Source: Octopus sinensis
Taxonomy: Eukaryota
Assembly: GCF_006345805.1 (NCBI RefSeq)
Contig: NC_043003.1
Location: 70,928,001 to 70,992,000 of the forward strand
Length of the DNA: 64,000 nucleotides
Direction of reading: 5' to 3'
Shown here: positions 1-64,000 of the stretch, one piece after another
Layout: every line of letters begins with the position of its first letter
Position numbering within the stretch: position 1 is the first letter of the stretch
The notes under the pieces: generated by a model
What the model was told of the DNA's origin: nothing
Databases searched by the model: none
The model's input: the letters and a program-made list of their open reading frames with translations, nothing else
Program-made: the position numbers and the translations under genes

Positions 1-100
1 GCTTAGCCATCGGGGTGGTGGCGATTGAAAAGCTAAAACAATGCGAACGCATTGTGACCAGCGATGTGTCACAACGTCTGATGGTCTGGTCAGTCACGTG

Positions 101-133
<33 letters not shown>

Positions 134-2556
134 ATAATATATATATATATATAATATATATATATATATTATATATATATATATATTGTATGTATGTGTA
201 CACAGAAAAAGACATACAGACAGACAGTGGGGCGGACAGACAGGCAAACAGACGGACAGACAGTGTTAGAGACTTTGATACATATTTATAGCTTGTTTTA
301 AATGCGAGTTGTATTTCATAATTTCTGTAGTTCGCTTGAATTTCATTGATGCGACTTGTGATTTTCTGACAACCGTATCGTTTACTGCTTTGATATTTGT
401 TTATTTAAGTGAAATTATATTGCACACCGCAATTATTTTTGACTTCATTCAATTCATATCGCCATATATCGTTGATTTTTTTCTGTGGGAGAATTTAAAG
501 AGAGCTAAGTAAATATGCCATAGTAGAAATGTTACGGATGGACAGCTGTATCACTATGTATACGCTGATACATCGGTTAATTTTATTTCGTGCAAACAAA
601 GAGCTGTCTAGGTTTAGTTTACTTAAAATGAACCTCATCACATCGAGTATAATAATTTCTGTCTCGAGTCCAAGAACTTACAAAGCCGGTTACCCGGTTT
701 CTGTATCATGACCAGAGATCACAATATCCACCTTTGAGTTGTTCACTTGTCCGTCGCAGGGTTAATCATTGACGGTTGAGTGAACTGGGGGTAGGGTGAA
801 ATGAAATGTTTTACTGAATAACACAACACTATGCTTGGTCCAGGAATAGAAACCGTGGTGTTGCCATCGTGAGTACGACACCCCAACCACTAGGTCACAT
901 GCCTTCGCTCACCACACCGTAGCAAATGCCTAACGTGGATCTCAAAAATGAAATAATTCTTGGAAAGGAATCCAGTTGCCAATCAATCACGTGGTTTATC
1001 AACATGTTTCTTAAATCCAAGATGAACGAGTGAAATTTTTAGAACGATTATCTATTGTTCATCTTTAAGGATTGTTTATGCTTCGTGTTGGTATTTATGG
1101 CTTTCTACTAAAAAAAATACAAAAACATGCGGAACACAAAGTATTCTAAGACCAAACAATTGTTCAATTTGAAACTAAATCACGTGATCCAAATATGTCT
1201 ATTGTGGAGTCCGTTTGGTTAAAATAATTCTACCCTGGTCAGCTTGTTTAACATAGTTCTAAACTGACAAAAGACTGGATGCGGACAGAAACTGAAAGGA
1301 ATCCCATGGTATATACATAGGTATTTTACGCACGCGTTCGCGCGTGTGTGTAAGTATGTGTGTGCGTAAGTGTGTTTGCTACCTCCAGAACTCGATAACC
1401 GATTCTGGTTTGTTTACATCATCTTGACTTACCAGTTAAAGAGATTGATAGAATAAATACTAGACTTTTTTTTAAAGTAGTTGGTCTGTTCGACTAAATT
1501 CTAAAGCCCGGCGACCCAGCATGGCAATGACTAATAACAGGCGGAGCCTTTCTACTGTTGATCTATACACAACAAATAATAATCAAATGCTCTCAAATCG
1601 TACCATTCCGTCTTTAAAGAAAGAAGGCATCGGAAAATGTGATCCTGTATTCGTCGCTGGTCAACCATATTGCATGGATAATAACGTAACCACTTCTTCT
1701 CCTCTGCCCGGTCTGTTTCCAGAAGCAAGGGCCTAACCCCAATTCCCCATGCCACCTCTCCACTCATAGGTATATTACAAAGGAAAGGTAAATGAATATA
1801 TGTTCACGGTGTCTATGTAGTTGCAAGGGGTACCAGTTATTGGTTAAATATAACTGTGCATATCTCCGAATTTTCTGTCGGAGATTATTCCGGTAGACTT
1901 TTTTAAATGCCTAACAAATTACCCCAACAAGATAATCGAATAAGACAAAAATTATGTTGGTCAACACTCGAACATCTACGTAGCTAAATAACAAGAACAA
2001 AAACATTACACAAATACTGCATGCTAATCTTAAACCTAAAGCAATTTCACCAAGACATGCGGCAAGACAAATGCTTAAATAATAACATTTAGGAAAATAG
2101 CTGATGCAAAAAACAAAATGACTGTACTCAATAGATTTATAATAGAAGAACATCGATCAATTTTGATAGCCAAATATAATCCAAAATTCAATATTCAGCT
2201 AATACATTCTCATAATGTAACTAAGCTTAGCTGGATTTATCTATAAATAATTTAAAATCCTGGAAATAATTCAGCGAGTGGACAAGCGATGCAATAACGC
2301 AATGATCTAATCCTTTGCTTCAATTACATTAATTTCAAATGTCTATCATTCCGGTGCATTTCGTTAGGTTGACAAATTCAGGATGATCGAGAAAAAAAAA
2401 AGTTAAATCCATCTTGAGAGACAGAGCTTCGTAAAACTTTAACATACCCGTGTTTCATGATGTATGTTTAAAAAAAGTTAGTGCCAACATATGTGTGCAT
2501 GTATGAAATTTTATATACAATACACACACACGCATATATATATATGTATATATATA

Positions 2557-2672
2557 TTGGCCTGCTCGCTTAGCCAGCGGGGTGGCGTCATTCGAAGGCT
2601 AAAACAATGCGAACGCATTGTGACCAGCGATGTGTAACAACATCTGATGGTCTGGTCGGTCACGTGATCACG

Positions 2673-2676
<4 letters not shown>
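2557..2676 (+). repeat. SINE 3' fragment embedded in (TA)n (also 1-101 plus and 35706-35886 minus)
   Basis: Shared sequence gcttagccagcggggtggc...ggtcacgtgat. Confidence 0.75.
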
Positions 2677-2713
<37 letters not shown>

Positions 2714-3081
2714 TAGATATTCTCGTGAATTGTTTGCCCCTGTATCGAGATTATTTCCACACTGATGGCTGCCATGATTTCGGTGCAAAACGAATAAGTT
2801 GCGATGCAGACTTCAAAAGTTGCGATGCAGACTTCAAAACGATAGGTGGAAGCCTCTATCATGGTAACGCGTGCTGAAGAAGCTAACGCTATTTTTGCCA
2901 GTACAGAAACCGGTCCACGTGAGTCCAAATACTTGAATGTATGCCGAGAGATTGTCTTAGCCTGATTTGCCTTCGGTTGATTTCTATAGTTATCAACAAT
3001 GTATTTTGGCGATTTAAATAAGAGTTTTGACTGTTATTTCCAGCAGGTAGACATACTTAATATGTCCTTTGATTAATTTTA

Positions 3082-3115
<34 letters not shown>

Positions 3116-3123
3116 ATATAATA

Positions 3124-3185
<62 letters not shown>

Positions 3186-3186
3186 C

Positions 3187-3218
<32 letters not shown>

Positions 3219-3575
3219 TTACATACATATAATATGTATTATATATATAATATATATATCTATACATATATATAAGATATACTAATACATACATATATAT
3301 GAGATACACAATATACATACATATGTATGAATAAAGATTTGTATATATATAATAATATATATATATATAGGAGAGAGAGAGAATGAAAGTAAAAGAGAGA
3401 GAATTAAAAGAGAGTAAGAGAGAGAGAATATTTTTAGTAAGCGGTTATCCCTTTCGATACACTGTCGGTTTAAAATAGATTGTTTTAAAAATTCTGTCTA
3501 CATAATGAGACCAATTCTGGGTGCTGATTAAGTACTTGGAGTTTTCAAATAGTGAACTCGAGCAATGTGACATGA

Positions 3576-3601
3576 AGGGTTAGGGTTAGGGTTAGGGTTA
3601 G
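3576..3601 (+). repeat. Short interstitial (TTAGGG)n, about 4 units
   Basis: agggttagggttagggttagggttag. Confidence 0.8.
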
Positions 3602-4046
3602 ATAATGTATCACCCAGTTCGGGAATCAAAACCACGCGCCTTCTCATCCTTCCTAGCTCGATAAAATAAATATCATTAAAGTACTGGAATTGATAAATCG
3701 ATGAAACCTAAAATATGAGATCTTATTGCAATGTTAGAAATCATTTCATCCTTTCTTTTTGTTTTCTCGATTCCTACGACTCAGAAGGCCCGGTTACCCG
3801 GTTACCCGGTTTCCACGGCGCATATAATGACTGAGATCGCAATATTCTCTAGAATAAGATACCCGCCTCGTAATTTATTTTATCGATTCCAAAGCGACAA
3901 AGGGCAAAGTTAACCTCGGTGGGGTTTGAACTGAGAACGTCAGAAGTCGGAAGAAATGCTGCTAAACATTTTGTCCGACGTGCAAGCGAGTCTGCCATCT
4001 CGTCGCCTTTTAGAAATTCTGACTGTATTATGTTTTTTCATTTCAG

Positions 4047-4145
4047 GTTATAAAGATGCTGATCGTCGTATTAATTGTCTTTATTCTTTGCTGGTCGCCT
4101 CAACAAATACTGTTGCTATGGGGACTCTTCCGTTCTAAGAAACAA
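4047..4145 (+). CDS. Class A (rhodopsin-like) GPCR internal exon encoding TM6: VIKMLIVVLIVFILCWSPQQILLLWGLFRSKKQ
   Basis: Acceptor tgttttttcatttcAG ends at 4046 and donor GTAAGG starts at 4146. 99 nt, phase 0/0, open frame, with the CWxP motif and a VIKML TM6 start. Upstream exons were not found in the window. Confidence 0.93.
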
Positions 4146-4650
4146 GTAAGGATTTATATTTACATATTTGCATATCACTAGCTGTTTGCTTAAACTTTTG
4201 TATTGTCAACAATACAATACGTTATATGGCTTCCTTCAATTTATTCCAGACGTGCTCTTTTCATCGTTGTCGTTGATGTTCTTGTTACATTTAGAATGTA
4301 AGGAAAATACATAACCACATCAAACATAACTTACATATGACTGAAAACATATATATATATATATATATGCAAACATACATTTAAGTATATATTACACACA
4401 CCTATTCGCAAATCCAGGGAAACGTCTTGGCTCAAACAATGAAGACTTGTCTCCTTGTCAGTAACAGACCTGAATCCCAAGAAAAAAAATTTCGATTAAA
4501 TCTGAAGAAAAACGAAAACGTCAGCATGTCTTCTCTTCTTTCTTGCTTCGGTTGATTTTTTTTTTCCAGATCTTGTTTCTATAAAAGAACATATAGTTCT
4601 CGTCATAGATATTACTTCCATATTAACTTCTGTCTTTCTTCTTCTTCCAG

Positions 4651-4816
4651 TTCCCTGCTTATATTGAAACTGTTCGCTTTGTGGCGTTGTACGTGGCCTA
4701 CTTAAACAGTTCTTTAAACCCAATACTCTATTGTGGTTTCAATGAAAATTTCCGAAAAGGTTTTATAGATGCTTTCCGTTGCAGCTTTTCCAAGAAAACT
4801 TTACGCATCTTCCCGA
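4651..4816 (+). CDS. Same GPCR, exon encoding ECL3-TM7-helix 8: FPAYIETVRFVALYVAYLNSSLNPILYCGFNENFRKGFIDAFRCSFSKKTLRIFP
   Basis: Strong polypyrimidine acceptor (tctttcttcttcttccAG, ends 4650) and donor GTAAGT at 4817. Phase 0 start matches the previous exon. NPxxY motif followed by FNENFRxGF, similar to NPFF/SIFamide-type receptors as recalled. Confidence 0.95.
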
Positions 4817-4900
4817 GTAAGTAACAACTTTGATTCATCGAGTTAAATGAACAACGTTAGATTTATGATTAATCTGTTGAATAATTACACACACACACAC

Positions 4901-4938
<38 letters not shown>

Positions 4939-4941
4939 ATG

Positions 4942-4991
<50 letters not shown>

Positions 4992-5022
4992 TATGGAGAA
5001 AATATACCAACGTTCTTTGTAG

Positions 5023-5198
5023 CAGCCTCGATAATTGCTAAGAATTCTCAACACGAAACACCAATGGTAGTCTTGTTGCCCCACAAATACAGAATATCTA
5101 TCGAACAAAACGGCGTTGAGCATTCATTCTCACTGTTCGATATTAAAATATCTCAATATTGTAACATGAAATTGCATTTGAACTTGGCCGTAATTTGA
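5023..5198 (+). CDS. Candidate terminal exon of the GPCR (C-terminal tail to TGA)
   Basis: Acceptor cgttctttgtAG/cAG (NAGNAG) is compatible with phase 1 and the frame is open to a stop at 5196-5198. No conserved motif supports it. Confidence 0.3.
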
Positions 5199-6591
5199 TC
5201 TCGCATCCACAAAATTAAATTAATTTAGCGGGAAGTAAATTTCTCGCTTAAATTAATTAAAATCAGTGAATATCATATTCAGAGAAAGTCAGAGAGAGAG
5301 AGAGACGGCGGTAGAGAAAGAGCTTGTGAGGGAGAAAGGAAGAAATAAGAATTCAAAATACTAAAGACTTCAATGAGAACAGGAAATGAGAGAGAATGGT
5401 AAAAACACTTAAGATTCAACCCTGAAGTGGATAGCTACATAGGAAAGGAAGAGATGGAGGGGATGAGCCTGTACAACCTTCTTAAATAAATGTGTACGTG
5501 CGTGTATGTGTGCTTTCAAATTGCTATTAATTCCGTGACTTATCTTTGCACTAAAACTATAACACAACACCTAAAGCTATATAAAGAAGACACCTGTTAA
5601 TTACCCAATACTTCCTATCGCATCGCTTCTTGCTTGACTGTCTTTACTCCTTCCGGAATCGATAAAATAAGTATCAATCAACTACTTGAGTCGATTTAAT
5701 TGAGTATAATATTCTTCCGACAAAGTTTAATATCTTGTTCATCTATTTTAGAAATATGTTACATTGCTTACAGCAATGAAATATGCCTCCCAGACCATCC
5801 CCCCCACACACACATATACCTGTACTAATTATTGCTTTTGTATTACCTGTTAAATTGGGGGGAAAGTCCCTAACGAAAATGCTATATCAAGACGATGAAC
5901 TTCTAAATATAAGCCGATAGTTATTACACCGCTTTCATCCTAATTCACCCGTTCTAAATATAAGGACGGGAAAGGTGGGGTGCACGGCGTAGTGGATACG
6001 GCGTTATCTTCACGATTATAAGATCATCGTTTCGATTTTTGAACCAGGTGGTGTATTATGCTTTTGAGCAAAACACTTCATTTGATATAACACCTGTCCA
6101 CTCAGCTGGAAATGATTAACCTTGCAATGGACTGACATCTTTTTCATAGGGAAAAGTTGTAATCCCAAGTCATTTGCGTACCATGGGAACCAGTAACTGA
6201 CCCTATGGTCCCTAACATCTGAAACAGTAGTGTCCAGGCTTTGATGATGATGATGATATTATGGACGGCGGCGGCTAGTTTCCCCTCCTCTTTTGCTATT
6301 TATTTATTTATTTATTTATTTATTTTGTATTTCCTTATAAAGATTTGTCGATATTTTCACACGTTATGAGATGACAGCACAAATCGTCTTAGTCTGATTT
6401 ATATCTTCTTCTTCTTCTTCTTCTTCTTCTCTTCTTCTTCTTCTTCTTCTTCTTCTTCTTCTTCTTCTTCTTTCATTCAACAATATTCAAGTGACAGACC
6501 AAGCGTCGCGTCGCGTCAACTTCACTGACAAAAATCACTTCAGGGCGTGATCAGATCCTGTCTTTGAGTGTGCACTGACACACATATGTAT

Positions 6592-6922
6592 GTGAAGGCG
6601 CATGGCTAAGTGGTTAGGGGGTGTTCGGTTCAAAGTCGTTTAACCCGTGTTTTCGCTACCCAGTGGCGCGTTGTGTTCTTGAGCAAGACACTTTATTTCA
6701 CGTTGCTCCAGTTCACTCGGGTGACAAAAGTGAGTAGTTCTTGCATTTCAAAGAACCATCCTTGTCACATTCCGTGTCACGTTGAATCTCCCTGAGAACT
6801 ACGTTAAGGGTACGCGTACCTGTGGGGTACTCAGCCACTTGCACGTTCATTTTCACGAGCAGGTTGTTCCATCGATCGGATCAACTGGAACCCTTGTCAT
6901 CCTAGCTGACAGAGCGCCAGTT
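6592..6922 (+). mobile_element. tRNA-derived SINE (related copy at 53425-53807, minus)
   Basis: A-box-like tggctaagtggttagg, then ttcttgagcaagacacttt and a body shared with 53425-53620. Confidence 0.8.
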
Positions 6923-7444
6923 CGTTACATATTCCTGTATGCTATATGTTATATTTTAATAATTACTGGTATCTTTATATATTAATATATTTTATATGTA
7001 AAGCATAATATGTTATACACGTATGTATATTCTTGTAATTGTCATTTTAGTAAATAAATAAATATGTTGACATAATATAATGTCTAAAAGTTGATGAACC
7101 ACCAATTGACCCCCTCCATTTTCTTATTGCTCTATAAATTAATGGTAAAATATCTCTTTACCTTCACCCATTTAGTACACTCGGTAATGTAATTGCAATG
7201 CAATAAAAAACATTTGTGTATTAATAATTGGGTATTCTGCCAGCAGTATATTGGATAGATATTATCCTTTAGTTGGTTGGATTCACAACCTCTAACTTTC
7301 TAGGAAATATATATATATATATGTTGATATTGATATATAAACTGTAACAGACAGCTGTGTCCCACAATTGACAGCTACGGTAAAATGTATGCATTTGTCT
7401 TTAAAATACCTTCCTATTGTCTCCATCTGACTGAATCTTACGAA

Positions 7445-7478
<34 letters not shown>

Positions 7479-8973
7479 ACGTGTTCCCGCACAGTTTCTG
7501 TCAGGTAAATTCCGTTATCTTCAACAGTAAAAAAAACCTACTCAAGGTTTTGCACAGTGGGATCGAAACTGGCAACAAGTGGTTACTAACCAAACTTCTA
7601 ACCCATGCATCCAATTTTTTAAACCTTGACGTTACTTTATTGTATTAGTTCCGACCTCGTCTGTTCTCTTGGTTCAGAATCCTGTCAAGGTAAACTTGGT
7701 CTTTTCCTCCATCCAGCGTCGTTAAAATAAACCCTAGTCATGTACTAGAGGTGAAGGCGAGTAGCCTAGTGGTCAAGGTATCATGCTCGTGGTCGCAAGA
7801 TTGTGGTTTCGATTCCCGGACAGGTTGGTGCGTTGTGCTCTCTGGAGCAAAACGCTTCATTTCACATTCCTCCAGTCCACACAGCTGTAAATGGGCCCAC
7901 CACCACCACCACCACCTGCGACGGACCGGCGTCCTGTTTAGAGAGAATGTCACTTATGGAAACCAGGCAACTGGTCTATGGAGTCTTAGAGATCGAGATA
8001 ATACTTCTCTTAATGTGTACAAGGGGCTGTTTCAACGGACAATGTCTCACCCTACTTCTACAGATTTGTGATTTTGTGGTAATTTGAAAAATCTTATTGG
8101 CCAAAAAAGTTTCGTTTTAGATTTCAAAGTTGTACAATAACATTTTAAATGTCAAAACTAATCCTTTATTTGTGTGAAGCTGTGGAAACTCTTGTAATTT
8201 CTTTTTTCCAGTGCGGAATATTGAGAGAACATCATCAGGGATCGGAGAAAGACATTCTTCTAGGTGTCGCTCAAGTAAGTTTTTGAAAATAATTAATTTT
8301 TTGCTCTTTTACTTCTTTTACTTGGCTCAGCTATTGAACTGCAGCCATGCTGGGGTACCACTTCGAAGGATTGAGTCAAATAAATCGACCCCAGTATTCG
8401 TTTAAATTTCGTGCTTATTTTATCGATCTCTTTTGCTGAACAGCTACTGTACGGGGACGTAATCAAATCAACACCGGTTGTCAAGCAGAGATGAGAGACA
8501 AACACAGAGGCTATAGTAGAAGACACTTGCCCAAGGTACCACGCAGCGTAACTGAACCTGGAACCATGTGGTTGGTAAGAGAGCTGCTTACCACACAGCC
8601 TACTATACTTATATATACGGAGAGAGTGAAAGGGAAGGAAGTGATAAGTGATAGTGAGATTGAATTTACCCGAAGTCTATAGACATTCGAAAGAGCAATG
8701 CCAAAACACGTGCAATATGGATATCAAATTTAACTGCCTTATCCTTTAAATATCTTTGGAGTCGAAGCACAGCCGAATAGTTTGGAAGCTCTTTCCGCAA
8801 CCGTGAGGTCATGGGTGCCAACTAACAGCGTGATACTATCTTTACACATTTCATTTCATACAAACCTCGAAATGACCCCTTTCTTGTGAGTGAAACTGAG
8901 AATAAAGAAGCTATATAGAAGTTTCGTGTATAGAATTGTACACGAAATTCAAAATATAGCACCAATTCAAATA

Positions 8974-10231
8974 TCAGGCTGAGTAAAAAGTAAGCAACAT
9001 TTTGAAACATGAAATTCATCTCAAAATATTTCAACAATGCGGAAATTTTATTCATCAAAGTAAGTACCATTACAATCAACGCGATTTTGTCAATGAGTTA
9101 CAATTTTGTTTATTTTGGTAACATAAAAATCTGAAGTTCTGGAACTTTGAACGCACTTTTGGCATCGGTTTTATTTTTGAACGCCTTCCCTCAAAGGAAA
9201 GCATCGAGGTGCTTGAAAATGCGGTAGTCAGTAGGAGAAAGGTCCAGACCTTTCTCCTACTGACTACCACTAAGCTGGGTGGAGAAGAACTTCGTAGTCC
9301 AGTTCCCTCAACTTCTGGAGCGTCATTAGTGAAAGGTTTGGTCGAGCATTGTCATGAAGAATGCCCCTCTTCTGTTGACTAGTCTGGAGTAGGAATTTTT
9401 CGTTCATTTTGGCAATTTCATGGCAATATATTTCTGCAGTAATGGCTTTTCCGGGTTTAAGAAGTATAGCAATACGCCACCAAACAGTCATCACAGCCTT
9501 CTTTTTGAAGAGCTTGGGTTTAGGGAAGTTTTGAGGCTTCATTTTGGTCCAGCCACTGCGAAGAACGTTTTTTATTATTGTGCAGAATCCACTTTCCATC
9601 GCAAGTTACAATACGGTCGAGAAATCGATCGGTCTGGTTATGGAGAAGAAGCCATGAGGAAATTTCATATCTGCGCATTTTCTGATTTTCATTCAAATCG
9701 TATGTCGAGCCCTTTTGATTTTCCGATCGCATGCAAATGATTGCAGGCAGTTTTCTGGCTAATTTGAAGTTCTTTTTGTCTGTTCTCGAGTGGTTTTACG
9801 TGGATCTTTCTCAATGACGGTCTTTTATTGACCGTCATCGATGACAGATGGGCATCCACTACGCTCACGATCTTCAAGGCTCAGGTCTCCACTGCGAAAT
9901 CATTTAAACCATTTTCGAGCTGAGCATTCACTGGTCATTTTCCTCACCACACGTTTCGTTAATTTCGCGAGCAGTCTCAGCTGCCTTACATTCTTTTTGG
10001 AAGTTGGATAGCAAAACTGCTCGAATATCGCGTTTTGACAGTTCCATTTCAGATGATTGTAACAACGGTGTGAAAAAATATCAATGTTGATTTAATGATG
10101 CATTTGGGCAAGTCTATGTCCGTATTATCAGACATTTGCAAAAACATGTTTAAAAGGAATTCAAAACTCTGCAAAGATCCAGTACAAATTCTTCGTGGTT
10201 CAAAACGTTTCTTACGTTTTACTCACCCTGA
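8974..10231 (-). mobile_element. Full-length decayed mariner DNA transposon (transposase pseudogene)
   Basis: About 26-bp TIRs (tcaggctgagtaaaaagtaagcaac versus the reverse complement of the right end) with TA on both sides. Fragments RIVTCDGKWILH, HDNARP and DLSPTDY, with stops and frameshifts. Confidence 0.92.
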
Positions 10232-10593
10232 TATTCCACATTCCGGAGCGGATTACATACGAGAGTTTCTCTTCAAATGTAGTTCCGGCTTTACTCAGAG
10301 CTATTCGTATAATTATTTTTGTAACAATTAAACCATGGAAGGCACAAATTAGCCGTTCAAAAGATTTAAACATTTAATATTTTATCTTTTATCTCTTTTA
10401 GCTTTTGCTTGCTGGAGTCATTAGACTGCAGCCATGCTGGAGCACCACCTTGCAGAACTTTTAGTCGATTGAGTCGGACACTGTATTTATTTGTTTTTTT
10501 TTATGCCTGGTACTTATTCTGTCGGTATCTTTTGCCGAACCGCTAAGTTACAAGTACGAAAACACACCGACACCAGTTGTCAAGCGGTGGTGG

Positions 10594-10641
<48 letters not shown>

Positions 10642-10659
10642 ATACAAAATGGGACAAGA

Positions 10660-11025
10660 ACGCAAAATATCCGGACAACTAGGTAATACAAAAAAGGACA
10701 ACAAAACATCCAGATAGACGATACAAAAAAACAAGGATGGGTTATTCGAAGCTTTCTATCCTCAGTCAAGAACCAGATCATCCTCGCAATTTCGGATGAT
10801 TATTTTTGAGATTGCTCCAATCTGGCCAGCCCCAAGGAAAAACATTAGATTCCTTGGAAGAAAGCATCGAATGTATACAAAAACAAGGACGGAAAGAATG
10901 TTACGCAAATATAAATACAATAAAAAAATAAATACAATAAAAATAATAACAGGACATAACAACAGGTGTCTTTCGACTAAGGACGAATTGAATTAAGCTG
11001 GTGCGTGTGGAAATGAAGCCTTACG
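10660..11025 (+). repeat. Unclassified interspersed repeat (rearranged copy at 18160-18560)
   Basis: Shared attgctccaatctggccagc...ttccttggaagaaagca and cataacaacaggtg...gccttacggc segments. Confidence 0.7.
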
Positions 11026-11045
11026 GCAGAGATACAAAAGTTTTA

Positions 11046-11618
11046 CAAACACAGGCAAGTAAATAGAACCCCATCAAGAAGCATCGTTTTATGTTCTAAC
11101 TTGTAAAGATTTATATTTTTTTATTAATTGACATTTTTATGTTTCTGGTACTATATGTACTATATGCCACGTACAAAAGAACCCTTGGAACTGTCCAAAT
11201 TTCAAAGAGGCCGCATTGAGGGGCAATCTGAAAGTGGACTTAGCGTAAAATCACAGAAAACCTCTATTAACTGATATCTACAATTAATAGAGTGATTGCA
11301 CAATTCACCAGAGAGGGGAAGGAGTCCACTTCACCTCGCCCAGATCAACTAGGGTCCTCTGACAGGACCCATCTCTTTGCTAAGAGAAGTGTGGAGGATA
11401 ATCCTCGTTGCAAGGCGTCTGACATAGCAGAACAAGTTTATGTCAGTCCCAGAACAGCTCTCAGGTATCTCTACAAACTTGGTTACTATGGCGAAACAGA
11501 AAGAAGGAAGCCACTTCTTAGACCAGCCAGCCAACATCAAGCAGAGAAAAGATTACGTCAGTGAGATGGTGGAGAGGCCACTAGCATTTTGGGACGCTGT
11601 CATATTCTCTGATGAGTC
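11046..11618 (+). mobile_element. 5' half of a Tc1-like transposon, truncated at the FSDES motif by a (TA)n tract
   Basis: Colinear with 58079-58660. MPRTKE start and the RKKPLL and IFSDES motifs. Confidence 0.85.
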
Positions 11619-11650
11619 CATATATATGTATATATATATATATATATATT

Positions 11651-11687
<37 letters not shown>

Positions 11688-11714
11688 TATATATATATAT
11701 ATATATAATATATA

Positions 11715-11758
<44 letters not shown>

Positions 11759-11837
11759 TAATAATAGACAGCAAAAGAATGAATAAGACCTCGAGATTAT
11801 GTAAAATAGAGGAGTTTATCTACAAATATAATATGTG

Positions 11838-12016
11838 ACAATTAGTTGGTTGTCATAATAAAACTCAGAGTTTCGGATGCTGGGACTGAAGTCTGCTCCG
11901 GTATCTCATCCGTTATTAAGACAAATGCTATGTCGTAATAACTAATGAGATGCCGGAGCAGACTTCAGCCCCGGCATCCGAAACTCTGAATTTTTTTATG
12001 ACAACCAACTAATTGT
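11838..12016. repeat. Fold-back element with about 81-bp imperfect arms
   Basis: Arms 11838-11918 and 11936-12016. Confidence 0.9.
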
Positions 12017-12156
12017 AATATATATATGGGCTTCTTTCAGTTTCCGTCTACTAAAACCACTCAGAAGGCATATATAACCTCAGCCCGACTGAACCCAAAA
12101 CCATATCGTAGGGAAGCAAGCTTCTTACCACCCAGCCACTCCAGCACCTAATAATA

Positions 12157-12614
12157 CTGGGTTGAGGAAAAAGTTCGTGCGCCGTATTAAAATAATGAAT
12201 TTTTTTATGCAAGAATTTATTCAACACCAACAACAACTATTCTTCAAAATAAAGACCATCATTTTCCATGACATTCGGCCAAAGATCTGCAAGGTTTCGG
12301 ATTTGGTCAAAGTACTTCTTCAACTTCATCGAATGACTGAAATCGGCGAACTTTCATAAAATGCTGCACAGATCGGAAGAGACCGCTGTCAGATGGAGCA
12401 ACGTCTGGACTATAGGCTGGATGCGGCGGAACTTCCACACCGTCCAATTTTTCAATCTTGTTGCTGGTCTTTCTGGCGGTGTATGGCTTTGCATTGTCTT
12501 ATTGCAACAAAACTCGTTTTCGACAAAGACAATGAGTCACCATTAAACATGACATTTACTGAATGAACTCACCACAAAAATATATACGGCTCGCGATCTT
12601 TTTCCCCAACCAGA
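12157..12614 (-). mobile_element. Internally deleted mariner (both TIRs plus transposase C-terminus)
   Basis: Inverted ends ctgggttgaggaaaaagttcgtgcgccgta / tacggctcgcgatctttttccccaaccaga flanked by TA. Minus frame reads DNAKPYTA...HPAYSPDVAPSD. Confidence 0.85.
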
Positions 12615-12987
12615 TAGTAGTGTTTTAATTAAAACACAAAAGGCTTGCAGGATCAAATAGCTTGTAGGGCAAGTACATCGCCGTAACATTTTTTTTTTCC
12701 TTTCAATACTTAACAAATGCAACTTTGTAGCGAGAATCTAGCAAAATGCCCGATAAAGTAGTTTTCAGTGTGTCTAGCTTAATACAATATGCAGAAGAAC
12801 TGAACACACAAACAGTTGTTTGTGTGAAATATTTATTAAAATAAGTATAGAAATTTCAATTATGTTACGTTTTAAGCAAATATTGACACTTAAAGGTTTA
12901 TGGCTTCTGTTCTCGCCTGCGATAATATACATTGGTGTAAAGTCAATCGATTTTCTTCTCACCTTTCTGCCTACGTGTGCGTGTGTG

Positions 12988-13039
<52 letters not shown>

Positions 13040-13133
13040 GTGTGTGTGTGTGTGTGTGTCTGTGTCTGTGTCTGTGTGTGTGTGTGCGTGTGTGTATGTA
13101 TGCATGTATGTATAAATGTATGTATATATATAT

Positions 13134-13208
<75 letters not shown>

Positions 13209-13263
13209 ATACATACATGTATATATATATGCATACATACATGTATATCTATCTATCTATCTA

Positions 13264-13298
<35 letters not shown>

Positions 13299-13348
13299 GG
13301 AGAGAGAGAGAGAGACATACATTTGTATATTTATGTGTGTATACTGAC

Positions 13349-13379
<31 letters not shown>

Positions 13380-14214
13380 CGCACATACGTATGTGCAAAC
13401 TCATATACATACATGCCCACCTGTATATGTTTATACACGCTTTGTGCAGATAAATTCTGCGAGAGAGTGAGGAAGCGAGAAAGAAGAGGAGAAAGAAAGA
13501 GAGAGGTACAAACAAACAAACAAAGAAGGAAAGTGATAGAGAAAGAGAGAAAGAGAAGTACATGTGAATTTGTTTTGAATTGTTTTTTATCAATATTTTT
13601 TTTTGCTTTCTTTTTAATTCAATTACGATGTCCATATTTACATTATGGATATTTGGAACTGTAGCTAAATTATAGACCACTTTCCTTCTTTGAAGATACA
13701 TTGCCAATTTATTTTGAAAAATAATTACATTAATAGTTCTGAGTGCAGCTAGAACTATATTTGTTGGCCAACTATAATGGTAGATTTTCGCATAAATCTG
13801 AGAGATTTCAGTTCTTCTGACGCTTTAACCAAATAATGTCACCGCACAATTTATGATCTTGCTGTCGCGATTGTGGATAAAGTTCGGGTCAATTTAAATT
13901 CTCGGTTATTTATCTTGGTTGGTTGACTACATATAAACAGTGATACAAGGAAACTATACATACATACACATATACATACATACATACATACATACATACA
14001 TACATACATACATACATACATACATACATACATACATGTATGTACATGCGTTTGCGTATGTATTTATGTATGTATCATTTAAATATATATATGAGCATGC
14101 CTGGATATGCAACTATATGTATGAGAATACATACATAAAACATACAAATCTGCACATACATACATACATACATACATACATACATACATACATACATACA
14201 TACAAACAAAAATG

Positions 14215-15492
14215 CTGTTGTTGATGTTGAAATTCCAATGAAGGAACCTTGGATTTAGGTTAGAAACCGGTTCTTTCTCTATTGGCAAGAAATCTTGAAA
14301 TAAACTGAATAATGACATACGAATAGTAAAAATATGGACGTCTCTGCATACAATAAAAGAGTGGTCCGCAAAGTGTTTGCAGTACCCGAACTCATACCAA
14401 TATTTACTTGCTGAGATTCGACCCATTGATATGAAAACCTGGAAGTTACTAACCATCACAAATAATTTTCATGTAAACCCCTTCTAACCAAATGAAAACC
14501 AGGAGGCAGATATTTAACATCAATTCAGACAGCTTTTGAATGTCACATCACATTCCTTCAGCGACATTTTTTAACCAAGTGTTGAGGTGCATCCGTTGAC
14601 CAAGTCTGCGTATCAACGGCCTATAACATGACGAGATTAGGAAAGCAGATACTCGGGAAATATTCCTTGTCTGATAACCTTGAATAGATGCCCAGTGAAG
14701 TTGCACGACTCTGCCTCATCATCAGATGCAAGGATGAGTGCGTATCAGCAAATTATGCAGGAATATCTTAGCAGAAAGCTCCCGGATGACAGCAACATTG
14801 AGAATTAATCGAAGACTAACAACCGAATCACTAACTCTTAGTTTGAAGGGTATGTGTTTGCAATCCAGGGACAGGAATCAGCAACCAGATTCCTGGTGCA
14901 TTAAAGGACAGCGACGCAGACTTTGTGGAGTTATCACCGAAGATATCACCTACATCATAAGCTGTTGTCTAATAATCTCCTCGTGGTTTTATTGGCCGAT
15001 GAAGCATGTTGTTGCAGCCAAGACACTTTATAATTAGATCCGTTGAAGCTAAAGACATGAGAACCTCACAATGTGGTAGAGACCATAGCCACTCGTAATA
15101 TGAAAAAGCACTGGTGGGATGTTCCAGTGAAAACCTCAATAAAATGCAAACATAACAGACCAAACATTGTGATTTGGGACAGAGAAGAAAAACTATGTAC
15201 AGTAATGGAAATCAGTGGCGAAACGGATATCAATATAAAGCTAAAAATCAACAGCAAAAGAAAAAACAGTGCTGAACTATTGAGGAATTTACAGCTATTC
15301 CACCCGGATTACATATTCAGATTTATACCCTTAATTATTGGGCCACTTGGATATTTAATCAACTGCCTCAGCACCAGTCTTGACAAAATAATGTTCTCAA
15401 AGCCAGAAAGGAGAAATCTAATTAGATTACAATTGCAAGCCATCAATGGAATTGTCAGAGTATGTAAAACTTTCCAAAAGTTTGGCTTATAA
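14215..15492 (+). mobile_element. 3' part of a non-LTR retrotransposon with a restriction-like endonuclease (R2/R4-type architecture), decayed
   Basis: RT thumb (FAVP..., IDMKTWKLLT), a CCHC-like motif (RLCG..EDI..IIS.C) and the RLE motif WDVPVKT...NRPNIVIWDREEK...IPLIIGPLG. Confidence 0.8.
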
Positions 15493-15715
15493 ATATATAT
15501 GCACGTTTGGACATGTAACTCTTCGTCTGAGTATACATACATACATAAAACAAAACATCCAGATCTACACATACACCGAGTCCCTTGGACATATGGACTC
15601 TAGGCATACACGTACAACTGACCGGTTGATGTTTAAATTCAAATGAAGAAGTTTGGGATTGAGATAAAAACTAGCTTTTTCTCCATTGGCCAGAAATCTA
15701 GAAATAAAGCAAAAT

Positions 15716-16160
15716 AACATACATACATACATACATACGCACACACATACATACATGCATGCATACATATATACATGCATACATACATACACACATGCAT
15801 ACATACGCACACACACGTACATACATACACACATACACACACATATACATCCATGCATGCACACACACAAACATACACACACATAGATACATACATACAC
15901 ACGCACATACATACATGCATAAACACACAGATACATACATACATACATACATACACATACATACATACACACATACATACCTAAATACATACATAATACA
16001 TACATACACACACAGATACATACATACATGCATACATACACACGTACACACATACATACATACATACATACATACATACATGCATACGCACACACATATA
16101 CATACATGCACACATACACATACATACATGCACACATACATACAGACATACATACATATC
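15716..16160. repeat. Compound (TACA)n/(CA)n microsatellite (representative of dozens of TA, CA, TACA, GA, CTT, TTA and CAT tracts)
   Basis: Direct reading of the sequence. Confidence 0.95.
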
Positions 16161-16886
16161 TGTAGGTGGGTGCATACCATGGATAGATTAAATAAGTTCT
16201 GCTTTACTTTTGTTAGTTCTTTCTTTCTTTCTTCCTTTCTTTCATTTTTTTCTTTCTCTTTTTGCTTCTTAGTTTGTCCTGCAGATTACATTAAGTTACA
16301 ATCTCTCTAAACAGAGTCTATGAAACACTTTACGAAATTCTTGCTTTGAAGATGCAGTCTGGATGCATTGTGAAAGCTAATTACAAATGCGTGTGTGTAT
16401 GGTGTGTGTGTGTGCGCGTATATGTGCGTGTGTATGTGTGTTTGTATGTGAGTGTGTGTGCGTGTATGTGTGTGCATGTGTCTGTGTATGTTTGTATGTG
16501 CGTGTGCCTGTGTGTGTGGTTGTGTGTTTATATGCGTGTGTGTATGTGCATTCATGCCGTATCGACTGCCTCGTCTCGCTGCCAACAACATTTCTGTTTC
16601 TCTTGTTGGTATTTCGCCTCAGCTCATCTCTACCCAATCGCATTACTGATCAGAAAGATATTCCGACCGTGGCAAACCACCTCAACACTAGAGTATCTAT
16701 GATTTCCTTACGTTTGAGGAGAATTTGACTGCACTTTCTGACAAGTTGAGCGATCATTTGTTCTTCTTCATAGGCTCATCATATGGATGCATGCAGAAAC
16801 GCGAGCGTGCACACACACGCATACGCACACTCACTTGCACAGATGTGTCTATATATACATACACACACATCTGTATGTATATAGAT

Positions 16887-16920
<34 letters not shown>

Positions 16921-16984
16921 TGATAAAACGGTAAGATAACAAAAGAAAGAAAGAGACCTCAATATTATGTAAATAGAGGAAATT

Positions 16985-17501
16985 TATCTATACAATATGT
17001 TACATTACTCGGTAGTCAAGATAAAACTCTGAGTTTCAGATGCCGAAGTGGAAATCCACATGTTTATGCGACATGGAGAGATGGCTTATCTGGAAAAGCA
17101 GCTTAGACCCTACCACATGTCTAAATACAAGGACAGAGCTTTTCGGATCATGCCCACATGTGACTAAATTTCTGTTACGTTTTTGGTCCCCTAAAGAAAA
17201 CGGATAGAACATGCTTTCTGTGTTATGTCCCAAGAAGATTTTATATATTTTTATATATTTTTATATATTTTTATATATTTTTATGTATTTTTATATAATT
17301 TTTATGACGAAAAATGCGAGCGATGTATAAGTACGCAGGCAAAGCAGAGTATAACAGAGTAATTTCCCTTAATTTTTAACGGTATTTTTTCATAACGTTT
17401 TCAAATAGCCAGATAACGAAGAGATGGTGTTGTGGATTTCCACTTCGGCATCTGAAACTCAGAGTTTTATCTTGACTACCGAGTAATGTAACATATTGTA
17501 T

Positions 17502-17506
<5 letters not shown>
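16985..17506. repeat. Fold-back element with perfect 76-bp arms
   Basis: Arms 16985-17060 and 17431-17506, abutting (TA)n. Confidence 0.9.
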
Positions 17507-17578
<72 letters not shown>

Positions 17579-17788
17579 GTATGTATATAGTTGGAATTTA
17601 CAAAAAACAAAGAAGACAGGTGTGTAAAAAACAAACAGGTGTATTAGTTTGACGCTCGGGAAAGTGAGAAAGTCTTTTACGTTTCGAGCCTATGCTCTTC
17701 AACAGGAAGGAACCCGAGTAAATAAATGGAGAGAGAATAAAAAAGAAAGCTTTAGTAGCTAGCGGTCAATGATGGCGATGGCCATATG

Positions 17789-17851
<63 letters not shown>

Positions 17852-18587
17852 ATATATTATATATATATATTATGGGTGAAAATTTGAATATTAATTTGAT
17901 TAATATCAATTTAAAACCAGTGCCCTAGCATTTTGAAAAGATCTGAAGATTCAGAAAAATTATATTACATACATATAAGAGGGATGACCACTAATTGGAC
18001 ATCCAATATGCTAAATATAGATCCCGTATGGTCTGACCACTAAGAAAAGATTGTTCTCAAGAAAATTCAGCAAGCGCCAGAACGTAAACGAGCAAGACAA
18101 ATGAAAAGATACAAAATATAAAGATTAGTCACATACCGGGTTTCATTGTTAACGAAAACAAGGACGGAAAAAAAAATAGTAATGTTGCACAAATACAACT
18201 GCAAAAAAATAGGACATAACAACAGGTGCCTTGTGACTAAGGACGAATTAAATTAAGCTGGCGTGTGTGGAAGTAAAGCCTTACGGCTTTATGTCCTTTT
18301 ATTTGCATTTATATTTGTGTACCATTTCTCCGTTTTTTCCGTCCTTGTTTTCGTATACATTCGCTGCTTTCTTCCAAGGAATCTAATGCTCCTCCTTGAG
18401 GCTGGCCAGATTGGAGCAATCTCGAGTATAACCAGCCGAAATTGCAAAGATAATCTGGAACTCGACTGAGGATAGAAAATTCCGAATGACCCGTCCTTGT
18501 TTTCTTTGTACCATCTGTCTGGATGTTTTGCGTTCTTGACCCATTTTTGCATTTTTTATATATAAAATATAGCGGCGTACGTACTGG

Positions 18588-18644
<57 letters not shown>

Positions 18645-19568
18645 TTGTTTTTACATCAAACAAATTGAGAGAGGAGTACAAAATGCATACTGTAGAGGAT
18701 ATGAGTTTATTTTTATCATTGAAACTATGGTTGAGAAGGAGCTTGTCTCGCGACTCGTGTTTCACGCCATTGCAATCTTCAGTTTTACCTGAAGATCGCA
18801 GTAACGGTTTTTGCAGTTATAGAACCCTCAGTCTCACGAAGCCAACCACCGGCGAAAGTTCGAAGTCAGCGCCTGCGTGTTCCTTGTAAAAACACTGCTG
18901 CAATATACCTGCGTGCATTAATTGCTTTCCCATTCAGTTATTCGTGGTTTTACGTTTATGATTATACATAAAACCTATACATTAACATTTGTGAATAAGG
19001 GAGCCGAGTTGAGTGTGTATGCGCATGTGTGTGTGTGGAGGCATTTGAGCGTGTTTGATGTGTGTGTGTGTATGTGTATGTGTGTGTGTATGTGTTTGTG
19101 TGTGTTCAATTATATAATACATATCTATGAGTGCGTGAATATGTTTTTGTCTCAGTGTAAATGAGTGTGTTTAAAGACATTTATCTATACACGTCTTTAT
19201 GTCTTCCTCTCTCTCTTTCCCCCTCTGTTATATGTGTATGAATATACACACTCATATACGTACGTATACATTTATATACGTACATATACATGCATATATA
19301 TATATATATATATATATTGTATATGTGTATATATGTATAGTATGTATATATATATATAATATATATATATATATGTATATGTGTATATACATATATATAT
19401 ATATATATATATTATGTATATATATATATACGTGTGTGTGTGTATATATTATATATATATATATACATATATATTATATATGTATATACACATATACATA
19501 TACATATATATAGATATATATATAGTAAATATATATATTGTATATGTGTATATACATATATATATATA

Positions 19569-19611
<43 letters not shown>

Positions 19612-20322
19612 TATATATATATACACATATATATATACACATCTATATATGTATATCACAAACACACACATACCACACACATACATACATCTATGTACAC
19701 AAGCGCGCGCCGCATGCAAACATTTTCATAAGTGTTATATACTTTGTGGAGTCCACTTTTCAACTTGCAGTACAAAGCTACTGTTAATATAAAGTTGCCC
19801 TTTGATATTTCATATTTCATTTGACAGCCTCGCATCTCCCTCTTCACAGCAATGTCATCTGTCAGTGCTATTTACTATCACTTCACAGAATGTCATTAGT
19901 CACAGTTGAAACTCGGTTCGCAGAAACAAATGGCGGTTCTGGTGATTAAATCGTCTTCACAAAAAGGCGAGCATATGGTCGTGTAGTTAACAAGCACGCT
20001 TCGCAACCACGTTGTTTCGAGATCAGTTCCAACGATCCATCCAGTGCCTTGTGAGTGAATTTGGTAGACAGAGACTGTGTGGAAGCCCATCGGTTGTGTG
20101 TGTATGTGTGTTCTTGTCTGTGTTTGTGTGCCCCACTAAACAGCCGGTGTTTGTTTGTTTACGCCTTCGTGATTTAACGGACCTATAGAATAAGTACCAG
20201 ACTCATAAAACAAAACTTAAGTACTTGGGCCAATGTGTTCTAATTAATCCTAACATATTTTCTGTGCATTTCAGCTTCATTTCTTCTATTCCTCCACTCG
20301 TTTAGATTGATAACGATACACA

Positions 20323-20379
<57 letters not shown>

Positions 20380-20691
20380 AGTAGTTGAATGAATTATCCT
20401 AGTATGGATAATTCGGTTAACCGATACCCGGGTAGCAAATTTACGTCAGAAAGCACGGTTGAAGCTACATGCCAAGGGCAGAAATCACGTGCTTTCGTGT
20501 GAAAATTTGTGTTTTTTTTTTACTATAGATAAATGAAAGAATGGAGTCGAACGACGATTTAACAAGATTCCTTTATTCTCGACACATAATGCACCCTTTA
20601 TTCCTTCGGAATTAAGAATATGCAGTCTTCGAAACATGTGTCGAGAATAAAGGAATCTTGTTAAATCGTCGTCCGACTCCATTCTTTCATT

Positions 20692-20730
<39 letters not shown>

Positions 20731-21373
20731 TGTGTCTGTATGCATGCATGTATGTATGCGTATTCATACATATATATATACATATGTGTGTAAGCATAAA
20801 TGTATATATTTATGTGAGTATCTATATTTATCTCCCGCCACTTGACAACCGGAATGGGTTTGTTTCTGTCCGCGTAACTTAAACGGTCGGCTAAAAAGAG
20901 GCGGCCAATAGAATAAGTACCAGATAGGAAATAATCAACTAAAACACTCTTTTGAAGCAATACTCCAGCTTGGCCGCAATCCAGTGATTGAAACAACTAA
21001 AAGAATGAATATAGTGAAGTCACCATTGTATAAATTCTCTTGTATATTTCCTATTTACACACACACACACACACACATACACACACATACACACACACAT
21101 ATTATTTTATAAGCTTAAAGCTTATAGCGACCACCGCGTAATGACTAAGGTAAATAGTCTAATAATGGGGCATATAAGCTCTCGACAAAAAAAGCACGCA
21201 TTCCTCTGCGCGTGGGACTATTTTCCTAAGTCATTGCGCAGTGATATCTATAAGCTTTAAGCTTATTAAATACTATTATTATCATTTGCAGAATTGTAAA
21301 ACTCGACATGCTTAACAGATTCGCACTGAATATGCATGTATACATACGTATATGTACATACTTACATCTATAC

Positions 21374-21444
<71 letters not shown>

Positions 21445-21839
21445 CATATGTGGGCACAGGACGCCACGAAACGTGCACAACAAAAAAGTAAGAAGCATGA
21501 GTACATGGAATATGAACTATTCTTTCGAACAACGAAAGACAAAAATGGAAAACAAAACAAACATAAAGAACGACTCTTCATCAATTTTTTGCTGTTTTTC
21601 TAATCTCGCATTTCGAACATTTAACAACAATATACGCTTTCGATAAAACAGTTGCTCCCGCAACATACATGTATAATATATATATGCATAGATATATATA
21701 TACATACACATATATATAATATTAAAATTTTTTTTATTTATTTTCAGTTCAGGAGCGCCCCCATACTGAGGTGACAATTTCTGAAGAGACATTAAACGAA
21801 GATATATAATTCACCACCGTATACACACACACACACACA

Positions 21840-21876
<37 letters not shown>

Positions 21877-22009
21877 TGTCTATCTTTCTCTCCCTCTCTC
21901 TTTCTCTCTTTCCTCCATACATTGTTCGCTGTTGTGTGTCGGCTACGTATGCATAAGTGCAAGAGTATTTGTGTATGCATAACTGTATATGTAAGTTGTT
22001 GTTGATGTG

Positions 22010-22041
<32 letters not shown>

Positions 22042-22174
22042 CGTGCGCTTGTGTGTGTAAGTTTGCAGTCAGTTAACTTTTCTAGACGCTTGCTTCCCTG
22101 GCTTACTCTGTTTTATAGTCATTTTGCTGTACTCCGATACACACACACGCACACGCACCATCACCACCAACACT

Positions 22175-22210
<36 letters not shown>

Positions 22211-23691
22211 ACACACACACATATATATATATACATATACATATGCACATACAAAGAGGGAGAGGGCAAAAGAGATAGTCATGAACCTAGCAATACTATT
22301 TTGATGAAGCTTAAGTGACATGTTTAATATTTTAATCGTTGAGAGTGTACAACAGATCGAGTGGTAGTCGGGGCTATGACTTTTTTGTCTGCCATGAATT
22401 AACAAAACGGGGAAAAATATGGCATGTTTACCACGTGGTGTTTGAGCTTCGCTATAGGTGTGTGTGTGTGTGTGTGTACGTGTGTGTGTGCAAAAGGCAG
22501 AATGATGGAAACTTCACATACGCTTTATTAAGAATTTAGAAACCTCGAGATACGTAAAATACTCCGTTTTTGACGATAAAGCTCGAAGTAGATAAAGCTT
22601 TAAATAAAAGATATAAAGAGTCGTAGGCTTCCCGTAGGACTCGAACTTATGGCACGCGTTTTTCCATGGAACCAAAGCAATTCTTTGAATTTCTCTGTTC
22701 ATTTTAGAAACTGTATTCCTACCAGTGAGAAATGAGTGGTGTTTACGTCAAAAGAACTCAAAAACATCGAGAAAACATGAAATAATTCGTTTTTAGAGTT
22801 GACAAAGCTATAATTTATAGCATGTAAATAAAAAATCCCTTTGGGTAAAAAATATCGAAAGGGTCTTTTAATCCAATATTTGCACGCTATTATTTATAAC
22901 TTTATCTATTTCGAGCACCACCGTTAAAAGTGATTTTGTTTCCACTTTTTTTTGTGGAAAAGTGATTTTGTTTCCACTGTAGTTTCAGCTCAGAGATGCG
23001 GCCATGCTGATGCACCGCCGTTAAAGGTCCTGGGGATACATAATTTTAAATAACAATAAAAAGCATGCCCTTTTATTTGATTTTATCAACTGTAAAAGTA
23101 TTTCATAAACCCAGGCTACTCACTTGTCAACCCCAGGGTAAGGCAAGAGTTAACTGAAATCTATTCAACCAAGTTCTATAGACTTTGGGTTGATAGAGGG
23201 ACAAGAACAGGGTGGATTTACTGGACCGTTAGAATATTGAATAAAATAACTCTGGGTATTTAGTTAGAACCCGTAACCACTAGGCCGCGCCACTTAGTGG
23301 TTTGTGTGTGCCAGTCACGGTCGAAGGATCATGGTTTCAATTCCTGAATTGATTTATAGAGTCGATTTGCTTCTGGCTGACCTGAAAATGGCAACTGAAG
23401 AGACAACCAGAAAAATATGCAACGCATAGATCTATACATGTGGTCTGTCAAATATGACTCTCATAGTATCGGTAGAGGGAAATGTTGCCTTTCAGTAAGT
23501 AAATTAAGAGCCCAGCAACATGGATTGCGTAGTTACTAAACTGATATTTCATACATTTGAAACAATCCAATGAATAGAAATAAATGAGTAATAAATATAT
23601 AATACGTGATGGATGATGTAATAGAAGAAATATAATCCAGAACAGACGATGTAAGAAATAATGCATTATATATTTGCCTAGCCTCTCGTCA

Positions 23692-23763
23692 AGCAGAGTG
23701 GCGCAGTGGAAGCGTGCTGGGCCCATAACCCAGAGGTCCGTAGATCGAAACTACGCTCTGCTA
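23692..23763 (+). tRNA. tRNA-iMet-CAT: Initiator tRNA-Met (CAT)
   Basis: AGCAGAG/CTCTGCT acceptor stem with an A1:U72 pair. CTGGG/CCCAG anticodon stem around CCCATAA. T-arm CGTAG-ATCGAAA-CTACG with the initiator-type AUCG loop. TATA-like sequence about 20-25 nt upstream. Confidence 0.97.
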
Positions 23764-23780
23764 AGAAATGATATCTACTG

Positions 23781-23787
23781 TTTTTTT
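23781..23787 (+). terminator. Pol III terminator (T7) of the tRNA-iMet gene
   Basis: Run of 7 T starting 18 nt after the tRNA 3' end. Confidence 0.8.
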
Positions 23788-24208
23788 CCTTAATATCTTT
23801 TACATCGCAACTGACTTATCTATCGTCATATACATGTGAATGTAACTGCAGGGGGAAGTACAAATTCTATCATACAACAGAAATTTTTACAGGATTAACG
23901 CGGTGGTCACAGTATATTCTTGAAAGAATCAAAAACGCAAAATATTTTATCGATTTACGATGTTCCTGAATATACTACGCAATAATAATTTGGTTTCCAA
24001 ACATCGTGTGGCACGGAACCCATTTACATGATTTTCAGAACCTTACGATTTCCTGACCATGTGTTCTTGGGTTCGGTCTCACTGCGTGGTACCTTCAATA
24101 AGTATCTTCTGTTATAGCCTCAGGTCGACCAAGGATTTGTGAATAGATTTGGCAGACCGCTAGCCACTACACATTCTTTATTTTCTCTCCTTGTTTCTTT
24201 CTGTGTTC

Positions 24209-24244
24209 CTTTCTGTGGAAGAGCGTAGGCTCGAAACGTTAAAG
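24209..24244 (+). ncRNA. Minimal hammerhead-like motif, A6U variant (related copies at 17674-17709 and 25117-25152, minus)
   Basis: cttt-CTGTGGA-a-GAGC(gtag)GCTC-GAAA-cg-T-T-aaag. Stems I and II pair; stem III is the ACGT palindrome. Confidence 0.55.
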
Positions 24245-24349
24245 ACTTTTTCACTTCCCGAGCGTTATACTAATACACCTGTTTATTATCTACACCACCT
24301 GTCTTCGTCTTTTGTTGTTGTTTTTTGTGAATTCTCCCTATATATATAT

Positions 24350-24393
<44 letters not shown>

Positions 24394-24956
24394 TCTGTTA
24401 TTGAACATTGATTTGTTCGCGTCTGTTTCTGGATATTTACACTACCAGGACTTTAACCCAGATTGATTTACACAGGATTGCACCTAAGGACTTATGGACT
24501 TCTACACGATTGGAAAGTTGAACTGTGAACTTTTATGCCGCTTTTTTCTTCTCTTCCTTCATCTCCTTATTCCTCCTCCCCTGTCCTCTATGTCGTCATT
24601 TTAATAATCTATACCCACCTCATTTTCCCTATTTGTCTCCGATGACAGAATATCCCATACTCTAGGATATCCCAGAAACACCTGTAAGACTTTCAATTTT
24701 TTTCCAATAATAATAATGTGACTTCAGATGTTTGCATTGCCTTAACGTTTGTTGTCCTCTTCAACAATTATATATTCGCTTTATCGGAAATCTACAATGG
24801 CTCCATAACTACCATCTCGGCTATGACCTTGGAGTCCTAGTAATCCGCTTCAGCACTTACCTAGCGTACCTGGTCGTTTAGATCACCTGTGAACTAAACC
24901 TCCACGTTTGTATACATACATACATACATACATACGTACATACATACATATATATA

Positions 24957-25014
<58 letters not shown>

Positions 25015-25395
25015 GTTGATATTTACAGAAAAACAAAAGACGAAGACAGAGATGTATAAACATGTATAAACAACAAACAGGTGTATTAGTTTAACGCTAG
25101 GGAAAGTGAGGAAGTTTTTTTACGTTTCGAGCCTAAGCTCTTCCACAGAACGGAACACGATGAAATGAACAGAGAGAGAATAAAAAAAATTTTTGGACCT
25201 AGTAGTCAATCATGGCGGCTGGCTGGACTACATACATACACACACACACACATATATATATATATACATATACATATATATATACATAGATATACATATA
25301 TATATACATATATATACATAGATATACATATATATATACATATATATATACATATATATATATATACGTACGCATATATATATACATATATTTAT

Positions 25396-25427
<32 letters not shown>

Positions 25428-28400
25428 GCGTATGTATATATACATACATATATATGTGCATACACACACACACATACACACACACACACACACACGCATA
25501 TATATATATATAATATATATATATATATTATATATATATATACGTATGTATGTATGTATATGTATATACATACATACACGACGGATTGATGCTTGGATGG
25601 ATATAGACGTGTGTATATAAGTGTGTTTGTGTGAAGCTTTTGTCTGGACATCAGATGATAGTTGTAAACGTGCATTTATCTCATACAAGCGAAGTTATTC
25701 GCTTCCAGTCTTCCGTGAAAGAAACATGTCCGACCTCGGGGAAATATTGCCATCTTTGGAAAGAGGGGAACGTTGGCGACATGAAAGACACCCGACTGTT
25801 AAAAATCTGCTGCTACAAATTCCAGTTAACCCATGCAAGCAGGAAAAAGTGGACGTTAACTGATCATGATGATGGTGGTGGTGATGGTGGTGGTGGTGGT
25901 GGCGGCGGCGGCGGTGGTGGTGCAGAACCTCGATCCTATATTCTACAGACGACCAACACCTCTCTAACGTTAATGAATCATTAAAAGAAACAAAAATTGT
26001 TTCGTGGAGAGAGAATTCATCCTCTTTATCTTTTACTTATTTCAGTCAGCATACTGCGGCCATGCTGGGCCACTGCCTTGCAGCGATTTCAGTCGAATAG
26101 ATCGATTCCAGCACTTATACTCTTTTAAGTCTAGTACTTATTCTAGCGGTCTCATGTTCTGGCGTACTAAGTTACGGGGTCGCAAACAGAACAACATCGG
26201 TTGCCAAACGGATGTGGGACTAACACAGGCACAACAACACACAGAAATATACATGCATATATACGACAGGTTTCCACACAGTTTTCATCTACCAAATTCA
26301 CTTACAAGTTATGAGTCTATAGTTGAAGATACCTGGCCACGGTGCTGTGCAGTGGAACTGAACCCGAAACCACGTGGTTACAAAGCAAGAATCATAACCA
26401 AACACCAATGCATTGAGAGGAATTTGTTTTTTATGATATTTAAAATATAATTTTTGAATGAATGTTAACTTTTCAAAATGGGTCTCGATTATAAAAGCTT
26501 GAGAACACTGGTCTACAGTTTGAATAGTGAATGCGAACAGCCAAGGCATTTTTCAAACCTGTTACCAGCGTTGCATTATTCAAGTGTCCGAAAAACTTTG
26601 AAATCTCAAATAGTTGAGCTGCAAATAAGCATTATAGGATACATATAACTAACGTTGTTATTAGTGGCATTACCGTAAAATTACCTGTTTCTTTATTACC
26701 TACAAGGGGCTAAACATAGAGGGGACAAACAAGGACAAACAAACGGATTAAGTCGATTACATCGACCCCAGTGCGTAACTGGTACTTATTTAATCGACCC
26801 CGAAAGGCTGAATGGCAAAGTCGACCTCGGCAGAATTTGAACTCAGAACGTAGCGGCAGACGAAATACCGCTAAGCATTTCGCCCGGCATGCTAACGATT
26901 CTGCAGGCTCTGGGTGTGATGCGCTGGGTACATATCCACTCACATGCAAAAAGTTATTTGCGACAGACTAACATCTTGTTCCGGAGAAAGATTTATCTCT
27001 TGTCGGTTACTACTATGGTCAGAAGAGTGGAAGTGGTGAACGACAGAGGTTTATGGAAGAACCTACTGCGTGAAGAACTGTGTAGATTTATGCTTTATGT
27101 TTCGTAAATCGTCTGAGGTTTAGGTGATTAGTAGCAGATTAAGTATTGGGTTCAAAGTTAAATTTGTCCGATTTTTTTTTCTACTTGGCAATCGATCGTG
27201 ATATGGCTGAAAAGAGATCAAATTTACTTCAATTTCAAAGAGGATAAACAAAAATTGCGGAGGAAAAAATAAAGCTACAAAAAAAATCAACGTTACAATA
27301 AAAATACTTTTCGTTTTAATTGAAATAACATTGGAAATTATTAAAATACATGGAAAACAACGAAGGAATTTATCTGACAAAAAGAGGAACAAATTATAGA
27401 TATAAGAGTAGGTATTTCAGATAAGTATATCAGCTACACTGGCTAATCAAATAGAAACTAGCGCTATTTAGTTATTAAGGAAAAAGAGTGCAAGTGAAGG
27501 GAGACAACCTACATTTTCAGCTTTGATTTGGTAGTAAGCTTGTATACATAATACTGTTTGTACTTGTCGTTTTGTTGTTGTTAAACCACAGGTCAGACCT
27601 TACCGAGTAGACCTATGATCAAAATCGCTCCATTTTGACAATCTCGTAGTCTTCCTGACACAGTCTGTCTAGGACTAAATTGTCCAATGTGCTTTTTTTT
27701 TCAAACGACTGTACACTGAGATTTAAGGAAGATTTGACTACTATTTCTAACGCGTCAAGCGACTGCGGAGATAGTTCCTCTTTGGTTTGTTTATATGTGT
27801 GTAAGCGATGGAGAGAACTGATATATGAACATTTTGTTCTTAAATGTGTATGTGTATGCGTGTGGATATGTGCATGTGCCTGTGCCAGTATGTATGTGTA
27901 TGCATGTATGCGTGCGTGTGTGTGTGGCATAAATATATTCTCAGATTATAGTATGTGTATATATTGTTATATTCCGTATATGGAAGTTTGCTCTTTTATT
28001 CAGTTTTGTCAATAAATATAAGAAAGCCGTCAAATAAATACAATGTTGTCTTCAACTTCTTTCGTTATTGGAATATTCCCTGAATTAAATATGGCCGCCA
28101 TTCAAATCAACTGAAATTCTTTCAAAGGAACTTTATTTTGGTGAAACAAAAAAATAAACAGACAATGATTTCCAATTAAGGCTTAATTTGATAAATTGCA
28201 ATTGGTATATTTCCGGGTAAAACTATTGTACTGGGTTGTCAAACAAATTCGTTCGTTTTTTTGTTTTTGTTTTTGTTTTTTTCTACTTGATATTCCATTG
28301 TCACCATATGTCTGAAAAGAGGTAAAATTTATTCAAATTTCAAAAACGATAAGGAAAAGTTGTGAAGGAAGAAGAGAGCAACAAAGAAAAAAAAAACAAA

Positions 28401-28649
28401 AGCGAAAAACATAAAACACTACAACAAAGATATTTTTCGTATTACTTGGAAAGGATTAAAATAATTAGGAAAAAAGAACGAACTATTTATCTGACAGTTC
28501 GATATCTTACAAACCGTTTTGTTTTTAGTTCATAACAAAGAGAAACAACTTCATGTAATAAAAATGGCCGTTTGTAATTAATCATATACGTGTGTGTCTT
28601 TGACAGACTGCTGACGCGCGTTATCATTGATAAGTCCGCGATAAACGTA

Positions 28650-28832
28650 ACACGGTTCACAATTGAGCGTACTGTGTTATCTCGGATCAGTGATGAATAA
28701 ATTACTGTTAAACAAGAATAGAAGCTACCTAAGAGACTGAATGAAATTGGAACGAAGATTCGCATTGTCAACCTGCAGAAAAGTGCAATCCTGTGTTCTG
28801 CTAGAATCTTAAGAAAGATTCTTTAGATTTGA
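28650..28832 (+). mobile_element. 3' terminal fragment of an RLE-type LINE
   Basis: Ends ...NLQKSAILCSARILRKIL*, resembling the C-terminus of RLE LINE ORFs as recalled. Confidence 0.45.
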
Positions 28833-29330
28833 AGAAACTTGTCATTAAGCCTCAAAACAACATCCCTACTAACTACATACCTAAAGTTATGGATATGTTT
28901 CCACAAAATTAAAATCTGGGTTGGGTGGGGTTATAAAAAATAGCAGATTTCAGTTTGGTCTGAAGGATATTTAATTGAAAATACTGGTTGCTGCGATTTT
29001 CTAATTTTTTAATCATATTTATTTTTTTAATTTTTATTTTTATCTAGTTTCAGCTCACGAGCTGTGGCCATGCTGGGGCACCGCCATTTATATAAAAATT
29101 TTAAAAAGGAAAGAAAATGGAGATAAGGAAGTTAATAATTGTTATTATTAACATCTTCACTTCTTACTGCCGTTTCAATTAATACTCAATAATTTAATTA
29201 CAAATTTGTACTTTAAATTTACATTTATGTGACATGAGTATAATTTCCTCAGAGGGGGTGGGGAAAGGTGCACCTTTGGACGTTATATGTGGACCTATCA
29301 ATTCATTTCAGCAGACTCTGCTGAAATAAA

Positions 29331-29689
29331 TTGATAAGTCCACATATAATATCCAAAGGTACATCGTTTTTTTCTAATGAAATCATGAATTTGAACTCAG
29401 AACGTAGCTCCCATGACTTCAGGAAACATTTTTTCACGCTGAGAGTTACTGAAGCATGGAACAAACTGCCGGCATCAGTTGTTAGTTGTCGGAGCACTGC
29501 ATCCTTCAAAACTTCCATGCTTCCTGAGATTCGCCAACACTACACTTGATTTTCTCCCCTCCATACACACACAAGCATGTATCTGACTCATACATTGTTC
29601 GCTTTCCAGACATTTGTACATTACTGCATGTACTTTATATGCACTTTCTGACAAGTTGTGGCGCACCTGAGCACTACATACTATTAATT

Positions 29690-29725
<36 letters not shown>
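29331..29725 (+). mobile_element. CR1/L2-group LINE 3' fragment with (TAT)n tail
   Basis: RKHFFTLRVTEAWNKLPASVV..SFK motif, 3' UTR and simple-repeat tail. Confidence 0.8.
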
Positions 29726-29730
<5 letters not shown>

Positions 29731-30148
29731 TCATATCACATAAATGTAAATTTAAAGTTCAAATTTGTAATTAAATTATTGAGTATTAATTGAAACAGCT
29801 ATAAGGAGCAAAGATGACCAATATGTTAATAATAAACACACTCGATGTAAAGAAAATTCTAACTGGGCTCCACCTACAAGGTCATGTGCAGTTTATCTAT
29901 GTCGAGCACCTATGTGCCTTGTGCACCCCATACATACATATAAACACACATACATATAAACACAGATACATATAATAAATATGAATAAAGATATTATTCA
30001 CTTTATGTTACGAACGTTTCCATAGAATGGTTATGTATTTGCTCAATGATGTATTATGTTACATAATCACATAACCAGACCATTTCATCAGACATCTTTC
30101 TACAATAGACAGGTATACTGAGACAGACAGACAGATAGACAGACAAAC

Positions 30149-30229
<81 letters not shown>

Positions 30230-30774
30230 CAACTGTGTTCCAATCAGTTCTACCAAATTCCACTAAGATTTTGGTCAACTCATGGCTCTGTCTTCGTGTT
30301 TCTTTTTCTTTTAGAATTACACATTGAGATAATAATTGTTCACATTACAAACGGTGTAATTTTAATTAAATAAAATATCGTAGTTAATTACACCAAATAC
30401 GCTAGCGTCTGTTATACTATGGCAGTAGGCGCCTGCCCAAAGTGCCGCGCAGTAAGAAACCAAGTGGATACGAAATGAACTATTTTACTATACATCCATT
30501 CCTATTGATGTAGTGGCTATCGATAGTAATGACGTGACATTTCATAACTTATACAAACCTAAAAACATTGCCGAATGAGACTAGGTATGTGACAGATGTT
30601 TCAATAATTCTAGTTGCTGAAGGTTTGTTCATATATCGTCTGATTCCCGATCATTTTCCGTCTCGATATTGGTCTTTTGTAAAACCGTCTGCGTGTATGT
30701 ATGCGTATTTGGGCATGCGGCTCTTCTTGTTCATGTGTACTATTTGCATCGTGTGCATGCTCATATGTGTGTGT

Positions 30775-30826
<52 letters not shown>

Positions 30827-31509
30827 ATGTTTGCGCGTGCATCTGGGATTTCATGTGTGTATGTATTTGTATGTATACTTGCGTATGAGAGAACTGTCAG
30901 TATAAGTTGTACGTATGTTCGTGTGTATGTATTTGTATGTCCTTCAGTTACCGAAGACCATAAACTCTGAGCCCAAATAATTACTTTTCTTGATTCTTTT
31001 ACACGAATCTTTCTTTCTCATAAAATCTTTGTTTAAAAAACAAAATAATTAAAAATGAATTACAAGCAAAGACAAGCTGTGCCTCTACTGAGGTCACATC
31101 TGTCTAAAGTATATAAGCCTGCGGATTATTAGCTGCTTCAGCGGATTCCGGAGTTCGAATGCTGCTATTGCCGCTATGCTTTGGACTAAACATTTTATTT
31201 TGTCCTGACTTTGTCCACATAGACGCAGGCATGGCGGAGAGGTTAAGAAGCTCACTTTGCAACCACGTGGATTCAGGTTCAGTACCACTGCGTGGCACCT
31301 TGGGCATGTATCTTCTACTATAGCCCCCCCCCCCCAATTCCACCCCAATCACACTGCCACGAACTGACAATGTCTTGTGAGTGAGTTTGTAGACGGAAAC
31401 TGTGTGGAGGCTTGTTGTATATTCGTGTGTATGTGTGTACACCGTCGATCGCCTGACAACTGGTGTTGGTTCATTTGCGTGTCAGTAATTCAGCAGTTCG
31501 GTTATTCTT

Positions 31510-31685
31510 TCACTTGTTTCAGTCATTTGACTGCGGCCATGCTGGAGCACCACCTTTAGTCGAACAAATCGACCCCAGGACTTATTCTTTGTAAGCCTAG
31601 TACTTATTCTATCGGTCGCTTTTTGCTAAACCGCTAAGTTACAGGAACGTAAATACACCAGCATCGCATGTTAAGCGATGTTGGA

Positions 31686-31728
<43 letters not shown>

Positions 31729-31925
31729 ACACACACACACACACACACATACATATATACGACGGGCTTCTTTCAGTTTCCGTCTGCTGAATCCACTTAC
31801 AAGGCTTTGGTTGGTCTGAGGCTATAGTAGAAGACACTTGTCCAAGGTGCCACGTAGTGGGACTAGACCCGGAACCATGTGGTTGGTAAGCGAGCTACTT
31901 ACCACACAGCCACCCCTGCGCCTAT
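31510..31925 (-). mobile_element. Full copy of the composite CORE-type SINE
   Basis: Reverse complement of 59712-60115. Confidence 0.85.
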
Positions 31926-32739
31926 GACAAATAGATGAGAATTCTATCGATGCGGCTACATAGGTTTGAAACATCTTCCAAGACAACTAGCATCTTAGCA
32001 TAACGAATTACCACACGTTCAAACTCCATAAGCAATAATTTTCATTTTCCTTTCTAGAATTTGACTGTAAAGCTATAATATAACTATAGTGCGGCTTCTT
32101 CTCCATACGAGAAAATATGGCGAGAAGAGGTAAAGTGGCTTTGAAGGTAAGTGGTAGGAAACCAGTGAGGCCCCTCGAGACCACTGTAATAATGATAGAA
32201 AAGACAAAAGAAAAGTATTATGAACGACCTTCATTGATTTTCGATTCTTACTGGAGTCTCGTCGAATGTATCTGCATCACTTGACTAATCCCGGGGAAAC
32301 AAGTAACCAAACCGTGTTTATATGCATCAAATCTAATTGATTCAGAAAACACACACAGACATACATGTAGGCATCTACGTACGTTTGTACTCTTCTATTT
32401 TAAATTATTTGAAGTCGTCTGGTTTCTTCCAAAGATACAAAGATACAAAGCTCCATCTTTGTTATTTAGATAAAAAGAAATTCACATTTTGAACTTGAGA
32501 TATATTGTTTGCAGAAAATATAAATCCGGTGAAGCACACTCTAAGATGTAGAGCAGTGTATATTTTAATGGGGAAGGCCAGTTTATGGGATTACCTTGGG
32601 TTTCCTGTCCATTAAGAGTTTAGCTTTATGGCGTATCGTCAGACGCCAAAACCTGTTGGCCTGGGGTCTGATGATACGCCATAAAGCTAAACCCGTTATG
32701 AACGAGAAACCCAGAGTGATCCCATAAACCTTCCCCACT

Positions 32740-32807
<68 letters not shown>

Positions 32808-33142
32808 GAAGTATATTTGCCATTTAAATTTGGCTAACCCTTAAAGGTGGATGCTACTGTAGCTTGTAGTCCCAGGAAGGCATCTCCTCCAGTTGGCTAC
32901 AAGCTACAGTAGCATCCACCCTTATGGCTTAGCCACATTTAAATGGCAAATATACTTCACGATGTCGTGCAACTACTGTCTATACCTCGCTCAGAGATTT
33001 ATTATTGCTTATATATATCTTCTCATCCAAAATGGAGAAGAGTACCAACGTTCCTGTGTAGCAGGCTTGAAAATTGGTAAGAGATCCCTCATTATACGAA
33101 ACCACTGGTAGCCTTGTTAATACACAAATAAAATACGTACAT

Positions 33143-33191
<49 letters not shown>

Positions 33192-33207
33192 CGAGAGAGA
33201 GAGAGAG

Positions 33208-33260
<53 letters not shown>

Positions 33261-33821
33261 GTGTGAGTGTGTGTGTGTGGATCGCCTATGTCATAAAAAT
33301 TTAGAAACTTCGAGAAAGTGAAGTGGTTCTTTTTTAACGGTTGAACACGAAGTGCATAAAACTATAGATAATGGTTTCAAATTTTGGCAAAAGGCAGCAC
33401 TTTAAGAGAGGGGTCCGAATCGACGTTGTTTCCAGTGCTGCCCTAGTACTTATTTTATCGATCCCGACAGGACGAAAAGCAAAGTCGACCTCGGTCATCT
33501 TTGAAAAAAGGAAATTACAAATAATAGCGTGTAAATATTCACGCAGTTTCCATCGACCAAAAATTCAGCTACAAATCATTGGTGACATCTTGAACAAGGT
33601 AGGAAATTCCAGGCCATGAGGTCACGTAATGAGTTCGAACTCAGAACTAAGTAGTTGCAGGGCCTATATTTGTACTAGACTCCGCTCATTCGTTCGTGTG
33701 ATGTCACCAACGTAATAAAGCTGAAATATTACACACTGGCAGTCTTCCACCATACACCCCGCTGACAGTTTATTTCAATGCAGATATAATTACGAACTGG
33801 CTGCACATGACATTCATACAT

Positions 33822-33905
<84 letters not shown>

Positions 33906-33913
33906 TATATACA

Positions 33914-33975
<62 letters not shown>

Positions 33976-34012
33976 TGTATGTATGCATATATGTATGTGT
34001 GTGTGTGTCTGT

Positions 34013-34043
<31 letters not shown>

Positions 34044-34143
34044 CACACACATTACAGTCGTAATTACGTTTCAAAATGGTTCAACAGTTGTTTCTGTCAG
34101 TTCAGTATAGTATTGTGACAGATTGAGAAATACTAGCCATTTC

Positions 34144-34213
<70 letters not shown>

Positions 34214-34226
34214 ACAATATATATAT

Positions 34227-34270
<44 letters not shown>

Positions 34271-34337
34271 ATATGTAATTAGGTAAACTTATATGTATGC
34301 ATGTCATTGGTTATACACGCACATACACACACGTACA

Positions 34338-35100
34338 CGCACTGGGGTCGATGTAATCAACTTAATCTGTTTGTCTGTCCTTGTTTGTCCTCTCTGTGTT
34401 TAGCCCCTTGTGGATAGTAAAGAAATAGGTATCTAGTCTACGCTACGTTCTGAGTTCAAATTCCGCCGAGGTCGACTTTGCCTTTCATCCTTTCAGGGTC
34501 GATAAATTAAGTACCAGTTACGCACTGGGATCGATGTAATCAACTTAATCTGTTTGTCTGTCCCTGTTTGTCCTCTGTGTTTAGCCCCTTGTGGATAGTA
34601 AAGAAATAGGTATCTAGTCTGCGCTACGTTCTGAGTTCAAATTCCGCCGAGGTCGACTTTGCCTTTCATCCTTTCAGGGTCGATAAATTAAGTACCAGTT
34701 ACGCACTGGGGTCGATGTAATCGACTTAATCCTTTTGTCTGTCCTTGTTTGTCCCCTCTATGTCTAACCCCTTGTGGGCAATAAAGAAATAGGTATTTCG
34801 TCTTTCTGAACGTTCTGAGTTCAAATTCCGCCGAGGTCGACTTTGCCTTTTATCCATTCGAGGTCGATAAATTAAGTACCAGTTGCATACTGGAGTCGAT
34901 CTAATCGACTGATCCCCTCTCCTAAAATTTCGGGTCTTGTGCCAAGAGTAGAAAAGAATCGTTTATCACGCTTAGCAGCATTTCATCTGTCCTCGTTCTG
35001 AGTTCAAATTGCGCCCAAGTCGACTTTGTCTTTTATCCTTTCAGGATCGGTAAAATAAGTACCAGTTGAAAACTGGGGTCAATTTAATCGACTGAGGCCG
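34338..35100 (+). repeat. Head-to-tail array of 5'-truncated Meta-type SINE units (period about 183 bp)
   Basis: Unit starts at 34338, 34521, 34702 and 34886. Confidence 0.9.
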
Positions 35101-35664
35101 CTCCCTTAAACCTGCTGGGTTAATACATGCACAAGGCGGTGAGCTGGCAGAATTGTAGGACGCCAGCGAAAGAACTAGAAGGAATAGTTACTTCTAATTG
35201 ACAACGAAGTCCTCCTCACTTAAGAAAATAACTGAGGAAATAAAGTCAAAGAAGAGCTAAGATTCACTACATTTCTAAAATCACACAAATGCTTAATAGA
35301 CAAAGTTATGTATCTCTGGTGTCGTGGCTTGTCATAAGAAGTTGTAGCGAAACAAGGTTAAAGAAAGCAAGGAAATGCACTAAGCAGATAGGGTGGTCAC
35401 GACTAGAATACATCTGGTCTTTTAGTCTTTTATTTGTTTCAGTCATTTAACTGCGGCCATGCTGGAGTACCGCCTTTAGTTGAGCATATCGACCCCGGGA
35501 TTTATTGTTTCTAAGCCTAGTACTTATTTTATCGGTCTCTTTTGCCGAACCGCTAAGTTACGGTGACGTAAACGCACCAGCATCGGTTGTCAAGCGATGT
35601 GGAGGGACAAACACAGACACACAAACGTATACACTCATATATACATACATACACACACACACAC

Positions 35665-35709
<45 letters not shown>

Positions 35710-35888
35710 CGTGACTGACCAGGCTATCAGATGTTGCTGCACATCGCTGGTCACAATGCACTTCGCATTGTTTTAGCCTTCAAATGACGCCACACCGCTG
35801 GCTAAGCGAGCAGGCCAACAGAAGAAAGAGTGAGAGAAAGTTGTGGCGAAAGAGTACAGCAGGGATCGCCACCACCCCCTGCTGGAGC

Positions 35889-35919
<31 letters not shown>

Positions 35920-36512
35920 TAAGAGAGTGGTCACTATGTGGCTCACTCTAGCACTAGTAAATCCAAAAGGTTTCAACCACAAAAATACATGTTTCCCATG
36001 AAAGTCAGTACGATTGTTAGCTCACACGAACAGGGCAAATAAAAAATAACAAAAATACAGATTATTTTGGGACAATTGTTTCGCTATTAATGAATTAAAT
36101 GTAATTTTACTCACAAAAAAACTCACTTGTAGCTCCTCAGCCAAAACTATCTGGATGAAATCCACTCAATCACACGCCAGATTTTACCATAACGATAAAT
36201 ACACGTGTGGTTCAATTGATTACATCCGACGTTATAATTCAAATGCCCCTACCAACAGCGCGCCAAACTTTCACGGAAACAAATACTACACTTAGAAATA
36301 AATGTAGCATAATTATAATTAATTAATAAGGGTGAGAGAATTAGATACTAATTTAATAGTATACCTATTCAACACCAAGTGGCCCAGTGCCCCGAGAAAC
36401 CTGGATTATTATAATATTTTATAATATATTATAATATTTTATACAAAAATAAATATAAGAGAGTGATACATATATGGTACTACATGTGACGGTGGGGGAT
36501 ATGTAAACAGAA

Positions 36513-39184
36513 CCTTTCCCCCTTAACTTTTTTTTTTTACGGAATCCCACGTTTTAGGCTATCACAACTTCAAAATTTCAAATCCCCCTCTCCTCATTTC
36601 TTCATTTTTCACTTTTTCCGGAATTTTTTTTTTTTTTTTTTTTTTTTTTTTGCGAAATACGTACAAAAATACGGAGATTATGATTCTGAAACAAAAAAAA
36701 AAGAATGTTTGTAAAATTTCCATTTTTCAAAACCAAGAGAAAGGCAAAATTACGGTCTGAGTACCGTTACTGTCAAACTGGAGCACGTGGTTTTGTTTAC
36801 ATTTGAAGAAGAAGATCGTTGCTTTCCGTAAAATTTTTATCTGTTTATATTTGTGGGGTTGGGGTGGGGGAAGGGTATTTTTTCAATTCGGCGTAAAAGC
36901 GAGACGGAGAGCGCGATTGGGTCGGGGGACTTTTGAAGTTGGCGTTCCGTCTGTATGTGTATGTGTGTGTGTGTCTGTCTGTCTGTGTGAGTGCTACAAT
37001 TTTTTTTCTGCTGCTAACTTTTTATTTCTCTCGGTTTATTTGTTACTAGCAGTATCGCCCGGCGTTGCTCGGGTTTGTAAGGGAAACAACTATATAAGCA
37101 TTTTTAGAGATGTAAAGTATAATAGCCATCTCAATATGGCTAACCACAAAGGGGGTGGGGGTTACTGTAGCTTTTTACGTTCTGAGATTTAATAAATTTT
37201 TAGAGGGTTACTTCCCTTATATATGCCAAAAATGCATTAAAAATGGGAAAAATTGATGGTAATTTTTTTTTAAATCGTAGACTCATCGTAGACGCGCGCT
37301 AATACCCAGAAGGGCTCGATATGAATCACGACTATAAGATACCCGGTTTTGGTTAAACTGCACCGCAAAATGTGGGAGTAGTTAGGAATCTAAATCGTAG
37401 GAGACAGACAGCACACAACCTCACTTTTATATATAAAGATATGTTGGCGATTTTATGATCAGATTCATAGATACGTTAATATTATTATTTTTTTAACGTT
37501 TATACTATTTGTTTTGAAATGTATTATATAAATACAGGCCAGTAATTCAATTCTTGTTAGTATGAATCAGGAAGCCCTTGATACAGAAACCTTTGGAACT
37601 TAAAATATTTCATTTTATTTTCATTTTGCACACAGACGCCTGTACACATAAACACAGACTCACAAACACACACACACACACATACACACACACACACACA
37701 CACACAGTGACACACAAGCACAGACAGAATTTTTCACACACGCCTGTACATTCGAACACAGACACACAAGCTCACATACACACACTCTCACTCACGCACA
37801 TCAATTCTTCCGATTCACACCAACTTCAAAAGAATTTCCCTCATACAATCGCGCTCTCTGTCTCTTTCGCTTTTACGCTGACTTCAAAAGATCCCATTTT
37901 CCCCGAACCCCATATGTAAAAAAATACCACTCAAGCAGGCTATTCGCATGCTAGAAATAACAGCCAAATATCACAAAACTGTGATAACATAACGGAAGAA
38001 ATGTATAATCAATCTACTCACCTTTCTGCAAAGAGATTTCTTTCAGAGTAATATCCTGAAGTAATATGAAAAAGTGAAATTAAAGTGTTCTTTTTTTTTT
38101 CTTTTGAAAGTTACAAAACCACGATCAAGTGGTATGAGTTTTGTCGAGAAATGTGTTTGGAGGAAATGCTTCGACACAAATTTCCGCTCGGTGGTCCAGA
38201 TCATGAAGTAGAAATATATGAGAGCTTGCTCTTTAAAAGGAAGAGCCATGTAGGGAGAATAGGCCATCAAACGTGGGTTGTCAGGTGCTATGACACCACT
38301 GCAAAAAAAAAAAAAAAAAAAAAGATTTCCACAGTGTGTCCCCGACAGAAGCACAGCAACACTATAAGCTGTTATAATTGAAAATGTGTTACCCGGTACT
38401 ATAATACACACTGACAAATGGGCCAACTATAGGAACTTACAACAGCTGGTTTACATTCACAGAACGGTTAACCATTCAAAGAATTTCGTCGACCCTGAAA
38501 ATGGTGCTTGCACGAACCATATTGAGGCCTATTGGTCCCGTATCAAAAGATGGCTGAAGTATGTGACTGGATCATCGGGCAACATGAAATTGTCCCGCAT
38601 CGATGAATTGATGTATCGAGAAATGTTCGGATTTATTGTGAAGAAAAACTTCCAGAATTTCTATACATTTCTATACATATCTCCACTTAACTCCATCGGC
38701 GTGGCTTCTCCGAACACACTTCTTGACTAAACTCATACTTTTTTGTAGCTTTCAAAAAAAAAAAAAAAAGAAAAGAAAACCCCACTTTAATTTCACTTTG
38801 TCATATTACTGCGGGAAATTACTCTGAAAGAAATCTTTGCAGAAAGGTGAGTAGATTGATTATACATTTCTTTCATTATGTTATCGCAGTTTTGTGAGAT
38901 TTGGCTGTTATTTCTAGCATGTGAATAGCCTGCTTGGGGATTTTTTTCTTTTTGAAAAATTGAAATTTTACAAACAATTTTTTGTAGAATCATCATAATC
39001 TCTATATTTTTGTACATATTTCGCAGAAGAAAAATAAAATTCCAGAAAAAATGAAAAATGAAGAAATGAGGTGGGAGGGAATTGAAATTTTGAAGTTGCG
39101 ATTTTTGAAAATTTTTTTCAGAATCGGAATCTCCATAGCCTAAAACGTGGGATTCTGTAAAACAAAAGTTTAAGTGGGGAAAGG
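36513..39184 (+). mobile_element. Merlin/ISXO2(IS1595)-type DNA transposon remnant with long inverted repeats and nested insertions
   Basis: Transposase fragments at 38180-38620 (GGPDHEVEIYES..KRK..GR; PGTIIHTD.W..Y; HRTVNHSKNFVDPENG..TNHIE..WSRIK). 38782-39184 is the inverted copy of 37921-38087 plus 36513-36738. True termini not located. Confidence 0.8.
37046..37439 (-). mobile_element. Non-autonomous Helitron
   Basis: Minus strand starts A|TC and ends CTAG|T, with the subterminal hairpin cccg-agcaacgc-cggg about 8 nt upstream of CTAG. Confidence 0.85.
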
Positions 39185-39379
39185 GGAAAAGCTTCCTCCC
39201 CACTCCATTTTCTCGCAAATTCTTTTTTTTTTTTTTTCTACCAAAAGCCCCCGTTTTCGGATATGGATGTTCCAGAAAATTACCAAAAATCAGCATTGTG
39301 AAATTTCTTGGCACCCCTTACCCCCAGACTGCATGCCGTTCTGAACAGAATACAGTCAAGTGGCCTGAAATTGAATGCC

Positions 39380-40720
39380 TAGAAATGCAAGCTGAGAACG
39401 ACTGAGGTCGCACATGTAGGGCATCTTCTCACTGATTAGGGACTGAAGCTAGATCCTGAAAGCAAAACATCTGATAAGATTCCTCAGTATGATGCAGTAT
39501 CTGGGAAAGTCCATGCCAAATCTCTCCAGTGAAACTGCAGCTCTACGAGAGTTATTGCTGAAGGACATTGTATGGTACTGGGAAAAAAGGCAACAAACAT
39601 CTTTCAAGAATTTGAAACAAAGAGTGACAGAGACTCCAGTACTACAGTACAGCGAATGCCCCTCAACTATAACAGCTGGAATCAGTGATTCTGTACTGAT
39701 GCCCAGAAAACAAATGATATTCCAGTAAGTGCAAGAGACTACTGGAATATTCGTGATGAACTGACTGTTGTTGATGACCTCATCTTCAAAGTTGACCAAG
39801 TTGTAGTTCCTGTAACACTACAAACAGAAATGTTGAACAGAATTCATGATGCTCATTTTGGAGTGACAAAGTGCATACTCAGAGCCTTCTGGCTAGGAAT
39901 GACTGTACAAATTGAATGAGAACAGAAAGAGTTCTGAAACAACTGTTTAGAAGCCATGAAATTCCTGATTGAATATGGGCTAAAGTCGGAGCCAACTCAT
40001 TTATGTACAAGAACAACAGCTGCCTGGTGTGTATGGACTATTTCTCAAAGTACGCTAAAATTGTGAAATTGTCTGACCTATCAAGTAAAATGACAATCAC
40101 AGCAGTGAAATCTGTCTTTACCAGACATAGCATCTCAGATGAGCTCATGACAGATAATGGACCACAATTGCAGAGTTCCGTAACTTTGGTCTAGAATATG
40201 AATTCATACACAGTGTCAAGTCCGACATGTCCACAATCAAACGAACAAGCTAAGCGTACAGTTCAGACAGTCAAAAATCTGCTAAAGAAAACAGAAGCTA
40301 GTGGCCGAGATGTTTCCCTAGCTCTACTTGAGTACCGAAACACACCAGTTGACACGGTCAATCTATCACCAGCTCAAATGCTAATGAGCAGGTGCCTGAA
40401 GAGTTGCTTACCTGTGTCCAATGCTTTACTGAAACCTCAGGTACAGGACCAGAAACAGCTACATGATCAGCTGAAAGCCTGTCATGAGATATTACAGAGT
40501 TATCTACCTTAACGACAGAGATACTACAGAGTTACCTACCTTGACAACAGAGATACTACAGAGTTACCTACCTTGACTCCTGGATAGCGAGTCAAGATTC
40601 AAGAAAACCAGTCTTGGAAGTCTGGAGTTGTCAAATCAGTTGATGATGCACCAAGATCCTACAACATAACCGTGTCAGATGGAAGACAGTATTGCCGAAA
40701 TTACCTTCATCTGTGAGACA
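39380..40720 (+). mobile_element. Ty3/Gypsy pol remnant (integrase), decayed
   Basis: RIHDAHFGVTKC zinc-binding segment, DYFSKY, TDNGPQ, SNEQAKRTVQTVK and ALLEYRNTP..SPAQMLM. Confidence 0.9.
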
Positions 40721-41139
40721 GCTGTTGAAAATCCAACAGCTCAGTCAAATGGAGAATATAAAGAGACTGAACTGTGATACGGATGAGTCTGAGACTACAG
40801 GCACGATCTGTAATCAAATTACGAGATCTGGATGAAAAATCAACAAACTGGAATTATATCAAGATTGATATCAAGAACTGTTGAATTAGAGAAGTGCTCC
40901 AGGGAAAGAGAGATTCATGAACTGTGTAAAATGTTGAAATTCAAGTTAAACAAGTTGAACTGTGTTAATTGCTAGAATACATTTTATTCTTTCTAATGAA
41001 AAAAAAAAAAATTCATTTATGGACAGTTAAATTTAAAGAAGATATATTCAGGGACTTTGAAGAAAGTTGCTTTATCAGAGTGATAATTTATATATAATTG
41101 AGTTTATTTGAAGTTAATAATTTATTTTCCAAATATTTT

Positions 41140-41557
41140 CAAGACTTAGACTTAGTGTGGGGACACAAAACTCTACTTGTGAAGACCTGTTGAGGCAAGT
41201 GAAAATCGAAATCGATCAACATCAATGGAAATTGTAGTTGTGATACCAGTGCCGGTGGCACGTAAGGGAACCATCCGAACGTGGGCGTTGCCAGCGCCGC
41301 CCTGACTGGCTTCCGTGCCGGTGGCACGTAAAAAGCACCATCCGATTGTGGCCGTTGCCAGCTCCGTCCGGCACGTAAAAAGCACCCACTACACTCACAG
41401 AGTGGTTGGCGTTAGGAAGGGCATCCAGCTGTAAAAACACTGCCAGATCAGACTGGGCCTGGAGCAGCCTTCTGGCTTCCCAGATCCCAGTCGAACCGTC
41501 CAACCCATGCTAGCATGGAAAGCGGACGTTAAACAATGATGATGATGATGATGATGA
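41140..41557 (+). mobile_element. RTE-related 3' UTR fragment ending in (GAT)n (another at 42055-42226)
   Basis: Homologous to 44054-44500 and ends ...ggacgttaaacaatgatgatgat. Confidence 0.8.
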
Positions 41558-41807
41558 TTGACTACAATAATACTTCTTGCAATGTTTGTAAAGAAGGGAG
41601 ATGTGCACACAAAAGTGCAATGTCACAAGTTTGTATGTATGACGATATAAATGAGCATATAGTAATGTCTGCGCCCTGTTTTGTGTCATAATTTACAAAT
41701 AGGATAAGAGTGCATGAAAAGGTGTTAGTGAATGTCATTTCATGCATCAATGACTCCAATACTTTCCTGTAAATAATATACATGTTCTATATACATGTTT
41801 GTTTCCA

Positions 41808-42196
41808 TTTTGTCGGTCTTGATTGGGATTGTGGGAGTGAAAAAGAAAGCAAAAGTTTTCAAATTTTGTTTTTTCACAAAAGGGTGCTTCCCATCACTCT
41901 GAAGGCTGTGATGAAAAAACTGGAAAAAATCCCCATCAAAACGGAGAAATTCCAATTTATGTGGGCTGCTTAATCAGAAACTCCTCCCCAACTCAGAGCC
42001 AAAGATGTTATCTTCTGGCTAGGAATGACTGTACAAATTGCAAAAAACATTTCACTCTTGGAGTGGTTGGCGTTAGGAAGGGCATCCAGCTGTAGAAACT
42101 CTGCCTGATCAGATTGGAGCCTGGTGCAGCCATCTGGTTTGCCAGACCTCAGTCAAATCGTCCAACCCATGCCAGCATGGAAAGTGGACGTTAATC

Positions 42197-42228
<32 letters not shown>

Positions 42229-42925
42229 CACTGTTGTTACTTCTAGCTTCTAATGGAATTTTTATTTTTGCTATATTTTAGGTGTCTACAAAGGAACTTA
42301 CTCGATGTTGAACTTATAATACTTATATACTGATATAGAAAGCGAATGAAACTAACTTCAATTTATAAGACAAGGTTATGTAGTGTTATTGTAGTATGAA
42401 CTAAGGTTTGGGAGGATGTCTGACTGTCCTTGTGAATCCTGGTAAAAATGTGACAATAAAACGTCACAGGTAAAAGTGGAGGGCATATCTACATAACTTC
42501 CAGAAAAATGGATGCTTTTTAATGAAATTTTCAACAAATACTGCTTAAATCCTATAGATTGAGAGTATGTAGAGATTTGTGGAAAAATATTATTCCAAGG
42601 AGTTGGGGAGAGAAGTTTCAAAAAATTCACTTTCGCGCCTCATAACTTTCAGGAAAATGGGTTTCTTTTAATGAAATTTTATACAAATACCTTTCAGACA
42701 GCATAGATTACAGTTACAGAGAATTTTTTGCAAGGGGCATAGGGGAGGAGTTTTGGATCAGACGGCCCACATAACTTGGAATTCCTCCATTTTGATGGGG
42801 ATTTTTCCAATTTTTTTTTGCACCACAGTCTTTGGAATGATGGGAAGCATCTTTTATGGAAAAAACAAAAAAACTTTGAAAATTTAATTTTTTTTTTCAC
42901 TCCTGCAACCCCCTCACCATTTTGG
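41808..42925. mobile_element. Fold-back element with about 185-bp diverged inverted repeats
   Basis: 41808-41990 is the reverse complement of about 42742-42925. No coding capacity; superfamily not assignable. Confidence 0.65.
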
Positions 42926-43388
42926 CCATTTTTTGTACTATGCACTTAAAACCCATGGAAGAAACCTTTTTAGTAAAAAAATAAAATTCTTAATACTTTC
43001 AGAGGTAAAAGTGTGTGATTTAAGGGAGATTTGGCTGTTTTTTCTAGCACATCTCCAGACCTCCCTTGTTTCTTTCTCACTCTCACATTTATTGATGTTT
43101 TTCAATATTTTCTCCCCATAAATGCATTTTATTGACTGATGATGCTGAAGTAACACACATGTGGTCCATTGCTGGGATATAAGTAAAATGAAAAAAAATG
43201 GTAATTTGAATTTTTATCTGCACCCCAACCAATCGAAGCCATGTGTGTGTATAAGAAAAAACATTTTCTAACAGAAAATTATGCTATCAAAATAAATCAT
43301 CTTTTATATACCTCTTATTAAAATCCCTTTGGATAAATTTCATAAATAACCATCTTGGGCTCTCCAGTATTTTAGAATTATAAACAGA

Positions 43389-43622
43389 AGGCGGCGAGCG
43401 GGCAGAAACGTTAGCACGCCGGGCGAAATGCTTAGTAGTATTTCGTCTGTCGCTACGTTCTGAGTTCAAATTCCGCCGAGGTCAACTTTGCCTTTCATCC
43501 TTTCGGGGTCGATAAGTTAAGTACCAGTTACACACTGAGGTCGATGCAATCAACTTAATCCCTTTGTCTGTCCTCGTTTGTCCCCTCTATGTTTAGCCCT
43601 TTGTGGGCAATAAAGAAACAAG
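43389..43622 (+). mobile_element. tRNA-derived SINE with a Meta-like central domain (copies at 26700-26900 minus and 3860-4008 minus)
   Basis: gccgaggtcaactttgcctttcatcctttcggggtcgataagttaagtaccag resembles the MetaSINE domain as recalled. Confidence 0.75.
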
Positions 43623-44053
43623 AATTATAAACAGAAACAATCAGGAGCAGGGAGTGGGGCTAAAAAAAAATCATAAATTTTCAAAATACACACACACCAG
43701 CCATATTTAATTGGTTTAATCATATACCATATACTTTTAAACACATGGCATTTTTTCTGTAGCTTATTGACCTGTAGTATTTTTACTAACATTTTAACTG
43801 TGGCACTTTTTCCTATGACATTTTTTCTTATAGCATTTTTTCCTACTGTGGTATTTTTTTCAGTGGAATTTTTTCTGGTCACTGTTCTTGTGCCTTGTAG
43901 TCACCCACTGCAATGGTGTGAGTGCTTTAAAATGCATGATTGAAGGAATGTGTATATTCTATTTACTGATTTCCTTTGTCTCCCTTCATTTTGTTAGTCT
44001 TTACTTTTGTAAGCTATATCTTTTATCCCTGAATTATTGCAAATAAGATACAA

Positions 44054-46575
44054 TCATCATCATTGTTTAACGTCCGTTTTCCATGCTGGCATGGGTTGGA
44101 CAGTTTGACAAGTCTGGAGATGCAGCGGCTGCACCAAGTTCCAATCTGATCTGGAAATGTTATTACAACTGGATGCCCTTCCTAACACCAACCACTCTAA
44201 GAGTGTAGTGGGTGCTCTTTATGTGCCACCAGCACAGGAGCCAGTCAGGCGGGCCTGGTATCAATCATGATTGGATAGTGCTTTTTACATACCAGCAGCA
44301 TGGGAGCCAATGAAGGGGTACTAGCATCAGCCATGTTCGAATGGTACATTTTACGTGCCATCAGCACAGAGGCCAGTTAGGTGGTCCTGGCATCGATCAC
44401 ATTCGGATAGTGCTTTTTAAGTGCCATTGGCACGGGAGCCAGTCAGTGGGTACTGGCATTGGCCCTGTTCGGATGGTGCTTTTTATGTGTCACTGGCATC
44501 GACCACATTTGGATGATGCATTTTACATACCACTGGAATGGGAGCCAGCCAAGGAGCACTGGCCACAGCTACAATTTTGGTTTTACTTGACTCAACCGGT
44601 CTGCTCAAGCATATCATATTGCCTGATGCATCAGGGGTAGTCTTAAATGGGCCGGTCATGCAACACTGGCATTGGCCATGGCTGCAATCTCACTTTAGTT
44701 GCCGGGTCTTCTCGATCACAGCATATCTCCAAAGGTCTTGGTCTCCTGTCATTGCCTCTGTGTGGCCCAATGTTTGAAGGTCATGCTTCACCACCTCATC
44801 CCATGTCTTCCTAGGTCTACCTCTTCCACAGGTTCCTTCCACAGTTTGAGAGCGCACTTCCTCACACAGCTGTCATCATCCATATGTAACACATGGCCAT
44901 ATGAGTGTAGTATTCTCTCTTGCACATCACATTTGATGCTTTTTATGTCCAACTTTTCTCTCTGTTGTGTATGCACACTGACATTAAACATCCAGCAGAG
45001 CATACTAGCTTCATTTCTTTGAAGCCTATGCATGTCCTTAGCAGTAATGGCCCATGTTTCACTGCATCATACAGTCTACCTTTCATCCTGAGCGAGAGGC
45101 CCTTAGTTTCCAGCAGAGGTAGGAGCTCCCTGAACTTTGCCCAGGCTATTCTTATTCTAGCTGCTACACTCTCAGAGCAACCACTCCCACTACAGACTAG
45201 GCTACCTAGGTAGCAGAAGCTATTAACTACTTCTAGTTTTCCCCCCTGGCATGTGATGGAATCTGTTTACTGTACATCTTCAGTATTTATTGCCCCTGTG
45301 CATCTGCCATACACAAAAACTAACTTCCTGGTTAAACTTCCTTTGATATTGCTGCAGCTTTTATGTGTCCTTTTATGAGTTTTTACCCATGCCTTTTCTA
45401 CAGATTGAGCAGGGCCATCTACCTGAAGGGCTTTTGCTAGGTTAACTCTAAGGCCCTTCAATTCTAGACCTTGCTTCCACACCCTAAACTTCGTCTCTAG
45501 TTCTGGCAGTGACTTGGCTATTAGAGCAAGGTCATCAGCATAGAGGAGCTCCCAAGGGCAGCCTGTCTTGAATTCCTCTCTTATTGCCTGGAGGACTATA
45601 GTGAATAAGAGGAGGCTGAGGACTGATCCTTGGTGAAGCCCTACTTCTGCCCAGAATTCTTCACTATACTCGTTGCCAACTCTCACCTTACTGACAACAT
45701 CCCTGTACTGTACAGGGCTTGTACAGCTCTTACCAACCACTCGTCTATCCCCAGTTTCTGCATTGACCACCAGATAAGGGATCGGAGGACCCTGTCAAAA
45801 GCTTTCTCCAAGTCAACAAAAGCCAAGTACAGAGGTTTATCATTGATTGGGTATTTCTCCTGCAGTTGCCTTACCAGAAATATAGCATCAGTGGTGCTTC
45901 TACCTAGCACAAAACCAAACTGCATCTCATCTAGGCTAACTCTCTCCTTAATTAGTTGGGCTATGACCCTCTCTGTAACTTTTATCACCTGATCTAATAA
46001 TTTGATACCCCTGTAGTTATTTCTGTCTAAAGCATCACCTTTACCTTTGTAGCAGTTGACTATGGTGTTGCTACACCAGTCATTGGGTATGACTTCATGA
46101 ACTACCTGATTTATGATGCAGGTGACAAGACCATAACCCACACCACCCGATATTTTAAGCATCTCAGCTGTGATTCCTGATGGGCTGCATATCCTTAATT
46201 GCTTTTGGTCCCTCAATTGAGTCAACCATTGGCAGACTTTCCTCCTCCCATTCTCCACATTTAGCAGTCTTTCATAATGGCATCTCCAAGCCTCTTTCTT
46301 TGCAGAATCATTAAATGCAAGGGCGCCATCATCCATGTGGATACATTTCTCTCCTATGACATCACGGTTTTCTCTTACACACTGTCTTGCAATCTGAAAT
46401 GCTTCAGTTCTTTGGTCCTCATGTCGCAGAACATTGGCAAACTTCTTTTCTGCTACTCCCTTAGCTATATATACCTGTCTCCTAGCTCCCCTTTTGGCTA
46501 TCTGACACATTCTCCTGCTACCCCCACTCTTCCAGGTCTGTTTCTTTGCTCTAATGGCCCTATTTACAGTATTGA
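44054..46575 (-). mobile_element. 5'-truncated RTE-clade LINE (RT pseudogene, 3' UTR, (ATG)n tail)
   Basis: QFGFVLGRSTTDAIF, FVDLEKAFDRV, GLHQGSVLS and LLYADDL motifs. The tail sits at about 44054. Confidence 0.95.
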
Positions 46576-47649
46576 TTGCTGGTATTGGTGGTGGGGGTGA
46601 GAAAGGGTGGGTGCAACCACGGACAAGAGAGAGTCATTTTAAGGAGCAGAGCAAACAAGTAAGAATTATTTAAGAGAAAAATATGAACTATGTATAAACA
46701 TGTAGCCAAGAAACAAGGTTAGTCATTATAGGGACAGAACAAACAAGGAAGAATTATTTTAGAGAATGAGGTGATTAAAAACAAGAGAAATTCTTAGCTG
46801 TGCATATTTTCAAGTGTCACCAAGTGGCCAAACACATGGAATAAACTAACGAAAGTCTGAGAGGGTGGGGAACAGGTGTGGAGGTGACAGCCAGAAATGG
46901 ATGAAGATGGCAGACTTTGCCCTAAGAGAGTAGCCATTGCAACCAGGAGCAAGAGAGATACAGACAGGAAAGAAATTATTTCAGAGAACGGTATGAAAGG
47001 CGCATATATATATGTAGTCAAGAAACAAGGAAAGGATTATTTTAAAGGGAAAGATTACAATTTCGAAGTTATTTGAGGAATCAATATAAATGCTTATGGT
47101 TTACAAAAGCAACCATGAGAATAAATTTAGGGAACAGACCAAACAAGACAGAATTATTTTAGAGAAAAATACAAAATATGTATATACATGTTACCAAGAA
47201 ACAAGGTTAGTCATTTTAAGGAGCAGAGCAAGTTATTTTCCCCATGTCCATTTTGTTTGTGTTCTCTCTCATGTAATATACTGCTCCATTTTCTTTGGTC
47301 TTCATAATATTCATAATAAATATTCTAGTTGAAAAGTATGCAGGTCATCAATTTAGCTTGCTAAAAGTTTTTTACTCTACAATACTTCAATACTCAACCC
47401 TGCTCTATTTTTGGAAACTGAAGTTATACTTTCTAGTTAAGAATTAATCCTGTATCTACTAACCAGACAGGCATGCTAGCCCCTAAATTATGAAGATATA
47501 CACAGAAAAAGATTGACTGAGTTAGAGGTTAAATAATCTGAGTAAATGAAAGAATTAGATCTCTTTTAAACTCCCCCAAAATAATTTAAGTTGAGTTAAT
47601 TTTTTGGCTCAAAAAGCAAAAAGCAAGGCCATGTAGGGGGACATGGAGT

Positions 47650-47850
47650 TATGTACAGGGAGGGTGTTCATGCAAAGAGTTCAGGCCATTTCTGGTCGAG
47701 AGAGACTTTGAACCGAGCGGTCGTCGGCATCTTCACTATCTCGTCCGGCAGCTTATTCCACGGATCCGCAACCCGGACGGAGAAAGCCCCTCTCCTTCGA
47801 TTGAGATGAAATCGTCGCAGATAGAGCTTTTCGGAGTGATCTCGAATCAT
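47650..47850 (-). mobile_element. CR1/L2-group LINE 3' fragment
   Basis: RRGAFSVRVADPWNKLPDEIV...FKVSLD motif. Confidence 0.8.
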
Positions 47851-48993
47851 GGTATGTAAAATATAAAGACCATTTCAGAACATTAAAAATAGTTTTAAAC
47901 ATATTTTAACAGCAAATCTGAAAATTCTTGAGAATTAATCCTAGAAAATTTTAAAGAGTAATGTGAATTGGAAATAATCAAAGCAGAAATATTTTATTTA
48001 TAATGTGGTGGAAATCAATTTTAGTCAAAGTATTCAACATACAAGCAATGTTAATATTATCTATCACATTGTATTCTATATATTGTAAGCAAGTATTTAT
48101 ATATCTTACATCAAAGAAATTTGTAGGCGTAAATATAAAAGCAGAGGAAAATGTCAAAGTTGATATATTGCTAGATAATAGCAGTAGTGAGAATAGTCTA
48201 ATAGAGTAGTCTCCCTTTGACCAGTAAACGCTCATGAGAGTAGTTAATAACTATCTTCTTTGAGATACAGTTCCAAAACAGATAGATTTCTGGCTGGTCA
48301 TCTGTGTATGGCAGAACAAACGAATTGTTATAAGTCAACAATTATAGTATTCAAAACTGAAGTTTCCTCATTGAAGACAGTGCTATTTCAAGGATGTTTC
48401 ATGTAATTGCTGTATCTTTTCCTATACATACATCACTATTCTATACTATTGTCTTTGGATTTCCTTGTATAACATTGGTGCAAATAGCATTTGTGAAATT
48501 CATTAACTGTAAGATAAAACCAAATTTTACAGCTATATTTTAAAAGTAGAAAATAAAGAAAATATTGCAGAAAAATGTTACTGAGGTTTGAATTTTAATC
48601 AAGTTTACCTAATCAGAAAACAGGATTTAGAAACTGGCATTTTCTGCATGATAACTTTCTATTACAAAATGAAAGCAAAATCATTACAAGGAGGAATTTT
48701 TATTAAACAAATGAATGCAAAGTATTACAATGACCAAAGTTGTAAGAACTTCTGAAGTTTTAATAATTTTTAATGAATAGAATCACGTGAAATGATCAAA
48801 CAGACAAGTAAATAATTTAAAAAGGAAAAAAATTCTTAATGAAGTTTTTTGTGAAAGATTACACAAACCTGTCCTGATCAAGAGACTTATCTGTTGGGGA
48901 AGGCATTGTCTGACATGGGATAAATAGAAATTTATACAAGACATTCTATTGTATAAATTGTCTGGCAATGACGGGCTATTCAGTTAGAATATA

Positions 48994-49201
48994 CAGTAGT
49001 AATCTCTTGAGATATCATGGTTCACTTATCACACACTCAGTACATCGCTGATTTTTCTGGCTAATATATGTAAATTTATATCGCGGACTCCTTGGTATAT
49101 CGCAGGTTTCTGCAGCCAATAGGTACTTATATTTTTTAGATTTCAATTATTTCTGTGGGAGGTTTTGGAATGTTACACCTGTGATAGTCAACGGATTACT
49201 G
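48994..49201. mobile_element. Tc1/mariner(pogo)-type MITE
   Basis: TA|cagt ... actg|TA. The right end matches the TIR of 49384-50008. Confidence 0.6.
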
Positions 49202-49383
49202 TATGTATATATATGATGGGTTCCTTTCAGTTTCTGTCTAACAAATCCACTCAAACAGCTTTGGTTGGACTGAGGCTATAGTAGGAGTCACTTGCCCAAG
49301 GTGCCATGTAGTTAGACAGAATCCAAAACCATGTGGTTGAGAAGCAAGCTTCTTAGCACACAGCCATGCCAGTGTGTATTATA

Positions 49384-50008
49384 CAGTAATCCCTTGACTA
49401 TCACGGGTGTTACGTTCCAAAATCCCCTGCTTTAGGTGAAATCCATGAAGTAGAAACAGTGCTGTACTGTATATTTTTTAAAATTATTTTTATAATTTGT
49501 ATATATCTATTTTATTATAAACTAGCACTATGACCCGGCAACGCTGGGTCATAGTACTAGTGCATGCATATACAGCTGCATGCATGCGCTCATACATGCA
49601 AGTACTGTCCAAATCTCTGACCAATCACATACAGCTAGCTGACATTCAATTGGCGTATCAAGTTTTGGGCATTTTGATTGGGTTTTGGATAGAAAATTCA
49701 CTAAAATGTCACTTCTATTGATTTTTTAATGGCTTTGTTGGGTGACTGGGGAAATGTAAAGATGTGCACGGCCATCCTTGGATGGTTTTAAATGGCCATA
49801 GAAAGTGCAAGCCCTCTAACTGAAAAATTGTGGATTTGTATAAAGGATACACATACAGACAGACAGACATGTTGCCGTTTATATAGAGAGACATTTTGCC
49901 GTTTATATATACAGAGGAATTGACGTAAGCTTAAATAATAAACTGTGATAAGTGAACTGTGATAGGTGAACCACAATAGATGAACTATGGTATGGATAGG
50001 GATTACTG
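49384..50008. mobile_element. Tc1/mariner(pogo)-type MITE with a nested Helitron
   Basis: TIR cagtaatccct/agggattactg with TA TSD. Confidence 0.75.
49522..49915 (-). mobile_element. Non-autonomous Helitron-like element nested in the MITE
   Basis: Minus 3' end CTAG|T next to the hairpin ctatgaccc/gggtcatag. The TC-like 5' end appears duplicated. Confidence 0.7.
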
Positions 50009-51149
50009 TATTTTCTATTTCAGCAAAAAAGAAATTTGTTAAAGAGGAAGATATAGCAACTGGAACCAATCCGAACATGTAACTGAAATCCAAGTCATAT
50101 CAAAAGTAAAGCTAATCCTCGCTGAATTTAGAATTAGGATGAAATTAGATATAGATAGTACTCAGGTTGTCTAGGGACTTGATGTAAGACCATGTGTTGA
50201 AACAAGCAATTACATCATGGTTGAGCCATTCTAGCCATTTAATATCACATGAAATTGTTTACTTTTAAAATAATTTCATGAATTGTAAATGCTTGAAAAA
50301 AAAATAGAGCAAGTGGAATCATGAGAGTGTAAATAACATTGCTTTGTAGATCATGGTCTGTACATTCTGTGTTCAAATTGCATCAGTGTCAAATTTGCTT
50401 TTTATCTTTTTGGGGGTCAGTAAAATAAATACCAGTAAAGTACTGGGATCAATGTTATTGACCAAACTCCTCCTCTTGTGTGCCAATCAGCAAGCATGTG
50501 ATCAAAGACAGGGGTCTGTTTCTGCTATACTCCTATCAGTAACACCTGCTAATTTCACTGACTCATAGGGTGAACATTTTGCTTCCTTTATGATTACAGT
50601 TCATGTGAGAAGTATCAACTGCTTTCATTGATCAATGGCCAAAAATAGTGAAAGAAAACTAATGGTAGAAAGAGTGGTATTTATTTTAAAATTAGTTTTA
50701 AGAAAGAGAGGTCAAAGTCATTGAGCTTAATTTATTGATTTTGATCTATTGTGCAGTGAATCATTCAATTCTTTATTTCATAGTGACAAAAGAAGTTGAG
50801 TGATGATTAATGTAAGTTACTAACAGACTGCAATGTAGTCAATTTCCCAGTTGGAGCTATTTCATTTCACTTTATTTGCCATTACATGTGAGAATAGTCT
50901 ACTGTCTATAAGCTATGTGCTATATCTATTAAAACTGACTCAAATGTATTATTGTTACTTATTTTGCTAACTATTTTTACTGAGTTAAAAGCAACAGCAA
51001 CAACAACAATCACAACAACAATAACAATAATGACAAACTTAGTGGTGGGATGGCAGCAAAATCAGTTCAGTATTTCACACTCTGTCTATGAAACAACTTG
51101 TGAAGGTGAATGGGAAGAATGCACAAATTGCTATTACAGCTGAGCTTTT

Positions 51150-52565
51150 GTGCAGCCATCACATGAAAGAAGGTGTTGTATTGCATTGTGATGGTTAAAC
51201 TCAATGCTTAGAAGCACTGACACTTGCTTGGGTGGAACAAGCCTTGAAAGAAAACTGGGCAGATATAGAACATGTCACTTGGGCCAGGCAGTTCGAAGGC
51301 ATCTTCAAGAATAAAGTCCTCATGCTGAAGCTCCCCATAGTCCTCATATGCAAGAGGGAGTTAACCTTCTACTTGAGTTATTTAGGGAGAAAGAACTGTT
51401 GCTTGAAGATAGAGTTTCACCTGTGTTGGACACTTGGTGGTTGTTAGCTTGTCTCACTTTGGAAAGAAGTGATACACATATTGAAGTGAAATGAACAGAG
51501 AGGATGTTTTGGTCTGGGAATACAGTGGTGATCCTCCTCCAGATCAGATCAGAGGAGATGGATAAAATCTCAGACAATATCCATCTGCTTTATGTAGTGA
51601 ATCTGCCGGTTGTAGTTGTGAGTAGAAGCTAAGATGCCACTTGTGTGGTACAGAAGTCCATTCAGAGCTGCTTTTTGTCTTCAACAAAAAGCAGGAGAGA
51701 GGCAGTCCCTACTGCTGCTGACACCACCGTCCCAATAACAGCAACAACAACAAAGGGAACAGGAAGGATATCAGCAGCACCATCACCAACAACAGTAGCA
51801 ACAGCAAGACAAGCAGCAATGACACCCACAACAGCAGAACCAAAACCCATCACCTGAGAAAATAGCCAACCTTACTACCTCTCTATTACTTTCCCTCTCT
51901 TCACATCGTTTTCAAACCCACACATGAAAACATACTTCCACCATCCTGCATTGGATCTTTCTGATATGGGAATATCATCTTGCAAGGAAGAGGGCAAGTC
52001 GAGAAAAAAAAGACAATAAAAATTATAAAGAAGATACATCTACTCTGAATGAGTTACATAACCAGTACAGCATTGCCGAAACCATACCCACTCCGGACAC
52101 AAACAAATCTAAAACAACACCACGACCAACAATACCCATTTCAGTGAAAAGAAAACACATCCAACAAATTGTACAGAGACAACAATATGAACAAAACACA
52201 TTCACCCAAAGTTTTGTGCTTGTAAAGATCACAAATAAAAAAAAATGATAGTAACTCTGAGTGTGAGGAGTATAATCGCATGAAGAAGGACTGTCTGCTT
52301 AATGACTTCAGGTTGCTTTGTTTAAATGTGGTAGCCATCAGTGAGACTAGGATTTCTGACATGTACCTTAGAACTCTTTTTTTGGCAATCTCTTACTCAG
52401 CCTGGAATGGTGATGGATACAGGGTAACAGTGCTGTTATGGAAAAGTCTGGGCTTCAATATATGGTCAATCTTCCTGGGCATGGGTGGTGGTCCTGGAAT
52501 GAACTGTAGCAAATGCAGTGCCTCTAAATTAGTTGCCGATGTCAAATTGTGGAAACAGAGATGGA
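51150..52565 (+). mobile_element. Decayed 5' part of an L1/Tx1-like LINE (ORF1 zinc knuckle plus AP endonuclease start)
   Basis: RCHLCGTEVH (CX2CX4H) at about 51632 and LNVVAISETR (APE-like motif) at about 52320. Confidence 0.55.
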
Positions 52566-52679
52566 CTTTACTGCATACCAATTGAACAGTGGGGGGCCAA
52601 TGTAATCAACTTATCCTCTCCCCAAACTTGCTGGCTTTGTGCCAAAAATTGAAACCATTATTACTATTGTTATTATTAA

Positions 52680-52760
<81 letters not shown>

Positions 52761-54749
52761 TATTATTATTATTATTATTATTACCGCACAGCCACTCCTG
52801 CACTTATGAGTTTGCAAATTTTGGGTAATTTTGGGCAATCAAAAGCCACAGACATTTGGTGCCTTTTCCCTTAGTAACAAGCCAAGCATTGGAAAGCATT
52901 TATGAAAAAAACCACGTGTTGATTGGCTAAAATCACCCAAATTTTCCAAACTTTAATTCGAAATAACATCAGATTCTTTAATTTACAAGTAATTAGTTGA
53001 GCGTAATCACCATTCAGAACTGCATTGATATACCAAATTTCGAAACAATCTGAGCAAAATTAAAGGGGGCTGATTTGTGACTGAAACAGGCTAAATCTGC
53101 TTTACCTTCGAACACACATATGCCAAAACCAATGGGAGACACCATCGTCATTATTAAGACAAAATAGAATAGACAGAACAAGAGACAAGGGAAAAGAAAG
53201 GGGTTGAAGAAGTCACAGAACTTTGACAAATAAACTACTGCCACTACTACTGCTACTGCTGATGCTGCTGCTAATAGTAATAGTTTCAAATTTTGGCACA
53301 AGGCCAACTACTACTAATAATAGAAAAAAAGTGAAGGTTAAATAAATAGTGTGTATGTTTAATTGGCAAAAGATGACCATCCCCAAGAACAACAATATTA
53401 TTAATGTTATCTGAATGATGATGGAAGCACTTCATCGGTTACAACGATGAGGGTTCCGGTTGATCCGAATCAACGGAACAGCCTGCTCATGAAATTAACG
53501 TGTAAGTGGCTGAGCACTCCACAGACACGTGTACCCTTAACGTAGTTCTCGGGGATATTCAGCGTAACACAGAGAGTGACAAGGCTGGCCCTTTGAAATA
53601 CAGGTACAACAGAAACAGGAAGTAAGAGTGAGAGAAAGTTGTGGTGAAAGAGTACAGCAGGGATCACCACCATCCCTGCCGGAGCCTTGCGGAGCTTTTA
53701 GGTGTTTTCGCTCAATAAACACTCACAACGCCCGGTCTGGGAATTGAAACTGCGATCCTATGACCGCGAGTCCACTGCCCTAACCACTGGGCCATTGCAC
53801 CTCCACGTTATCTGAATACTGGTATGTGAGTTAAAATAAGCAGTCAAACACTTGTTTAATGGTTTGCAGTTTTTAATTTTCCTCCTCCATTTCTGTGAAA
53901 GTCAACCTTATTTCATATTTATCTAATGTCGATAAATTTAGCATAATTTCTATACTATAATTGAACGGTCCACGTCCTATGCACTCACCCAAAACAGGAC
54001 ATTAAAAACTATTTTGCTTACTTTTTTTGGAAGAAAGGTTTTTGCTTTGAATGATTTCACTTTTGATTTTCCTATTTCTTTCAGATAGGAAAAAACGACA
54101 ATGGAGAAAAAAAACCCAAAAAGATTAAGGAAGGAGAGAGAGAGAGAGAGAGAGAAAGGGAGCGAAGTGGAATATAAGAGGTGAGATGAGGAGATAGAGA
54201 TAAAAAAGAAAGACAAATTGAAAGACACGAGAAAATAAAAGAGCAGATTAAAACGGAACTCTAAATCACCAACACGTACATATATGTGTACACACAAACA
54301 CACATGTATGCACAATAGATAAATAAATACATAATCACCTAAGACGAAACATTCTAAGGAATTCACTCTTTTTCTTCTTCATCCAACATGCTGCCACATT
54401 TACATTTTTAACTTCGCATTTCTTTTATCATCAGAAACTGAGGATCCTTTTTCTTTCAGCAGACGACTGCTCGTTGCCATCTTCTATGTTTTATGTCTTA
54501 TCAACAATTTACTTACTTTTTATAGCAACTGACCTTCAAATCTCAATGCTTAGTTTATATTCGACTGGTTAAGTTGACGATAGAAAAGCTGATATCAGTT
54601 CACGAACAGGCTCCGTTAACCTGTATTACTCTTTCTCTCTCTCTCATACACATGCACTCACACATATATGTTGGTGCATCGTGCATGTGTGTGTGTTTGT
54701 ATGTGTGTATATATATATATATATAACTTGGTGATAACTATTATATATA

Positions 54750-54800
<51 letters not shown>

Positions 54801-54959
54801 CAAGCACATATATACATATATATACAGGCATATATACATATACACACATACACACACACATTTAATATATATATACATACATATATATACATATATATAC
54901 ATATATATATACATATATATACATAATATACATATATATACATATATATACATATATAT

Positions 54960-55027
<68 letters not shown>

Positions 55028-55187
55028 CTGTTGTGTCTGGGGAGAGTCATTTTCTTTTTGTGCCTTATAATGTAACACACTCACTGGTAAAATTTCAACT
55101 TTTATTTTTATTTTCCTAAAATTTTCGTTGTGACTTGCAATCTTTTCAGTAGTCTTGACTCTCTCTCTCTCTATATATATATATATA

Positions 55188-55419
55188 CAGGGTGGTCCAA
55201 AAGTAGGTTTACAGTTATCATGTAGGCACTTTAAATTTCTTTTAAAACATTTTATTACATTTAAATTTCTATTTTACAAACTGAAAAGGGAGTTTGACAA
55301 AATTAACTAAATTAGCATAGAATAATGGTTTCATATTTTTTTATAATTAAGATCTAAACTGTTAATATATGAATGCGAAAGAGATAGTTGAATAACTGTA
55401 AACCTACTTTTGGGCCACC

Positions 55420-55422
<3 letters not shown>
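55188..55422. mobile_element. Tc1/mariner MITE inserted in (TA)n
   Basis: 31-bp TIR cagggtggtccaaaagtaggtttacagttat with one mismatch, TA on both sides. Confidence 0.9.
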
Positions 55423-55482
<60 letters not shown>

Positions 55483-55734
55483 GACTCCTGCTGGGTTCAG
55501 CTACTCTACATTGATAAGGGGCAACTACTCCAAAACTAGTCTGTAGATGCCAAACCAGCAAGGGGAAGCTGCTGACCTCCCCTGTTCGAAGGTTATAATG
55601 GACACAGGCTCATATGTCACATAGCTAGCTAGAGGCGATGGCCTCTTGGAGCTAATCAATGGCAGCATTCGTCCTATTTTCTTGGACTGCTATGTTAGCT
55701 TGGTGATAACTATTAATATATACATAAATATATA

Positions 55735-56803
55735 TCATCATCATCATCATCATCATCATCATTTAACGTCCGCTTTCCATGCTAGCATGGGTTGGACGGT
55801 TCAACTGGGGTCTGGGGAGCCCGAAAGCTGCACCAGTCCAGTCAGATCTGGCAGTGTTTCTACAGCTGGATGCTCTTCCTAACGCCAACCACTCCGAGAG
55901 TGTAGTGGGTGATTTTATGTGCCACCGACACAGGTGCCAGACGAGGCTGGCAAACGGCCACGCTCGGATGGTGTTTTTTTATGTGCCACCGACACAGGTG
56001 CCAGACGAGGCTGGCAGACGGCCACGCTCGGATGGTGTTTTTATGTGCCACCGACACAGGTGCCAGATGAGGCTGGCAAACGGCCACGATCGGATGGTGT
56101 TTGTTACGTGCCCACAGCACGGAGGCCAGTCGATGCGGTACTGGCTACGGCCACGTTCGGATGGTTTTCTTGTGTGCCACGTGCCACCGGCACTGGTACC
56201 ACAAGGATACAAATTCCATTGATGTTCATCTATTTTGATTTGTTTTGATTTTCACTTGCCTCAACAGGTCTTCACAAGAAGGAAGGTAAGCACAGGTGGA
56301 CTGACTACGTCCCAGGTAAGGGCCACGGGTTATGGCCTGACTAGTCTTGCCGGGTCTTCGGATGGTGTTTTTATGTGCCACCGACATAGGTGCCAGATGA
56401 GGCTGGCGAACGGCCACGATCGGATGGTGTTTGTTACGTGCCCACAGCACGGAGGCCATTCGATGCGGTACTGGCTACGGCCACGTTCGGATGGTTTTCT
56501 TGTGTGCCACCGGCACTGGTACCACAAAGATACAAATTCCATTAATGTTCATCTATTTTGATTTGTTTTGATTTGATTTTATTTGATGTTGATTTTCACT
56601 TGCCTCAACAGGTCTTCACAAGTGTCACAAGAAGGAAGGTATGCACAGGTGGACTGACTACGTCCCAGGTAGGGGCCACAGGTTATGGCCTGACTAGTCT
56701 TGCCAGGTCTTCGGATGGTGTTTTTATGTGCCACCGACACAGGTGCCAGATGAGGCTGGCGAACGGCCACGATCGGATGGTGTTTGTTACGTGCCCACAG
56801 CAC
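55735..56803 (-). mobile_element. RTE-related 3' UTR with internal 61-bp repeats and a duplicated block of about 330-350 bp
   Basis: (CAT)n tail at the left. The unit cggatggtgtttttatgtgccaccgacacaggtgccag recurs, and blocks start near 56027, 56359 and 56712. Confidence 0.85.
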
Positions 56804-56809
56804 AATATA

Positions 56810-57885
56810 AATAATATATAAATATATGCATATATACATACATATATGTACATACCTACATATATATGTATATATACATGCATATATGGGTACAGGACAT
56901 CAAAAAAACGTTGAACACAATGAGAAACGAAAACAAAAACAAAAACATAGAAACAAACTTTTTTTCATACAACGAAAAAATACAGAGTACAAGGCATAAA
57001 GCACAAGGAATATTTCCCTTCTTCAGTTGTCCCTATTTCATCTACTCCTCGTTTTGAGGGTAAGGACAAGATGCGACTTCATTGAAACAGTCCTTCCCGC
57101 AAAGCAAATTAAATAAAATTTGGGATTTTTTGTGGAGGGTAAAAGTGGCAACAAGAACAGGACAGTATGAACAAAACAGTAAAACAATAAAAAGTAAAAA
57201 CAGTAAAAGACAGAACAGTGAGAACAAAACAGTAAAAACAAACGATGAGGGCTGTTAAGCCAAGACAATGGAAAAATTATTCTGAATGCTTAAGGAGACA
57301 GCTTATGAAAGAGACAGGATAAGCTGGTCTGGTCTTGGTGAAGATAGCAGTCAGAAAGATGGCTTCCCTCTGATCACGTGTCAGTGACAAGAGAGTCGAG
57401 GAGGAGTAAGAGAGAGGGAACGGTGAAGGGGAGAGGAGAAGAATAGGGAAGGGTGGGAGAGAATACCAGAAAGGATGAAGAACAAGAGATGAGAGAGATA
57501 GACAGAGAAGAAATAGTAAAGGAGAAGAGTGCGCATCATAATTATTAAGATGAAACTTACTTGGAAAAATATGCGTGGTGTTTGATCATATAATAATATA
57601 AATAATATTTAAATATATGCATATATACATACATATATGTACATACCTACATCTATATGTATATATACATGCATATATGGGTACAGGACATCAAAAAAAT
57701 GTTGAACACAATGAGAAACGAAAACATCAAAACAAAAACATAGAAACAAACTTTTTTTCAGACAGTGAAAAAAACAGAGTACAAGTCATACAACACAAGG
57801 AATATTCCCCTTCTTCAGTTGTCCCTGTTTCGTCTACTCTGCGTTTTGAAGGTAAGGACAAGACACGACCCCGTTGAAACAGTTA
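56810..57885. repeat. Direct repeat pair (about 56810-57090 and 57600-57885), possibly Penelope-like pseudo-LTRs; related fragment at 21440-21660
   Basis: About 280-bp diverged direct repeats around a purine-rich spacer. The classification is inference. Confidence 0.55.
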
Positions 57886-58078
57886 CTCTATGTGAAGTGG
57901 AAAGTCCGGTTTCTTCCGATGGTTTGTTTTAAGGTACATTTCCTAAAAACTACCATTTGATATTATGGTTTATTACCTGGCTACTTAGAGTGTAAAATTA
58001 TCATACTAATAATAAGGAAAATGGAGAATTTAAACATTCAGACTTTCTACTTGGTTTATTCCCTTATCAGTATATGTA

Positions 58079-59234
58079 CACAGACATGACAGAAGTAAAT
58101 AGACACCCTATAAAACATAGTTTTGTTTATTCCAACTTGTAAAGGTTTATATTTTTTATTAGTTTATATTTTTATGTGTTAGGTTTTATATGTGATTGTT
58201 TAATCATGCCATGTACAAAAGAAGCCTTAGAACTGTCTGAATTTCAAAAAGGCTATATTGTGGGTCATTCCAAAAGTAGACATAGTGTAAAATCGCAGAA
58301 AAACTTGGGATCCTACTTTCTACAGGTAATAAAGTGATTGTGCAATTCACCAGAGAGGGGGAAGGAATCCACATCACCTTGCCAAGATCAACCAAGGCCC
58401 TCTGACAGGACCCTTCTCTTTGTTAAGAGAAGTGTGGAGGATAATCCTTGTTGCAAGGCCTCTGACATAGCAGAACAAGTTGATGTCAGTCCCAGAACAG
58501 CTGTCAGGTATCTTCACAAACTTGGTTACTATGGCAGAGCAGCAAGAAGGAAGCCACTTCTTCGACCAGCCAATATCAAGCAGAAAAAGGATTGGTCCAG
58601 TCAGATGGGGGAGAGGCCATTAGCATTTTGCGACACTATCATATTCTCTGATGAGTCCAGATATACTGTATTTCTTGACAGTAGTCGAGTGTGCGTCTGG
58701 AGACTCTGTGATCAAGAATTTGATGTGAAAAGATTGCAGCCAACAATGAAACATCGTGTCTATTGTGATGGTCTGGGGAGCAATTTGGAGCAATGGTTGA
58801 TCAGAGCTGGTGGAGTGTGAGGGAAACATAAACTCAGATAAATGTACCCGTATAGCGGAAAGGATTCCTTCCAATCTTCTCCAGTGGTAAAATGATTAAA
58901 GAAGATTTATGGAAGATGGGGCTCCTTGTCACACAGCTAAAATGATCCAAGATTTGTTAGATGAGAATGGCATTATAAAGCTTCCATGGCCAAGTCAGCT
59001 ACCAGATATGAACCCTATTGCACACCTCTGGGACATAATGGACAGGACACTTCATAAAAAGAACATTTTCAAAGCCAGGTCTTTTGAGATCACTGCATGA
59101 AACTTGGCAAGAGATTCCGCAAGAGAATATTTGTCATCTGATCGGTAATATGTTTAATAGGGTCTTTGCATTGAAAAATGCAAAGGGTATGTCTACTAAA
59201 TATTCAGATTATAACAACTTCTGTCATGTCTGTG
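58079..59234 (+). mobile_element. Full-length decayed Tc1-like transposon
   Basis: 18-bp TIR cacagacatgacagaagt at both ends with TA at the left. Motifs FSDESR, MEDGAPCHTAK and WPSQLPDMNPIAHLW. Confidence 0.9.
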
Positions 59235-59557
59235 TGTGTGTATATATATATATGAATTTATGGAAAGGTCTTCCATAAAACTCAACAAATTTGTTTAAAA
59301 TGGAGAAGAGAAGATGTTAGAATCCAAGAGAATTTTTATATTCTCTTAAATTTTAACATCTTCTCTTCTCCATTTTTAACAAAATTGTTGAGTTTTATGG
59401 GATACCTTTCCATAAATTCACATAATACTCCATGTGCAAGTATTATTTTCATATTCGCAAACTTACGCCAGTAAGCTATCAGCAAAATATGAAGAATCTA
59501 TATTATAAAATCGTATTTTGGAATCCTCCAAATTAAAGAATGAAATATATTTCAATC

Positions 59558-59608
<51 letters not shown>

Positions 59609-59711
59609 TTATTTAATATATGCAAAATTTTATAGCATTTTCCTAACATAACGATTTAAATATATTCTTTAACCATATAACACAAGTCTTCTGTAGTTTT
59701 TTCATTCTTTT

Positions 59712-60115
59712 TTGGCTGTGTGGTAGGTAGCTTCCTTACCAACCACATGGTTCCGGGTTCAGTCCCGCTGCATGGCACCTTGGGCAAGTGTCTTCTACTA
59801 TAGCCTCGGGCCGACCAAAACCTTGTGAGTGGATTTGGTAGATGGAAACTGAAAGAAGCCCGTCGTATATATGTATATATATATGTGTGTTTGTGCGTGT
59901 ATGTTTGTGTGTCTGTGTTTGACCCTCTACCATTGCTTGACAACCGATGCTGGTGTGTTTATGTCGCCGTCACTTAGCGGTTCGGCAAAAGAGACCGATA
60001 GAATAAGTACTGGGCTTACAAAGAATAAGTCCCGGGGTCGAGATGCTCGACTAAAGGCGGTGCTCCAGCATGGCCGCAGTCAACTGACTGAAACAAGTAA
60101 AAGAGTAAAAGAGTA
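59712..60115 (+). mobile_element. Composite tRNA-derived CORE-type SINE with an internal microsatellite (representative copy)
   Basis: Head with a B-box-like ggttcagtccc, CORE-like ggcaccttgggcaagtgtctt, an internal (TA)/(TG) tract and a tail ending (gtaaaaga)n. Other copies or parts at about 8330-8610, 10410-10595, 12025-12150, 20790-21000, 26030-26400, 31510-31925, 35430-35620, 49215-49375 and 60130-60350. Confidence 0.85.
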
Positions 60116-60448
60116 TATATATATATATATATATATGTACATATGTATTTGTGTGTCTATGTTTGTACCCCCACCACCATCGCCCGACAATTGATGCTGG
60201 TGTGTTTACATCCCCATAACTTTGTTGTTTGGCAAAAGAGACTGATAAAATAAGAACAAGGTTTACAAAGAATAAGTCCTGGGGTTGATTTGCTTGACTA
60301 AAGGTAGTGCTCTAGCTTGGCCGCAGTTAAATGACTTGAACAAATAAAAATACATATATACTTAGATATACATACACACATACACATACATGTACATATA
60401 TACATACATACATACATAAATACATACATACATACATACGTACATACA

Positions 60449-60787
60449 TGTGAAGGCGCATGGCTCAGTGGTTAGAGCGTCGAGCTTACAATCGAGAGGT
60501 TGCGAGTTCGAATCCTGGACCAGACTGTGTGTTGTGTTCTTGAGCAAGACACTTTATTTCACGTTGCTCCAGTTCACTCAGCTGTACAAATGAGTTGTGA
60601 CGTCACAGGAGCCAAGCTGCATTGGCTTTTGCCTTTCACTTGGATAACATTGGTGGCATGGAGAGGGGAGGCCGGTATGCATGGGCAACTGCTGGTCTTC
60701 CATAAACAACCTTGACCAGACTTGTGCCTGGGAGGGTAACTTTCTAGGTGCAATCCCATGGTCAGTCATGACCGAAGGTGGTCTCAA
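60449..60787 (+). mobile_element. tRNA-derived SINE (inverted sister copy at 62135-62425)
   Basis: Clear A box (tggctcagtggtt) and B box (gttcgaatcc) followed by a SINE body. Confidence 0.85.
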
Positions 60788-61143
60788 CATACATACATAC
60801 ATACATACAGTGCTATGAACATACTACTTATTTGTAAATTTAGAACTACATTATCCTATGTTCCCTTTCTTATTAATGAGAAAATGTAGGATTTAAAGCA
60901 AATTTGCCTTGTATTTTTGCTGGGTAAGTAACTGCATAGTTTTCCATCAGGATGTTTCATCCCCCGTATGTTTCATCCCCGTTATGTATCATACACCTGC
61001 AGTGCATTGATGACTCTACAATGAAAGCCTTCTCAAATAAGCATGAGTTCCCCAGTTGTTTTGCCACTCTTGTTCAATCAGCTCTTGATATTCTCCATCC
61101 ATTGTGTTCTTTGCCTGCCTCTTGATATACTCTTGATGTTTAA

Positions 61144-61660
61144 TTCGTGTAAAAAAATTATATACATTGTTTTAAAAAATAATTTACTTGGTTTAAAAAA
61201 TTATTTACTTTGCATTTTATTTACTTTGTTCAAAAAATATTATTTAATTTGTGTAAAAAAATTATATACATTGTTTTAAAAAATAATTTATTTACTTAGT
61301 TTAAAAAATTATTTACTTGGCATTTTATTTAGTTTGTTCGAAAAATATTATTTAATTTGGGTAAAAAAATTATATACATTGTTTTAAAAAATAATTTACT
61401 TGGTTTAAAAAATTATTTACTTTGCATTTTATTTAGTTTGTTCGAAAAATATTATTTAATTTGTGTAAAAAAATTATATACATTGTTTTAAAAAATAATT
61501 TATTTACTTAGTTTAAAAAATTATTTACTTTGCATTTTATTTAGTTTGTTCGAAAAATATTATTTAATTTGTGTAAAAAAATTATATACATTGTCTTAAA
61601 AAATAATTTATTTACTTAGTTTAAAAAATTATTTACTTTGTTCGAAAAATATTATTTTAT
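61144..61660. repeat. AT-rich minisatellite, unit about 103-110 bp, about 5 copies
   Basis: Recurring gtgtaaaaaaattatatacattgttttaaaaaataattt. Confidence 0.9.
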
Positions 61661-62441
61661 TTTCTTTGATATGTATTCAGCCTTGAAATAGAAACAGGCG
61701 CAAGTCGTCGTAGGATCGACTACTTACGACTAGATAGCGCGAATGCGTGAGTGCACGAGAGCGCGCACCGGGACTACTGAACAAGGGGAGATAATAAACG
61801 AATGATTCTTTTTCTATTATCTCCCCTCTTTCAGACTCGTCGACGACGTAAATATGTAGAAGCATCTTTTGATAGAAGCTATCGCAGTGTTCATGAGTTA
61901 TTTCATCGAACTTTTCAGATATCAATTGGTGGGCTCTACTGGGCGAGTTAGATAAGATAGACATGTATTCCCTTACGGCTGATGTAGTTTAACTCTCTTT
62001 TTTTTTTTCAAGGCTTGAGCACCAATTGAAAAATACAAATTTGATTGCGAAGAATTCAAATTTGATGGCAAAGAATCCAAACTAGATCGAAAACATCTAA
62101 CTATCTATCTGTCTGTCTGTATATATATATATAAAGGGTAAAGACCACCTTCGGTCATGACTGACCGTGGGATTGCACCCTCCTAGACACAAGTCCGGGC
62201 AAGGTTGTTTATGGAAGACCAGCAGTCGCCCATGCATACCAGCCTCCCCTCTCCACGCCACCAGTGTTATCCAAGGGAAAGACAAAGCTTGGCACCAGTG
62301 ACGTCGCAACTCATTTCTACAGCTGAGTGAACTGCTCAAGAACACAACACGCAGCCCGGTCCGGGATTCGAGCTCACAACCTCACGATCGTAAGCTCGAC
62401 GCTCTAACCACTGAGCCATGCGCCTATATATATATATATAT

Positions 62442-62554
62442 ATTTATTATATAGAAGGAGCTTCTACAGGACTAGAACTGTTTCATTCAAGAGTGAAGAT
62501 TTCTCTTGAATGAAACAGTTCTAGTCCTGTAGAAGCTCCTTCTATATAATAAAT
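62442..62554. repeat. Perfect 52-bp inverted repeat with a 9-nt loop
   Basis: Arms 62442-62493 and 62503-62554 checked base by base. Confidence 0.95.
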
Positions 62555-62620
62555 TAATTTTACTCTGCTATGTATTGAGTACCTTATTTACTGTGGTTAA
62601 CCCCGAATCAACCCGGGACC

Positions 62621-62715
<95 letters not shown>

Positions 62716-62728
62716 TATATATATAATA

Positions 62729-62765
<37 letters not shown>

Positions 62766-62813
62766 ATATATGTATATATATATTATATATATAATATATA
62801 TATATATAATATA

Positions 62814-62898
<85 letters not shown>

Positions 62899-63016
62899 CA
62901 ATTAAGGACAACTACTTAATAAGGAAAACTTAACAAGAAATTGTCAGGTAGATAGCGTGAAAACCTCATAAGAGAAAAAATTTCGAAAATAATTATTTCT
63001 TATTGAACATATTAAT

Positions 63017-63258
63017 TTATATATAGAGGGCATTATACATACATGCCAGATGGCATTATACATACATGCCACACGCTAAGAGGGACAATTAGTCATTTCT
63101 ACCAAAAATATTACTAATCCCACCGAATGCAATTTTTCAAAGTAAGACATTTAAAAAATATAGACCTGTATCACCGTGATTTCATACTTACGTATTCATC
63201 AGCAGGCATGTATGTATAATGCCATCTGGCATGTATGTATAATGCCCTCTATATATAA
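63017..63258. repeat. Fold-back element with perfect 54-bp arms enclosing the hammerhead
   Basis: Arms 63017-63070 and 63205-63258, each with a duplicated ggcattatacatacatgcc unit. Confidence 0.9.
63164..63207 (-). ncRNA. Type I hammerhead ribozyme with a complete canonical core
   Basis: Minus strand reads gcctg-CTGATGA-atac(gtaa)gtat-GAAA-tcacggtga-T-A-caggt. Stems I, II (GNRA loop) and III all pair. Cleavage triplet AUA. Confidence 0.85.
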
Positions 63259-63269
63259 TATATATATAT

Positions 63270-63340
<71 letters not shown>

Positions 63341-63344
63341 CACG

Positions 63345-63378
<34 letters not shown>

Positions 63379-63874
63379 ATATATAAACTCTGAGTTTCCC
63401 GTTGCCGTTCATATAAATTCATCCACATTTTACATATATATTTCGTAATTTAACATAACTTAATTTAATATAATATAATAGAGTCAAGTCCCTATATTAA
63501 TTTCTTTATTGACTTTTACTACCCTACCTACTAATAGTTAACCTTGGATTATTTGTTTTCTATTTGTATACATTTATATATTTTTTGCCTACTTTGTTGT
63601 TTATGTTATCGTTTATTCATTAACCAAACCATAACAAAGTCATGGCCTTTCAAAACAATAGATGACCAATTAGATTATGGGACTGACCATAACCCACTCC
63701 TCACGTCCCGAAGGAATTCAGCAACTCGATAAACAAAAAGTAACGGAAAAATATAAAATATCTTGATTAATACCTGGAAATTTGTTACTTTTAGTACCGA
63801 ATAATATCACAAGTATTAATATAAACTCTAACCACTTATTGTGGACCTTTATCTCAAGCCTTCAATAGAAAACA

Positions 63875-64000
63875 TATCGCGCGTCTACGATGAGTCTACG
63901 ATTTAAAAAAAACTTACCATCATTTTTTCCCATTTTAATGCATTTTTTCGCTATCATATAAGGGAAGTAACTCTCTAAAAATGTCTACGACGAGTCAACG
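63875..64000 (+). mobile_element. Partial copy of the 37046-37439 Helitron family
   Basis: Reverse complement of about 37190-37300 (gcgcgtctacgatgagtctacgatttaaaaaaa...aagggaagtaac). Confidence 0.75.

What the first reader, a model, noticed from the sequence alone, without database searches (positions are those of the whole stretch)
63164..63207. Intact type I hammerhead ribozyme inside a (TA)n-anchored fold-back element
Seen: the minus strand has every canonical core base (C3U4G5A6N7G8A9, G12A13A14, A15.1-U16.1), stem I gcctg/caggt, stem II atac/gtat with a GUAA tetraloop, near-palindromic stem III tcacggtga and an AUA triplet. Predicted cleavage is between 63169 and 63168. It abuts the inner end of one 54-bp arm of a perfect inverted repeat. 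Known: Penelope-like elements (PLEs) and metazoan retrozymes carry minimal type I hammerheads with short palindromic stem III that may act as dimers. Inference: this is a young, possibly active non-autonomous ribozyme retroelement whose RNA would fold back into a long hairpin.
Basis: partly seen in the sequence, partly recalled or inferred. Interest (0 to 1): 0.85.

Follow-up and report, generated by a model that had tools for sequence, protein, structure and literature searches.

The report
Lone hammerhead-like motif in a fold-back
A 44-base stretch matches the textbook hammerhead self-cutting RNA, but it is a single atypical copy inside one of many DNA fold-backs in this animal genome, so it may be a dead relic or a coincidence and is unlikely to be a working mobile ribozyme.

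Summary
On the minus strand, 63207->63164 reads GCCUG|CUGAUGA|AUAC-GUAA-GUAU|GAA|AUCA-CGG-UGAU|A|CAGGU. Every invariant hammerhead core base is present, there are three helices, and cleavage would fall between 63169 and 63168. The motif overlaps by 3 nt the inner end of a perfect 54-nt inverted repeat (63017-63070 / 63205-63258). A motif this complete is expected about 1-2e-5 times per 64-kb window, but about 0.5 times per 2.5-Gb genome.

- No classical Rfam hammerhead model reaches E<=10, even on 52 nt. Only RAGATH-1-hammerhead matches, at 14 bits against a threshold of 56.
- The conserved G10.1-C11.1 pair is A-U.
- The catalytic fold is strongly disfavoured in context (helix I p~0.001).
- There is no second hammerhead, tandem unit, direct repeat or RT/GIY-YIG ORF in the window.
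- No other copy of the element was found in any reachable collection.
- The window holds at least seven unrelated perfect-armed fold-backs, four of which (this one included) abut (TA)n on one side, so the hairpin architecture is generic here.

The origin is undecided between a relic of a PLE-type head-to-head truncated insertion and a coincidence inside a DNA-level fold-back. Genome-wide copy number would decide, and the source genome could not be reached.

The parts
63164..63207 (-). Complete hammerhead type I-like motif (44 nt): GCCUGCUGAUGAAUACGUAAGUAUGAAAUCACGGUGAUACAGGU
   Evidence: It is the only site in the window under the strict, standard and lax descriptors.
63203..63207 (-). Helix I 5' strand GCCUG. 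G63207, C63206 and C63205 also belong to the right inverted-repeat arm and to a local arm hairpin.
63196..63202 (-). Core box C3-U4-G5-A6-U7-G8-A9 (CUGAUGA).
63184..63195 (-). Helix II AUAC/GUAU with a GUAA tetraloop. The 10.1-11.1 pair is A-U instead of the conserved G-C. This is the only helix predicted to form in context (p~0.96).
   Evidence: PMC4209133.
63181..63183 (-). Core G12-A13-A14.
63170..63180 (-). Helix III A15.1-U-C-A / U-G-A-U16.1 with a CGG triloop.
63168..63169 (-). Predicted cleavage site: 3' of A17 (63169), before C1.1 (63168).
   Evidence: Inferred from hammerhead numbering applied. Not tested experimentally.
63164..63168 (-). Helix I 3' strand CAGGU.
63017..63070 (.). Left arm of the perfect 54-nt inverted repeat. 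It contains two tandem 23-nt units (63025-63047, 63048-63070) that differ by one base.
63071..63204 (.). 134-nt unique spacer (the hairpin loop). It carries all of the hammerhead-like motif except 3 nt and has no significant structure of its own (z=+0.34).
63205..63258 (.). Right arm of the inverted repeat, mirroring the two 23-nt units including their one-base difference. Its outer end runs into (TA)n.
63250..63385 (.). (TA)n tract directly abutting the right arm.
62898..63016 (.). 119 nt of unique sequence separating the left arm from the left (TA)n tract (62624-62897). It is single-copy in the window.

Best explanation
The 242-bp unit 63017-63258 is a DNA-level fold-back. It is either a MITE-like element or a microhomology-mediated inverted duplication at a (TA)n tract, and it is one of at least seven such perfect-armed fold-backs in this window. 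The 44-nt hammerhead-like motif lies in its unique loop. It is solitary and atypical, and most probably does not operate as a ribozyme.

If the minus strand is transcribed, the 5' arm folds first into local hairpins that tie up the GCC of helix I. Once the 3' arm is made, the RNA collapses into a perfect hairpin of about 60 bp, which is a plausible Dicer-type substrate. Only helix II of the hammerhead forms with appreciable probability. With no second copy for a dimeric hammerhead, no efficient site-specific cleavage is expected.

Whether the motif is a coincidence or the decayed remnant of a hammerhead-bearing retroelement is left open; I put these at roughly even odds.

Shown here: the sequence match, the inverted repeat, the folding predictions, the absence of partners in the window, and the abundance of unrelated fold-backs. 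Inferred: inactivity, and the DNA-level origin of the fold-back.
For: - No classical Rfam hammerhead family reaches E<=10 on 501, 81 or 52 nt. Only RAGATH-1-hammerhead matches, at 14.1 bits (gathering score 56.3, E 1.6-2.4).
- A10.1-U11.1 replaces the 'highly conserved G10.1-C11.1', which Cervera & de la Pena list among the features that make their motifs non-random. There is no bulged base between A9 and 10.1, and helix II is not the long form typical of PLE motifs (PMC4209133).
- The hammerhead fold scores -6.1 kcal/mol against an MFE of -8.6 for the 44-mer, with P about 0.002.
- In the nascent arm+motif transcript, helix I has p~0.001 and helix III p~0.008. The constrained hammerhead fold is -12.5 against -19.9 kcal/mol.
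- The full element folds as a hairpin at -118 kcal/mol, z=-14.
- There is no second hammerhead or core box, no tandem or direct repeat of the unit, and no other copy in 64 kb.
- No GIY-YIG motif occurs in any frame. The only RT, 17 kb away, is LINE-like by its YADD box and its relatives' RVT_1 + PHD domain make-up.
- Seven unrelated fold-backs with perfect arms of 24-76 nt occur in the window. Each is single-copy there, and four (this one included) abut (TA)n on one side only.
- A motif of this quality is expected about 0.5 times per 2.5-Gb genome by chance.
Against: - The per-window chance of so complete a motif is only about 1e-5.
- Cephalopod genomes do carry hammerheads and Penelope elements: 235 Rfam Hammerhead_1 hits in the giant squid genome (PMC6962438). 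On base rates alone, a lineage origin is at least as likely as coincidence.
- A 4-bp helix II is the canonical size for metazoan type I hammerheads (PMC4209133).
- Hammerhead + (TA)n + an adjacent inverted truncated copy is the published PLE insertion architecture (PMC8557442).
- Minimal PLE hammerheads also fold poorly, cleave weakly in vitro and are mostly found as single motifs (PMC4209133). Poor predicted folding and solitude therefore do not exclude a genuine relic.
- Nearest-neighbour folding ignores the tertiary contacts of the hammerhead core.
Confidence: 0.5

Rival explanations
1. The locus is a relic of a Penelope-like (or retrozyme-type) retroelement, inserted as a head-to-head pair of 5'-truncated copies.
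- The main copy is the minus strand 63204->63017. It starts inside helix I of a genuine hammerhead and ends with two 23-nt repeats and ...CCCUCUAUAUAUAA-3'.
- The inverted copy is the plus strand 63205->63258, carrying only the last 54 nt of the same 3' end.
- Both 3' ends point outward into a (TA)n target.
- The GCC that completes helix I comes from the junction, by microhomology or luck.

The hammerhead once processed the parent element's RNA, probably as a dimer. In this truncated solo copy it is at best weakly active.
For: [quoted passage not shown] They prefer (TA)n targets and carry hammerheads in their flanking repeats / near the 3' end (PMC8557442).
- Most PLE hammerheads occur as single motifs, probably from truncated PLEs, and some lie close together on opposite strands (PMC4209133).
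- The inverted-repeat geometry fits exactly.
- All core bases are intact, at a chance rate of about 1e-5 per window.
- Two copies in trans fold into a double hammerhead at -26.7 kcal/mol.
- Cephalopods have Penelope elements and Rfam-detectable hammerheads (PMC6962438).
Against: - No RT/GIY-YIG ORF and no second hammerhead in the 63 kb downstream. Only 0.74 kb upstream is visible.
- The hallmarks of PLE minimal hammerheads (extra base after A9, G10.1-C11.1, helix II of 6-8 bp) are not met.
- No Rfam hammerhead family matches.
- No other copy of the presumed 3' end was found anywhere reachable.
- The other six fold-backs in the window have the same geometry without any hammerhead core.
- (TA)n abuts only one side.
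Confidence: 0.33
2. One reading: a young, active, non-autonomous ribozyme retroelement. Its fold-back RNA self-cleaves at A63169|C63168, possibly as a dimer, and propagates through RNA (retrozyme-like, possibly circular).
For: - The core is intact.
- The arms are perfect, suggesting a recent origin.
- The RNA would be highly self-paired, like retrozyme circRNAs (PMC7229834).
- A double-hammerhead fold is predicted for two copies in trans.
Against: - Metazoan retrozymes are defined by tandem repeats of 150-450 bp, each with a type I hammerhead (PMC7229834). Here there is one unit and one hammerhead, so unit-length excision or circularisation is impossible.
- The hammerhead fold is strongly disfavoured in context.
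- The 10.1-11.1 pair is A-U.
- No family copies were found.
Confidence: 0.08
3. The fold-back is a hairpin-RNA locus (for example MITE-derived) that yields small RNAs. Under this reading the hammerhead-like string in the loop is irrelevant.
For: A perfect stem of about 60 bp at -118 kcal/mol, z=-14, and many similar fold-backs nearby.
Against: There is no expression data. The Rfam miRNA matches are low-complexity noise far below their thresholds.
Confidence: 0.09

Closest known systems
Hammerhead ribozyme, type I (Rfam clan of Hammerhead_1/HH9/HH10; metazoan 'canonical' type I)
   Same: All invariant core bases are present, with the A15.1-U16.1 pair, H17 = A and an open helix I. Helix II has the canonical 4 bp and a 4-nt loop, and helix III is short.
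   Different: The 10.1-11.1 pair is A-U rather than G-C, and 15.2-16.2 is U-A. Helix I has 5 bp rather than 6, with no recognisable loop-1/loop-2 contact. Helix III has 4 bp and a non-palindromic triloop, not 1-2 bp with a palindromic loop. It fails every classical Rfam hammerhead model and has no family or covariation evidence.
Minimal hammerheads of Penelope-like elements (Cervera & de la Pena 2014; Craig et al. 2021)
   Same: It is a type I motif with a short helix I (4-5 bp) that occurs as a single motif. It lies next to a (TA)n microsatellite, with an adjacent inverted partial copy forming inverted repeats. Poor monomer folding and a possible dimer are also shared.
   Different: There is no bulged base after A9, no G10.1-C11.1 and no long helix II. 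No pLTR direct repeats and no RT/GIY-YIG ORF are within reach. (TA)n abuts one side only.
Metazoan non-LTR retrozymes (Cervera & de la Pena 2020)
   Same: AT-rich, a few hundred nt long, a highly self-paired RNA, and a type I hammerhead.
   Different: It is not tandemly repeated. One hammerhead cannot release a unit-length RNA, and no circRNA evidence exists.
MITEs / fold-back elements and palindromic duplications at AT-rich microsatellites
   Same: Small (242 bp), AT-rich and non-coding, with long perfect terminal inverted repeats that contain tandem sub-repeats and TA-rich ends. Several analogous fold-backs occur in the same window.
   Different: No unambiguous target-site duplication can be read in the TA context, and multi-copy status is not demonstrated. 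MITEs are not known to carry hammerheads.

Membership tests
Hammerhead ribozyme (type I) | Invariant core C3 U4 G5 A6 N7 G8 A9 / G12 A13 A14, A15.1-U16.1, H17 | tested here: met
   CUGAUGA ... GAA, A63180-U63170, A17 = 63169.
Hammerhead ribozyme (type I) | Three helices around the core, with helix I open | tested here: inconclusive
   The helices can be drawn: I 5 bp, II 4 bp, III 4 bp. Thermodynamic prediction does not adopt them. The 44-mer hammerhead fold has P~0.002, and helices I and III have p<=0.01 in native context.
Hammerhead ribozyme (type I) | Highly conserved G10.1-C11.1 pair | tested here: not met
   A63195-U63184. The conservation is stated in PMC4209133 and PMC2837043.
Hammerhead ribozyme (type I) | Score at or above the Rfam gathering threshold for a hammerhead covariance model | tested here: not met
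   Nothing at the gathering threshold. At E<=10, only RAGATH-1-hammerhead matches, at 14.1 bits against 56.3. No Hammerhead_1/3/II/HH9/HH10 match.
Hammerhead ribozyme (type I) | Related copies with a conserved core and compensatory changes in the helices | not testable with these tools
   There is no second copy in the window. DNA scans of prokaryote-centred collections gave only chance 19-22-mers. Peptide look-ups through the element found nothing.
Hammerhead ribozyme (type I) | Site-specific self-cleavage | not testable with these tools
   This needs in vitro transcription or RNA-end mapping.
Penelope-like element (hammerhead-bearing pLTR) | ORF with RT and a GIY-YIG endonuclease | tested here: not met
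   No GIY...YIG motif in any of the six frames of the window. Nothing recognisable by eye in the six-frame translation of 57-64 kb. This was a motif-level test only, and just 0.74 kb upstream is visible.
Penelope-like element (hammerhead-bearing pLTR) | Hammerheads in both flanking direct repeats (two motifs about 3 kb apart, same strand) | tested here: not met
   There is a single motif in 64 kb, even under the lax descriptor and the core-only scan.
Penelope-like element (hammerhead-bearing pLTR) | Minimal-hammerhead hallmarks: base between A9 and 10.1, G10.1-C11.1, helix II of 6-8 bp, palindromic 15.2-16.2/loop 3 | tested here: not met
   No bulge, an A-U pair and a 4-bp helix II. The 15.2-16.2 U-A pair is self-complementary, but loop CGG is not palindromic.
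Penelope-like element (hammerhead-bearing pLTR) | 5'-truncated insertion with an adjacent inverted 5'-truncated copy, at a microsatellite target | tested here: inconclusive
   The geometry fits. However, the same geometry occurs in six other fold-backs without a hammerhead, and (TA)n abuts one side only.
Metazoan non-LTR retrozyme | Tandem repeats (two or more units of about 150-450 bp), each with a type I hammerhead | tested here: not met
   No tandem repeat of the unit and no second copy. The definition is from PMC7229834.
MITE / fold-back element | Terminal inverted repeats, small size, AT-rich, non-coding | tested here: met
   54-nt perfect arms, 242 bp in all, local GC about 28%, and only short chance ORFs.
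MITE / fold-back element | Target-site duplication and a multi-copy family | tested here: inconclusive
   The flanks are TA-rich, so a TA duplication is trivially satisfied, and an 8-bp duplication is not present. The element is single-copy in the window. The genome-wide count could not be obtained.

The most novel reading that the evidence does not exclude
A new kind of small fold-back mobile element (with MITE-like geometry) that carries a functional variant type I hammerhead with an A10.1-U11.1 pair in its hairpin loop. The ribozyme would cleave co-transcriptionally, or as a dimer between two transcripts, before the long hairpin forms. That would link self-cleaving ribozymes to hairpin/fold-back elements rather than to tandem retrozymes or PLE terminal repeats.
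Probability: 0.07. Interest if true: 0.65.

Novelty: new member of a known kind. Interest (0 to 1): 0.3.

Why it matters
If the motif belongs to a real family, it would add a cephalopod-type animal lineage and an unusual A10.1-U11.1 variant to the catalogue of retroelement-borne hammerheads. It would also show a hammerhead inside a fold-back insertion at a (TA)n tract, which bears on how PLE or retrozyme RNAs are processed.

If it is a coincidence, it is a useful caution. A textbook-perfect minimal hammerhead is expected about once per large AT-rich genome. Core-plus-stems matching alone is therefore not evidence of a ribozyme without family conservation, covariance-model support or cleavage data.

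Tried and rejected
1. Rfam at the gathering threshold on the whole window, and at E<=10 on 501, 81 and 52 nt. No classical hammerhead family matched, only RAGATH-1-hammerhead at 14 bits.
2. A search for further copies in the window by pattern and by sensitive blastn. None was found, and the arms only resemble (ATAC)n microsatellites.
3. Exact 19-mer scans of the arm unit in metagenome, prokaryotic-genome and viral collections. These gave only chance 19-22-mers in bacterial or viral contigs.
4. Peptide look-ups through the element, using the reading frame that is open across the motif and right arm. The full HMMER scan of 1.84 billion representatives gave two spurious tandem-repeat proteins.
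5. Attempts to reach the source genome:
   - Ten window ORFs are not in the protein collection.
   - The RT ORF finds relatives of at most 54% identity at full length, the best-named being Argonauta hians, plus a 73% partial fragment from a 586-bp contig labelled E. coli.
   - The one locus fetched (L009) is unrelated beyond the RT.
   - A translation of the window's high-copy SINE-like repeat finds nothing.
   - Copy number and covariation therefore could not be tested.
I replaced it with a motif regex, an eye-read of the translations and Pfam on discrete ORFs.
7. The supplement of Craig et al. 2021, which holds cephalopod Naiad consensus sequences with 'HHR_core' marks, is not held.
8. A 14-mer (AAACTCTGAGTTTC) shared between 63386-63399 and the arm of the 16985 fold-back does not extend into a real alignment.
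9. Rejected readings:
   - Metazoan retrozyme, because there is no tandem repeat.
   - miRNA matches, which are (TA)n noise.
   - 'Palindromic helix III' as independent evidence, because any hairpin can dimerise.

Full report
WHAT IS THERE

On the minus strand, 63207->63164 reads GCCUG CUGAUGA AUAC GUAA GUAU GAA AUCA CGG UGAU A CAGGU. In hammerhead numbering:
- Helix I has 5 bp, with an outer G.U pair.
- The core box is C3-A9.
- Helix II has 4 bp and a GUAA loop.
- G12-A13-A14 follow.
- Helix III has 4 bp, including A15.1-U16.1, with a CGG loop.
- A17 is 63169 and C1.1 is 63168.

My own descriptor scan recovers exactly this site and no other in the window, on either strand, even with very lax settings. 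A core-only scan (CUGANGA-N7-17-GAAA, including the U3-A8 variant) finds only unrelated strings elsewhere.

The inverted repeat is real. Arms 63017-63070 and 63205-63258 are 54 nt long and 100% complementary, with 134 nt between them. Each arm is two tandem 23-nt units that differ by one base, and that difference is mirrored in the other arm. Three bases of helix I (G63207, C63206, C63205) lie inside the right arm.

The '(TA)n anchoring' is one-sided. The right arm runs into (TA)n 63250-63385. The left arm is separated from (TA)n 62624-62897 by 119 nt of unique sequence.

IS IT MORE THAN CHANCE?

I tested three descriptors against 420 Mb of Markov-1 sequence trained on the window.
- Strict (helix I >=5, II >=4, III >=4, short loops): 0 hits.
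- Standard (4/3/2 bp, loops 3-30): 0.13 hits per Mb per strand, or 0.016 per window.
- Lax: 0.6 per window.

The analytic rate reproduces the standard figure within 1.5-fold. For the strict descriptor it gives about 1e-10 per base-strand. That is about 1.3e-5 per 64-kb window and about 0.5 per 2.5-Gb genome. The motif is therefore highly unusual for one window. One such coincidence per large genome is still expected, so the match alone does not prove a ribozyme.

INDEPENDENT MODEL-BASED TEST

Rfam finds only a tRNA at gathering thresholds. At E<=10, no classical hammerhead family (Hammerhead_1, _3, _II, HH9, HH10) appears on 501, 81 or 52 nt. The only hammerhead model that aligns is RAGATH-1-hammerhead, at 14.1 bits (gathering score 56.3, E 1.6-2.4).

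The motif departs from natural consensus at positions that those models weight:
- 10.1-11.1 is A-U rather than G-C.
- 15.2-16.2 is U-A rather than the C-G of the aligned RAGATH-1 hammerhead consensus (GAAAC...GUC).
- Position 17 is A.

Cervera & de la Pena (PMC4209133) list four features that argue against a random origin of their motifs:
- consensus families with covariation;
- an extra base between positions 9 and 10.1;
- the highly conserved G10.1-C11.1 pair;
- palindromic 15.2-16.2 and loop 3.

Here the first cannot be tested and the second and third are not met. The fourth is met only trivially, because loop CGG is not palindromic and any hairpin can dimerise.

FOLDING
- The hammerhead secondary structure of the 44-mer is -6.1 kcal/mol, against an MFE of -8.6, with P about 0.002.
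- The 53-mer is no more stable than its shuffles (z = -0.25).
- In the nascent transcript (right arm + motif), the arm forms local hairpins that use the GCC of helix I. Helix I has p~0.001, helix III p~0.008 and helix II p~0.96. Forcing the hammerhead costs 7.4 kcal/mol.
- The complete element folds into a hairpin of about 60 bp (-118 kcal/mol, z = -14) that extends over the helix I strand.
- Two copies in trans are predicted to form the double-hammerhead topology (-26.7 kcal/mol). No second copy exists nearby.
- Nearest-neighbour models ignore the tertiary structure of the hammerhead core. This argues against efficient monomer activity but does not disprove it.

CONTEXT

The window is from an animal genome. 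It contains:
- an initiator-type tRNA-Met;
- a LINE-type RT pseudogene;
- a Tc1/mariner remnant;
- a tRNA-derived SINE-like repeat;
- dozens of microsatellites.

The best-named RT relative is from the octopod Argonauta hians, at 54% identity. A cephalopod source is therefore an inference, not a result.

There is no GIY-YIG motif in any frame of the window. No tandem or direct repeat of the unit exists, and no second hammerhead.

The window contains at least seven fold-backs with perfect arms of 24-76 nt. Their left-arm starts are at 16985, 20551, 29172, 32806, 37996, 62442 and 63017. They are unrelated in sequence and each is single-copy in the window. Four of them, including this one, abut a (TA)n tract on one side only. 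The neighbouring fold-back at 62442-62554 even has a similar outer end (TATATAGAAGGAG against TATATAGAGGGC). The hairpin architecture is therefore generic in this genome and not specific to a ribozyme element.

TWO STRUCTURAL READINGS THAT I CANNOT SEPARATE

(a) DNA-level fold-back. This is either a MITE with 54-bp terminal inverted repeats made of two sub-repeats, or a microhomology-mediated inverted duplication at a (TA)n tract. The second explains the one-sided (TA)n, the TA-rich outer ends, the perfect arms and the unrelated sequences of the various fold-backs. Under this reading the hammerhead-like string is a coincidence that spans the spacer/arm junction.

(b) PLE-type insertion. Craig et al. 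(PMC8557442) describe PLE insertions as follows:
- they are highly 5'-truncated;
- they prefer (TA)n targets;
- they carry hammerheads in their flanking repeats / near the 3' end.

Read this way, the minus strand 63204->63017 is a 188-nt 3' fragment that begins inside helix I. The plus strand 63205->63258 is a 54-nt inverted copy of the same 3' end. Cervera & de la Pena note that most PLE hammerheads are solitary, probably from truncated PLEs, and cleave poorly in vitro. The giant squid genome has 235 Rfam Hammerhead_1 hits and Penelope elements (PMC6962438).

Weighing base rates against the atypical features gives roughly even odds between a relic and a coincidence. My estimates span about 30-90% for a relic, depending on assumed hammerhead density and clustering. 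These assumptions are mine, not measurements.

THE RETROZYME READING

Metazoan retrozymes are defined by tandem 150-450-bp repeats, each with a type I hammerhead (PMC7229834). That is not the case here, and a single hammerhead cannot release a unit-length or circular RNA.

WHAT COULD NOT BE DONE

- DNA pattern scans cover prokaryote-centred collections and returned only chance 19-22-mers.
- Exact look-ups show the window's ORFs are not in the protein collection.
- Peptide searches through the element and through the high-copy SINE found nothing.
- The one related locus fetched is from another organism.

VERDICT

The most likely working description is a solitary, atypical hammerhead-like motif in the loop of a generic fold-back. 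It is expected to be inactive as a monomer in its native context, and its origin (relic or coincidence) is open.

At most it is a new member of a known kind. Interest is modest (0.3) unless genome-wide copies with covariation or cleavage data appear.

Noticed in passing
window 16985-17506, 20551-20672, 29172-29796, 32806-32960, 37996-38872, 62442-62554: Six further fold-backs have perfect arms of 24-76 nt. They are unrelated in sequence and each is single-copy in the window. Three of them abut a (TA)n/(AT)n tract on one side only. Some have longer degenerate arms (for example about 170 nt at 81% for 37996-38872), which suggests a range of ages. This points to a recurrent fold-back-generating process or to many MITE families in this genome.
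   Followed up: partly
window 62442-62554: This is a 113-nt near-perfect hairpin (52-nt arms, 9-nt loop) only 460 nt from the hammerhead-bearing element. Its outer end TATATAGAAGGAG resembles that element's TATATAGAGGGC. It sits between a (TA)9 run next to a SINE-like head and unique sequence.
   Followed up: partly
window 23692-23763 (+): An initiator-type tRNA-Met gene (anticodon CAT), Rfam tRNA 56 bits. It is the only Rfam match at the gathering threshold in the window.
   Followed up: no
window 45267-46510 (-): A LINE-type reverse transcriptase pseudogene, split into two ORFs by a frameshift (RVT_1, YADD box). The closest full-length relatives are at most 54% identical, and the best-named one is from Argonauta hians. 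Some relatives carry PHD domains.
   Followed up: partly
window ~58338-59500 (+): A decayed Tc1/mariner transposase (HTH_Tnp_Tc3_2 plus a DDE-like region in another frame, with stops and frameshifts).
   Followed up: partly
window 62113-62447 and 60432-60810: Two inverted copies (77% identity) of a SINE-like repeat whose end near 62423 looks tRNA-derived (...GGCGCATGGCTCAGTGG...). A conceptual translation of it has no counterpart in the 5.8-billion-protein collection, which suggests the source species is not represented there.
   Followed up: partly
window 34337-34910, 61139-61640, 44212-44493, 55913-56102, 59904-60349: Tandem repeats with longer units: 181 bp x3.1, 108 bp x4.7, 66/132-bp and 62-64-bp units sharing a 'TTTTATGTGCCACC...' motif, and 247 bp x1.8.
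   Followed up: no
window 63875-63982 vs 37196-37301: A 109-nt stretch near the window end is 91% identical, inverted, to a stretch at 37.2 kb. It is an unclassified dispersed repeat.
   Followed up: no
L001, L004, L005 (bacterial/metagenome contigs): Several unrelated prokaryotic contigs share an exact 20-22-mer that contains the arm's 19-mer GGCATTATACATACATGCC. This is probably a conserved bacterial gene segment and is unrelated to the element.
   Followed up: no
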